A stretch of DNA of 64,000 bases from Paragordius varius (Eukaryota; Animalia; Nematomorpha): positions 12,462,001 through 12,526,000 of the forward strand of contig OZ176050.1 in the NCBI GenBank assembly GCA_964247055.1. Reading direction: 5' to 3'. Position 1 is the stretch's first letter. Each line of letters starts with the position of its first letter. The notes beneath the pieces were generated by a model. The model searched no databases. It saw only the letters and a program-made list of their open reading frames with translations, and had not been told where the DNA came from. Below, piece by piece: positions 1-64,000 of this stretch. The translations under genes and the position numbers were made by a program.

Positions 1-10
1 TTTAGGTTAC

Positions 11-3000
11 TGTTAAAAGGGTTATCATCATACGCAAATTATCCTTCTCTTTTTTAGTGCATAATACACTTTGGTCCTTGTTACGTTAAAAATATATATT
101 ACCTTGGTTGTGAATGCAAATTATTTTATTTATACTTATTATCTTTAACAACGTTTAAACCACACAACTATCCTTGTGAATGCAATAACCAAATTTCCTA
201 ATGTATATAAGGAATCATTGTAACACACAGAACACATTATATTATATTATTCGATTTTGATGTTATACTAAATAAATAAATATATCCTTTATAATTTATA
301 TTAACTATTTGTCAACTGGCGCGGCTATTCGAGGCTATGGAAAAAATTAATTTATCATGTTTTAATCCAAATGTTGAGTTTACAAATTATATTACATATA
401 TTAAACGCAATTTGGAGGTCAAGAATGTCGCAGCCACCGATGAAAATATGAAAGCATGTTTGTTGGCTTTCGGAGGAATCGAAAATATTAATAAAATTGA
501 AAATTATTTCTATCCACAAGCAATAGACGACATACCATTCCCAGATCTATTAAACGCCGGTATAAAAATCTTCTCCCCCTCAAGGAATATTTTTTCGTCG
601 CGTTTTGATTTAATTAAAATGAAGAGGGGGAGAATGGAAACGTTCACAGAATTCCTGTTAAGAGTTAAACAAATGGCCATCCACTGCCGGTTCTCGTCAA
701 ACATTGACGAGCACATCAGAGATGTATTCATCGCCGGGTTAGACGAGCAAGCCGTGGAAATGGAACTATTCACACGGTTCCCAGAAGCTTTAGAAAACGG
801 GGCTCCCGTTTCTCTAAATACGGTGGTAAATATTGCCTTATCACATGAAAAGGCACGAGATGGACTAACGAATACAGAAGTGCTGTCCATCAATATTGAT
901 AATGATAATAAAAGTAACAATAATAAGAACCACAGTAGTAATGGTGAAATAAACGAAATAGCCACACTTCACCAATCAAAGAGCAGCCATAGTAATAATA
1001 ACCGACGAACCTGCACAAAATGTGGGACGACTCATACGTTGGGACATTGCCCTGCCTATGGGAAAGAATGTTATAGATGCCATCGTTCAAACCACTTTGC
1101 TCGATGTTGTAAGGTAGTGTTTAAAGCATATTCCCTTTTTAATAAGACAAAAAAACCCCAAATTGTTCCTAAAATAAATAATATTCCTATTGAAATGATT
1201 TTTGATACGGGTGCCGATATTTCAATTATAAATTATAAAAACTGGTGCCGTCTCGGCAAGCCAGCACTAGATTTTGATAACAATAATATTTTCATACATG
1301 CATACAATAATAATCGTATAAAAACATTAGGTAAATGCAAATTACAAATTGAATTAGATAAAAGAACGCACATTCTAGAGTGCTTTATTATAAACAACAA
1401 CTTACCATCAATATTTGGAATAGACTGGATAAAACAATTTAATTTAAAATTACCCAATCATGTAATAATAAATAACTTATCTTCATATGATATATATAAC
1501 AAATTTAGCAAGTTATTTTCTGAGGGCCTTGGTTGCTGGAAGGGCGACCCGATTAAAGTATTTTTAAGTAATAATAATTGTGGTAGAATTTTTCCAAGTA
1601 GAAGGGTGCCACTATCATTACAAAGCAAAGTGGAGGATGAGCTAAATAGATTGGTAAAACTGGATATAATTGAACCTGTTGATCCAAAAAAGACTAGAAT
1701 CGTTTGGTCCAGCCCTACTGTAAATATTATAAAACCTAATAAAGAGCTTAGAATATGCGCGGATTTTAAAATAAGTATAAATCCACACATAAAACCGCCG
1801 CAATACATAATCCCAACCTTTGACGACCTCATCTCAAAAATTTCCTTCGGCAAATCTTTCTCGACACTAGATTTGAAAGACGCCTATTTTCAAATTCCAG
1901 TAGACCCAGATAGTCAGCACTTACTAACAATTTCGACACATAAGGGGTTTTATAAGTATAAACGATTGCCTTTCGGGTTGAATTGCGCCCCAAGTTTCTT
2001 TCAACAAATAATGGACGAGTAATTAAAAGATTGCGCAGGTACAGCCGTTTATTTAGATGACGTTATCGTGACAGGAGAAACCGAGACAAAGCACAAGGAC
2101 AACCTAATAAAGGTATTTACCAAATTGGAGACAATGGGATTAAAATTGCGCAAAGATAAAATAAAACTTTTTCAACCATCTGTAGAATATCTTGGTCACA
2201 TTATTTCTGAAAATTGCATTAAGCCCTCCCCAAATAAAATTAAAGCCATCCAAGAGTGCCCGACCCCGACCAACAAAACCACTCTTAGATCATTTTTGGG
2301 TTTACTTAATTTTCATGCAAAATTCATCCCTTCCCTAAGCATTTTAATGGGAGAACTACATAAATTAGCAGGTAACAAACAAAAATGGTGTTGGACGCTA
2401 ACGCATGATTCGATATTCAAAAAAGCTAAAGACTTGATCTGCCAGAGTAGTTCCTTGCATCCGTATAATCCCAAACTACCTATAGTCTTGGAAACCGACG
2501 CGTCAATGTCGGGATACGGTGCTATTTTATCACATAGAACAACAGCGGGTAATCGCCCGATCGCCTACACGTCAAAAAAATGCTCTCAGGCTGAAGGAAA
2601 CTATTCAGTAATTGAGCGAGAAGCAAAATCCATCCTAATAGCGTTAGAGAAGTTTAAAACCTTTTTGTATGGCAGGAAATTTATAATACAAACGGACCAC
2701 AAACCTTTAGTGAAACTATTTGGGCCTCAAAGAGATCTAAGTAAAATTAATAATTGTAAACTAGTACGCTGGATAACTAGAACATCGGTATTCGATTTTA
2801 ACATAGAATATCACCCTGGTACAGAAAACATAGCTGACTGCCTATCGAGACTCCCCATTGAAAACCAGGAGCCGATGGCGTTTGAGAAAGATGATGAAAG
2901 TAGCAATGTTCATTTGATTTGGTCCAACGAATTAAATTTAAATGAAATTATCTATCAAGAGTCTATGAAGGATCCTACTATAGCAAAGTTAAAAGTAGCC

Positions 3001-4632
3001 CTAAGGTCTAATAATTGGACGGACCCCCTGGTCAAGCCTTTCATAGCAATAAAAAATGAAATTGAGGATGCATACGGTCTATTATTTGTGGGAGATCGGG
3101 TAATAATCCCGAACAAAATTAAGCCAGATATTTTAAGATACCTGCATAGTGGCCATCCGGGAATACAAGCCATGAAACTATTAAGCCGTGAAAAGGTTTA
3201 TTGGCCCGGGTTGAGCCAAGATATCGATAAATGGGTGCGTAGTTGCCAAAATTGTCAAAGGCTGCGCCCAAATGTACCCGAAAATCCCACCTATCAATGG
3301 AACGAGAATACAACCATATGGGAACGGCTCCACCTAGATATCGCTGGACCCATTGACAATTTATACTGGGTGGTACTAATTGATCATTGCACCCGCTGGG
3401 TGGAGGTAGAAACGTTACGTTCTGTGAATACCGGTAATATCCTTAAGTTTTTAGAAACCTGTTTTTGCCGGTATGGGTACCCAAAAGTGGTGGTTACTGA
3501 TAACGGCTCTTATTTTAAATCGGGGGAGTTTGAGAGAACTTTAGCTTCCTCTAATATAAAACACGTAACATCAGCTCCCTACCACCCCCGAACAAATGGG
3601 TTGGTAGAGAGGGTAATTTACACTCTAAAAACTCATTATTCAATGTCAACCCCACTTTCCGCAGACCTTTCCGCAGACCCAGTACGAAGATTAAACCAAA
3701 TCTTATGGGCTTACCGAAACACGCATCACAGTTCTACGAAGGAGACTCCCGCGCATTTGTTTTTAAAAAGAACTATGCAAAGCCCATTAACATGGATGAA
3801 AACGAAACCCAACGAATTCATGGATACTCCCGACATTCCGCAGGAGTTTGAAAAGGGGCAAAAAGTATATATCAAGAATGAATTGTGTTCTGGTTGGAGG
3901 GAGGGACAAATCGTCGACAGAACGGGATGGTTATCGTACAATGTCAACGACAATGGCAAAATCATCCGCAAACATGCTGATCAATTAAGGAATCGCATGG
4001 ATTGGTCGGTCGAAGGAGAAGAAAGGAGAAATGAGGAAAAGACTAAAAACTTAAACAACAACTTAAACAACAATGATAATAACAGTGAGGAAAAGACTAA
4101 AACCTTAACCAACAACTTAAACAACAATGATAATAACCTCCGAAAACATCCCACGGAACATGAAATAAGAACCCCTGAAAACATCCAGGAGAATCCGGAA
4201 TCAGAAAGTGCGCCTTCAAGTGAGAATACTCCTGTGCAAAAAAGTGACACTTCTCCTACCACAACTCGCCGGTACCCGATTAGATCCCGAAAGCCACCCG
4301 ACCGATATCAAGCTTAAGGAAGAAGGTATGTTAAAAGGGTTATCATCATACGCAAATTATCCTTCTCTTTTTTAGTGCATAATACACTTTGGTCCTTGTT
4401 ACGTTAAAAATATATATTACCTTGGTTGTGAATGCAAATTATTTTATTTATACTTATTATCTTTAACAACGTTTAAACCACACAACTATCCTTGTGAATG
4501 CAATAACCAAATTTCCTAATGTATATAAGGAATCATTGTAACACACAGAACACATTATATTATATTATTCGATTTTGATGTTATACTAAATAAATAAATA
4601 TATCCTTTATAATTTATATTAACTATTTGTCA
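11..4632 (+). mobile_element. Ty3/gypsy (Mag-like) LTR retrotransposon, full length, young, one nonsense codon in RT
   Basis: 304-bp LTRs at 11-314 and 4329-4632 (TG...CA, identical by eye). 5-bp TSD GTTAC at 6-10 and 4633-4637. PBS-like TGGCGCGGCT at 317. PPT AAGGAAGAAGG before the 3' LTR. Domain order gag-PR-RT-RH-IN. Confidence 0.97.
337..4317 (+). pseudogene. gag-pol polyprotein of LTR element 1, interrupted by in-frame TAA at 2020-2022
   Basis: Two Cys/His knuckles (CTKCGTTHTLGHC, CYRCHRSNHFARC), protease DTGA, RT continuing in the same frame as MDE*LKDCAGTAVYLDDV, RNase H (ETDAS, TDHKPL), integrase HSGH...CQNC and DDE core, C-terminal RRYPIRSRKPPDRY. Confidence 0.93.
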
Positions 4633-4823
4633 GTTACATTTTACCGCAAAATATTGATATTTATATATTTAATATCAGCTGTTTAGTTAATAGTGTTCTA
4701 GAGCTGCACACCAATTTTAAACTCTTGAATTTACAAATTAAAAATAAAAGCTTTTTTACCTTTTGAACAATAATGGATAATTAATTTTTAACTTAAATAT
4801 TAAAAACAGTAGTTAAGTTACAG

Positions 4824-5117
4824 GATTGAGCTCGGGCATATAAAATTACCCCAATATGTCATTGCGAAAAGAATGATAAGGTTAAGAGGTTTTAAAGAAA
4901 AACTATAATATCTTCTAAACTCTTTATTATTTAAAATTATTATCCTTGACATACGTTTAGTCCGATACGTAAGCCTTTTCCTGCGATGAGATTATATAAA
5001 TTGAATCCAAATTGGACACCCCAAAACATTAATATTTGTTTTAAATCACATCCACACCCTGAACGTGAAATTTACTATAAATACTATGGTTGCATTAATC
5101 TAAAAAATTATCTATGA
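4824..5117 (+). CDS. Possible last two exons (4824-4880, 4961-5117) of an unidentified host gene starting upstream of the window
   Basis: AG/GT-bounded exon, 80-nt GT-AG intron, frame-consistent peptide IELGHIKLPQYVIAKRMISPIRKPFPAMRLYKLNPNW...KNYL ending TGA TAG. No family recognised. Confidence 0.4.
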
Positions 5118-5302
5118 TAGATAAGCCAATGTGATTTTGCCTATGAAAATTTTGAATCAAAACAATATAGAAAAACATATGGTACTCATAGCATAGCCAT
5201 GGTGCAAATATATGATTTATTCAGCGCGGGGGCTGGCGGCGTGATGATCGTTCGATCGGAACGGTGCACGCCACCAGCTGTTAACAATACTTTATTCTTT
5301 AA

Positions 5303-5852
5303 CAATTCGATTCAAGGTGGGGTCTCTAAATGCCCCAGACAATATTTAAGTTGATATTTTAACACTGCTGAAGGAAACGGTCCCAATTTAAATATATGCT
5401 TCTATCCTAATAAAAATTATATAAATATACCAAAATATCTAAATAAAATTTTGTTTTGGAAAAAAAGTCCATGTCAAACTACTTCGACGCCATTTTTATT
5501 TTATAAAAAATTTTCAAAATATTGTGTTTATTTAATTTTAAGGGTAAAATTAAAGTTAATTTTTTATTTAAATTACATCTAACATTGATAGATATAAAAA
5601 AGCGGTTTATTCTGTATTATTTTTCAATTTTACCATTGCATGCATGTCACGTTGACTAAATTTGTACCTTACGGTTTTAGCTTAAAATAAGTAATATCAA
5701 GTATTTTTGAATTAATTTTTTTATATATTTCGGTTTATCAATGTTATATAAGTGCAGAATATTGCCATGGTTTCGATTCCTTCCATATTTTTTTAAGAAT
5801 TTAATTTTGAACAGGCTTGGGGTATTTAACTACTCCAATTTAAATCGAAGGG
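5303..5852. mobile_element. TTAA-flanked MITE (piggyBac/Kolobok-like), copy 1
   Basis: Co-linear with 27357-27892 over ~540 bp. Degenerate TIRs (CAATTCGATTC... / ...AATCGAAGGG). Flanks TTAA and CTAA. Confidence 0.75.
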
Positions 5853-5963
5853 CTAAATAATGTGTTGTATCCAAGTGTTAAGGCTTATGATAAATATGTT
5901 ATACAGCATATTTATTTTTTACAAGCATACCAAATAATTATGGTTAAAATTTTTTGGTAAATA

Positions 5964-6135
5964 CAGTATGAGTAAGTATACATTGCTAGAAAGTTATTCA
6001 TTGTTGCCAAAAAGCATATGCAGCAAAGAAAACTATTATTGGCTAATAATAATAAAAAGTAAAAAAATAACTATAAGCCAATAACTCCCCTTGACAATAA
6101 TTAATAACTTTCCAAATGTATACTTATTAATACTG
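5964..6135. mobile_element. Tc1/mariner-type MITE, 172 bp, ending 47 bp upstream of the SSR4 ATG
   Basis: TIR CAGTATGAGTAAGTATACATT vs CAGTATTAATAAGTATACATT. TA on both sides (5962-5963, 6136-6137). Confidence 0.8.
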
Positions 6136-6182
6136 TATATCTCAAATATTAGGATACATATTTTACTCGTTCATTTGATAAT

Positions 6183-6763
6183 ATGTTACGAATACTCACC
6201 ACGCTTGTTATTTTTACCATCGTGGCAGTTTTTGGACAAGGTAAAGTCATCCTTTAATTTTAGATAATAAGGTATGTATTGAACCACAGTTTAAATACAA
6301 AGTTTATACCCCTTCTGATGGCAGTATATTGGCAAAACCAGTTTTTATCAGTGATTTTATCGTAAAATGCAAAAATGGATTGAGAGTAATGAATTATCTA
6401 TTTGAAGGATTTAAATTTTATTGCGCTTGTGGGCGATAATAATTTAAAGCAAATTGCAAAATCTTTGGATGGAACACGTTATGAAATTAGTATAATATCG
6501 GATGAAAAGATGAATTCTGCTACTACAATTAAAATATTTTATGCTGATGATTTTACCATTTTAAAAACGGCCATTGATAATAAAAAACCTATAAACATTA
6601 AACCATTACACACGATTGATTACAAACCAAAAGTTTATTAAAATAATAAATTTAGGCCTTATTCCGTGGATTTACAGTTAAACCCCAATTGATAGGGATA
6701 GCTATATCTGCCATATTATTTTATTTTGCGTACACCACAAAATGTAAAATTGTTCAGTCATGA
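6183..6763 (+). CDS. SSR4: Translocon-associated protein subunit delta (TRAP-delta), 170 aa, 4 exons: 6183-6240, 6264-6385, 6408-6632, 6656-6763
   Basis: Removing three GT-AG introns (23, 22, 23 nt) gives one 513-nt ORF: signal peptide MLRILTTLVIFTIVAVFG, C-x-EP, YTPSD, FISDFIVKCKNG, RYEIS, KPLHTI, C-terminal TM LIGIAISAILFYFAYTTK. This matches the TRAP-delta pattern and length. The ORF track shows only exon 3. Confidence 0.9.
6241..6263 (+). other. 23-nt spliceosomal micro-intron (SSR4 intron 1, phase 1)
   Basis: GTAAAGTCATCCTTTAATTTTAG. Contains in-frame TAA. Removal joins the signal peptide to the mature domain. Confidence 0.88.
6386..6407 (+). other. 22-nt spliceosomal micro-intron (SSR4 intron 2, phase 0)
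   Basis: GTAATGAATTATCTATTTGAAG. Removal gives CKNGLR|DLNFIALV. Confidence 0.88.
6633..6655 (+). other. 23-nt spliceosomal micro-intron (SSR4 intron 3, phase 0)
   Basis: GTTTATTAAAATAATAAATTTAG. Contains in-frame TAA. Removal adds the TM exon. Confidence 0.88.
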
Positions 6764-8112
6764 TTCGCTTGATCAAATAAATTTTTAAAGGATTATATTT
6801 TACTTTTTAAAGCTAGTAATAACGGAATTTTTTAGATTGGCCTGTATGGAATAACAAATCTTAAACATACATTTAATTATTTATTCTAAGTGTTTTATAC
6901 CGTTATCAGTATATAAGCATCTATGTGACTCTCAATTAAAATAGTGCACTTCACGGGTCCCATTTTTGGGTTGAAAATTTGACGGGTCGCCTTCGCAAAA
7001 TATATCGCAATTAACAAATTTTTATTAAATTGCAAACATAAAAATGTAAAAACTACCATTTGATAGTTCATATCCGAAATTCGGAAAGATTTATTTTGAA
7101 AAAATTGTTTAAAAATATTTATTTCGTAAAATTTTGTATGTGAAATTTCCCGCGAGCTCAATAATATTTTGGAGGGCCTTGTGATGCGCACCTCTGCACT
7201 AAACATTATTTGAAAATATGACTACAATATTTTAAACCATATCAAGAAACTTCTAGTTACTTTATTAGTGTTAATGTAAATTTTTATAAAGGTTTTTGTA
7301 CATACAACTACTTTCATAGGATTCATATTATAAAATCATGTAATAAAATTTGCTAACAAGTTTGGATGACGAATTAACCTATGTTCTAAATTTTATTTTG
7401 ATAATGTTTTTTCAATTTAGATGAAAATCATTATTTTATCATCGTTCTTATATACTGTACTATTTGGAAGTGTACCAACCCTTTCTAAATCATTTTTTTT
7501 TTTTGAAATCGTTTTCCTTTTTTTGGTTAAAGCACCTCTGTCTTCCATTAAATTTTGTTCCTTTCCTTTTTTTATCAATCTTCCACAGCTCAACTTTGTT
7601 TGATTTTACCAAAAAACATTACCATAGTTTTACGGAAATGTCTCTGATTCAATGTATTACTTATATCAAAACAAATGCGTTATTAATTTTTTTTACCAAA
7701 TCTTAATTTCTCAATTTTTTTTTCATTGTTCTTCTCGAAGATTACGCTGTTGGAATGTTTATTTTGAAAATTTCCGTATATTTTACTCCCACTTTTTTTA
7801 AAATTATATATTTATGGGTTGGACTAATGGCAGTTATTAAAATTATTGAACAATCTGGCACAGTAGTGCACAAACTGCGACCCACGTACCATATGTGTTA
7901 CTTAAGGTGCTTTTTTATACCAAAATTATTATTTAAATTATTTGATGGGCCAGCTCTTCTGTAAAAGTTGAATTTAGTTGGTAGTTATTACTAATATTAA
8001 TATCTGCAAAGTGTTGGACAGTGAAATATTTAGGGATCTTATATGGTGCACGGCTCCCAGATAATTATTTTTTGCGGCCCTTTAAGTTTTCGTTCTAGAA
8101 TTTTTATGTTGC

Positions 8113-11100
8113 TTTTATCTTTTAAGATAAGAGATAATAAAAGAAATGTGAAAATGAACTGAACTATTTATTTGGTTTTTTAAGGTGTATATATAGCAAT
8201 TTTAACTGTCCATGATTTGCATTATATCAATAAAATTTCAAGTAACAAAGGTTCTATATTTACATATAACACAAAAAATATAAAAAATAATACAATTCAA
8301 ATAACGGTGAAAGTTATGATATATAACCAAAGTATGTATTTCACATTTGCATATAACACAGAAAAATATTATAAAAATAAAGTATAACTTTCAGATTTGC
8401 ATAACATCGCTTCCCCCTTAAGAGAACCGGACCGGCTTCCGCCGAATTCTCTCGGGGTAACGACGCTCGTGCGGATTTGCATTGATATTGTCATTATTAT
8501 TATTAATGTTATCATTGCTACTTTCATTATTATTATCATTTATTTTATCATCATTATTGTCATTACTATTGTTATTATTATCAATACTACTATCATTATT
8601 ATTATTGTTATTGTCTTTATTACTATCATTACTATTGTTTGGAGTAACCGGTGCGGTTGAGTTGGCCGGTAGGTCTACGTGTTTCAACTGATCTGCATGC
8701 TTTCTGACAATCTTCTGGTTTACCTGATCCCACACACTGTACGAAAGGAGACCCGTTCTATCAACAACATCGCCGGCTCGCCATCCAACATTTTGTTCGT
8801 TTCTCATCATTACGGGTTGGTTTATTGAGAATTCACGGCGTGGACGGGGTGCGTCTAAGATTGTTGCTTTTGTGTTGATCCAGGTGAGGGGTGTTTGAGA
8901 TACTCGTTTGAAGAGTAGTTGAAACGGGGTTTCTTTTGTAGTCGCATGTATTGAATTACGATACGACCATAGAGTGGTATTGAAGGCTTCTTGTGGTGAA
9001 ATATTATCATTTTTGATTTTTCTATACTTGCCCTTGAGGGTCCCCACTAACCTTTCTACCATCCCATTACTTTTAGGATGATAGGGGGTTACCCTTACGT
9101 GTTTAATACCCAAGTTTGTTAGAGTGGATGTGAAGTACGAATTACTAAAATAAGAAGCATTATCACTAATAACCGTCCTCGGAAACCCAAACCTGGCAAA
9201 GGTTTCCTCGAGTTTATGCAATATGTTTACCGAATTAACCCTTTTTAACATGAACCCTTCCGCCCATTTGGATGAGCTATCAATCAGTAACAACCAATAA
9301 TACCCGTCAACTGGTCCCGCTATATCGATGTGTAACCGTTCCCATATCGCAGCATTTGGATCCCAATGATAAGTCGGATTTTCAACTAGGCTTGGCTTGT
9401 TTATCTGACATGCACTACACTCACTGTATCTTCTTACCAAATCGTTCTCTAATTTCGGCCAAAAACAAGTAAACCTTGCCATTGCTTTCATTGTTTCTAC
9501 GTTATTGTGCCCGCTGTGTAAGTAGTTGACCACGTTTGACTGTAAGCTTTCTGGAATGATAATTCGATCGTTTAAACTGACCAATCCGTATTGGTACGAA
9601 ATCTCTCCCTTCCGATTCGTAAACCCAGCCAACTCAACATCACTCCAATCTTGGTTATGAATCGCCTTAATTACTTTCTGCAAAATTTTATCTTTAACCG
9701 TTTCTCTCCGAATTTCATCGCGACTTAACTGAACGTTATGACAATTAAGAAACCTAAGATATCTAGTTACCATGTAATCTCTATCGATTGTGTCGACATT
9801 ATCATCACTGGGACATCTTGATAAGTAATCAGCTCTATTTTTGGGACCCGCCTGATAACTAAGTTCAAAGTCATAATCATTCAAACGGTTCACCCATCTT
9901 AAAATTTTCGCATTTTGTATTTCTTTCAAATTTCTATCCCTATTTATTAACCTCACAAGTGGTAAGTGGTCTGTCAAAATTTCAAACTTTCTACCATAAA
10001 TGAAGTTGTGGAACTTTTCTAATGCAAAAACAATAGCCTTTAATTCCTTTTCTATCGTGGAGTAGTTCGATTCTGCGGTACTACATTTTCTTGAACCATA
10101 GGCAATGGGTTTCCTTTCACCATTTACAACATGACTTAGAATACATCCAAACCCTATATCTGAGGCATCGGTTTCAATTACTAACTTTCTATCCGGATTG
10201 TATGGTGTTAAAAATACTTGTTCACTTAATAATTCCTTAGCGGCTTTCCAACAATTCTCATGTTTTTCCGACCAGTTCCATCTAACGTTCTTACTTGTTA
10301 AACTATGTAAGTCACTTACAATCAATTGAAGCTTGGGTATAAATCTTTCATGAAACGTCAAAAATCCTAGAAAACTTCTTAAAGATTTTTTATCCACAGG
10401 TTTTTTAAAATCATTGATTGCTTTTACTTTATTCTTGCAAGGACTTATACCTTTATTACTTATTTCAAATCCCAGATAACTTACTGAAGGTTCACCAATT
10501 TTTATTTTATCTTTTCTTAATCTAAAACCTGCTAATTCTAACCGATTTAAAACATTATTAAGATTTATTAAATGTTCCTGTTCAGATTTGCCAGTTACTA
10601 AAACATCATCTAAATATGCACAAGTGCCGGGACAATCTTTTATAACCTGGTCCATGACTCGTTGGAAAATTATTGGTGCTGTTGACAGTCCGAAAGGCAT
10701 CCTTTTGTAGCGAAAAAATCCTTTGTGAGTCGCAATTGTCAAGAGATCTTGTGATTCTTTGGTTATGGGCATTTGTAGATAGGCATCTTTCAAGTCAATC
10801 TTAGTGAAAACTTGGCCTTCGCCAATCTTACTCACTAAATCATCAAACGTTGGAATGATATGAGAGTCCTCAGTGAGCCACTTGTTGATGGTAACTCTAA
10901 AATCGCTGCAAATTCTTACCTCTCCATTCGCTTTGAGCACATTAACGGTGGGCGTGGCCCATGTCAGAGGTGTAAGGTTGGGATCTATCGGCTCCAGAAT
11001 GTCTAACTTTTGTAATCTTAGTAATTCATTTTCAACTTTTGCTCTTAGGGGAAACGGTACTCGGCGGCAAGGCCAAACTTTGGGGGAGGCATTGGGTGCT

Positions 11101-12707
11101 ATATGAATTGTAACTGGCTCAATGTAACAACCTAATTCCTCTTTAAATAGATTAGGGAAATTTTCAATAATTTTATCAAGTTTAAGAAAGTTAATTCGTA
11201 CTTTAGGAATGTCGATGTTAAATCTCGTGATCCAATCCAAGCCACAAATGAGCGGTGCCTTTGACAATTTTTCTTTCAATACACAACATTCTGCGTTCCC
11301 CAAGTTTTGCCCATTGATTTGCACTGTGACTGTTGTTACGCCCAGTAGAGGTACTATGCTATTATTGTAGGCTTTTACTGGCGGTATGGGTCTAATATTT
11401 GGCTTGCCAACTTGTTTCCAGGTGTCAAAGCTGATAACACTGATGTCAGCTCCAGTATCATAGATAAACGTTTGTTCTGTGTTGTTTATCATTATTTTTA
11501 CGGTCCATGGTGAGGTTGGCATTGCTTTTCTATGGATCTGGCGGTTGAACAAATTTTTGGCAGTGTTTTTTGATCTACACATTTTTGCGAAGTGATGAGG
11601 TTTTCCGCATTTATTGCAATTGCGGTTCCAGGCAGGACATTTGTTTGGTCCATGGCTATTACCACAACGATTGCACGAATGTGTTAGGGGTTTTGCTGTT
11701 GGCTGTCGTGAACGCATGGCCTTGTTATTATTATTGGTGTGTTGTAATCGATTTAAATTATTACCATTATTATAATTGGTATTATCATTATTGTTATGAA
11801 GGCCAGCCCTGGCAGCCTCGTGTGCTAGTGCGAGATCCACTATCGTTTCTAGAGGCACGGGTTGTCCGTTGATCTCGGCATCGGGATACCTTGAATGTAT
11901 GTCAATTTCCAATTGTGGTTGCCGTAACCCAATGACGAAGGCATCTCGAATCCGTTCCTCTATTGAATCCTTAAATTTTGCCTCTTCGGCTGCGATTTTT
12001 ACCCGTTCTAGAAATTGGGTAAACGATTCGGTGTTGTTCCGCACAAGTCGAAAAAACTCAAATCTGCTTTGGAATTTCGACTTTGTGGGATTGAATACCT
12101 TTAAACCCGTTGCCATTATCTCGGTCCATTCTGCATCTTTTATCTTTTTCGGATAGAGTCGTTGGTTGATTTTGCGTGCCACCATTAGACCTCCATACGC
12201 AAGCAAGGTTGTTTTGAGGGCTTGTTCTGTTACAGGGATATCTTTTGCCTCCATAACATTTGTCATGTACTCAACGTATTCCTCAAACTTAATATTATCA
12301 TTATATTTTTCGATGCATAGGTTAGCGAGATTGATTGGCGTTGTCATGTTCGATTGGGTATCAGTAAGACCTCCACTAGCACTAGCTTAGTTCGGTACTC
12401 GAATTGCCACCAATTTTATCTTTTAAGATAAGAGATAATAAAAGAAATGTGAAAATGAACTGAACTATTTATTTGGTTTTTTAAGGTGTATATATAGCAA
12501 TTTTAACTGTCCATGATTTGCATTATATCAATAAAATTTCAAGTAACAAAGGTTCTATATTTACATATAACACAAAAAATATAAAAAATAATACAATTCA
12601 AATAACGGTGAAAGTTATGATATATAACCAAAGTATGTATTTCACACTTGCATATAACACAGAAAAATATTATAAAAATAAAGTATAACTTTCAGATTTG
12701 CATAACA
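8113..12707 (-). mobile_element. Ty3/gypsy (Mag-like) LTR retrotransposon, full length, intact ORF
   Basis: ~294-bp LTRs at 8113-8406 and 12414-12707 (one substitution plus a homopolymer shift by eye). TSD GTTGC at 8108-8112 and 12708-12712. PBS TGGTGGCA at 12412-12405. PPT AAGGGGGAAGCGA directly after the stop. Confidence 0.97.
8418..12347 (-). CDS. Single-ORF gag-pol polyprotein, 1309 aa
   Basis: CNRCGNSHGPNKC and CNKCGKPHHFAKMC knuckles, DTGA protease, YLDD RT, ETDAS RNase H, HSGH...CSAC integrase with DDE core, Asn-rich tail. Confidence 0.96.
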   Translation of the reverse strand: MTTPINLANLCIEKYNDNIKFEEYVEYMTNVMEAKDIPVTEQALKTTLLAYGGLMVARKINQRLYPKKIKDAEWTEIMATGLKVFNPTKSKFQSRFEFFRLVRNNTESFTQFLERVKIAAEEAKFKDSIEERIRDAFVIGLRQPQLEIDIHSRYPDAEINGQPVPLETIVDLALAHEAARAGLHNNNDNTNYNNGNNLNRLQHTNNNNKAMRSRQPTAKPLTHSCNRCGNSHGPNKCPAWNRNCNKCGKPHHFAKMCRSKNTAKNLFNRQIHRKAMPTSPWTVKIMINNTEQTFIYDTGADISVISFDTWKQVGKPNIRPIPPVKAYNNSIVPLLGVTTVTVQINGQNLGNAECCVLKEKLSKAPLICGLDWITRFNIDIPKVRINFLKLDKIIENFPNLFKEELGCYIEPVTIHIAPNASPKVWPCRRVPFPLRAKVENELLRLQKLDILEPIDPNLTPLTWATPTVNVLKANGEVRICSDFRVTINKWLTEDSHIIPTFDDLVSKIGEGQVFTKIDLKDAYLQMPITKESQDLLTIATHKGFFRYKRMPFGLSTAPIIFQRVMDQVIKDCPGTCAYLDDVLVTGKSEQEHLINLNNVLNRLELAGFRLRKDKIKIGEPSVSYLGFEISNKGISPCKNKVKAINDFKKPVDKKSLRSFLGFLTFHERFIPKLQLIVSDLHSLTSKNVRWNWSEKHENCWKAAKELLSEQVFLTPYNPDRKLVIETDASDIGFGCILSHVVNGERKPIAYGSRKCSTAESNYSTIEKELKAIVFALEKFHNFIYGRKFEILTDHLPLVRLINRDRNLKEIQNAKILRWVNRLNDYDFELSYQAGPKNRADYLSRCPSDDNVDTIDRDYMVTRYLRFLNCHNVQLSRDEIRRETVKDKILQKVIKAIHNQDWSDVELAGFTNRKGEISYQYGLVSLNDRIIIPESLQSNVVNYLHSGHNNVETMKAMARFTCFWPKLENDLVRRYSECSACQINKPSLVENPTYHWDPNAAIWERLHIDIAGPVDGYYWLLLIDSSSKWAEGFMLKRVNSVNILHKLEETFARFGFPRTVISDNASYFSNSYFTSTLTNLGIKHVRVTPYHPKSNGMVERLVGTLKGKYRKIKNDNISPQEAFNTTLWSYRNSIHATTKETPFQLLFKRVSQTPLTWINTKATILDAPRPRREFSINQPVMMRNEQNVGWRAGDVVDRTGLLSYSVWDQVNQKIVRKHADQLKHVDLPANSTAPVTPNNSNDSNKDNNNNNNDSSIDNNNNSNDNNDDKINDNNNESSNDNINNNNDNINANPHERRYPERIRRKPVRFS

Positions 12708-12722
12708 GTTGCCTATTTATTT

Positions 12723-13823
12723 CCAGGTGTATTCATAGTTTATTACCATTTTAACTAAAGTTGCAAGCAGACGATTAATTTCATACACCCATTATACTTA
12801 TCTGACATTAAACGAAAAACACATACAAGTTAAGTATACCAAAAACTAACGACTCATATTTATCGTTCAACTCTCGTGTTCAATTTTGTGCTTTAAACGG
12901 AACGATTGCGGAAATTATTGCCATCAGAAGAAAAATGTTGTAAGTTATTGTTTACCGGCTAAAACACATGGTGAATATGCTGATTAAAACTGTGAAACAT
13001 GGTTTTATATTAAAAGTTGTGATTTAAATGTGAGAGAGTATGGGTGCTCTGGCAGACTACGCAACTGCGAAGACGCTAAGTTTAAGGGTAATTGAAAGAT
13101 TATCAAACTTAACCAGAATTGACAGAAGCATCATGTGTCACATAAACAAACAATAGATGTCTACGAGCAATGGGAAAGACCAACAAACTCGGTAAATGGG
13201 TCCTAGACAATATAAATAAAGGTCAAATGAAAATCACTAAATGACCTGTAAAATCCTGCTTCAACAAAAATAAACCATTTTTGAATTGACGAGTGATCTG
13301 TAATGGCTTCGTTTAAAAAATCTAAAGCGGATAATTGTAGGTTTCATGCCAAGCCGTTCCATTCACACTAAGGCCACATCGCTTCGGCAAGAAATCATGA
13401 TCTGTGTCTAGTGGGACAAGAGCGGTATTGTGTTTTATAAATTTTTAAAGTTACGTCAATTTTATATATACACCTAGTTAAAACCATGCATTAATTGAAA
13501 AACTACCGGAATGAGCTAGAAAACATGACAGAGCTAGTCTCGCACATATTGAACACCTCACGATTAGATGGGGATTTTTTCTGCCGCTGAACTATTATGA
13601 CGGACATGTGGCTAAACAACTTCGCACACACCCTCGCAGAGCAGTCATTAATTTCGAAGACACAATGGTTTGCCGCAAAATTTATTTTTCCTGGCGTGAC
13701 ATTCATATACTGAGAGATGAGCGAGGTATGTAGAAGTCGATGCCCAATATTTTCTATTAATAATTAATTTCCTTTCAAAATTAGTTTTTTTAAAAACCGT
13801 TAAAATCTTATGAATGCACCTGG
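12723..13823 (+). mobile_element. Degenerate mariner element
   Basis: TIR CCAGGTG(T/C)ATTCATA at both ends, TA at the right flank. Broken transposase remnants LRAMGKTNKLGKWV and KIMICV*WDKSGIVFY. Confidence 0.72.
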
Positions 13824-14009
13824 TATTACCAAATAATTTTGACTGGAGAATTTGGTGGCATAATTTTGTAGCTATTAATTATGCCAATTTACATTTAATT
13901 TAGATTTAGAATAAAAGTGTAAAAAAATTAATTTATTAGTATATTTAAAATTGATTATTTAATTGGTTATGATTGCACCAACTTTCTCCATAAATGCTAG
14001 TTCGCTACA

Positions 14010-17000
14010 TTACGGTTCATCTGTTTCTCCATTCAAGGGTTGTGCATTTCGATCGCTAGATTTGGCCCTTTTAGGTGTTTTTTTATTTATCATGCTGGAC
14101 AGCGACTTTCGAATTTTGTGAATGACGGATTTTCGTTTTTTAGGTTTAATCACATCGCCGTCTTGAATTGATTTCTCCCCAGTTTCCGAAATTAGTGGGT
14201 CATCAAAAACTTCTTCGGTTGCATTTTCTGAGTTTTTATCAAGCATATCTTGCTAAATATGTAATATGCTTAATAGAGTTATTGAATTGTAATAATGATG
14301 ATATCTTTATAAAAATCTTTTATTTAAGTCACCTCTTCTTTTCGTAATTTCTTTTGGAACTGCTGTAAATGCAATATATCGGAATGACTCATGGAACGTT
14401 TTATTGGAAATTTGCAATTATGCATACCATTTTCTGTTGGTCTTAAGTTGCATATGCGCTGAGAATTTACTATTTTGGTACTAAAATATAGTATATAACT
14501 AATTAATAAAATAGTTTTTATTTGCTATAGGTAAAAAATAATAAAATATTTAAAATAGTACAATATTAGTGACTAGTTCAAACTCAAAAAGAAATTCATT
14601 ATTATCGTTTATATGAGTGGTACAATTAATCTCATTTTCATCTATAAAAATATTAAAAACAAATTAATATTACATAAATGTGCCTGTATTGGTGTGCTAA
14701 GATACAAATTTATTTAATAGTTAAAATATGATAGTGCCATTTATGAAAAAAATTCCACATGTATGATATATCCATCGTCCCGGTTTAGTTTATCTTTGTT
14801 GTAAGGCTTCTTTAATTATTCGATCTTTTTAATGATTATTGATACATGTTACATGTTAAATATTTTAAAATGTATATTAGCAAACCAATGCTCTATGTAA
14901 TATAATTTTTTACAGTATTTTATTATTTTTAGAGTTGTATACCAGATTAATTGTACACACTCATATAATCAGCTCGATATAGAATTTTTTGACAATTATA
15001 AACACTGATACTGTACTGTTTTTTTAATCAGCTATTCCAATAATCTCAATATAGTAATAATTAATTGTAAGGTTAAATTACATGGAAACTTAAAAGTTTA
15101 AAGAAATCATGTAATTATCAGCTTATATACCATAAATACAGAAGCGGATATATGATTTAAGGAGTAATACCATAGGCTTTAAATTTTCAAGTTCTTATTA
15201 AAAGAGACTATTTTTTCAAGGGGTGTCAGTATTTTTTTAAGTTTAAAAATTTAATCAACAACAACATTAAAAATAGTAATACCTTTTTTCATTTTTTTAT
15301 CTCCCCAGAATATAAAATCAATATAGAAGTTTTTATCAAATGTTTCCTACTATAAAACCGCTACAATATTGGTCATATGAGTCTATAAAAAATAAAAATT
15401 TAAGATTTTTCGCCTTTTGCTTCAAATACTTAGTTAATCAAGCAACGAAAATATTGCTACCATTCATTTGCATCATTTCTTGATTAGTTATTTTTGGAGT
15501 AGTTTTTTAAAAGAGCAATTGCAAATATTAATAACCTAAAAAATATATATATAAGGTTCATGCGTTGGCCTTTTAAGATTATTATACAAAAATTTTAAAC
15601 ATATAAAATGGAAAACCCTAATCTCAAACTTTAAGCCATCATGTATTTTTCGATTTCTGTCGTGCAGAAAAAAACAATATATTAAGGTTAAACAAGTTGA
15701 TTGACTTCGCAAAGCTTTCTTTTATTAAAACAAACTTGCACTATTATTAATTTAATCAGTTGTTTGATTTATTGAATATTGGTGTATACATTCTAGCAAA
15801 ACTGTAAAAAATAAAAATAGAAGTCTAATAATTGTTAATTATATTATAGCAAGTCCTGATTGCTTTTTAAGCTAAATGTAATAGCACCTGAATATGTGTA
15901 AGTACATAAAAAATATTGATGTTTACTAATTAAAAAAACTTACATAATTAAAAATATTGCTCTTTACTTATAAATTCTCTAATTTAATCTTTGAACAATT
16001 AACCATTTTTGCTAAAAAATATGGTCAAATAGATCGGCTGGTTCATTTTAATTACATACAGCTAGGGTTGTGCTGACCTGGTTATTTTTGACCATGGTCA
16101 TTTAAAAGAACAGATTGCTGGTAAATTTTTTTTGGAAGAGAAAATTTCAGTTTTAATATATTTTTAATATATAAATTAAATATTTAAATATGATTTAACT
16201 TATAAAATATTAAACACGCATCGTTATAACATTAGCATTTAAGCATATCCAGTTACTTCGAAAAACAAAACAATCAAGCACTTTGCAAAACATGCAATTA
16301 TTCCATAACCAATAAAATGAGAAAACATCTTACATTTGGATATTAATTCATTGATGAAAGAAAGTGTAAAATAAACTAGGTAAAATTTAATTTGAAATAT
16401 CCAGTATTAAAAGCTATGTATTTGAAGATTCAGAAGGCCACAAACATTTGGCAAAAGAAAACAAAATTCTTGGTTTGATTGAAAATATTTGTAAATAATA
16501 AATATCAAAAAAATATATAATAAACTTTTAAAAAAACATGATATTATTAGTGAAACGCTAGTGTCGTACGAACATTATTTTCACAATATAATTTCGCATG
16601 ATAATTACTTAAGTAAAAAGTGGTCATGACCGTGGTCATGACCATGGTCTGATGGGTCTGACCGGACTTTTTTGAAAAAGCAGTCAAATGCACAACCCTA
16701 CATACAGCCTACGAATGACGTACCTTTTTTTTTTTCAAAAAAACAATTTTAAGCTTTATAGTTTTATAGATTTTATCATAAATGAAAATGCTAAGCATAA
16801 AATATATCAATATTTCTTGTCACATCATTACCTATAAAATAATCTTGGGGGTAATGGGGGCGGTTCCTCATCCAATGATATATCTCGAAGGAATTCATCA
16901 TCTACCGGGTAATCTAGCGATTCTAGCACATTTTCACCCCTGTAACCAAATGGCGAAAGTTCAACGTTTGCAATTTGATCGTACATTCTATCACGCCGCT

Positions 17001-19489
17001 GATCCCGACAAATTTTTATATTATTACAAGGTTCCTCCTTATTTTGCTGGATAGATTTTTCCTTTGTGTTAACGGCTTCCTTATTGTTTAAGTTATTCTT
17101 TTCCTTATAAACATCATTTGTAGTGGATTTGTTTGCACTATTCAATTTGTTATGTTGATTTATGTTAAGGTTTATGTTAGGATTTATTTTTGGTTTTTGT
17201 AGACCCATTTCTCGACCGATCAGTGTGGGTGTATTGGTATTTACAATAAAAGTCGTATTAGGAGATTTCATAATCATATTATTTATATTGTTATCATTGT
17301 TAATTTCCTCAATCAAAGGTTTATTCCCAATGTCATTATCATTAGTATTTACAAGAAGATTCCCGCCGTTTTTAGACTGAAAATTATTTTTAAATTTAAA
17401 GGGAGAATTATTCTGAATCAGTATATTATCCTCACTGTGTTGGTTAAAATTAGATTTTTTGCACACTTCAGTCGTCGGTATTTTCTTAGGGAACGGAGTT
17501 AATTCATGGATAGCATTTACACCCATTTTTATACCCGTTGATTTGGTTTCTATTGGTTTAAACCTATTGTTGGATCCCGTATTAACATTATTTTCTTTAA
17601 ATATATTGATCTGATTATTTAAAAATCTCTTTTGTGAACTTTTTGCACCTTCTAATTGTTCATTAGGTTTATTAGTCGGGGTTTGCGGAGTGACGTTTAT
17701 AATTTCATCATATGTCTAAGGGTATATTGTAAAGTGTATATAATTTTATTTTTAACAGTTTAATCATTTTCCTTTAAAATCTATGACCCTTAAATGACCG
17801 CAAAATTTGATTTTCGAACGTTTTGGAAAAAAAACTAAAAATGCTAAAATTAATATATATTCCCATATATTTTATCCTTCTTATAATATGTTACCATATT
17901 AATTATTTCAGGCAGAAACTTAAATTTTATTTTAGTTAAGGGATTAAGCTTTATTATTTTATTCTGGCTTTTGGACAGTCTTTTCTAAAATATTTATAAA
18001 CATAAGTTTAAATCAACTTGCGTAGTTTCATCATTTGATCCCGTATTATTCTTCATCAATTGTTGGAATTCATTTTTCTGATCATATTCAATATCTATTA
18101 ATTAAATATAATAATTAAAAGGCAAGAGCATACATAAAATAAGTTTTTAACCAAAAACATACTATATAATGGATTTTTGGCTGTTTTAAATCGCTCTAAC
18201 TTTGGAATCATTTCTGGATATCTATCAATCGATGGATTGCTAGTAAATATGGTTTGTTTTGTTGCGCTATTCTCGCAATTTGCGTGATCATTGTGCTGCT
18301 TTTTTATAGGATTACTATTCTTAATTTTATTTTCCGTTGGACACATTTCATTTTTATTTTGGGTATTGCAGAAATTCATGTGCACAGCCCCAAATATTAT
18401 AGGTGTTTTGTCTATAATAATATACCATTTACAATTCTAATTCAGCCTATAACAATTCAAATTCACCCTAAAAATTATTTATGTGTTTTCGAACTAATAA
18501 AACTCATTATTTATATGAAATATATCTTTATGGTATAGTTTATTATTTTTTCAGTATTATTTTAATTTAAAACAAAATTTTATTTTTGAAAAATATATAA
18601 AAATAAGGTATTTTTAATCTTAAAAAACATATAATTTATTTTAGGGTGAATTGGAATTGTTCAAGGGTGATTTTAAATTCTTTTAGGGTGAATTTGTATT
18701 ATAAATGGTATACAAAAACACGAGCCACATTTATGTTGGCTTATTCACATTTTTGTTATCCAATTGGCAACACAGTAGTGTTTATATAAAAACAACTAAA
18801 AGTTAAATTAAACAATTTTTTCCATTTGTATATTAAATTATAGACAAAATTTTTTACAACACACGCTACTGTATTATCAAATGGCCAACAATAATGTGAA
18901 TAAGCCAATATAAATGTTTATAATCTATTAGGTTAAATCTTACCACTTTGATCCTTGAGAGGTTTTGCAGAAGTGTTGTTAGTTTTAGGTACTGATAGAA
19001 TTATGGGGGAAGAATTTTCTTTGTGCAATTCCTTTCTAAGCTTAGCCATCTCTATAATATTGTGTGTCCTTAGAGAGCCATCAGTTTGTGAGGAATATGG
19101 AATTCGACCGTTTGATTCGGTTGAACCGGTATACATTTTTAATTTTTCCGCTGAAATTTTATGCCTTAACTTTTCAGACTTAATTTGTGGATTTTTAATG
19201 GATATTGGCAATTCTTTCCTGTCGCTATGCTCCTGGTAGTTCTCAAGCGAATTTTTTACAATTTGATTTGGATTTGGACTTTTAAAGGTTGGTATCTTTA
19301 GAAAAAAGTTAAATCAAAATTAGTTAAAAAAAGGTAGTTTATGGGGTTAGAACAAAGAAATAATACTTTGGATTTATTGTTGGAAGCTTGCGTCGGTTTG
19401 AGATAAGATGGTGTTCTGTTCATATCTTTTGCCCGAAGTGGACTAGCATTTGATTTTGGTGTTTTAAGTACCTGGGATCGTGTGATCAT
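14010..19489 (-). CDS. Orphan low-complexity (Asn/Lys-rich) protein, ~668 aa, 8 exons: 19489-19367, 19295-18944, 18411-18163, 18094-18018, 17715-16832, 14480-14428, 14362-14333, 14248-14010
   Basis: All junctions GT-AG with consistent phases, total 2007 nt. Introns 71, 532, 68, 302, 2351, 65, 84 nt. Motifs TPSYLKPTQAS, EEPPPLPPR, basic C-terminus. No domain recognised. Confidence 0.7.
16063..16700. mobile_element. hAT non-autonomous element in an intron
   Basis: TIR TAGGGTTGTGC / GCACAACCCTA. Perfect 8-bp TSD CATACAGC (16055-16062, 16701-16708). Subterminal GACCATGGTC repeats. Confidence 0.9.
18423..18710. mobile_element. MITE with TACCATTT termini and subterminal ~20-bp repeats, copy 1
   Basis: TA|TACCATTTAC...TAAATGGTA|TA. 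Internal AGGGTGAATTTGAATTGTTC-like repeats. Inverted homologue at 60618-60925. Confidence 0.82.
18727..18917. repeat. Small inverted-repeat element (probable MITE)
   Basis: 25-bp inverted repeat ACATTTAT(G/A)TTGGCTTATTCACATT with one mismatch, plus an inner CAGTAG/CTACTG pair. No clear TSD. Confidence 0.6.
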
Positions 19490-20449
19490 TTTAAAAATGA
19501 TAGTTTTTTAAAAAATATTACATCATGACAATAAATGTTGTTAAATAGTGTTAAGACAATATTATTTGTTTTCTTGACCTTCGAAAAAATTAAAACGTGT
19601 TTCTGTTTACCACTTATACAACGTAATTGTTTATATTAAATTAGTCGGCAAATTTTGTAAATTTTAATATATGACGATTCCCACACACTTTATAATGTTC
19701 TTTTATAACCAGTCATACAAGAACCAATATAAGAAACTATTTAAAAAGTTATCATATATTATCCAGCCATGGTTTAAACTAAACTATATATATATATATT
19801 AAATTTTTAATTTAAAACTGAACCAAATGAAAATATTAATTGACACATTTTACCAGTCAAAATCGTCTATTTACCTTATCAGATATTCAGATAAAAAGAT
19901 ATAATATTTAATAAACTTAAGATTAAAACTTTCTTTTCTAATAAGGCTTATTTTTACCGAACCTAGGGTTTTATAAGAACGAGGTTAAAAAGCTTAAATG
20001 GTCCTTATATAAAGTCAGTGTATTAAATTGTGATAAGATTCTAAAAATCTTCAAAAATACTTTAGGGCCTCAAACACATGACTATGATCAGCGCATTAGT
20101 AAAGGAAATGCCAATAGCCATAGTTAAATATTGGTTCATACTTTTGTTGTAAAGTCGTATTTTTGTGGAAATAACGTTCAAGGGGGGGGGGGTTTACTAT
20201 TAAGCGGTGAAAGACACAAAAAACTATTCTTTCTTGCATATGCTAGGCTTTTTATTTGGAAAGCGAAATTCCAGGGGATCTTGACAGGGTCCAATAAAAA
20301 TGCTGTTTATCGTCAGCGTATTCATAAAAAATATTGAAACATCCTATATTGGGTTCGATGGGGCTATTTGTTTTCGAAAGCCTTTAAAACCGCCAATATG
20401 ATAATTTTAAACCATGCCTTAATTAAATGACCGGAATAAGCCAGAAAAC

Positions 20450-20740
20450 ATGGCACAGTGATGATGCTTTATGACAATGCTCCTCTACAACAAAATCTAT
20501 GAAAGACGATCGAATACGCTTCGATGGGAAATTCCTTTGCATCAGAACTCTCGGTGCAATCTGACTAATAGCTATGAACATGAATGGGTCTCAATCTTGA
20601 AGAGAAGCATTAAAATAATTAAGAAGTTGATTGAAAAATGGTTTGCCACAAAAGACAATCAGTTTTTCTGGCAAGGAAATTATATAGTGCCGGAGAGATG
20701 GGCGATATGTGTAAAAACAGAGAAACAATATTTTAAATGA
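20450..20740 (+). mobile_element. Mariner transposase 3' remnant
   Basis: DNAP-like motif and C-terminus IEKWFATKDNQFFWQGNYIVPERWAICVKTEKQYFK* typical of mariner. Frameshifted. Confidence 0.7.
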
Positions 20741-20978
20741 TATATGTAATTGTTTTCCTTTCAAAATTAGATATTTTTCACAAAACACCTAAATAACTAA
20801 TTTTTGATGAAATGTATTTTTGGGCCTGAACGGTATATAGGCGCTATATGATATTATTTGTCTTAATATTAAATGCTTTTTATAAAAAATTGCATGAATT
20901 CAGCAAAGAACCTTTAAAAAAATTCTGTGATAGCATCATCTTATAATATAAAATAAAACTATAGATAATGTTTTAGAA

Positions 20979-21445
20979 TTTTGTGATTTTTGTCAAATAA
21001 ATTATCGATGTTTTTATCATCAAAATTGTCTCCATTTGGCGACTCACAAACTGATACGTTCTCCGTAGTAGTTAAGTCAATTTCTATATAGAAATGTTAA
21101 ACAAAATAAATTTTGTTTGAAATTTATACGGTTTGATTCTTTTAACCGGGAGCAACATCTGTTTTACACCCGCGTGTTCGACACCTTCAAATACAATTCT
21201 TATTACTTATAACAATTATTATAATTATCTTTGTTATCTATTTATTTTTCCAAGTTTATTCTATCTTTTATCAGTTTTCTCATTCTTTCAAAAAATGCAC
21301 GAAATTAACTTAGAAAAATATTCCAATTCAATAGGATTCGTATTCTATTTTATTTCATTTTTACTAATTGATATATATTTATGTATTTCTTTTTTAATTA
21401 TTATTATTATTATATTTTTGGTTAAAATTTTTGATTCTTTTTTAG

Positions 21446-21476
<31 letters not shown>

Positions 21477-24400
21477 TTTTGGTTAAAATCTTTTGATTCT
21501 TTTTTAGTTGCTTTATATATTGGTTACTATATATCTTAGTGTTTATTATCTACATTATTCTTCTTCTTTATTGTATTTTTGTTTTTTATGAGTGTTATTT
21601 GTAAGGCGTGCAGGCCAGACCCGGCCAGTCGCTGCACGGAGGTAGGGGCCAATAGGGATAAGGAAGGTTGTAGAATGTGTTTTGCCAGTATAAATGTTGG
21701 ATCGTTAAAAAGTAAGTTATATGATTTAGTTGAAACTATGAGGGTAAAAAAAGTAAATTTTTTGTGCATTCAGGAGACCAGATACCGTGGAAATGGTACT
21801 AAGACGTTAGAGGGTAATTATAAAATGTTTTATTCAGGTTCTACGGATGGTTACTGTGGGGTTGCCATAATAGTGTGCCCAAGATTTGCCAATCAAGTAA
21901 TTGAGGTTAGACGTGCTGACAGTAGAATCATAAGTGTCGACGTATTGTTAAATAAGAGGGTTTTTACTATCTTTAGCGTTTATGCCCCCCAGATAGGTTT
22001 AACTAAACCAGAGAAAGATAAATTTTATGATTTGTTAGACGCAGAAATGACTTCATTAACGAAAGACAGAGAAATTATATTTTGTGGTGATTTCAACGGG
22101 CACGTGGGACAAGATAGGAGAGGTTTTGAACCTTGGCACGGCGGAAAAGGTTACGGGGTTATAAATGAAGAAGGGGCTAGTTTATTAAGATTTGCCCAAT
22201 CTTATAACTTTGCTATAACAAATACTTTTTTTACGAAAAGGGAGAGCCACTTAATTACCTACGAAAGTGGAAATAAGAAGTCACAAATTGATTATATTCT
22301 AGTGCTACGAAAGTCTTTAAAGTTTGTTTTAGACTGCAAAGTGATACCTAACTTGCAGATTAGCACACAACACAATTTAATTATGTGTAAATATATGACA
22401 GATATACCAATAAATGCCAAAAAGCCTAAGCTTATAGCGCCGAAGGTAATTAAATGGGATTCTCTAAGAAACAGTAAAGAAAGATTTGTAGAAACGGTAG
22501 GCATACTAGAGAGGAACAGTGATCCAGAAAGTGTTTGGTCTCAGGTGGCAAAAACAATAAGAGAGGCGGGAGTTAAGGTGTGCGGAATGAAAGGTGGCAG
22601 AAATCAGGTTTATAGAGAGGCATGGCTGAAAGACGAAAAAATAATTCTGAAATCGCGAGAGAAAAGAAAAGCTTTTAAAACGTGGAGGTTTACCCACCAA
22701 GCAGAAGACAAGGAAAAATATAAAAGGATTAATAAGGAACTTAAAAGGCTTGTAAGATTGGTCAAAAAAGAAAAGACGGCATCATTATATGAAGAGTTGA
22801 ACAGTAAGCAAGGTTTAAACAAAGTTTTTAAAATTGCTCGACAAAGACAAAGAAGAAAGCTGGACTTGCCCCCTTATGCGACAGCCATTAAAGATAAAAA
22901 AGGCAAATTACTCGTTGAGGAAGCGAAAATATTGAAAAGGTGGAAAGAATATTTCCAGGAACTTGAATTGGGCGTCAGTGAAACAAGTTTACCCGAAACA
23001 CCAGATTATAAATCTGCGCATATTGAAAGTATAACAAGGGAAGAAGTCCAGGCTGGTTTAGAAGAGATGTCAATAAATAAGGCTGCAGGTCCAGACGATA
23101 TTAACATAAACTGTTGGAAAATATTGTCAGGAAAAGGTATTGAATTTTTGGCAGATATTTTTAATAATGTAGTTACTACAGGTATGATACCAACCGAATG
23201 GAAGGAGAGTTTCACTGTTCCCATTTTCAAGGGTAAAGGAGATATTAATGATTGTAATAATTACAGAGGGATAAGATTGATGTCGCATACAATGAAGTTA
23301 TTTGAGAAAGTACTAGAGAAAAGAATAAGAAAAATGGTTAGTATTGAGGGTAATCAATTTGGTTTTATTCCAGGAAAATCCACCATTGACCCAATTCACG
23401 CAGTAAGAAGGCTAATCGAGAAGCATTTAGAAATGAAAAAGGAGTTGCATGGTATTTGTATTGATATTGAAAAGGCATTTGACAGAATACCTCGGAGCAC
23501 AATATGGTGGAGCTTAAGACGAAAAAAGGTCCCTGAAAGTTACATAAAGATTTTAAAAAGCATGTATGAATCACACCAAACGAAAATTAAAACACACCAG
23601 GGAATATCAGGTCCTATTAAAATAAACGAAGGGGTCTATCAGGGGTCTGCAATCAGCCCGTTATTATTTATAATATGCATGGACGAAATTTCAAAAGAAG
23701 TAGGACAACACGATGGCTGGTATTTTCTTTATGCAGACGACCTAATAGTGCTGTCCGACGAGTTGCATGAATTAAAAGAATCGGTGGGTAAATGGATTGA
23801 TGTGTTACGACGATGCGGATTAAAAGTTAACAAAAAGAAAACGGAACTGATAAATTTTGGTGGGAAAAAACGAGAAATAGAATTAGAAGAAGGGTGGGTA
23901 TTAAAAGGTCAGGAAGAATGCAAATATTTAGGAGCAATATTAGCAGCTGATGGATCTTTAACACTTGATATTAATTTAAGAATTCGAAATAGTTGGGCAA
24001 ATTACAAAAAGATCTCAAGTGTTTTGTGCGACAAAAATATTGACCTAAAAGTAAAGGGTAAGATTTACAGTGCTGTTGTACAACCAACAATGATGTACAA
24101 CTCACAGACATGGGCAATAAAGAAATCAGAAGAGAGGCACTTTGAGGTTACTGAAATGAGAATGCTTAGAGTGATGTGCGGTGTAACGAGGAAAGACAAG
24201 GTGAAGAATGTCTACATAAGAGGAAGTACGGAAATCAAATCGGTAACCCAAAAGATGATGGTAAATCGTTTAAGATGGTTCGGACATGTTGAAAGAAGAG
24301 ATAAAAATTACATTGGTAAAAAGATTGACGATTATATTGTAAAAGGCAAGAGGGGAAAAGGGCGCCCTAAAACGCGATGGATAGATACAGTTAAGAGGGA

Positions 24401-24538
24401 CATGGCAAAACTGAACCTAAAACGCGAAGACGCCTTAGACAGGGTTCTATGGCGAAATAGTTTACGGATATGACCGCTCGAAAGAGTGATATCATATAAT
24501 GTAATTATTATTATTATTATCATATAATGTAATTATAT
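20979..24538 (+). mobile_element. Full-length RTE-clade non-LTR retrotransposon
   Basis: 19-bp TSD TATAGATAATGTTTTAGAA at 20960-20978 and 24539-24557. ~600-nt 5' region. Short 3' UTR ending in tandem ATCATATAATGTAATTA(TTA)n repeats. Confidence 0.92.
21579..24473 (+). CDS. APE endonuclease + reverse transcriptase ORF (RTE), ~960 aa, intact
   Basis: NVGSL, IQETR, YAPQ, GDFNGHVG, SQIDYIL (APE). KAAGPD, NYRGI, QFGF, DIEKAFD, QGSAISP, YADD (RT). RLRWFGHV and RGKGRP tail. First ATG at 21588. Confidence 0.96.
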   Translation: MFFMSVICKACRPDPASRCTEVGANRDKEGCRMCFASINVGSLKSKLYDLVETMRVKKVNFLCIQETRYRGNGTKTLEGNYKMFYSGSTDGYCGVAIIVCPRFANQVIEVRRADSRIISVDVLLNKRVFTIFSVYAPQIGLTKPEKDKFYDLLDAEMTSLTKDREIIFCGDFNGHVGQDRRGFEPWHGGKGYGVINEEGASLLRFAQSYNFAITNTFFTKRESHLITYESGNKKSQIDYILVLRKSLKFVLDCKVIPNLQISTQHNLIMCKYMTDIPINAKKPKLIAPKVIKWDSLRNSKERFVETVGILERNSDPESVWSQVAKTIREAGVKVCGMKGGRNQVYREAWLKDEKIILKSREKRKAFKTWRFTHQAEDKEKYKRINKELKRLVRLVKKEKTASLYEELNSKQGLNKVFKIARQRQRRKLDLPPYATAIKDKKGKLLVEEAKILKRWKEYFQELELGVSETSLPETPDYKSAHIESITREEVQAGLEEMSINKAAGPDDININCWKILSGKGIEFLADIFNNVVTTGMIPTEWKESFTVPIFKGKGDINDCNNYRGIRLMSHTMKLFEKVLEKRIRKMVSIEGNQFGFIPGKSTIDPIHAVRRLIEKHLEMKKELHGICIDIEKAFDRIPRSTIWWSLRRKKVPESYIKILKSMYESHQTKIKTHQGISGPIKINEGVYQGSAISPLLFIICMDEISKEVGQHDGWYFLYADDLIVLSDELHELKESVGKWIDVLRRCGLKVNKKKTELINFGGKKREIELEEGWVLKGQEECKYLGAILAADGSLTLDINLRIRNSWANYKKISSVLCDKNIDLKVKGKIYSAVVQPTMMYNSQTWAIKKSEERHFEVTEMRMLRVMCGVTRKDKVKNVYIRGSTEIKSVTQKMMVNRLRWFGHVERRDKNYIGKKIDDYIVKGKRGKGRPKTRWIDTVKRDMAKLNLKREDALDRVLWRNSLRI

Positions 24539-24567
24539 TATAGATAATGTTTTAGAACATTTTATAC

Positions 24568-26613
24568 AAGGGCTTCTTAAACTATGGGTCGTGTCACAAG
24601 GATAAAATTAAAATTTAACAAAAAATGTTTTTTAACTTACAAAATCTACATATTTAAAATGGAAAATGCGGCTTTGTGATTTGTTTCCGGAAAACCGGTC
24701 GACCCATTCAAATCCAAATGTCGAAAAGATATATTCATTAATGAATGCCCCGACAATAACTTCACTCTTTTTTTGAATTAGGCCCCCATTTCGGGCCCAT
24801 CCGGTGTAAAAAACGGGTTTTTTGAAGTCCGCAAAAATTGTGTCTTTGAGACAATTATCCTGAAAACGTGTTGGATTAATCGATCTCAAATATATTTTTT
24901 ATTATTGCGCCCAAACATAGTTGGCTCGCTTTTGTACTTTAGGCCCTCTTTTTACCCGCTCCCCCCGTAAAATGCCATTTTTTTCAAAGTAATTAAGTCC
25001 ACAAAAATAATTTTTTGGATCTATTTTTCGCCCAAGGTATGAAACCCTAAAAATTCAATAAGGATTCGAGGTATTCCCTGTTATAAGAAAAATATTTTAG
25101 TCTAGTTTTTTATATTGGCTGCTGGGTAAGGAGATACCCACTAAAAACTTCCCCGTCATATGAAAATAGCGTGCCTTTGGGGCTAAATTTCAGGAAATCT
25201 ATTAGGCCATATGAGTTCAATAGGTGCTTAAAATATTACCCATAGCAAGGCAAAAATTTAGGTCGCACGATTTTTGAAATTAGCCGTTAATTAGACCCTT
25301 CCCTCCCTGAAAAATACGCCACTATAGAAGGATTCTTTACTTTTAAGGCATTTTTTTCCAAAATCTAATGAGAGCATATGGAATTAATAATAATTCCAGG
25401 TATTCTCCGTAAAAAGGTAAAAATTTTAATCAAGCGCTTTTTTGTATCAGCCTTTGGGTAAGGAGCTACCCGTCTAAAACTGCGCCACCATATTAAATTT
25501 GCGTTGTTTAGGAGTAAATTTTCAAAAAACTTATCAGGCCACATAAGTTTAATATAGGCCTGAAATATTACCCGTAAAAAGGCAAAAATTTAAGTAGAAC
25601 GGTTTTATTAAAATAAATTAGGCTCCTTCCCTGAAAAATGCGCCACCATAGAATGACTTTTTGGTTTTGGGGAACCACGAAAGTATATAATATCAATCAT
25701 AATTCCAGGTATTACCGGAATTAAGGCAAAAAATTTAATAGAGCGTTTTTTTGTTTCGCCCCTGGTTAGAGGCTACTCGCGTAAAACTGCGTCATCATAT
25801 CGATACAGCATGCTTTTGGAGCCAAATTTCAGAAAACCTATGAGACTAATAGGGACATATGGAAACCATGATAATTGCAGATATTTTCCATATAAAAGCA
25901 AAAGTTTGGTCCAACGCTTTTTTATAACTGCCCCTGAACAAGGAGCTGCCCGCCAACAACATCGCCACTATATAGAAATTGCTTCGTTTTGGAGCAAATT
26001 TACAGAAAATTTATGAAGCCATATGAGCTTATTAAAAGCTTATTATCCGTAACTAGGTAAAAAAAACCAGGCGCTTTAGCCGTAATTTGGAGCTTTATAC
26101 CCTAAAAATACGCCATCATATAACGATAATTTAGTTTTAAGGTATTATTTCGAAAACCCATGAGACGATGGCATCAAAGATGATTCCAATTTGCCCTATA
26201 AAGGCAAGAATTTAACTCAGCGCTTTTTCCACATATGTCTATGGGTAGATTCTACCGGTTTGAAACTGAGACGCCATACAAAAATGGCGTGGTTTTGGAG
26301 CTAATTTTCAAAAAAATTAATAAGCCATACGAGTTCAGTTAAACACATTTCTGGGAAATTTGTATAATATCATTCTTTCCTTTAAAAATGGACCGCGATC
26401 ATTATAATAATATCTTGTATAAATTTACTATCGATCAGAAGATGTTATAGAAATTTATAAAAAATGTAGATTTATTTTTGTCAATCACTTAGTACCGAAA
26501 TAATCCTGATAAATATTATCAACAAAATTTCTAAGAGATTTTCGAATTGTTGGGGCGTTATGAAACTCGCTATTTTAAATGGGGTCGGAAATACCAAAGA
26601 TTAAGAAGCCCTG
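24568..26613. mobile_element. hAT non-autonomous element carrying an internal tandem array
   Basis: TIR (A/C)AGGGCTTCTTAA at both ends. TSD TTTTATAC vs TTGTATAC (7/8). Confidence 0.7.
24950..26340. repeat. Diverged ~160-bp tandem repeat array, about 8 units, two subtypes
   Basis: Anchor motif AAAA-x-CGCCACCATA at about 25153, 25317, 25483, 25641, 25790, 25963, 26111, 26272 (spacing 148-173). Confidence 0.75.
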
Positions 26614-27356
26614 TTGTATACCATTACTACCATGCTTCAAAATATCATAAAAGTCGCTTCATCAAATTTTGCTAAAAATTTTATCGTTAAGCAATACCTT
26701 TTTCCGAATCTTTTAGATGTCAAACGTTAGCATATATTCAAAATTTTTTTGCACACTCGGCCCTTTAGCCTTTATTTTAAGAGAATTTTCCCATTTTGCC
26801 ATAATTTAAAAAAATATTCCATTGCTTTTTTGGTACTTTGTATGTTTTAGTGATATTTTAGAATGATAAGCTTTCACTACATTTTTTTAACAAAATATGC
26901 GCAGATCTCTTTTTATGATATTGAGAATTGACCACTAAATTGCAAATAACATTCTTAATTCCTTTGTAAGGGCCGAAACTAACAGCACCATAATAATCTT
27001 GATACTTATATTAGGATATTATTTTGCTAGGGTATTTTTTCATACCCTCCGATTTTCGACGCAATGCTAGAAGAATTTTTTAAAAATACGTTATTTTATC
27101 AGGATATTTTTTGTGTGCACAAGGTTCCATATAACTAGGCTTATTAATATTTTTTTACTAATTCTCTAGTAGCATCGCATCAATTCAGTCAAAAATGTTC
27201 CATCCAGAATTACATCAAAAGGCACAATTATATAAAATAACAATTTCCTAGCGTAAATAAGCGCTCAAACATCAAAATAACATGGAAAAGTTTTTATGCA
27301 ACGATGGATATTACCATTGATTATTATTATTATTAAGTATTAGTGAGCAATATTAA

Positions 27357-27892
27357 CACTTCGATTCAAATTGGGTATCTTACCCCAGACTATTTTTATA
27401 TTAATATTTTTAAAAAATTACTGTAGGAAACGGTCCCAATTTAAATGTATGCTTCTATCCTGATAAAAAATATATAAATATGCCAAAATATTTTGATAAA
27501 ATTTTGTTTTGAAAAAAAAGTTCCATCTCAAACTACTTCAACGCCATTTTTATTTTACCAAATTTTTTCAAAATATCGACCTTATTCAATTTTAAGGGTA
27601 AAACTAAAGCTAATTTTTTATATAATGTACATCTAACATTGATAGAAATAGAAAAATCGGTTTATTTTGTATTATTTTTTAATTTTGCAATTTAACAATG
27701 TCACGTTGACGAATTACCTTTCGGTTTTAGCTTAAAACAAGTAATATCAAGTATTTTTAAATAATTTTTTTTATATATTTCGGCTTATTAATGTTATATA
27801 AGCTGTCATGGTTTCGAATACTTCCATTCTTTTTAAAATATTTGATTTTAAACAGCCCTGGTGTATCCAACTACCCCAATTCGATCGAAGGA
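27357..27892. mobile_element. TTAA-flanked MITE (piggyBac/Kolobok-like), copy 2
   Basis: TTAA|CACTTCGATTCAAATTGGG ... CCCAATTCGATCGAAGGA|TTAA. Homologous to 5303-5852. Confidence 0.8.
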
Positions 27893-28983
27893 TTAAAATG
27901 AGTGTATTGTATCTAAGTGTTAATAGTTGGAACGTCAAACAGAAAATTAAAATTCATCTGCTATGTCTTTCACTCAGTTTCAGATGGCATCCATATGTGC
28001 AGAAATGGACTACAATAATGCTATTTACTTTTGGTAAGATTTTTTTTATTTTAACTTATTCATTTATATTGTAATATTTCTAATACAAAATATAACTATA
28101 TTTTACTTATCACGTATTTATATTTATTTTGAAAAACACTCCGAGTTCATGTTTACCATTATCTGATTTTGATTTTTTACGAACGCATGCCAAAAAATCT
28201 TTCGCCTCATTAGCATGAACTCTTGATAGCATGATGCTATTTTTTATATTTTAATGCTTTTATTACCCATAAAAAATATCAAAACAATAAATATGACCAT
28301 AACAATAATATCATTTATGTATAAATCTAATTTCATATTTTAAGCTTTTTATCTCATAAAAAGTTATTTGTTTGTCATATAAATTGTACTTTCAGAGTTC
28401 ATATTCCATTTTTTGTAAACAACGTAACATTTTAATTTTGTTTTTGCAATTTATTTTCTGCCTATATTTCTCGGGGATTACCCTCAATTTTGTTAAAAAC
28501 GTATCTGGCTATTTGCACAATTGTTTCCAGGTACTATAATTTTTGTTTTATCAAATAACACAATTGTTATACTTTCTTTTGTATTTTGTACCATGTGTAT
28601 ACGGGTATAAAAAATTGATTTTCAACAATTTTTACATCAACCAACGTTGGGTGGATAATATAACAATTTAAAATAAATTTCCTTTCCTCTCCAAATATGT
28701 TTAATGCCAATTATTAAATTGATTACCATTTCTGATTCCGAAATACTTAAAAATACCAATTTCGAAGATATATATAACACACCAGGTATTTATCTACCTG
28801 GCGTATTTTTATTATTATTCTGGATGGCGTTTTGTTACATAATTATATATAGTTTGTACTTTTTATAGCTGTAAAATTTTACAACACATTTTTAGGGATA
28901 GTTTATTTAAAATATTTTTATTTAATTTATTTGACTTTTTAGTGGTCGATCATTATACTGCTTGATTTTGGAATAGGGAAAGA

Positions 28984-31900
28984 ATGAAGAAGTCATCACC
29001 TCTCTTAACGGAAAATTCATCGTTATTTTACAGTAAGAATAGCAAAAATTCTGAAACAATCAACTTTAAAAACTCAAATATGAACCATGATGATGATATT
29101 AACATTAACCAATCTTCACCTGATTTTAATCGTAAAAGAATATTAGTAGAGCGCAATACTAATGTTACACCACCATCATACTCGGAAGTACCACAAAATT
29201 TCCTGGTTGGAGATTGTAAAATTCGCAGAATGGGATTATTTCCAAAACACAAGGTAAATTTTTATGCCTAGTTTTATATATGTTAGAATTATTTGCTGTG
29301 ATTAGATGTTTTTATAAGTATTTATACGATAAATTTTTTAACATTTCTATGTAAGTTATAACCTTAACTTGCTTAAAATTAAAGTAAATATTGATATTAA
29401 AAACCCAATATTGTATTGTTACCTTTTTTGTTGTCATCATTGTTTTTACAACATTAAATATCCAATTTTTCGTTTTACCAACTATGCGCTTTCTTTATAA
29501 CGACTCTTTACTAACAAGTAATAATATTGACTCAATCGATTTCTCAATTCACTCATAAGGAAATTTGAGAAAATACTGTGTATAATTTAAACTAGAAAAA
29601 GCGATCTAAAATTCACTTATGAAACCTTAATTAATTTCTTACTATGCACGAACTAAAAATCTATTAACACTCCATGTATATGGTCTAACGATTTGAAATA
29701 TCTTAAAAATAAGGTATTAAGCCGAATTTAAAAATATGCCTTCTTTAGTCTTTTAGGCGCATTATACAAAAGAAATTTTTTCAAAAATGTAAAACTGTAA
29801 AAAATTCTCATCTCATACCTTTTTCCCGCCATTTGTTTCTTTATAATTTTTAAATCGCAATGCAATATGCAAATTTGATGTGCAATATAATCAGAAATGT
29901 AAATAATTAATTAAACAGTTATCAGGCTACATTTTACCAGCAAAAACTTGATATATTTAGATTTTAATATCAGCTGGTCTCGATCGTGTTTTGGAGCTGT
30001 CCCAATTTTAGACTCTAGGAGTCATAAAACTGTAAAAAATGCAAGCTTTTTTATCTAATACATAAGAAATGTTTGATAATTAAGTTTTAACTGAAAATAT
30101 CTCCGAGAAAGGGAATATAAAAATTACTAACTCTACGACCAAGGACAATTTTAGTCCAATTTCACATGAATATAATTTTTGAATTATATTTTATTTTTTT
30201 AGCAAATAACAGCATGAGATAGCCGTTGTTTTGCTTTCGTTCTACGTATTTGCCAATCGCCTTTTCTGCTTACCATAATAAAAATATTTAACAGAAAAAG
30301 CATTAGGTGTTTTTGTTATACCATTACATCTATTATTATTATTATTATCAATGTTGTTATAAGGTACATGAAAACAAAGTTGTTTTTTTCTCTCAAAACA
30401 TATACATACATTTTTTGACATGTATCTTCCAAAAAAACTGAACAAAAACACCTTAACGCTAAAACATATTATCTTTTATATCTATAATCTGCTTTGGAAT
30501 TATTAGCTAATGTTTAAATTGTACACTAAGGTTTAATATGTGTTTGGAGTTGACGTTAAACAATAGCATTTTGTACATTATAAGAAATATTTTAAGTATT
30601 TATTGTTATGTCATCCCTTATAATACATGTATAACTATAACGAAAAAAACCGCACTGTAATTTTATTTTATATTATGTATGAATTGACAAATTATTCATT
30701 ATTATAACCCCTAAAGCTATAATATTAATATTATAATAAGTTTAAAAATGACAATAAGCACACATTAAAGTTTGACAATTAGATACCTTATTATACGATA
30801 TAATGTTATAAGAAATAATTTACAACTTTTTTTGTTAAACGTTTATATGTTTATATATATTTTGTTTTTCAATAAAAAAGCCCTCTAATGATCATTAACG
30901 TCAACAAAATTTTGTTAAAACTAAATAAATTTACACTACGTTGTAACTTTCATAATGTATTGCGTTATTTGGGTCAAAATGTGGGTCTTAAAATTTTATT
31001 TTGGATATTTTCAATAATTTGCATTTAATAAATCATATTTTTTTTAAAAAAATATTTTTAGCATTTTTTATGTTTCAAAACTATTTTAAATTATACAGTA
31101 ACATAAACAAATGTATATTATAAATTTTTTTATGAAAAGTTAAAAAAAAGAAAAGAATAGCACATGGTTAAAAAATTGTGTAAGTAGAAACAACAGAAAA
31201 CATTTATTAAGGGTCGTACATGGTGTAATTACTAGAAAAAAATGTGTTTTTTTACTAAATTTGAAAAAAACAAGATGTATGGTAATTTTCCTATGAGTTA
31301 TTTTTTATACTGCCACACTAGATTGAACTAAAAAATTTATATAAATATTTAAATTTAACTTAAACAGTGTATGGCAAACAATTGAAATACATTTTTTCGC
31401 TTGCTTAATTGATTTAACACTAATTTTTATGCCATTTCTTCTTCTAGTTACTAAATTATAAAACAATGTTTAGTAAAATGTTTATGTTTTAGGTTTATGT
31501 AATAATGGGAGATATAAACAATCAATAAGTAAGGGTAAAAATGTTAATTTATTAATAATTACACGAGTAAATCACAAAATATCAATCATAACACGGTGCA
31601 AAACATATTTGGAACAATATTGCCGTATAATGACGTTAAGTGAGGAAAACAAAAATTTCAAAAAAAACCATGTTTATAATTGTTTTCATTATCCAATTTT
31701 TTTTTCAAAAGTGCTACGTTTAACAAAATTGATTTAGAAAATTCAAAATATTTCTTTAACGACTTTGTTTTGCGTTCCTCACACAAGCGCCTTATTCGGC
31801 AATATTGTTCTAAATTTGTTTTGCACCGTGGTGCTTTGTTATAATGATGTTTTATTTCATGAAAAAAACATTCTATTGGATTTAATTGGGGGGAGTAGGG

Positions 31901-34900
31901 AGGTAAAAACACCAACCTATCCCTTAGGTTTCCAAGCACCGACGCCTTGTGAATCGGTGCGTTATCACAAACAATATACGATTCCTGGGGTAACATAGAC
32001 AACGTTTCTTCCAAAAAATTTTTAAACGAGTCCCCCTTAAAGGAACCCGTTTTGATGTCAAAATTTATGACACCATCACATCCTATCATACATAGGAGTG
32101 ATACATTTTGTCCTATATAATATATTTTCATTATACCTCTTTGGAACCCCTCCACAACCGGAAACTGACCGGATGGGGCATATCCATAAATATTCTTTGG
32201 TTGAAGGGAAAATCCCGCTTCATCCAAGAAGAATATCTTTTCATCGGGTTTGAGGCGCATTCGAAGCGCATAATCATATCTTTTTTGTATAACCTCAAAA
32301 GAATTTCTCTCTCTCGGTTCCAAAATACACCTTTTACGGGTGATTTTCAATTTTTTTAAAATTTTGCGTATTGTTGGTTTCGAAACTTTAAGGGAATCCG
32401 GTAATTGTGAAATTACCTCATCAAACGTAATTTCGCAAGAGTTTTTGTATATCTTTTCAACCAGTTCAATCAAAGCTGGATTATCCAGCTTTGATTTCCT
32501 TCCTGTTTTTTGGGGTTTCGTTTCGATGCCCAAAACCATCTCTCGCCTAAATTTGTTGATGGCTGGAATAGACATATCCAATTTATCAACAAATTCCCGA
32601 GATGGTTTTTCGTTTTCAAATGGATTCGAAAATATTTTGTATGCCTTTTTAATTTTCTCTTCTGTCCAAAAATGATAATCTTTATATTAAAGAGAAATAT
32701 ACTTCTTTTAACTGGAATATCATTACTAGGAGTTTCATCTGCTACCGTATTATTTAAAATACCTGAAAATTATAAAAAAAATAACCCAAGGAGTCGTTAT
32801 ATGAATCTTGAGGACCATCATTAGCATTTGAGCAAACACTAAAATTTGATTCTTCTGAAATTAGGTTATAATCATTATTATGATTGCTGATATCCTCACA
32901 GAAATCATAAATATTGGGTTCATGAATAGTTGGTTCTAGATCTTAACATTGATTATAATTATGTACCCTGTGCTATAACTGAATCAGGAAGAATTGCTGG
33001 TGAAGGTGGGCTTTCATTATTATCAAGATTGTCCAATACGTTAATTCCTTGTAAAATACTATCCATTTTATAAGTAGGATATTTTTGCAAAAATATAAAA
33101 AATAACTCATAGGAAAATTACCATACATCTTGTTTTTTTCAAATTTAGTAAAAAAACACATTTTTTTCTAGTAATTACACCATGTACGACCCTTAATAAA
33201 TGTTTTCTGTTGTTTCTACTTACACAATTTTTTAACCATGTGCTATTCTTTTCTTTTTTTTAACTTTTCATAAAAAAATTTATAATATACATTTGTTTAT
33301 TATACTGTATTTTATAAAAATATTAACATTGGATTTACCTTTTTAAATTTTATGTACAATATGCTTTTTAGATATAAAAATTTAATTTTTTTAACGAAAA
33401 ACTTATATTTTGCCAATTATATCATAATAATAATGACCGTTTGAAAAATCTGGACATTAACTAATGGTTGATTTTTTGCCATCAACCTATAACATTTTCT
33501 TGTATTTTATAAACAAATTTATTTAAATTTATATCTAATTTACCAACCAGAACATAAGCATATAAATTATTATCTATAATTTTTTAATTGGATAATTTTG
33601 TTCAAATTTTTCATATTATTTTAAGCTTTATCATCGATTGCAACTTGACTTTATTTTAGGTTATGTCTTGGTTTTATTATTATACCAATATAAAATACAT
33701 ACTACCTAAATTTTAAACTATGCTTAAATTATCATCAAATAGTTTTTCCCTTTTATACAATAGAAAATGCGAGAAAGACTCTTCATTTTGTGGGAACATT
33801 GTAAGGCACCGTACGATCAATCTAAATTAGAATATTATGAAATATCATCAACCAAAAAGCGGAATTGGATCCAGGCATCACCCTTATTTAAAGCACTTTA
33901 TGAACATTCTCGAAAACATAATTACACGGATAGTAGTGACCAACATCACAAATCATCTGGTTCTTTGATACCTAACTCTTCTTCCATGACATTGAATGAT
34001 ACATCAGATTCTAATGCAATAGAAAAATCGCATACCTTTTCACACAATGGAGGAATCATAAATATGCCAAGGATCAAACGAACATTCTCTCACAGATTAA
34101 TGGGTAAATAAAATTTGCCATATAAAATGGCGATTTTGTATGAGGTTAAAAGTCAGACGATAATTTATTACACTAATAGAAATCAAACATATAGTTTTTA
34201 TATTATAATGTATAAAGTGTATAAAAAATTTAAACTATGTGATTTTTTGTTTTTACCAGTTACATTTTTGAAGATTTTTGAGAAAAATTACAGTTTTCAA
34301 TTAAATATGTACCAATAAAATACAAAATCTCATACATGGCAACAGACCTTAGTTAAATGCCCTCTTAGCCATTTCAAATATGACTTACATACTGTATTGC
34401 ATTTAGAAACATTAAATTATAAATTGTATATATTAAATTTTTTCCCTAAACAGTTACAAATATAATATATCGTCTAAATATATTTAGCCAAAAAATCCGA
34501 TGTGAAATCATCTCCCAATTTACCGAGTTCTCACACCATAGCAGACCCACAACACGGATTAGATTTTATTTGTGAAGACAATTTTGTTAATAAGGATCAT
34601 CATAATCCTGATGGGATTAGTAAGCCTTTAAGTCAATTGAACATAAATCTAGTCTCAGTTCCTTTGAATATTGGTGAAAATCGGGATTTAGCTTCTCAAT
34701 ACATGTCATTTTACCAACAAAACATCAATCATTCAAAACTTAAACCGAAACGCACAATTTTCCTCTGTGATTGTTTTAACATAGGCCCGGCCCAGATGAA
34801 TGCTGAACATCCATACTCACTTGCACAGTGGGCTAACAAAAATTTTGGGTATAATGTGCCTAACGGCCCTAATTTTACTACCAAGCAAAATAATGTCTCT

Positions 34901-37900
34901 TTTAATACCAATAAACATCTTTTCTCCGATGAGGATGAATACTATGATGAAGGACAAATGAATGCATTATCAAAGCGTGAATCCTTGCCCGACATTATTG
35001 GACAATACATTGAAAAGGGTTTTTCACATGCTGTTGTTAGCAACAAACACATATTGCTTGGCTCTCATTCTCACGCTCACAAAAAGTACTCTCTTCATCA
35101 TGGAAATACCTTGGGTTTTGGCCCTCAACAACAAACATCCGTCATTCCTCAAGCCATCAGTCTTTGGGGTCAGGATCCTTACAATTGCGTCACATTTGAG
35201 ACTCACAGTGCGACTGAAATGGAAACTTGGTTGGATGATTTATACGTTCTTCATCAATTAGCCCGAAGGCAATTTATAACATTTCCGTTGTGTGCAGCTT
35301 TTGGTAAATAAATACATATATGTATATTAATTTTTTTTCGGCTCTACACAAGGTGTTAAAAATCTGTTAATTTCTTATAATGTGTTGTCTTATATTTATG
35401 CCTCCTCATAGAATGGGTTTGGTTGGTTAATGTGCGCTCCCGCGGTATAGCCAACGAATATCGGCTAACAGGGTCTTACTACCTAGCACTCAATTTGCGT
35501 GACAATCTGTTTGGTTTATTCAAATACCATCAGTATTACGATGAAGAGCGCGACTTGGAAGAAGATGAAATTCAACACTACTATGCCCTTACATCAACAA
35601 TCCCTAAAGGAGGGAAAAATATGGATTCTGAAACCGGAAGTAAAGCTGTTTGTGAAAAAACGACCAATCCAACAATAACTGCGTTATCAGAAAATACGGG
35701 TTCTATAACATCGTCGGCATCTAAACACTTGCTACCGTTTTATAATTTAATTTCGCGTATGGATGTCCAAATTGCTTATATTGAGGTATGAATTAATATA
35801 TATGTGCATTTAATTTTTATGACTAGCATATAGTAGAGTAGGTATTATAAAAATGTTTATTTGATTTACTTGGAGTTATAATGCCTTAAAAATAGACCCA
35901 CACTAGATATTGTGGCCACAAAGCTATTTTTTAGCGATATTTTATAGCATATTATAATTGTGGATATTGCACTCATTTTTTATTTTTAATACTTTTGCCA
36001 TGGCTGATGGTATTGCTAAATGCTAAAGTTTTCGTAATAATATATTTAATACATAATAGAGAGATTAGAACTGTCGACTATATATTTATCTTATCTCATT
36101 TATGTTTATTAGTTTTGTAGTATAAAACGTTGTGGATACTCCAAAGATTACTTTTATGTCGAGTTTGGACGGACTGCTTCTCTGGGCACCGGCGAATTAT
36201 GGATGCGAACACAACATGAATATCAAGCTGCACTTATTCACACAATTATATTAAAGTTTAATATCTCTTTTTTTACAATGAACAAAATGCTTTTTGAAAT
36301 AATTTTTATGTTCAAGAGTATATTTAGTTCTTATTAAAATGTTTCTTTGATTTAGACGTATGAGACACAAAACTACGCAAAAAGATGACTCGTTTTTTCT
36401 CCCTTCTTATCCCACTGATAGTTTGACTTCATCTCCTACCTCTATGCCACCAGAATCTCGAGAACATTCTACACTCTCTACTAATTTAGATTCAAGTACA
36501 TTGTTTTTTTTTGCTTTATATATAATAAATGGTAAGTTATAATAGAATATGATTAATTCATGTGTAAAACTTTTATTTAGATGCAACAGTTAATACCATT
36601 TCATCGAATGGGAGTGGTTCTACCCTTACATGCACCCTTAATCCAAACAAGCCAAATACATCGGTATCTAATAATGCATCAGGTTAATAATATTGATTAT
36701 TAATTATTCTATTAACATAGTGCTTAACATTAATTTTAATGAAAGATGTTAAAATCAATTTTGTGCTCATTTTCAGTTTAAAAGCATTTTCTTGAATACG
36801 ATATTAACAATAATCTTTGTAATATTTTAAACAATGAATTTTTCCTAAAATTTTTTACTCTCATATATTCTTTGGGTTGTTTTTATTATAATTAATTAAA
36901 TTTAAATGGTAGCTATAAATGCGTTTATTCTAGAATCGCTTTATAATTTAAAAACGAATAATTTGATTATAGCTGAATCAAACTTGGTAACGACGGTATC
37001 CCCCAGACAAATTAAATCTCACAGGATAGAGAAAATAGACCTTAAACCAGTACTTACACCATGTTCAAATGATACCTCTTCAGCTATGGGTTCTATCCAG
37101 CCCCAAAAAGTAACTATCAACCGTTTTGCAAAAACTAATGCTGATAACACGAGTATGCGTCGTCAACCCCTAAAAACGTTTATATTGAATCGCTTTAAAT
37201 CGCTAACAACACTAAACAATACCAAGGGTATTAATATTAGTAATAAATTTCTGCAATTACCAAAGCAAAAGATGACTGCTAGTACAATTACGACATCTAT
37301 GTCGGAAAATCAAATTAAAACTACTACGTTGCTGAATAAAACAACCTTGTCCATTAACGCACCTAAGACATCAGTTACCGCTGCAGCGACCTCAGATTCA
37401 TCCGGGAGCGGAACATTAACTTATTTACCCTTCAAATTCTCTACTGCTATTAAAACGAATAAATCCAAAAATAAAATGAATAATTTTGCCACACCAATAG
37501 TATCTTCTTCTGGTGATGATAACTCTGGTGGATTAGAAATGTTTGGGTTTAAACAAGCTACGCCCAAAGATACCACCCAAACTATTACCCCTTTAAACAA
37601 TAATCAACCAATTAGGAATGAAAATACAACAGTTTCGGGGTATGTATCTATGCAGCCTTTACAAAAGGATGAAATCCAACAAAAGTATAAATTAATTTTA
37701 AATTATTGAATCATGATTTTTTTGTGAAAGAAGGTTATATACCTTAATATATTCTGCATTGTTTGTTAATTAAATAGCATATAAACTTTTTGATACTTTG
37801 TTAATTGATTAAAAGCTTTCTTCATAAATGAGAATGCCTATTATAGTACTCAAGGACAACCTAACTTTTAGAAATTTTCAATAATAGTTTTGATTAGTTT

Positions 37901-40900
37901 TGAAAATACACAAATATTTATAAATTTATTAATAATTATATAGCCAAAATATTTCGCAAGAAATATATAATCGTTCAATGTCTCCGCCCATAATTATCTA
38001 TAAAAGTGAAGATGCACCCAGTAATGATATTTCAATCACCACAGATATCCAAACAAGTGATTCATTTTAGCTTTTTTTGTCAAGCCATATATTTAATATG
38101 AGTTTAGAAAATTTATATACCTTTATATTACTTACTATTACATTTTTGTGCAAATAATAAATCAACGTAATTATTGTACTTTTGTTATTCTAACTACCCA
38201 AATTTTAACAATTTTTTGGTTTTATAATTATCTCTTATATTTTGACCAATAGTATCTTATTAAATAAATTATATTAATTTTTTATATATTAATCTTTATA
38301 GATGTTAATACCACCACAAATGACACCAAACAAAATCAATTACAGATTCAAACTGCTATAGGGCATCCTTTGGCCCCTGACCTACATGATGAAGATGGCA
38401 TATTAACAGTCCCCCAATCTTATGCCTTTTCCCCATCGTCTCTTTCGTCCTCGCTGCAATTTCATGATAGACTTGATTCAAATGCCTCCTCCATTTTATC
38501 CACATATAGTGCTACAAATTCTGATTTGTCAAGCATACAGTAATTTTGATTAAATTTTAAAGAAACTTTTTTTTATATAGTCCATCAAAACCTTAGTTTT
38601 TCGGGTGTAAAATGTATCGTTTTTGGTTGCAAAATAAGGATTAAAAGTATAAATTGTTAACGATCTTAAATATACATTTACGATTGTTATTATCAAAAAT
38701 AAAGATTTGCTTTTATTTTTATTAACTTCAATTTTTATTGTCAATAGTGGCGCTCCTACTTCGAGACTACCATATACGCAAGAACGTGCTATGTCTCCGT
38801 TAGTCCCCTCGGATAGCAAAGAAAGCAAATTTTATATTAATCATGATCATTATATTGATGGCGAAAAGAAAAGTTCTCTTCTCTCATTAACTGATAGATT
38901 GGAAGCACTTAAAGCACATTACATGGCTATGAATGTGCCTGCTGGTGGACCTATTGGAAAAAGTAATATTCCCTTTACAAAGTAGAAATGGTCCCATTTT
39001 TTGAAATAATTCTTCTTTTTAGGTGCGGTGGTTAAATAAATAGATTTGACTGTTTTTTTATTAGATAAAACCGGCATATTTTCGGTTCGAATTTTTAATA
39101 TCAACATTTAAACACATAAATATAACATAAAATCCTTTTCAAATAAAATATAAACGTTTATACCAAAAGAACATAATTTACTTACGATTGAAAACTGTTT
39201 TGAGACTTTAAACGTTATTAAAGAAGTTGGTTAGGGTTTTTATTACTGGTTTTAACCACATGATATATTTTAATTTACAGAGTCAGATTTTTCATCCCAA
39301 GATAGTGGTTATTTGGATATGTCAACAAAGCCAAGTAATTTTTTATACATAGCTGTCGTAACAACAAAAAATGAATAACAAATATTAAAATATTTTTTGA
39401 TAAAAATTGATACAAATGAAAGCTAAGTAAAAAAGCAGATGAAAACATGTAGAGAAGAATTGGAATAATAAATGGTTTTTTTAGATTATTCTTATGTCTA
39501 TTTTACTTTTATTTTTAATATATAATAATTTTTCCAATCATTTATATTACTACTACCCATTTTTTTTCTTTGTTGTAAAAACAAATTACATTAGTTATTA
39601 AGATAATATTTAGGCGCCCAATATTTTTCAAACACAATTACAAGATAAAACAGTTTTTTAAAAAAAATTAATTGTATAAATTGCTATATTACGATATTAT
39701 TAAGACCGTTAATTAAAATGATATACAGATATTGATGTAAAAACACACCGTACCAAACCCTTTAGTGAGGAAGTAACTTTGACAGCACCTAAAAAAGTTT
39801 CCATTAATCCTTTATCCAATCAAAAACCGCAAGGAAAAACTCTAAGTCGGCCAAACACTTTGTTTCAAACCAAGGGAAAGAAAGTAGGTGGTTATCACAA
39901 CAAAAATTCATCTTCTTTGAATGAAATTGCACAACGTATGGATAAAGTTGTTTCTGGGTTCTTTTTTGCCGCTGCAAATGATGCAAAGAAGCATGATTAT
40001 AAAAATAATGCTGCCATCTTATCGCCTGACACAAACAAAGGAGTTGTTACAATGTCGTTAACACCTGATAGTAATTTCTTATCAAAACTATCCGGCACTT
40101 TCCACAAAGGGCAGGATGAAAGTATGACACAATTTCAAGAACGTGCCGCATCATTCTCTAATCACAATGAATATGGATCATCGATGTTAGACGCACGTAA
40201 AAATAAACGCTTGGCCCCCGTTTCTAGGGCTAGCAAGCCTACCCGCGCCACATATAATTATTCTAGTCCATTAATTTTACACCTTAATCAAATGGATCAG
40301 CAAGAAAAAATGGAAAACGAACTGCTTTTGAATGAGAAGAAACCCAGCTTCGATGTTGACCTCCAAGAAGTAGTTGAAACATTCTCCGACGCGTTTTTCT
40401 TGCCATTAACCGCTTCGGGAAATATTGGACAGGAGTTAGTTTGTTCCAATTCAACTGGCCATGACAACGCTTCTCTAAATATTATATCCTTGGACCGAAT
40501 CAGTGATCTAAAATCACGATTGGCGGCACGTCGGAATAAAAATGGTGTTTCATTTTTGGAAACGGAAAACACTTTTAACAACTTTTCCGTTGAAAATCAC
40601 AAATCTGCCAACAAATCACCAACAACTTACGAAAAAATATTATCACTAACAAATTCTCCAAAAGCGTCGCGACCCGATAATTTGAAAGGTTTAATTAGCG
40701 CGAAAAATTGTACACCACCCCCATTGCCTCCATTACCTCTTGCATTCCCCGTTCCCTACTTTGCTGGAAAGAAAAATCAGCGCACACAACCATTAGATCG
40801 GAATGACACAATTAAAACTGATCATATGATCGTTGGTTTGGATGATGATAATGTAAGTTGAAATGATACTAAATTATAAAATTATGCACTTAAAATTATT

Positions 40901-43900
40901 CATGTTTTAGCCTAATATGTATGGAATCTATAAGGAATATAAAAATTAGCAAAAATCTTATAAATATACAGTCAAACCGTTGTTTTTAAATAATAATATA
41001 ATATCTGCTATGTTTATTCGTCATAAAAATGCTTAAAAACTTTTTGGTGCTAAAAAATTGTCATTTTATTTATGCGGAGAAAGGTGTTAGGATTCGGAAC
41101 AGCCATTCCCTGCCAACATGTAACAATCTATAAACACATTAACATAGAGTATTTTATTTATAAAAAAAGTGTTTTTACTAATGGTAAATGAAAGTAATGC
41201 ATTAATTTAACTGGTAAATAATTTGGATATTGAACCGAGCTATTTGGTCTTTGAATATATACCATTTCCCAGTCTAAATAAACGTTTTCCCAGTCAATCG
41301 AAACGTTTTCCCAGTCAATCAAAACGTTTTCCCAGTCAATCGAAACGTTTTCCCAGTCAATCAAAACGTTTTCCCAGTCAATCGAAACGTTTTCCCAGTC
41401 AATCGAAACATTTTCCCAGTCAATAGAAACATTTTTTCAGTCAATAAAAACATTTTCCCAATCAATAAAAACGTTTTCCCAGTCAATAAAAACGGTTTTA
41501 TTTTTGATGATAAGTATCAAAACAAGATAGAAAAATAACTTTTAACCATTATCAGCGTAATATTAGGATATTATTTTTTATAAAATCAAATTATTTAATG
41601 ACAATATTTCCTATATATTCCAATACACAATCATTAATAATTTATTTTTTAAAAGCTATATTTTATTAACTGGAAGAATATTTTATGGTTTTTAAGTATT
41701 TTTAAGAAAATATTTAATAATTTTATTTTATCGATGGTTCGCATTAATATTCGCGAAAACTTTTAAAGTCTATAGTTACGGATAATAAAATTTATAAAAA
41801 TATACCATTTTTATCTCAAATTGTTCATTTAACACTTCAAATTGGATCATAAACATGTCGAATTGTGTAAAAAATACTGTCGGAAAAAAATTTGAGCAAA
41901 ACATGGTTTTATATATGTTTTTCATTTAAAAATATTTTATAAAAAAGGATATTCTAACACAATGGCTTTGCGGGCCGCATTTTTAACTCAAAAAGCACGG
42001 CGTTCTGAATTCGTATTATATAAGGACATTCATAAATATTTTATTCGATCTTAGACATAAGACTGTAAAGTACAAACAAAATATATTTTTAAATTCGTTT
42101 TCAATTTTATAGACTCATAGAATAATAGCGTAAGAAATATGAATTTTATTAAGATCATGTTGGAAAATTTTACATTGGATTTCCAAATTTTTCGCGGGCC
42201 GCATAAAGATTCGGAAGGTTGCCTTAGGCCTCCGATGAACCAAATGATAAATATAAAAAATATGGTAAAATTTATGTTTAAGACCCAATACGAAGTGTTA
42301 AATGACCAATTTGAGATAAAAATGGTATATTTTTATAAATTTTATTATCCGTAACTATAGACTTTAAAAGTTAGCCTCGAATATAAATGCGAACCAACGA
42401 TAAAATAAGAAACTTATTAAATATTTTCATAAAATATTAAAAACCATAAAATATTCTTCCAGTTGATAAAATATAGCTCTTAAAGAATAAATTATTAATG
42501 ATTGTGTATTGGAATATATAGGAAATATTGTCATTAAATAATTGTGATTTTATAAAACATAATATCCTAATATTACGCTGATAATGGTTAAAAGTTATTT
42601 TTCTATCTTGTTTTGATATTTATCATCAAAAATAAAACCGTTTTTATTGACTGGGAAAACGTTTTTATTGATTGGGAAAATGTTTTTATTAACTGGGAAA
42701 ATGTTTCGATTGACTGGGAAAATGTTTCGATTGACTGGGAAAACGTTTTGATTGACTGGGAAAACGTTTCGATTGATTGGGAAAACGTTTCGATTGACTG
42801 GGAAAACGTTTCGATTGACTGGGAAAATGTTTCGATTGACTGGGAAAACGTTTATTTAGACTGGGAAATGGTATATCTGTGCTTCACATTCCTTTTATAT
42901 TTGTCATTTCAAATTTAGAGGCCATTTTCAGTTCCACATTAATTTAATATGAAGCAGTTCCACTGAAATATGTTAAAAAATGAAAATTTTTACTTAAAAT
43001 TTCTTATCTTTTGTTAATTCCATTGACTCTATTTGGATTTGCAACCTCTGAATAACCATATTAAATTATTTTTTACACTTATTATTTCGTCTATAATTAA
43101 TTTATAATATACTTGTTTGGGATTGAAAATTATTCCTTATCATGTTAAAAATCAAGAAACAATGGCAGACGATCATAACTACGATTAAATAATAATCTCA
43201 ACCAATCCAAAATGCCAAAACGATTATGTGACTTTTTCATAAAAAAAGGTTATAACATAAAATAACGTTTAAAAAAGATTTAACTCGTAAAAACGTCCAC
43301 ACATACAGGTTTGACTGTATATAACTTGATTAAATGTTTAGGAGATGATAATTACAAAAAATATTTTTTTATTATAATTTGGCGATATTTTTAATAATTT
43401 TATTTTTAGTTTATACCAAGGCCCCCCAGTTCCCCGTTATCCTTTTCATCAACTAGTGTGGGTTCGACTCATTGGTCCACTTCATCAATCACCTCAAATA
43501 CGACCACAGGTTCCTCACGAACTGGTCTCGCTATAATCCCTGAAAATACTGATTGTCCCTCTTACGTTCAAGGTTAATACTCATTTTATGTTACATCTAT
43601 TACTAGAAATAATGATAAATTTACACGTAATTAAACTTAGAAGTATCAATTGGTTTGTTTTTATATCTCATCTGAATGTTAGAATAATTAATTTTGATTC
43701 GTCTGTTAACCATTCTATTTTTGAATCAATTATTAGATTCCATACATCCAAATAGTTTTAACAACCATAACAGTGTACATAGTGTTGCGTCTGTTCCCAC
43801 ATTTCTTGACGACGAAAATGGCGATAAGATTAGAGAAAGCCAACAGTTTCATCATTTGACCCATAAAAATTTTGATCATTCACGCCACACTAAAGTATAC

Positions 43901-44781
43901 AATAATCCTATAAGTGGAGGTCCAAACAATGATAAATACCACTATAAAAACATTAATAATACGCCTCCTTTGAGTGGTAAACCGGCTCAGGCAAAATATC
44001 AATTAACCGAAGTAAATCATAATGGTAATGCTGCTGATGATGATGACAGAATCAGGGCTTATTCGGTGGGGAGTAGGCCACATCCCCCTTTCCATTTCCT
44101 TAAACGAAGATCTAAAGGGTAATATTTTTTAGTATAGTTAGTTATTGCTTTAAAATAAAAGTTGCATCAACTTAAACAGGGCTGGCTGTTCAACACAAAT
44201 GGTTTTGCGAGACGTAATCGAAAAATATTTGGGCATATATATTTTATTAAATTTCAAATATAAGACTGTAAATTAAATACTTATTTTAACAATTTTTGCA
44301 AAATTTGGGAAGACTTACATAGAAAATTTAGGAATTATTAATTTTACTTAGGTTTTCTAAATAATTTTATATATGGTATTTTTTAAAATTTCTCGTCGGC
44401 TGCTTAATTATTTTGAGGGCCGCCTGTTTGCCACCCCTGATATTAAACATAGCAGACCACTATAATATGATCTTTACTATAATTTAAAGTTTTAAAAAAT
44501 ATAGATATATAATATTTTATCCTAGTTAAATTTTATGAATATTCGTATTTTCAACAAACTAAACAAAATTTTTATATTGTCTTCCATGTGCCATAATTCA
44601 TTTATTTAAAATCAGTGCTCAAAAGATAAAACAGTCACCACCGCCTTCTTCATTGGTTAGTGCTCAAACTTCAATTACAAAAACACCATTTAACGCTGAA
44701 AATATGCCAAATCTAAGAATGCCAATAATTGAAAATTTGGAACAAAAACTACAACCCCATAATATGTATAATAACACGTAG
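28984..44781 (+). CDS. IRS: Insulin receptor substrate-like adaptor (PH + PTB + YxxM tail), ~1796 aa, 16 exons: 28984-29253, 33764-34103, 34488-35303, 35412-35785, 36113-36255, 36356-36495, 36581-36682, 36934-37684, 37944-38056, 38302-38539, 38748-38962, 39281-39334, 39729-40852, 43410-43572, 43737-44118, 44616-44781
   Basis: PH motifs HKKMRERLFIL, KLEYYE, PKRTIFLCDCFNI, ETWLDDL. PTB motifs EWVWLVNVRSRG, GSYYLAL, IKRCGYSKDYFYVEFGR, GELWM. Tail motifs YVSM, YMAM, YLDM, RAYSVGSRP. All junctions GT-AG, phases consistent, 5391 nt. Confidence 0.9.
29660..30070 (+). repeat. Old dispersed repeat family (probable non-autonomous DNA transposon)
   Basis: Core AGGCTACATTTTACCAGCAAAA...ATCAGCTG also at ~4633-4790 (interrupted by LTR element 1) and ~53760-54150, and inverted at ~50460-50640 and ~57030-57340. 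Boundaries approximate. Confidence 0.65.
31096..33307 (-). mobile_element. Tc1/IS630-superfamily DNA transposon, apparently intact, in IRS intron 1
   Basis: 214-bp TIRs (31096-31309, 33094-33307) starting CAGTA, two mismatches seen near the tips. TA TSD at 31094-31095 and 33308-33309. Confidence 0.95.
31658..33066 (-). CDS. DDE transposase, ~437 aa spliced, 5 exons: 33066-32967, 32941-32786, 32762-32703, 32679-32137, 32112-31658
   Basis: FFLDEAGF, DNAPIH, FLPPYSPQLNPIE. Removing GT-AG introns of 25, 23, 23 and 24 nt (all phase 1) opens one frame from an ATG 27 bp inside the right TIR and restores RG-x-NVS. The ORF track shows only the 3' part. Confidence 0.88.
41260..42873. mobile_element. 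Foldback-type palindromic element in IRS intron 13
   Basis: ~570-bp inverted arms with TA|TACCATTTCCCAG termini. Each arm carries about 11 copies of a 21-bp repeat TTCCCAGTCAATCGAAACGTT. Confidence 0.9.
41833..42297. mobile_element. TTAA-flanked element at the centre of the foldback
   Basis: TTAA (41829-41832) CACTTCAAATTGGATCATAAACAT ... ATGTTTAAGACCCAATACGAAGTG TTAA (42298-42301). The terminus resembles the MITE at 27357. Confidence 0.65.
44177..44439. mobile_element. Degenerate hAT-like MITE
   Basis: CAGGG...CCCTG ends and a GAGGGCCGC subterminal motif. Flanks only partly match (AACTTAAA/ATATTAAA). Confidence 0.45.
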
Positions 44782-45525
44782 AATTTTTTCTCCTTTCTTT
44801 TATTAATACTATACTTTGCTGTGATTTAATATATTTTCACTGTGAATACAATAATATAAAGTTTTCCAAACATATTATAAAAAGTGAAATTTTTTATTTT
44901 CATTAGATCATTTTATAATATATACAGGATTATGATTCTAATCATTTGCATCCATGTTTTATTTTTCTATATTTATTAGAGGTATGTTATATGTACAATA
45001 TAACTAAAAAAAGTAAAATGTAAATTTGTGATATCATACTATATACAAATAAATATATTATTTAAAATTTCATGCTTGTAGCAATGATAATTTATATGGA
45101 TTAAATGGTTTTGTAGGATAAGAATATGAAAACAATATAATAGGTTTATTTTAATATTTGATTCATCTTTAATTCTGTGTTATGATGTTTGGGAAAAGTA
45201 AATTACCCATAAAATTGAATTAGCAACATAATAAACCACAAAGTATGTATCAAAAACAGGTTATTTGGAGCTAATTTTGTCCAATAGGTTTATACCTATA
45301 AAATATCTGGATCTGAATGATTCTATGAATTAGCCTATATAAATTTTTTTTATTAAACCGCGTTTTTGATTATATCATGCATTAAAACGTTATTAAAAAG
45401 GTAAATTTTTGTCTACCTGCTATATACTTTTTCATAAATTTTAATCGAAATTGTATAATTGCCAGGGTATTATCATGGAACTTGGTCAATTTTGTTTGGT
45501 ATAATATCAAACTAAATCTTAGCTT

Positions 45526-46858
45526 TTATTGTTCCTCCATTGCTATAAACAATTTGTTGTAGGTTGTAACATAGGGTTTGTAAAATATAATAGATATGAT
45601 TAATGTCATAATCGTTAGGACCATGGCACCTATATGTAGGATACGTATAAAATTTTCCGTTTGATCATCGAGAAATGGAGAATATATATTATTTATATTT
45701 GATTGATTGTTGTTTAAATTATCGGTTCGAATATAATTTTTAATTGAATTATGATGCCTGTTTTTAAACAATAAGCTTTTGCTTTTATTTTTGAACAAGG
45801 TATATGGTGGTGCAAGGATTAAATCAAACGTTATAGGCCAAATGACTTGATCAATCCTACTTTTGAACATATATCCTTGATGCAAACTTTCCATTATAAC
45901 CAAACGTTGGTTACTATTTTCCTTGGTATTATCTTTTAACTGATTATTCGTTATGTCATTTGTTTTTGAGGGAGTATCATATTCATCTGTCTCGCTTTCT
46001 TCATTCTCTAATATATATTTTTTGGAATATTATTTGGTAGATTTGATTTTATAAAAAAAATTACAGTTCCTTATGCATGTTTTTTTATTTACTTGAGATA
46101 TATATTACTGATGAAAGCCTGTCAATAAATTTTGGTTACAGGATAATGGCTAAATTTTTAAGCAGAAATATACCATGTAAATTAACAACTTTTTAAATAA
46201 AGTTTTACAATTGCATTTTTGATCATTTTAACTTCCTAAGTTTGGTATCAACAATATTAAGTAAATTATAAAATGATTTTGATTTTTATAGTTTATAAAT
46301 TTAAACCAAGGTTGTCCAACGCTGCTATTTCGCGGGCTGTTTTGAACAAATTTTTTTTAATTATTATAAGCTGGCTTTTGAACGATATATCTTCTAAATA
46401 ATCGTAAATTTTTGATTAAAATCCAATTTTTTATTTTTTTCACATTTTGGAGCACTTTTGCTTACCAAACAAAGCGTGTTGGACAACCCTGTTTTAAACT
46501 GATTTTTTGCCCTATCGCTCTGACTCTTAATAGCATAAAAATACAAATTGAATGGCATTACCCTTTTCAATGTTACAAAAATTTTCGTTACAACATTGAA
46601 CTATGGGCCAACCAGAATCCTCTGAAGTTTCCAAAGATTTTAAAATGTTTGTCGGCACTTTTCTTTCACACAAGAATGGGACACTGCTTCGATTATAGCA
46701 ACCTTTGATGATTGAGCTTATTTTCATGTTTGAATCCACACTAACCTGTGAATATTGTTTAAAACACAAATGTGTGGATATACAAGTTAGGTGACCCAAT
46801 TTCATACATTCTGGCGTTGTGCATTCACATTGTATAAAATATGGTTCGGGTCCAGTGG
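45526..46858 (-). CDS. TGF-beta type-I-receptor-like ectodomain + stalk + TM, no kinase (BAMBI-like); exons 46858-46562 and 46007-45526; 5' exon not found
   Basis: CECTTPECMKLGHLTCIS...CF...KGC...C...QCCNENFCN three-finger cysteine pattern. Phase-1 GT-AG intron of 554 nt. TM LHIGAMVLTIMTLIISIIFY, then a ~17-aa tail and stop. Confidence 0.65.
46307..46491. mobile_element. hAT MITE, 185 bp
   Basis: TIR CA(A/G)GGTTGTCCAAC. TSD ATTTAAAC/TTTTAAAC. Confidence 0.8.
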
Positions 46859-47353
46859 CTATAAAATCATGATTTATTTTTTTTTCAAAATATAAAAAAA
46901 TTACAAATAATTTATGATGGCAAAAGTATAGGTATAATAATAAAAATATAACAAATTATATTTTTACACTTTTATATCCAAAAAATATCTTAGCCAATGC
47001 AATGAGATTATAAGGAAGATTAAAAATCTAATAATATTGGTAATTATTATTGTATATGTAAAATAATATAATTATTATGATTTTACTTCACCGCAAAAAT
47101 ATATAATTCGTAATAAACTACCAAAATACAATCTTTTAAACAAAAAAGGCTTGAGTCCTAGTTCAATCTCTAAGCTTATTCATTATTTGTGATGAAAACT
47201 TTAAGAATCTCACGTTGGTTTTGGTAAAAGGATAGTACCCAAGAAATATCGCTTCAATATTAATGAAGTCTGGATATTCAACAAAAAATTTATTTTACGC
47301 ATCGCACCGCACTCAACTAATATTTGCTTGATGTAATTTACATTCATCCTCTT

Positions 47354-47721
47354 CAGTGGCGTACCGAGCATTTGCGGCGCCCGGGGCATATGACTTTTAT
47401 GGCGCCCCCCCCCAAGCCAATAAAATAATTTCGAAAAAAATACAAACGTTGTAGCCTAAACACCATAGATAAGACAGCAGAGTCATGTAAATTTTAAATC
47501 TATTAAATATATATATATTTATATGATACTAAATTTATTCAGTGGTACTAATTAGGTGAATAATAGAGTATATATTATAGGGATTACCTAAATTGCTGAA
47601 AAATCTCATTTGAAAGTTCTTAGTGCATAATTAAAGTTTAATTAAAAATCATTTAGGCGCCCCTAAATAACGGCGCCCGGGGCATGATGCACCCCCTTGC
47701 CCCCCCATCGGTACGCCCCTG
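47354..47721. mobile_element. hAT MITE, 368 bp, GC-rich ends
   Basis: TIR CAG(T/G)GGCGTACCGA. Perfect 8-bp TSD ATCCTCTT. Confidence 0.92.
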
Positions 47722-50700
47722 ATCCTCTTTTCAATTTAACTTCCACTCTAAAGTTTTAATAGTTGAAGAGAAAATAAGAAAACTAAATCATAACTAAAAT
47801 TATCAACATTCCCAAAAATTCATAACTTTTATATTCATGTATAAATTAAATCTCCTAATTTCGATAGTAAATTAGGACTTAAGATTAATATATGCTGTTT
47901 ACAACTATGTTTTCACATGGGTGTAACTTAGTATAATTAAGTTCTATAAATTTTAGGTATTAATCCCTCTCTAAAGTAGCGTTAAGGAGAAAAAAGGTAA
48001 AGCTTTTTATAAGGTGAGATTCATGGCAAAGATTTTAGCATAGCTTTTATAAAGTAGAAACTAAAAATGGCTATTCTCAAACTATATAACTTATTAAAGT
48101 TGAATTTGGCCAAGAATGATTGGATTGGACAGATATATTTTGAATGCAGAAAGAGTGTTAAAGGCAATAGATTAAAATACTCTAGCTAGCCGCACGCATG
48201 CTATTATCTACCTTAGTTGATTATATCGAAATTAATCAAATTTTAAATTAAAAAACGGATAACATATTATTTTCATAGTTGGGGTTTCAAGTTTTCCAAC
48301 AATTTTCCATAACCTGTGCTTTCTTATAACCTTGTGTTCATAAGATGTATTTGAGTTATTTGAGCACTTTAGCCGGCTCATTTTTAAAATGCCTGGCCGA
48401 AAGCTTTTTGTATTTAGATATTATCTAATAATTTGCAATTTTTTAGCTAATTAAGCTTATAAATGATTTATATCTCTACTTTTAGATCGCAATACCAATA
48501 GGCGTTGAATATTATTTACTTAATTGGACCTATAAGAAGCAGTCTTTTCATACTCATGTTAAAAATTCCATCCTTAATAAAATTGCAAAAAATTTATCGG
48601 GCCCTACAACTCATAAATGAGTATTACTGTCTTATATAAATGCTGATTTTGCAATAACAAAAAATTGATAAAATACCTGTGATATCCACCAACTGAATCA
48701 TTATATAAAGAATTATTAATTTCATAGTAATAAGGGAAGGGTCAAGAATTTTTGTTTATTATTATACAGTAGTGTGCAAGTTCTTCAATAATTACGCGTA
48801 TATAAAGCGTCCAATTAAAGAAAAATATTTGTTTTTAACTAAATTTTCATTTCTTTCAATTTAATAGATAAAGTTTTTAGCATATATGCTTACATAAATA
48901 AGAATTAGTTATAAAAAATGCTTTCATAGGATTTAATATCCTGGGACCTAAAAAAAAGCGGAATATATCACTTTTATATATATGAAATGATAATATTTTT
49001 TAATATTAATAAATTTATATTAGCAAATGAAATTATAATATAAATTAATTGAGCAGCATTTAAGAAAAAAACGCCATGCAAATTATAGCTATACCATTTT
49101 TTATTGTAATTTTATTCCTAAAGTATAATTATAATAATAAACATAATTTATATAATTATATTAAACACACCTCGGGTTATGGCAAAAAAGATATTTTGTT
49201 GGTTTTTATCTGTCAAAACATAGGTTTTCTTTCTCTTATATACTTTTTTTTTATCTTATATAAAAATATAATATTTGTTTGTCTTGGTATTTTGTAGAAC
49301 TTCATTATTTAATAAAGTCTATTACAGGTAAAGAGAACTATTGTTGGCTATAGCACCTTTTAATTGGTAAAAAGGAAAAAAAACGCTGTCATACGAAAAC
49401 AAACAAATAATTACCAAAATTAATTTCAAATTTTTTTCACTATCCACATATTAAAAGGTTTTTATGTCCAATATTTTGACTTTTTACTATTGTAAAACAT
49501 CGAGTGAGAATATGCCTTTTTCATAAAATAAAAAATGATTTAAATACCACAAATTTTTGGTTTTACATCCTGTTTCTACTTTGAGTTTTATGTGTTTTAA
49601 ATATTTATTTTAATAAAACGAAAGGCAAATCTCGCATTATAAAATACATGTCGTAAAGTCAGTCAAAAAATGTTTTTTTGGGATCATAATGATAGGTCTT
49701 ATTTTTTTAACTTTAACAGCGCTATAAAGAAATTAGTATATTATTGTGACCCTATAAAAATTTTTTTTAATAAAACAGTTTTTGTTATAAATTTTAAAGG
49801 TAAGTTGACTTTCCCACAAACCTATTTGGGAGTTTAAGGCCCTTTTATATAATGATATAAAGCAATAAAAAAATATATTTTTTTAAAATATTTAGATTAA
49901 TATTTACACTTCATTGCTTTTTTGTGATGATGTTTTAAATTTTTTTTATCAGAGTATTTGTATTATATCATTAAACAGGTCACACAAAATATCCTGATGA
50001 AATACGTATTTTCGATAAGGTATCAATTTTATGGTGCCCCTTGTATGGGGTTACGAGTCATAAAGCAATATATTTCAAGTTTTATCAACATTGTTCCATA
50101 TCAAAAATCACAAAACTAGGGCGCATCATGCTTAATGAAATTATGGTAACAACTAAATGTTTTACCCTAAAAATATCAATACATTAAAAAACTATATTTA
50201 AGCTAAACAATATTTTTTAATAATTTTAATATTTAGATGCCTGAAAGTCTCATTTTGCCCTTTTAAAATGGACTAATTCTCTTAAAACTTAATGACCATT
50301 TCTTTTTGTACGCGATGATATTTGGAGTAGCTTTTTATCCCATTGCTTAAAGTAAACAAACTGCTGTTTTATTGTTTTGGCTAATATTCAACTTTCAAAC
50401 CTCTTCTCCTGTATTGCATTAAAAACCTAAAATTTTCACATTTGACTTTAAGAGTTTTATTGAGACAGCTACAAAACACGATTGAAACGATCAGCTGATA
50501 TTAAAATTATTAAGTATGAAAAAACTGCTGGCAAATGATAATACGAAAGCTTTTAATTCACTATTTATATTTTTTAACCATAATATACATTTTTCGTGTT
50601 GGATTCACGATATAATTTAAAAAAGTGGCGGATAAAATGTTTTGATGAATCTTTTACAATTTTACATTTATTTAAAATTGTATTATACTGCTAAATTTTG

Positions 50701-50925
50701 ACATTAAAAATTGTATTTCGAAAAAATAAATTAACGTAAAATTAAATTTATAAAATTTTGCTGAAGCATATTTCATTTTATTTTGAGGCATGATGGAAAC
50801 GGTGTAAAAGCACTTTAAAACATTATAAAATGACATTTCCATATTATTCGATGATCTGAACATTTCTATCACCACAAATTTTTTTATTAAAATTTTCGTT
50901 CGTATTTAAATTATTTTTAATCATA

Positions 50926-53432
50926 GGGTCGGGTGATAAAAAATATTTTTTGACTTGACTTGGTTTTTCAAGTCATGGCTTGCTTTCATGTGTGTTACAT
51001 GCAAAAAATACTTTGTTTGTATATCATAACTTTCTGTGTTACATACAAATTTGAAATACATACTTTGGTTGTATATCATAACTTTCAGCGTTATTTGAAT
51101 TGTATTATTTTTATATTTTTGGGTACTATGTCAATATTATATCCTTTGTTACTTGAAATTTTATTGTTATAATGCAAATATGTACAACTAAAATTAGTAT
51201 ATGTAAACCATAAAAAAACCGAAGAAATAATCATTTCACGTTTCTTATATTATCTCCTCTCGACAAGTTAACATCTAGTAGCCAAGCGAATCCGAACTAA
51301 TCTAACATAACAGTGGAACCCACCGGGTTCCAAACTCGGATGGTGGAAGAGTCCAAAATGCAAAAACCATGACAATGTCAATTGCCAATATCACCAACAT
51401 GTCCATCAAAAAATATAATGATAATACCAATCATAACAATGGTAATAATTTTAATCGATCACAACAATCAAAACCTCTGACACATTCGCGAGGGTTATGG
51501 GAGTGTTCATGGGCCAAGCAAATGTCGCGCCTGGAACCGCAATAGCAAATGCGGAAAACCCAACCACTTCGCTAATGTAGATAAAAAAACACTGCCAAAA
51601 ATATGTTCAACCGCCAGTGCACTGAAAGCGAACGGGCTAAGAATCTATAGCGACTTTGGAATCATTATCAACAAATGGCTGGGGAGGACTCCCACATCAT
51701 TCAACTGATGGATGGGTAAATAAGATTGGCGCGGACAAGCTTGTAATAAGATTGATCGGTAAGACCCCAACCTCCCCAGGCCGAGCTAAAGCTACACCCT
51801 CGACGATTTCAACGCTAAGAGGATGTTCCAGTTACAAAAGGACACTGTTCAGATTCCCCACAGCGCCGATAGTATTTCAGTGCGACTGGACCAGTTTAAA
51901 AGAAATGGTCTATGTTGGCGTGAGGCATAGATCAAATGAAACGCGTCGACACACATAACACAGGATGTTATCTTTCAAACTATGATTCGTCGACACCGCC
52001 AACTCAACGACACCGGTTACTCAAACAATAGTAATGACAATAATAATGATAAAATAAATGATTATAATAATGAAAGTAGTAATGATAACATTAATAGCAA
52101 TAATGACAATATCAATGAAAATCCGCACGAGCGTCGTTACCCCGAGAGAATTCGGCGGAAGCCGGTCCGGTTTTCCTAAGGGGGAAGTGATGTTACATGC
52201 AAATATATACTTTGTTTGTATATCATAATTTTCTGAATTTGAAATATATACCTTGGTTGTATATCATAACTTTCAGTGTTATTTGAATTGTATTATTTTT
52301 ATATTTTTGGGTACTATGTAAATATTATATCCTTTGTTACTTGAAATTTTATTGTTATAATGCAAATTATGTACAACTAAAATTAGTATATAACCATAAA
52401 AAAACCGAATAAATAATCATTTCACGTTTCTTATATTATATCCTCTTTAAGTGACAATGTGATAAAAAAATAAATTACACGACTTAAGTCAAGGAAGAAA
52501 GCTTTATAAGGAGGTGATAAAAAATCATATGATCAAGTAAAACTTAAAGAATTTGCAAGTGTTGTGTAGGGCACACTTGACAGATTTAAAAATATGGCTA
52601 AAAATTATTTTGGAAACTATTTATGTATAAAATTTAGGTTTTATATGTAGTTCAAACCTTTGTTAATGCTATAAATTGTCAATTTGATAAATTTTGGCTA
52701 ATTAATATATCCATTGGGTGGATACAAAAGAGTATAAATTTATAGAAAAACTCTGCTAATATTTAATAACATGGCATATAAAAATATGCTAAATATATCA
52801 ATTCCGTGACCGCAAAAAATGGATTCTCGAAAATTTCTTAAAATTAATAATTAAATATTAATCTTGTAAAATTTCAAATCTTCGTTTATTAAAAGCAAAA
52901 GGTAACTTCATTATTAACCAATGTAAAGAATTTATTTCATCATAAGTTTATTTCGAAAGTAATTTTTACAATCAATTAAAAATAATTATGCTATATTGTA
53001 AAAACATCTTCCCATTATATTTGCAAATGGACTCCAAGCAAAATGCAGTGTATGAGAAATCGAAAGTGTTTTAAGGGCGAATGGTTTCATCAATCTACAA
53101 ATTATTACCAGGCTCAATATTTAAAAAATTCTATAATATTAAATAAGATACTTGCCAGTGAGTTTGAAAAACGTCAATAAATGCATATTCTATTAATTGT
53201 TTATCTTTTTGTGCCTTATTTCATAAATTTTGGCTGAAAATGATTAAAATAATTTCTGTATAATTCGAATAATATCGGGTGGCAAAAAAATGTTACATTC
53301 ATAAGCAAAAGACTTGACTTAAGTGTTTTTTTATCACCGATCTTCAAGTGTACACTTGCTGGCTTAAGTAAACTTGCTCAACTTGCCACGCTTGACTTAC
53401 CAGTCCTATGCGACTTTATTATCACCCCACCC
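50926..53432. mobile_element. Non-autonomous DNA transposon (possibly PIF/Harbinger-like) hosting LTR element 3
   Basis: TIR GGGT(C/G)GGGTGATAA. ATA on both flanks. Internal GACTTGACTT repeats. Superfamily assignment uncertain. Confidence 0.6.
50993..52456 (+). mobile_element. Internally deleted, decayed LTR element related to element 2
   Basis: LTRs 50993-51273 and 52191-52456 (TG...CA, roughly 90% identical by eye). TSD ATGTG. PPT AAGGGGGAAGTGA. Tail ERRYPERIRRKPVRFS identical to element 2. Confidence 0.92.
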
Positions 53433-54195
53433 ATAAATTGTTTTTTTACAAAAATAACCAAATAGTGTTTACATTACAATTTTGAGGTGATAGAATTGAG
53501 CTTATCGAATTCTATAGAATTTTTTTTATGCAATTTTAATATGTTTTACCCTTATCCTGTCATGAATACAAACGACTCCTCATTTTGCAACAAATTAAAT
53601 ATATAAGTAAAATGTCCATTTTTTCGGAACACATTTTGGAATAACTTATCTAAATTTTTATCGCTCAATATGGCATTAACGGGTTTATTTTAAGTAAACA
53701 AGCGAATTTTGGACGAATTCACGCAGCCCATATCTATAATTTTATTAAAATATTGTTTGGCATTAAGACTCCATTACCTTTTAGGGAGTTTTATATCACA
53801 GAACGATTTGAAATTTGAATATCCTAAAAAGTATGGTATTAAGCTATATTTAAAAACGTGCTTTTTTAGCCTTTTAGGCGCATTTTAATGATAAAATGTA
53901 AAAAAATCCTCATCTCAAACTTTTTTGTCGCCATTTTTTTCTATAATTTTATTTTAATCGCTATTGCAACAAGCAAATAAATGTATATTAGGGATAGAAA
54001 ATAAATAAAATTAACTTTAAAAGTTTAAGGCTACATTTACCAGCAAAAATTTGATATATTTTTTTTATCAGCTGTACGTTTCAATCGTGTTTGTTCCAGA
54101 TTTAGATTCTATAAGTAACAAAGCTTAAGAATTATAAGCTTTATATCTAATATATGAGAACAAGGTATAATTAACAACTAAAATAACTTTTAAAC

Positions 54196-55587
54196 CAGTG
54201 GTACTCACCAAAAAAATTTGACGGGCCAAATAAAATATATTTTTTTTTCGAGGGCCATGAACCTTATAATCGCAAATATTCTATAGCTATTTGACACATA
54301 TGCACATATTTATCCCCTAAATAAGCCCAATGAATTTTTTCCAGATCGCATTTAATTCTAGCTAAAAACTCGTTTTGCACCATTTAGTTTAAAAAATTAA
54401 TAATTTTGATAACAACATTTATTTTGATATTAACCAATAATTTTTGACGAATTTGGTTTCGCTTCATGACAGGCAACACGTCGTCCATATGAGCATCGTG
54501 ACTATATGTATTCTTGACATACTTCATTTATGAATATGCTGTCTCACACGTGTAAGTTGAGGGAAAAACAGTTAGGATAACTTGAGCAAATTGGAATCAT
54601 TTTTAAAATCTACGAGTTTTTTTATGATATGCGCCTGATTTAAACCGAGATGCTCAAGTTGCTTAATAATGGATATATCCATTAGCCATGGATTTTCAAT
54701 GAGTTTTAAGCAATTTTTAATTTTTCTTTATTCTTGAAATCTGAATTTCATCTCATTACATAAAATGTTAAATGATTGTCTATTATTAAATTAATCTCCG
54801 CGGTAAATTCCATAATTTCTTCATGAATCGTTTTAAGTGTTGGAAAATATCTGGGAGAAAGCTATGGACATAATAATAGATTTTTTTTCTAGTATAATTC
54901 CTTATTTTTATATTTTTCGTTTCTTTCCTCATGATTTTCTGGTGATGGATTACAAATGTCTTTCAATATTGTATTTTTTAAAATTATGTCGTCCTTACAT
55001 ATATGGCAGGTAACAACATTTTTATTTAAAACGACAAAGAATTTTTTCCATTCTTTTTTAAAGGAGCGATTTTCATCGATTTACGTTTTTAGCATTAGAT
55101 TTCATCCTTTGATATGTTTAATTATTATGTAAATTTTTCAAAAAATATAATTTAAATTATGCTATAAAAAACAGGACGATTTAATGATGTTGATTTGAAA
55201 AATATTTTATACAAATGAGTTTTATAAAATGATGCAGGATACCAATGAAAACAATATGTATATGCAAGTTTGGGTGTAAGGCATGCTTAAATACGAAAAA
55301 GGAATGCAATAAAAATCTCAAAATAGAAAGAAAATAGAATACGGAAACAATGGCCAAAATTTTGAAATCATTGAAAATTTTTCTACATTTCAAATTGGGT
55401 AAAAAATAAAAATTACCAAAATAAATCCAAAGAAATAAATTGATATAAAATAAGCTAAAATTCGTTTATGTGTATTATAAAAATTCATCAATAAAGAAAT
55501 AATTTAAGTATCAATATGGTCATAGGGCAATTTTAAAGCACTCTTAGGGCCGCATGCGGCCCGCGGGCCGCGGTTTGAGTATCACTG
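54196..55587 (-). mobile_element. Deleted hAT (Buster/Charlie-like) element with transposase remnant
   Basis: TIR CAGTG(G/A)TACTCA. Perfect TSD TTTTAAAC. Minus-strand remnant LTVFPSTYTCETAYS*MKYVKN resembles the hAT dimerisation domain. Confidence 0.85.
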
Positions 55588-57506
55588 TTTTAAACTGTGG
55601 TTTACAAATTGGGCTCTGGGATATAATATTACTCCAAAAGCAAAACTAGGAGAAAAAAGTGAAAAGGTAATGAAGTGTTAAATCATTTATTTTAATGATA
55701 TTTTTTGGAATAAAGAATTTAACATCTAACAGAAAATATTTGGCATAATGCATGCAATTTTGCGATTTTTCGATATTCAGCCCACAAAACGTAAATAATT
55801 TTCATCACTCTAAACGCGCAAAACCGAAAAAACTGAAAATTCCTGATACATTTTTCGCTTGTTTTTCATAAATCATATATATTATTACGATGTTTTTTTG
55901 GTTGCAATAAAAAAATAATAGAACTTACTTCATATTTTTTTCATTATTTAATGACGTTTTTGTGACCAGATGAGCTGTTTTTCGCAGTTCGGGTTTTCAG
56001 AAATAACTGAACCTGTACTGCACCCACTTTTGTACTGCTTTTTGAAATTAAAAAAATAATATTTATTATATTATTACCTTTTATTTATTCAAAAAATTAT
56101 TTTTAAATTTAATATAGTACCCTGTGAAAAATAAACCCATAATTTGTGAAGAAATGGTCATTTTGCGGTAAAAACTAAGATTGGCCTATTTTTAATTGAT
56201 TAATATTTTATTTTTTGCTCGAATTATACATAAAACTTAGGAAAGCCTTTCGCACTAGCGGAACTATAAATCTCGGACTTCACACCGTATTCAGGCTAAT
56301 GGTCCTTGACTCAAGGCTTCCGCAAAAAGAGGTGCCTCATAATTAAAAATTAACAAAATAATTTATGATATTTTCCTAAATGTTTGGTAAAGTTTAGAAA
56401 TTTCATTTTTTGTTTTAATTATCACACGGAAAATTATATGGAAAATTGTATTCCCGCAACATATTATTTAAAATTTTCATATGGCATCCGATTTCAAAAT
56501 AACCTTTTTGTCGTAATAAAAAATTATTTTACGTTTTCTACAATTAGTGGGAGGTATGATATTTCTTAATTTTTTTCCTTAACTTTGATTTTTATTAGGT
56601 TTCTTATTTTTTACATAAACAAATTGGAAGTATTTTGTTGAAGCGTAATTCAAACTATTTTGAAGCATAATGGAATCGGTATAACGCTTTAAGATATAAT
56701 AAAAGATGAACTTGAACATATTTAAAAAAATTGCTCACTATTTGCAATTTTATACGGAGCACTTACCACAAATGTGTAAATAACTTTCTTAAATAACTAG
56801 TAAAGGTTAAAACGTGTATAAACATGCAAAGTATGTTTTAATTTTGCACTGCGTCTAAAACCAAAATATCTGGTCACATTAGTTTTGCCTTTTTATCCGC
56901 TATATTGGGTGAGCTCAATTATGTAAATAAAATATCGTTTAAAAGTAATTTTATTTTAGTTAATTATATTCTTCTCCTGTATTGTATAAAGCTTATTTTT
57001 TTTTTCAGTTTTATGATAGAGACTAAGATTTGGACAGCTCCGAAACACCATTAAACTAAACAGGTGATTTTAAAATCAAATATATCAAGTTGCTGGTAAA
57101 ATGCAATCTAAAAGCTTACTAAAGCTAATTATTTATATTTTGTAACCATAATATCCATTAATTTGCCTATGTATAACTAACTCTTCAAAATTCAAAGAAA
57201 AAAATAGTGGCGTAAAAGTAGTAAATTTGTTTGTATGCGTTCAAAAAGCTAAAAAAGGTATTAGAAAAATCGGCCTGCTTAATACCTCATTAGGATATTA
57301 AACTACCCTAAAAAGTTATGAAGTGTTAATTTATTGTAATAGATTCTAATTTATAAATATCAATGCCAAACAAACACTACCACCAAATACAATTTAATTT
57401 TATTTATCGCATCTGAAGCAATCTAAATACGACTAAAATTATTTTTGTTATTATAATTAGATATAATATATATCCATATTCTTAAATACCAAATAAACAC
57501 TCAAAT

Positions 57507-60500
57507 ATGTCTATGACAAATGGATTAACTAATGGTTACACCAACGGTTTTGGAGGAGATCATAATGGATATTCCGAAGACGCTCTAACATTCCAACCAG
57601 TGCATCATTATTCTGCGCATGGTTATTCATCAAATAATTCAAATGATCGAAACACATTTTTATTTACATCTGAATCGGTGGGAGAGGGGCATCCAGGTTA
57701 GTTTAATACATATATTAGCCACTTTGTTAGAACTTTCCTGGAAGTATTTTTTATGTTATTAGTTATTTAATATCCAATTATTCAATTATAATGTAGATAA
57801 GATGTGTGACCAAATTAGTGATGCAATCCTCGATGCTCATTTGGAACAAGACCCAAATGCAAAAGTTGCTTGCGGTATATATTTGATAATATTTGAATTT
57901 TGTTAATATACTCAAGAATATTGGGTTTTTGGGTCATATGTATTCTTTTATTATACTTTCTCATAGCGAGATAGTAATTAAATTTCTAAATAAGATTTAA
58001 ACATTTTTCTTATCGCTAAGTTTTTAATTTAGTTTCTTATAAATTTAAAACCCCACCGGTTTTTTAGTTAGCCTAAATCTTTTAACAATAATTTTTTTCA
58101 GTTCAGACCTAATCGTTAATCCTATGTAAATTTATTTTATCAGGTGTGATTATTGATTTATAGCGGAGTTACCTGTATACGTTTGTCGCATAAATTATTT
58201 AACTAACAGTTTATTCGATGTTTTAAAATGATTTTAAATGAATATAATTGAAAACATTAAACTCGAATACATTAAAGACGACGCATCAATAAAATTAATT
58301 TTGTAATAATGTGATTTACGGATCAGCACATACAAAGGTGATATATTTTATTCATTTGAAAAGTTAAGCAAAACATTTATTGTAGAATTTATATCATATT
58401 TGATATGATATTTATTCACTCTATTTTATAAATCACAAATAATCTATTATCGGTAGTTTTTAATTACAAAATAGGCCTATTATTTTTATCTAGTAATTTG
58501 ATGCCTTTTTCATGGTTAGGTCAAAACACCAAAGAAAACGGTGCTGACAATTATATATTGTTGTATGGATGAAATTTTCATAATTATAACGGCATTTTTT
58601 TAAGAGATATGCTATATTTACAGATATTTTAAAATATTTTTTATGGACTGTTGAACCAATAGCTAATTTCACAAGTCATTAGGAAAATATATACTGAAGA
58701 TTTTACTTTTCGTATTTATAGATAGATTGTAGTAGTATATTTCATGAGTAGGGAAATAACCATATGATGTTAATTTTGGACACAGTTTGTGCATCCTTTT
58801 ATATGTTACCTAAGTTTAATGTTCTATTTCATATTACACATTATCAATTTTATTTCATGGTTTAATTTTGGATCATTCAAGTTTTGTTTTTACAAGAGAT
58901 TATATCATAATACGGTTATAAAAGTTTTGCTTATATAAACAGACATTTTATTATATATTTCGTATAATTGCATCATCCAATTATACTTTGTTTATATAAG
59001 ATACATATGTATTTACTTAATAATAAAATAAATACCTCCAGCTTTATGACTGGCCGTTGTATTTTTTGGTCAACAAACCCTGTTTTTACTCTTTGTTATA
59101 AAATTAAAAAATTTTAAATACATAAAATTAAAATTATAATCAAGGGTTAATTTTGGGACCGAATTTGTGATAAAATTTTAATTCTGTATAGAATAAGTTT
59201 AATACTTAAATCTACAAAAATATAATTAGACAGCTATTAAAATCTATATAATAGATTAGCGGATGAAAAAATTAATTACTTAATGTTGCTATTTTTGGAA
59301 CGCGCGGTAAGTAATATGTTTAATTTACCCTTACTAATTCTTAGATAGGCCGGGTTTACTTGGTTATGAATTTCAGAATATGTTATATCCCGCTTTAAAA
59401 TATTTTTAGCTAATAAACCGCTTCTAGGTGGATAATAAAGATATGCATAAATAATGCTTTCCGATCATAAAAAAACTATATTAAATTATTTACCAGATTT
59501 ACTTGTTAATCGCACATTAAATGATTTTCTTTGAATTAAGATTCTTAGTTAGAAAATTTAATATGTTAATTCACGCTTCGGTTTGCTAAAAAATTTAAAT
59601 TAATGAAAACTTTTTATTTTTTTCGTTTAAAAATTTCGGCAAATCTTCATTATTTTTGTGCGCATGCATATGTTTTTTTTAACGGTTTGAAAGAGCAGAC
59701 GATCTGGTCATGGATGTTGTTTTTTGTAAAAATAAATTTTATGCAAATTATTTCAATTTGTTATTATATTCTATATAAAAAATTAGCTATTGCAAATGGT
59801 TGCTCATAAATAATTAAAATTTGTGAATTAAATTTTATCCACAAATACCTTATTCAAAATAATGTATATTTTACAAATAATGACATTTCTATCTTTTTTA
59901 TATATATGATAATCCTTTTTGCAATGTCATATATTTTTAGGTTTGTGGCATAAAAATTAAAAAATACTTATCATTTTATAATATTTTTTCAAATTTAGAG
60001 GTTGCCACAACTACCGGACTTATCCTTGTGTTCGGAGAAATTACATCCAAAGCCGTCATTAATTATCAAAAGGTTCCATATTCATTCAATGATAATTATA
60101 TATTATTAAATTTAGCCTATATTTTTTTTAAATATATGGGCAAATAAATTCGAATGTGGCTCACGCCCATTTTTAAATATATGTCCGTAAACAGCCATAT
60201 TTCAAGTTAATAAATTTATTGTTAATATAAAAATTTATCTTAAAACATATATTCGTGACAAATTGAAAAGACGCATATAACCAATAATATGGCTCTCTTT
60301 TCTATAATTATCTCCAAAAAATTTATTGTATATAACATTTTGGGATTTTAAAAAATCGACATTCCCATTCATTTATTAAATAAATTTTTTTTGAGACAAA
60401 ACATTTGAATATCTAAAATTAGGTCGTAAGAGACACTATTCGTGACATTGGTTATGATGATGCCACCATAGGTTTTGATTACAAATCCTGCAATGTTATG

Positions 60501-60583
60501 GTAGCCTTGGACCAACAAAGCCCTGAAATATCTCAAGGCGTGTGGCAAGGTAATTTTGGTTATACATATTTTCAATTTTTTTA

Positions 60584-60619
<36 letters not shown>

Positions 60620-63443
60620 CCATTTACAATTTAATTTCACCCTTAAACAATTTAAATTCACCCTCAAATAAAATATAAATTTTTTAAGATTAAAAGTTAC
60701 CCTTATTTTCATATATTTTTAAAAAATAAAAATTTTGTTTTAAATTAAAATAATACTGTAAAATAATAAACCATAACATAAACATATATTTCATATTAAT
60801 AATGGGTTATATTAGTTCGAAAATACATAAATTAATTTTAGGGTGAATTTGAATTGTTCAAAGGTGAATTTGAATTGTTCAAGAGCGAATTTGAATTTAA
60901 GGGTGAATTTGAACTGTAAATGGTATATATATATATATATATATGTATATATGCCCAGATTTTAGCAGTGTAGAAGTGTATTTATAATTGATTCGTTTGC
61001 TATTCGATTTTATGTAACACAGAATTGTGAAATTATGTTCAAGTATAATTTTTCAAAAATTAAATAACAAATTTGGGATAATTTATAGATGTTTGAAAAC
61101 TTTACTGAAATTCGCAATCAATTATATATCTATAAAACGTATTTTATGTATTTAATATAAGTATTAAAAAATTCCAAGGTATTTTTTTTATATTTTAACG
61201 ATTATATATACATTCAGATAAATAATTCTTGACTATGTCTAGACATTTTTTAAAAAAAAACTTTTATATTTATAAATGTTGTAGGCCGCGATGAAATGAA
61301 TATTGGTGCGGGGGATCAGGGTATAATGTTTGGATATGCAACAGGTTATTCAAATAGTTTTCTATAATTTATACATTAACTTAGCTCTATAATTTATAAA
61401 TTTGAATACCAAACACAGACTTAATTTAGATTTTATTATCTATTTTGAAACATCAATTTCCAATATTTAGCTAAAATTTTCTGTTATCTGTATTTTTATC
61501 TTGATTTCAAATTTTTCTCATAAGCTAAAGCTATATATATATATTTAATATTTTTTATATTTATTTTTAAACACACCAGATGAGACGAGCGAATGTATGC
61601 CCTTGACCCTAGTGTTAGCACACAATCTTAATAAAAAATTATCTGAACTTCGGCGAAACGGAACATTAAAATGGTCTAAACCAGATTCAAAAGCTCAAGT
61701 GAGTTAATAAGTTTGATAAAAATAAATTTTGAATTAAAAGAGGATAAATATATTTATTAATTTTAAATAAGTTATGTTAAAATTTTATATTTTTAAGTTG
61801 AATTGTGAAAGTATGGTATATATTTTTATGTTTTACTAAAGCTTTTTTAAAAATACAATATCGAATCATTCGTTTTCTTTGTCATATAGTGAGATTAGTT
61901 ATATTAGTTTTTTTACCAATATGACTTTGGCATGACACATTAATTAATTTTTTATTAAAGTGGTTGAAAAAATATCAGGTTTTCCTTTTCTGTTGGTTTA
62001 AGTCAAATTGTTGTTTTGGCCTTCTTTGTCAAAAACTGTCATTTGACTGTTTTGACAAACTAAGTTGTTATTACTTTATAAATTTGGCACACCACCAGCA
62101 GAGTTGGCCTTTGTAGTTTTTTTTTCGTCAAAAGGAAAGCTTTTATAGATTATTAAATTTTGGCATTTATTATATTACAAAGTGGAGAAACACATGTTTA
62201 CGAATTCCATGTTGTAGTCAATTATCCAAAAACCTCTCGACACATTTTTTCGAATGCGCATTTACCATGTGCTTAATGTTTTACGCGGTCCGCTTATTTA
62301 ACTAAGCTTACCATATATTAATTATATAGTCAATAAATAATTCTTGTTGTATCTTAAGAGAGATAAATTAAGATGATATTTTTTCAGGGATATTATTTGC
62401 TCCAAAATTAGCGCATATAAAGCACTCAATGTGTCATTAAGTTAATTTCTGTCTTCCCACACCAAATTTTTAGCCTATTTTTTACAGACTCTATTTATCA
62501 AGATAAATTGTTAATTTTTCATTACATATTGCCAGATATAATACACAACAAAGAGGCAATATTATTGGTTTGATTCGGTGGGCTATAAAATTGTATATTA
62601 CCCCTTCTTGCTGATCATTAATTCTACTCTTTATTGTTATTGCTATCTGGTAATACTCAAAATATGACAAACTAAATTTTATTTTAGGTCACTATAGAAT
62701 ACGGGCTAGAAAGTGGTTCCTGTGTTCCACTGCGTTGTCACACGATAGTCATGTCCTGCCAACATGACACGAAAACTACGGTTGAACAAGTGAGACACGA
62801 TGTTATGGACCATGTTATAAAATCTGTGATTCCAGCTAGCTTGCTCGATTCCCAAACCATTTACCGCATAAATCCGGCCGGACATTGGGTCCTAGGAGGT
62901 CCTATGGTAAGAGTTTTTTTACATCCTTTGAAAAATTGTAAAGTATCATCGCAATTGATTTTCATAATTTTTATTTTAATTACTTTGGTGCGAATAATGG
63001 TTTTACTAAATAAAAATGGCTGTTTATTTGGTGTTTTTTTAACTAAATTTCAAAACATCGAAAAGATTATTTAAAACTTATTTTAAAAAATGAGAATTTA
63101 TTTATGCGATAATTTACATATTTAACGAACATATATATATATATATATATATGATATTTTTAAATTTTTTTCCTTTTAAATAATCAATTTTAAATAATAT
63201 CTTATTCTCTAAAGAGACTAAAACCCTATAATCGTATTTTTATTGCTTCTATTTTTTTAGGCGGACGCTGGATTAACCGGTCGCAAAATTATCGTTGACA
63301 CTTATGGAGGTTGGGGTGCTCATGGAGGTGGCGCATTTTCTGGCAAAGATTATACCAAAGTTGACCGATCAGCTGCTTATGCTGCCCGCTGGGTTGCTCT
63401 TAGTTTAGTTCGGTCCGGTTTGTGCAAACGGGTTTTGGTTCAA
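57507..63443 (+). CDS. MAT: S-adenosylmethionine synthetase (MAT), 3' end beyond the window; exons 57507-57696, 57797-57874, 59999-60072, 60423-60549, 61285-61344, 61580-61698, 62688-62906, 63261-63443
   Basis: [86 protein letters not shown]. Introns 100-2124 nt. Confidence 0.96.
60618..60925. mobile_element. MITE with TACCATTT termini, copy 2, inside a (TA)n tract in a MAT intron
   Basis: Inverted homologue of 18423-18710. (TA)n on both sides. Confidence 0.8.
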
Positions 63444-64000
63444 GTATGTCCCCGTTATATTTAATCAAATTGAAGATCATTGCAAAAAAAATATTTTATC
63501 AAATCATTTTTTTTAAAATAATTAAAGGATAACTTAAAACATAAATACTAGTGGAACTATTTTTATATTATAAGACATTTTGGTTATGTGTATGTTAAAT
63601 TTCTTTCGTCTGCGTTTTTATGTTGAAATGCTATCAATAAAAGTAGTGTATTAATGCGCCGTTTTCGCTTTTATATTATCATTGAATGATAAATATTGAT
63701 GATTATGGGTCTTAATAATAAGCCCGAGTGCTACCTCCCCTTGATGTTTACTGAATTACCGTTGTTGAAGTGTTGAATGTTTTAAAACATTGACTTTGCA
63801 TAGAGTTTTTTACAAGTGCATGTGAAAAGTAAACTCTCACCATGTATTCGATAGAGAATGATAAATTTAAATTTTGATGTCTTACTCTTGCACACAATCT
63901 TAACTTATCACAATCTAATGATACTATTATTCATCATCTGATAAAGCTTCTCTTTCATAATGCAATCAATAAATAATCTCAAATATTTTTTGTGTTGTCT

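Follow-up and report, generated by a model that had tools for sequence, protein, structure and literature searches.

A young Tc1/mariner-type transposon of Paragordius varius with a transposase gene probably interrupted by four ultra-short introns

A DNA transposon in the genome of Paragordius varius is likely to be a recently active and probably autonomous member of the IS630/Tc1/mariner superfamily, whose transposase gene contains four genuine ultra-short spliceosomal introns. The observations behind this reading are the anatomy of the element, its open frame, the pattern of conservation, and the absence of comparable introns from relatives. The element, called family A here, lies in a 64,000-nucleotide stretch of DNA (the window) that comprises positions 12,462,001-12,526,000 on the forward strand of contig OZ176050.1 in assembly GCA_964247055.1. 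Coordinates below are positions within the window.

Element anatomy

The features of the element are listed here, followed by those of its gene.

31096-33307, minus strand: whole family A transposon, 2212 bp, with CAGT...ACTG ends of the Tc1/IS630 type
31094-31095, no strand: TA target-site duplication on the element's 3' side, read directly
33308-33309, no strand: TA target-site duplication on the element's 5' side
33094-33307, minus strand: 5' terminal inverted repeat, 214 nt, 99% complementary to 31096-31309
31096-31309, minus strand: 3' terminal inverted repeat, 214 nt, pairing with 33094-33307
32967-33066, minus strand: exon 1, 100 nt, with the ATG at 33066 and the start of an acidic, Asn/Ser-rich N-terminal extension
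32942-32966, minus strand: intron 1, 25 nt, GT-AG, phase 1, with GT and AG preserved in L004, an 80% identical copy
32786-32941, minus strand: exon 2, 156 nt, open across 52 codons
32763-32785, minus strand: intron 2, 23 nt, GT-AG, phase 1, whose removal keeps the frame in copy L002 too
32703-32762, minus strand: exon 3, 60 nt, with a basic patch at its end
32680-32702, minus strand: intron 3, 23 nt, GT-AG, phase 1, four codons upstream of the conserved Trp of the first helix
32137-32679, minus strand: exon 4, 543 nt, encoding putative DNA-binding helices and the first D of the catalytic triad
32113-32136, minus strand: intron 4, 24 nt, GT-AG, phase 1, in frame and stop-free
31658-32112, minus strand: exon 5, 455 nt including the TGA, encoding the second D and the E of the triad
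31310-31657, minus strand: 3' untranslated part, including an inverted copy (31592-31654) of the exon 5 stretch 31768-31830

Membership in the IS630/Tc1/mariner superfamily follows from the TA duplication, the terminal inverted repeats, and a DDE_3-type transposase with a full triad (D-77-D-30-E, counting the residues between). The strict Tc1 family is characterized by DD34E, and here 30 rather than 34 residues separate the second D from the E. In Pfam searches, the transposase matches PF13358 (DDE_3) with 76.8 bits against a cut-off of 28.6, and exon 5 as the sole query gives 59.9 bits; exons 1, 2, and 4 queried singly had no Pfam match. The exon 4 region does align with relatives in their N-terminal parts, and helix-turn-helix families occur in some of these relatives. 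The sole match in a PDB search is Sleeping Beauty, at a marginal E = 0.03, and a word-based protein search returned three weak matches only.

Family A has three full copies, including the one in the window. The other two are on different contigs and are 99.4% and 98.4% identical to it. TA is found on each side of all three, and the sequences beyond differ. The spliced frame is intact in every one of them, L002 and L003 included. Judged from these sequences, family A is a complete, young cut-and-paste transposon of the IS630/Tc1/mariner superfamily that is presumably mobile.

The window copy is positioned antisense between two coding-like open reading frames (ORFs) of a host gene.

28984-29271, plus strand: upstream coding-like ORF, with no family match
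33764-34111, plus strand: downstream coding-like ORF, preceded by an AG acceptor at 33762-33763, for which Pfam, PDB, and Atlas gave no match

The first-pass annotation had placed the element antisense within an intron of IRS. The antisense position between plus-strand ORFs holds, whereas searches of these ORFs against Pfam, PDB, and Atlas did not confirm the gene as IRS.

Gene model

Removal of the four GT-AG segments yields a frame of 1314 nt (437 codons plus a stop) with no stop inside. Its ATG lies 28 nt further into the element than the point where the 214-nt terminal repeat ends, and the context of this ATG is preserved in copies of 80% and 74% identity. The exon lengths of 100, 156, 60, 543, and 455 nt place all four introns in phase 1. 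The segments (32966-32942, 32785-32763, 32702-32680, and 32136-32113) and a frame of about 437 codons from an ATG near the terminal repeat had been proposed in the first-pass annotation, and the coordinates proved to be right, on the minus strand.

An ATG is reached only when segments 1-3 are removed. Segment 4 preserves the frame and has no stop, so the sequence of the element alone does not demand its removal. GT...AG ends and a single open frame upon removal, as expected of U2-type introns, are found in family A and also in L002 and L003. The sole indel within the gene among the three family A copies falls in intron 2, which has one added T and thus 24 nt in L002, where the frame survives only because the segment is removed. 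In L013, a decayed copy, a 19-nt deletion lies within intron 1, which falls short of a precise intron loss.

Because all introns are in phase 1 and exons 2 and 3 each have a length divisible by three, joins that use fewer and longer introns also keep the frame. Exon 1 could be joined to exon 4 by removing a 287-nt intron (32966-32680), or exons 2 and/or 3 could be skipped, in which case these "exons" would be mostly noncoding or included only alternatively. The host also has conventional introns, which are about 60-110 nt long in its actin genes. Moreover, a comparison of exons 1-3 with L004 revealed no excess of changes at third codon positions, and the sequences of these exons cannot be aligned with those of sister family C. 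With neither a third-position excess nor a family match, exons 1-3 are read as coding on the grounds of open frames, indel lengths, and shuffles. Other observations argue against fewer introns. Every indel in exons 1-2 relative to L004 is a multiple of three, and L004 preserves the internal GT and AG pairs. When the DNA between fixed exons 1 and 4 was shuffled, an unbroken micro-intron path was present in only 7 of 1000 shuffles for family A and 25 of 1000 for family C. An upstream coding path of at least 300 nt never arose in 500 shuffles, and some short path did in 29%. Together with the match of family C in intron number, order, and phase, described below, these results make a gene with fewer introns unlikely.

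The model finder is too permissive under loose limits, which gave 304 models for a TRAP-delta-like host gene and 363 for family H, and it was trusted only under tight limits combined with shuffles. Comparison across families is stronger support for the introns than the shuffle statistics are.

Sister families and outside relatives

With intron limits set to 20-30 nt, family C admits a single four-intron model. Its introns of 26, 24, 23, and 22 nt are all in phase 1, its exon 4 is 543 nt long, as in family A, and its protein has 395 residues. Seven of the 10 copies examined conform to this model, five with the full 395 residues and two stopping earlier (394 and 384). At locus L037 of this family, the introns occupy positions 720-745, 824-847, 911-933, and 1477-1498 of the reverse strand, and the frame depends on removal of all four. 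Families A and C therefore have introns equal in number, order, and phase, with exons 1-3 not alignable between them. In family B the 5' part falls within a tandem repeat, which makes its reading ambiguous.

The fourth intron, whose removal the family A frame does not require, is better defined by its relatives. In families B and C the frame shifts at this site and a 22-nt segment must be removed, and out-of-frame segments of 21-22 nt are present in B, C, and other subfamilies. The eight residues that intron 4 would encode are absent from 40 outside relatives and from families D-G, and removing them restores the family motif. At this site, families D and H carry nothing additional. At the third site, families B and C have an intron of 22-23 nt at the same place and in the same phase, and in family G a phase-1 intron of 23 nt sits one codon nearer to the conserved Trp than intron 3 of family A does. 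In families D and F, an AG acceptor coincides with the end of intron 3 of family A; a search for their upstream exons found none. Outside relatives cross the third-intron site in one ORF. Among diverged paralogues, the fourth-site segments are 24, 22, 22, and 21 nt long and the third-site segments 23, 22, 23, and 23 nt. Position and phase are thus stable, and the drift in length and sequence does not go in steps of three, as expected of U2-type introns. Comparing copies and relatives, as the first-pass annotation had suggested, reveals sites shared with sister families, and its proposal that the element acquired introns of the host's micro-intron class agrees with the lack of the two comparable introns, the third and the fourth, in outside relatives. 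An intron-free counterpart was also sought by using the mariner-type family PF01359, and this search found decayed fragments only.

Selection on the gene is apparent at several depths. Changes between exon 4 and L004 are concentrated at third codon positions, and pairwise comparisons of families A, B, and C give pS of 0.69-0.86 and pN of 0.21-0.33. The low pN relative to pS indicates that the gene has been under selection across this split with its introns retained, and the transposase core is, by these substitution patterns, under purifying selection.

These data bear on whether the gene is instead a dead pseudogene, in which the segments are insertions or frameshifting indels that arose after insertion and are bounded by GT and AG by chance. 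GT...AG pairs 20-30 nt apart are indeed frequent in the local AT-rich DNA. Also, none of the sequencing runs found to contain the element is recorded as RNA; the four best consist of DNA contigs in which the introns are present unspliced, depth is even across introns and intergenic DNA alike, and no short joints appear. However, the segments occupy identical positions in three independent insertions and in copies of 74-84% identity, their sites and phases recur in families whose synonymous sites are saturated, the length of exon 4 is exact, and the core appears constrained. The comparative data already contradict decay, to which we give almost no credence, and the four segments are very probably real ultra-short introns.

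Origin of the introns

In a phylogenetic tree, seven families of this genome (A, B, C, D, F, G, and H) group as a single clade (SH-aLRT 99) into which no sequence from elsewhere falls; the tree is from a quick search, has long branches, and was built with the split codon entered as X. The closest outside protein is 37-43% identical among 1.8 billion outside representatives. Synonymous sites are saturated between the families of this genome. A single own-genome clade with saturated synonymous sites suggests long residence and stepwise intron gain rather than recent horizontal arrival.

The introns would accordingly have been gained within a clade long resident in this animal lineage. The third would be the oldest, the fourth would date from the common ancestor of A, B, and C, and introns 1 and 2 would be common to family C at least in number, order, and phase.

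The first-pass annotation had raised two other possibilities, a horizontal arrival from another micro-intron lineage and a vehicle that spreads micro-introns; they were considered as recent transfer and as seeding of micro-introns into host genes. The three copies are young, at 98.4-99.4% identity, transposons that create introns exist (PMC9860276, PMC12130899), and one run filed under another species label contains the element. That run, however, may be a host sample containing this organism, and two findings argue against recent transfer, the distance of the outside proteins and the single clade of seven diverged families in a phylogeny, which had been proposed as the test. Spreading of introns is opposed by their distribution. 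The sequences of introns 1 and 3 are confined to the three family A copies, that of intron 4 occurs in family copies and at two sites with two mismatches, and for the T-rich intron 2 the frequency of matches elsewhere is close to that of its reversed control. Near-identical introns across unrelated genes, the mark of introner-like elements, are thus not seen, introns 1, 3, and 4 being essentially family-only. Recent transfer and a seeding role are both highly improbable, and gain within a resident clade is the preferred account.

A TRAP-delta-like host gene (window positions 6183-6763) likewise requires GT-AG introns of 22-23 nt. Given the longer introns of the actin genes, two intron size classes coexist in the genome.

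Proposed expression and comparison with known systems

Transcription, splicing, and activity of the element are predicted as follows. Transcription would start in the 5' repeat region, and the host spliceosome would remove GT-AG introns of 25, 23, 23, and 24 nt. The predicted 437-residue product would have an acidic, poorly constrained N-terminal extension of about 105 residues that ends in a basic patch (exons 1-3), followed by helix-turn-helix DNA-binding helices and the DDE catalytic core (exons 4-5). Once bound to the 214-nt repeats, the transposase would cleave at the CAGT termini and integrate the element at TA.

Tc3 of C. elegans and Minos of Drosophila hydei are Tc1/mariner-type elements with long terminal repeats and one intron of ordinary size that the host must remove. 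Family A differs in having four introns, all <26 nt, and the N-terminal extension of about 105 residues. The activity of the Drosophila P element depends on host splicing of its transposase pre-mRNA, and regulated, tissue-specific intron retention is established there; family A would similarly be a DNA transposon reliant on host splicing.

TLEWI elements, which are Tc1-like and occur in pteriomorph bivalves, have IS630/Tc1/mariner transposase genes with two to five GT-AG spliceosomal introns, share a common exon-intron structure among copies, and have been proposed to gain introns stepwise (bioRxiv 10.1101/656579). They are without terminal repeats, have a DD36E triad, are restricted to bivalves, and are suspected to be domesticated (bioRxiv 10.1101/656579). 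In contrast, family A has 214-nt repeats, TA duplications, several young copies, and a D-E spacing of 30 residues, and so lacks the defining features of TLEWI; moreover, the introns of its clade are only 21-26 nt long.

Ultra-short introns with medians of 22-27 bp occur in myxobolid myxozoans and Dicyema japonicum, where signals are reduced to GTa...AG with A residues a few bases before the AG (PMC13644364). The introns of family A and the TRAP-delta-like gene resemble these in size class and signals. The abstract and results of that study deal with host genes and make no mention of transposon genes (PMC13644364). Introners are transposons that become introns, and mobile DNA has been tied to intron gain (PMC9860276, PMC12130899). 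In family A the introns instead sit inside the transposon's own gene, and the 2.2-kb element is itself no micro-intron.

ORF finders and annotation pipelines would label family A and its sisters as broken pseudogenes. Read with micro-introns, the elements are intact and probably still mobile, which changes estimates of active transposons for this genome. Transposase genes begin intron-free, which makes every intron here a clear gain; because the family tree orders the gains, the clade offers a natural series on how introns of 21-26 nt arise and come to be recognized. Tentatively, and with somewhat less than even confidence, this Tc1-like clade can be regarded as a dated record of ongoing de novo ultra-short intron gain in this animal lineage, in which the third intron would go back to the clade's base and the fourth to the A/B/C ancestor. 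A further effect of the introns may be to tie the elements to hosts able to splice introns <30 nt, which would prevent horizontal spread. It is predicted that the genomic copy would be inactive in ordinary animal cells and that an intron-free cDNA would work.

In family H, introns at other positions appear. Family E, an unrelated Tc1-like lineage, has its own candidate 22-nt intron.

Element structure and coding frame

Family A is a Tc1/IS630-type transposon represented in the window by one complete copy, with these features in and around it:

31096-33307, minus strand, family A transposon of 2212 bp with TA at both sides and CAGT...ACTG ends
32966-32942, minus strand, predicted intron 1 (25 nt)
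32785-32763, minus strand, predicted intron 2 (23 nt)
32702-32680, minus strand, predicted intron 3 (23 nt)
32136-32113, minus strand, predicted intron 4 (24 nt)
28984-29271, plus strand, coding-like ORF on one side of the element
33764-34111, plus strand, coding-like ORF on the other side, with an AG acceptor in front

The terminal inverted repeats are 214 nucleotides long and 99% identical. The long open frame matches Pfam DDE_3 (76.8 bits; cut-off 28.6), and the catalytic triad has the spacing D-77-D-30-E. Two more full copies, 99.4% and 98.4% identical, are found on other contigs of the 110.6-Mb genome. Each copy has TA duplications and different flanks, so the copies arose by separate insertion and not by segmental duplication. 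Older copies with 74-84% identity are also present, as are several fragments that consist of repeat alone.

The first-pass annotation split the transposase gene by four micro-introns, and these segments are present where it placed them, all GT...AG and all in phase 1. The single frame of approximately 437 residues that it proposed is likewise recovered, as exons of 100, 156, 60, 543 and 455 nucleotides join into 437 codons with no internal stop. The first three segments must be removed, because exon 4 opens directly with the DNA-binding part and offers no ATG there. The fourth segment is in frame and stop-free, so the sequence alone does not demand its removal. The spliced frame is intact in all three young copies. 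The only indels that distinguish them lie in the 3' untranslated part, at a repeat edge, and in intron 2, where copy L002 has one extra T that would cause a frameshift if the segment were coding. We consider it very probable that all four segments are genuine introns.

GT...AG pairs 20-30 nucleotides apart are common in the AT-rich DNA of this genome; a path finder with loose limits returned hundreds of models, and some short path to exon 4 appeared in 29% of dinucleotide-shuffled versions of the 5' region. The tighter shuffle tests are discriminating. None of 500 shuffles gave a path of 300 or more coding bases, and when exons 1 and 4 were fixed and the DNA between them shuffled, a path via at most three micro-introns arose in 7 of 1000 trials for family A and in 25 of 1000 for its sister family C. 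With every intron in phase 1 and with exons 2 and 3 each divisible by three in length, the frame would also survive if exons were skipped or if one 287-nucleotide intron were removed; the shuffle results make these arrangements less likely.

Three further features of the family A copies were observed. A 63-nucleotide inverted repeat (31592-31654 and 31768-31830; 83% complementary, with a 39-nucleotide core at 92%) links part of exon 5 to the 3' untranslated region and may be the remnant of an inverted-repeat extension. Within exon 5 of copy L003, on G000:C5, 15 differences from the other two copies fall within 41 nucleotides (element positions 1301-1341); this cluster resembles a short conversion tract derived from another subfamily. 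The 5' terminal repeat contains two 16-nucleotide direct repeats (33179-33194 and 33235-33250), 56 nucleotides apart, which may serve as a pair of transposase-binding sites of the kind present in IR-DR elements, although the match is weak, at 75%.

Probable intron positions in sister families

The main support for the introns is comparative and draws on other transposase families of the same genome, designated B to H, which were found by a protein search with exon 5 that matched many related families. Intron presence was compared across these families. One of them has this structure:

Family C, 1964-bp element with 215-nucleotide repeats

Exactly one long-frame model with at most four introns of 20-30 nucleotides exists for family C. 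Its introns are 26, 24, 23 and 22 nucleotides long and all in phase 1, its exon 4 is exactly 543 nucleotides, and the product has 395 residues. Seven of 10 copies examined carry this model, five with the full 395 residues and two that stop at 394 and 384.

At the fourth site, the frames of families B and C differ across the segment, and keeping the frame requires removal of 22 nucleotides. Other subfamilies carry 21-22 nucleotides there, and families D and H lack any extra base. In alignments, the eight residues that the fourth segment would encode are an insertion absent from 40 outside relatives and from families D, E, F and G, and removing them restores a conserved motif, a basic residue followed by G-x-N-x-S.

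The third intron of families A, B and C is in phase 1, four codons before a conserved Trp. Family G has a 23-nucleotide phase-1 intron one codon nearer this Trp, and in families D and F an AG acceptor occupies the A-C position; a search for upstream exons of D and F found none. In outside relatives, the corresponding point lies inside a single ORF whose Met start is a few to approximately 50 residues upstream. Lineage E has its own candidate 22-nucleotide intron near the N-terminus, and the frame of family H breaks at other positions, so intron gains may be recurrent.

Several loci of these families have unusual arrangements. In families D and E (L061, G000:C11:1381000-1389600; also L065 and L062), the same transposase ORF is paired on opposite strands approximately 1.8-3.4 kb apart, forming a palindrome. 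Family B (L034 and L035, 40 kb apart on G000:C4, and L036 on C9) has no terminal repeats and a tandem array upstream with a period of approximately 162 nucleotides. At two sites, the surrounding segment is identical for at least 3 kb, and the exon 4 and exon 5 frames of the family are still open; perhaps this family is immobilised or co-opted. The family C copy L037 is flanked on both sides by a perfect 71-nucleotide direct repeat (L037:1106-1176 and 3136-3206), which is unusual for a TA-duplicating element and may reflect insertion into a repeat.

Selection and origin

Pairwise comparisons among families A, B and C give pN of 0.21-0.33 and pS of 0.69-0.86, the latter saturated. Relative to L004, an older copy at 80% identity, third positions account for 42 of 67 changes in exon 4 and 51 of 89 in exon 5. 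By these measures, the transposase core has long been under purifying selection while carrying the segments, which only makes sense if the segments are removed from the message. Exons 1-3 show no third-position excess against L004, and their indels are all multiples of three. They resemble a poorly constrained acidic extension, probably disordered and with a basic patch at its end. The N-terminal leaders of outside relatives are very variable in length.

When 1.8 billion representatives were searched exhaustively with HMMER, thousands of relatives were returned, none closer than 37-43% identity. The ten that were looked up are proteins of 288-348 residues, of which only a firefly protein is named. 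A quick maximum-likelihood tree was built from the eight families and 76 outside proteins, comprising the matches up to P0089 in the search results that have at least 280 residues (shorter ones were left out), with the codon split by intron 4 in families A, B and C entered as X. A single clade (SH-aLRT 99) unites families A, B, C, D, F, G and H and contains no outside sequence, the A/B/C group lies inside it (SH-aLRT 98), and family E is placed elsewhere. This topology fits long residence and diversification in the lineage, in which the third intron would have been gained first and the fourth in the ancestor of A, B and C. The earlier suggestion of a recent horizontal arrival is not supported, because seven families form one clade without outsiders and the best outside relatives are so distant.

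It had also been proposed that the element spreads micro-introns. There is no sign of this, because the intron sequences were not found outside the family. The sequences of introns 1 and 3 occur only in the three copies, and that of intron 4 in family copies and at two sites with two mismatches. Matches to the T-rich intron 2 are about as frequent as those to a reversed control.

Transposase-gene introns as such are not new. Tc3, Minos, P and Ac carry them, and a transposon is bound to the intron type that its host can splice. Published examples include the Tc1-like TLEWI elements of bivalves (bioRxiv 10.1101/656579) and CACTA elements (PMC4158355). Introns shorter than 30 bp, with signals reduced to GTa...AG, are described for myxobolid myxozoans and Dicyema japonicum (PMC13644364). 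What is new is a matter of degree: a complete, multi-copy Tc1-type element with four introns of 21-26 nucleotides, in a clade showing stepwise gain.

Host gene and sequencing runs

The element was originally placed in a 4.5-kb intron of an IRS gene. The plus-strand coding-like ORFs on either side of it fit an intron of approximately 4.5 kb; searches of these ORFs against Pfam, PDB and the Atlas gave no identification and did not confirm IRS. Elsewhere in the window, a TRAP-delta-like gene (6183-6763), assigned from one exon with a Pfam E-value of 5e-5, just under the cut-off, is readable only with several GT-AG introns of 22-23 nucleotides. This size class is thus present in ordinary genes. 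Exon gaps of roughly 60-110 nucleotides in actin genes (G000:C2:5809830-5811066 and C5:4294960-4296473) indicate that two intron size classes coexist in the genome.

The element was found in no run recorded as RNA; all runs that contain it are DNA. Depth in these runs is uniform across introns and intergenic DNA and approximately 2-6 times higher over the element, and their contigs cross the introns unspliced. We infer that the four introns are spliced.

The runs also bear on neighboring DNA. In each of the four DNA runs, word depth over positions 29547-30143 of the same host intron reaches up to approximately 250 times that of the flanks, and many internal joints occur there; this segment is a very high-copy repeat or satellite. 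Just outside the element (30920-31039), 118 nucleotides are replaced by approximately 22 other letters in the contigs of two runs of a single sample, which indicates a polymorphic indel. Run X2, labeled as a different species, contains 71% of the words of the element at low depth together with single-copy flanks, and may be a host sample containing the organism of this genome or a close relative.
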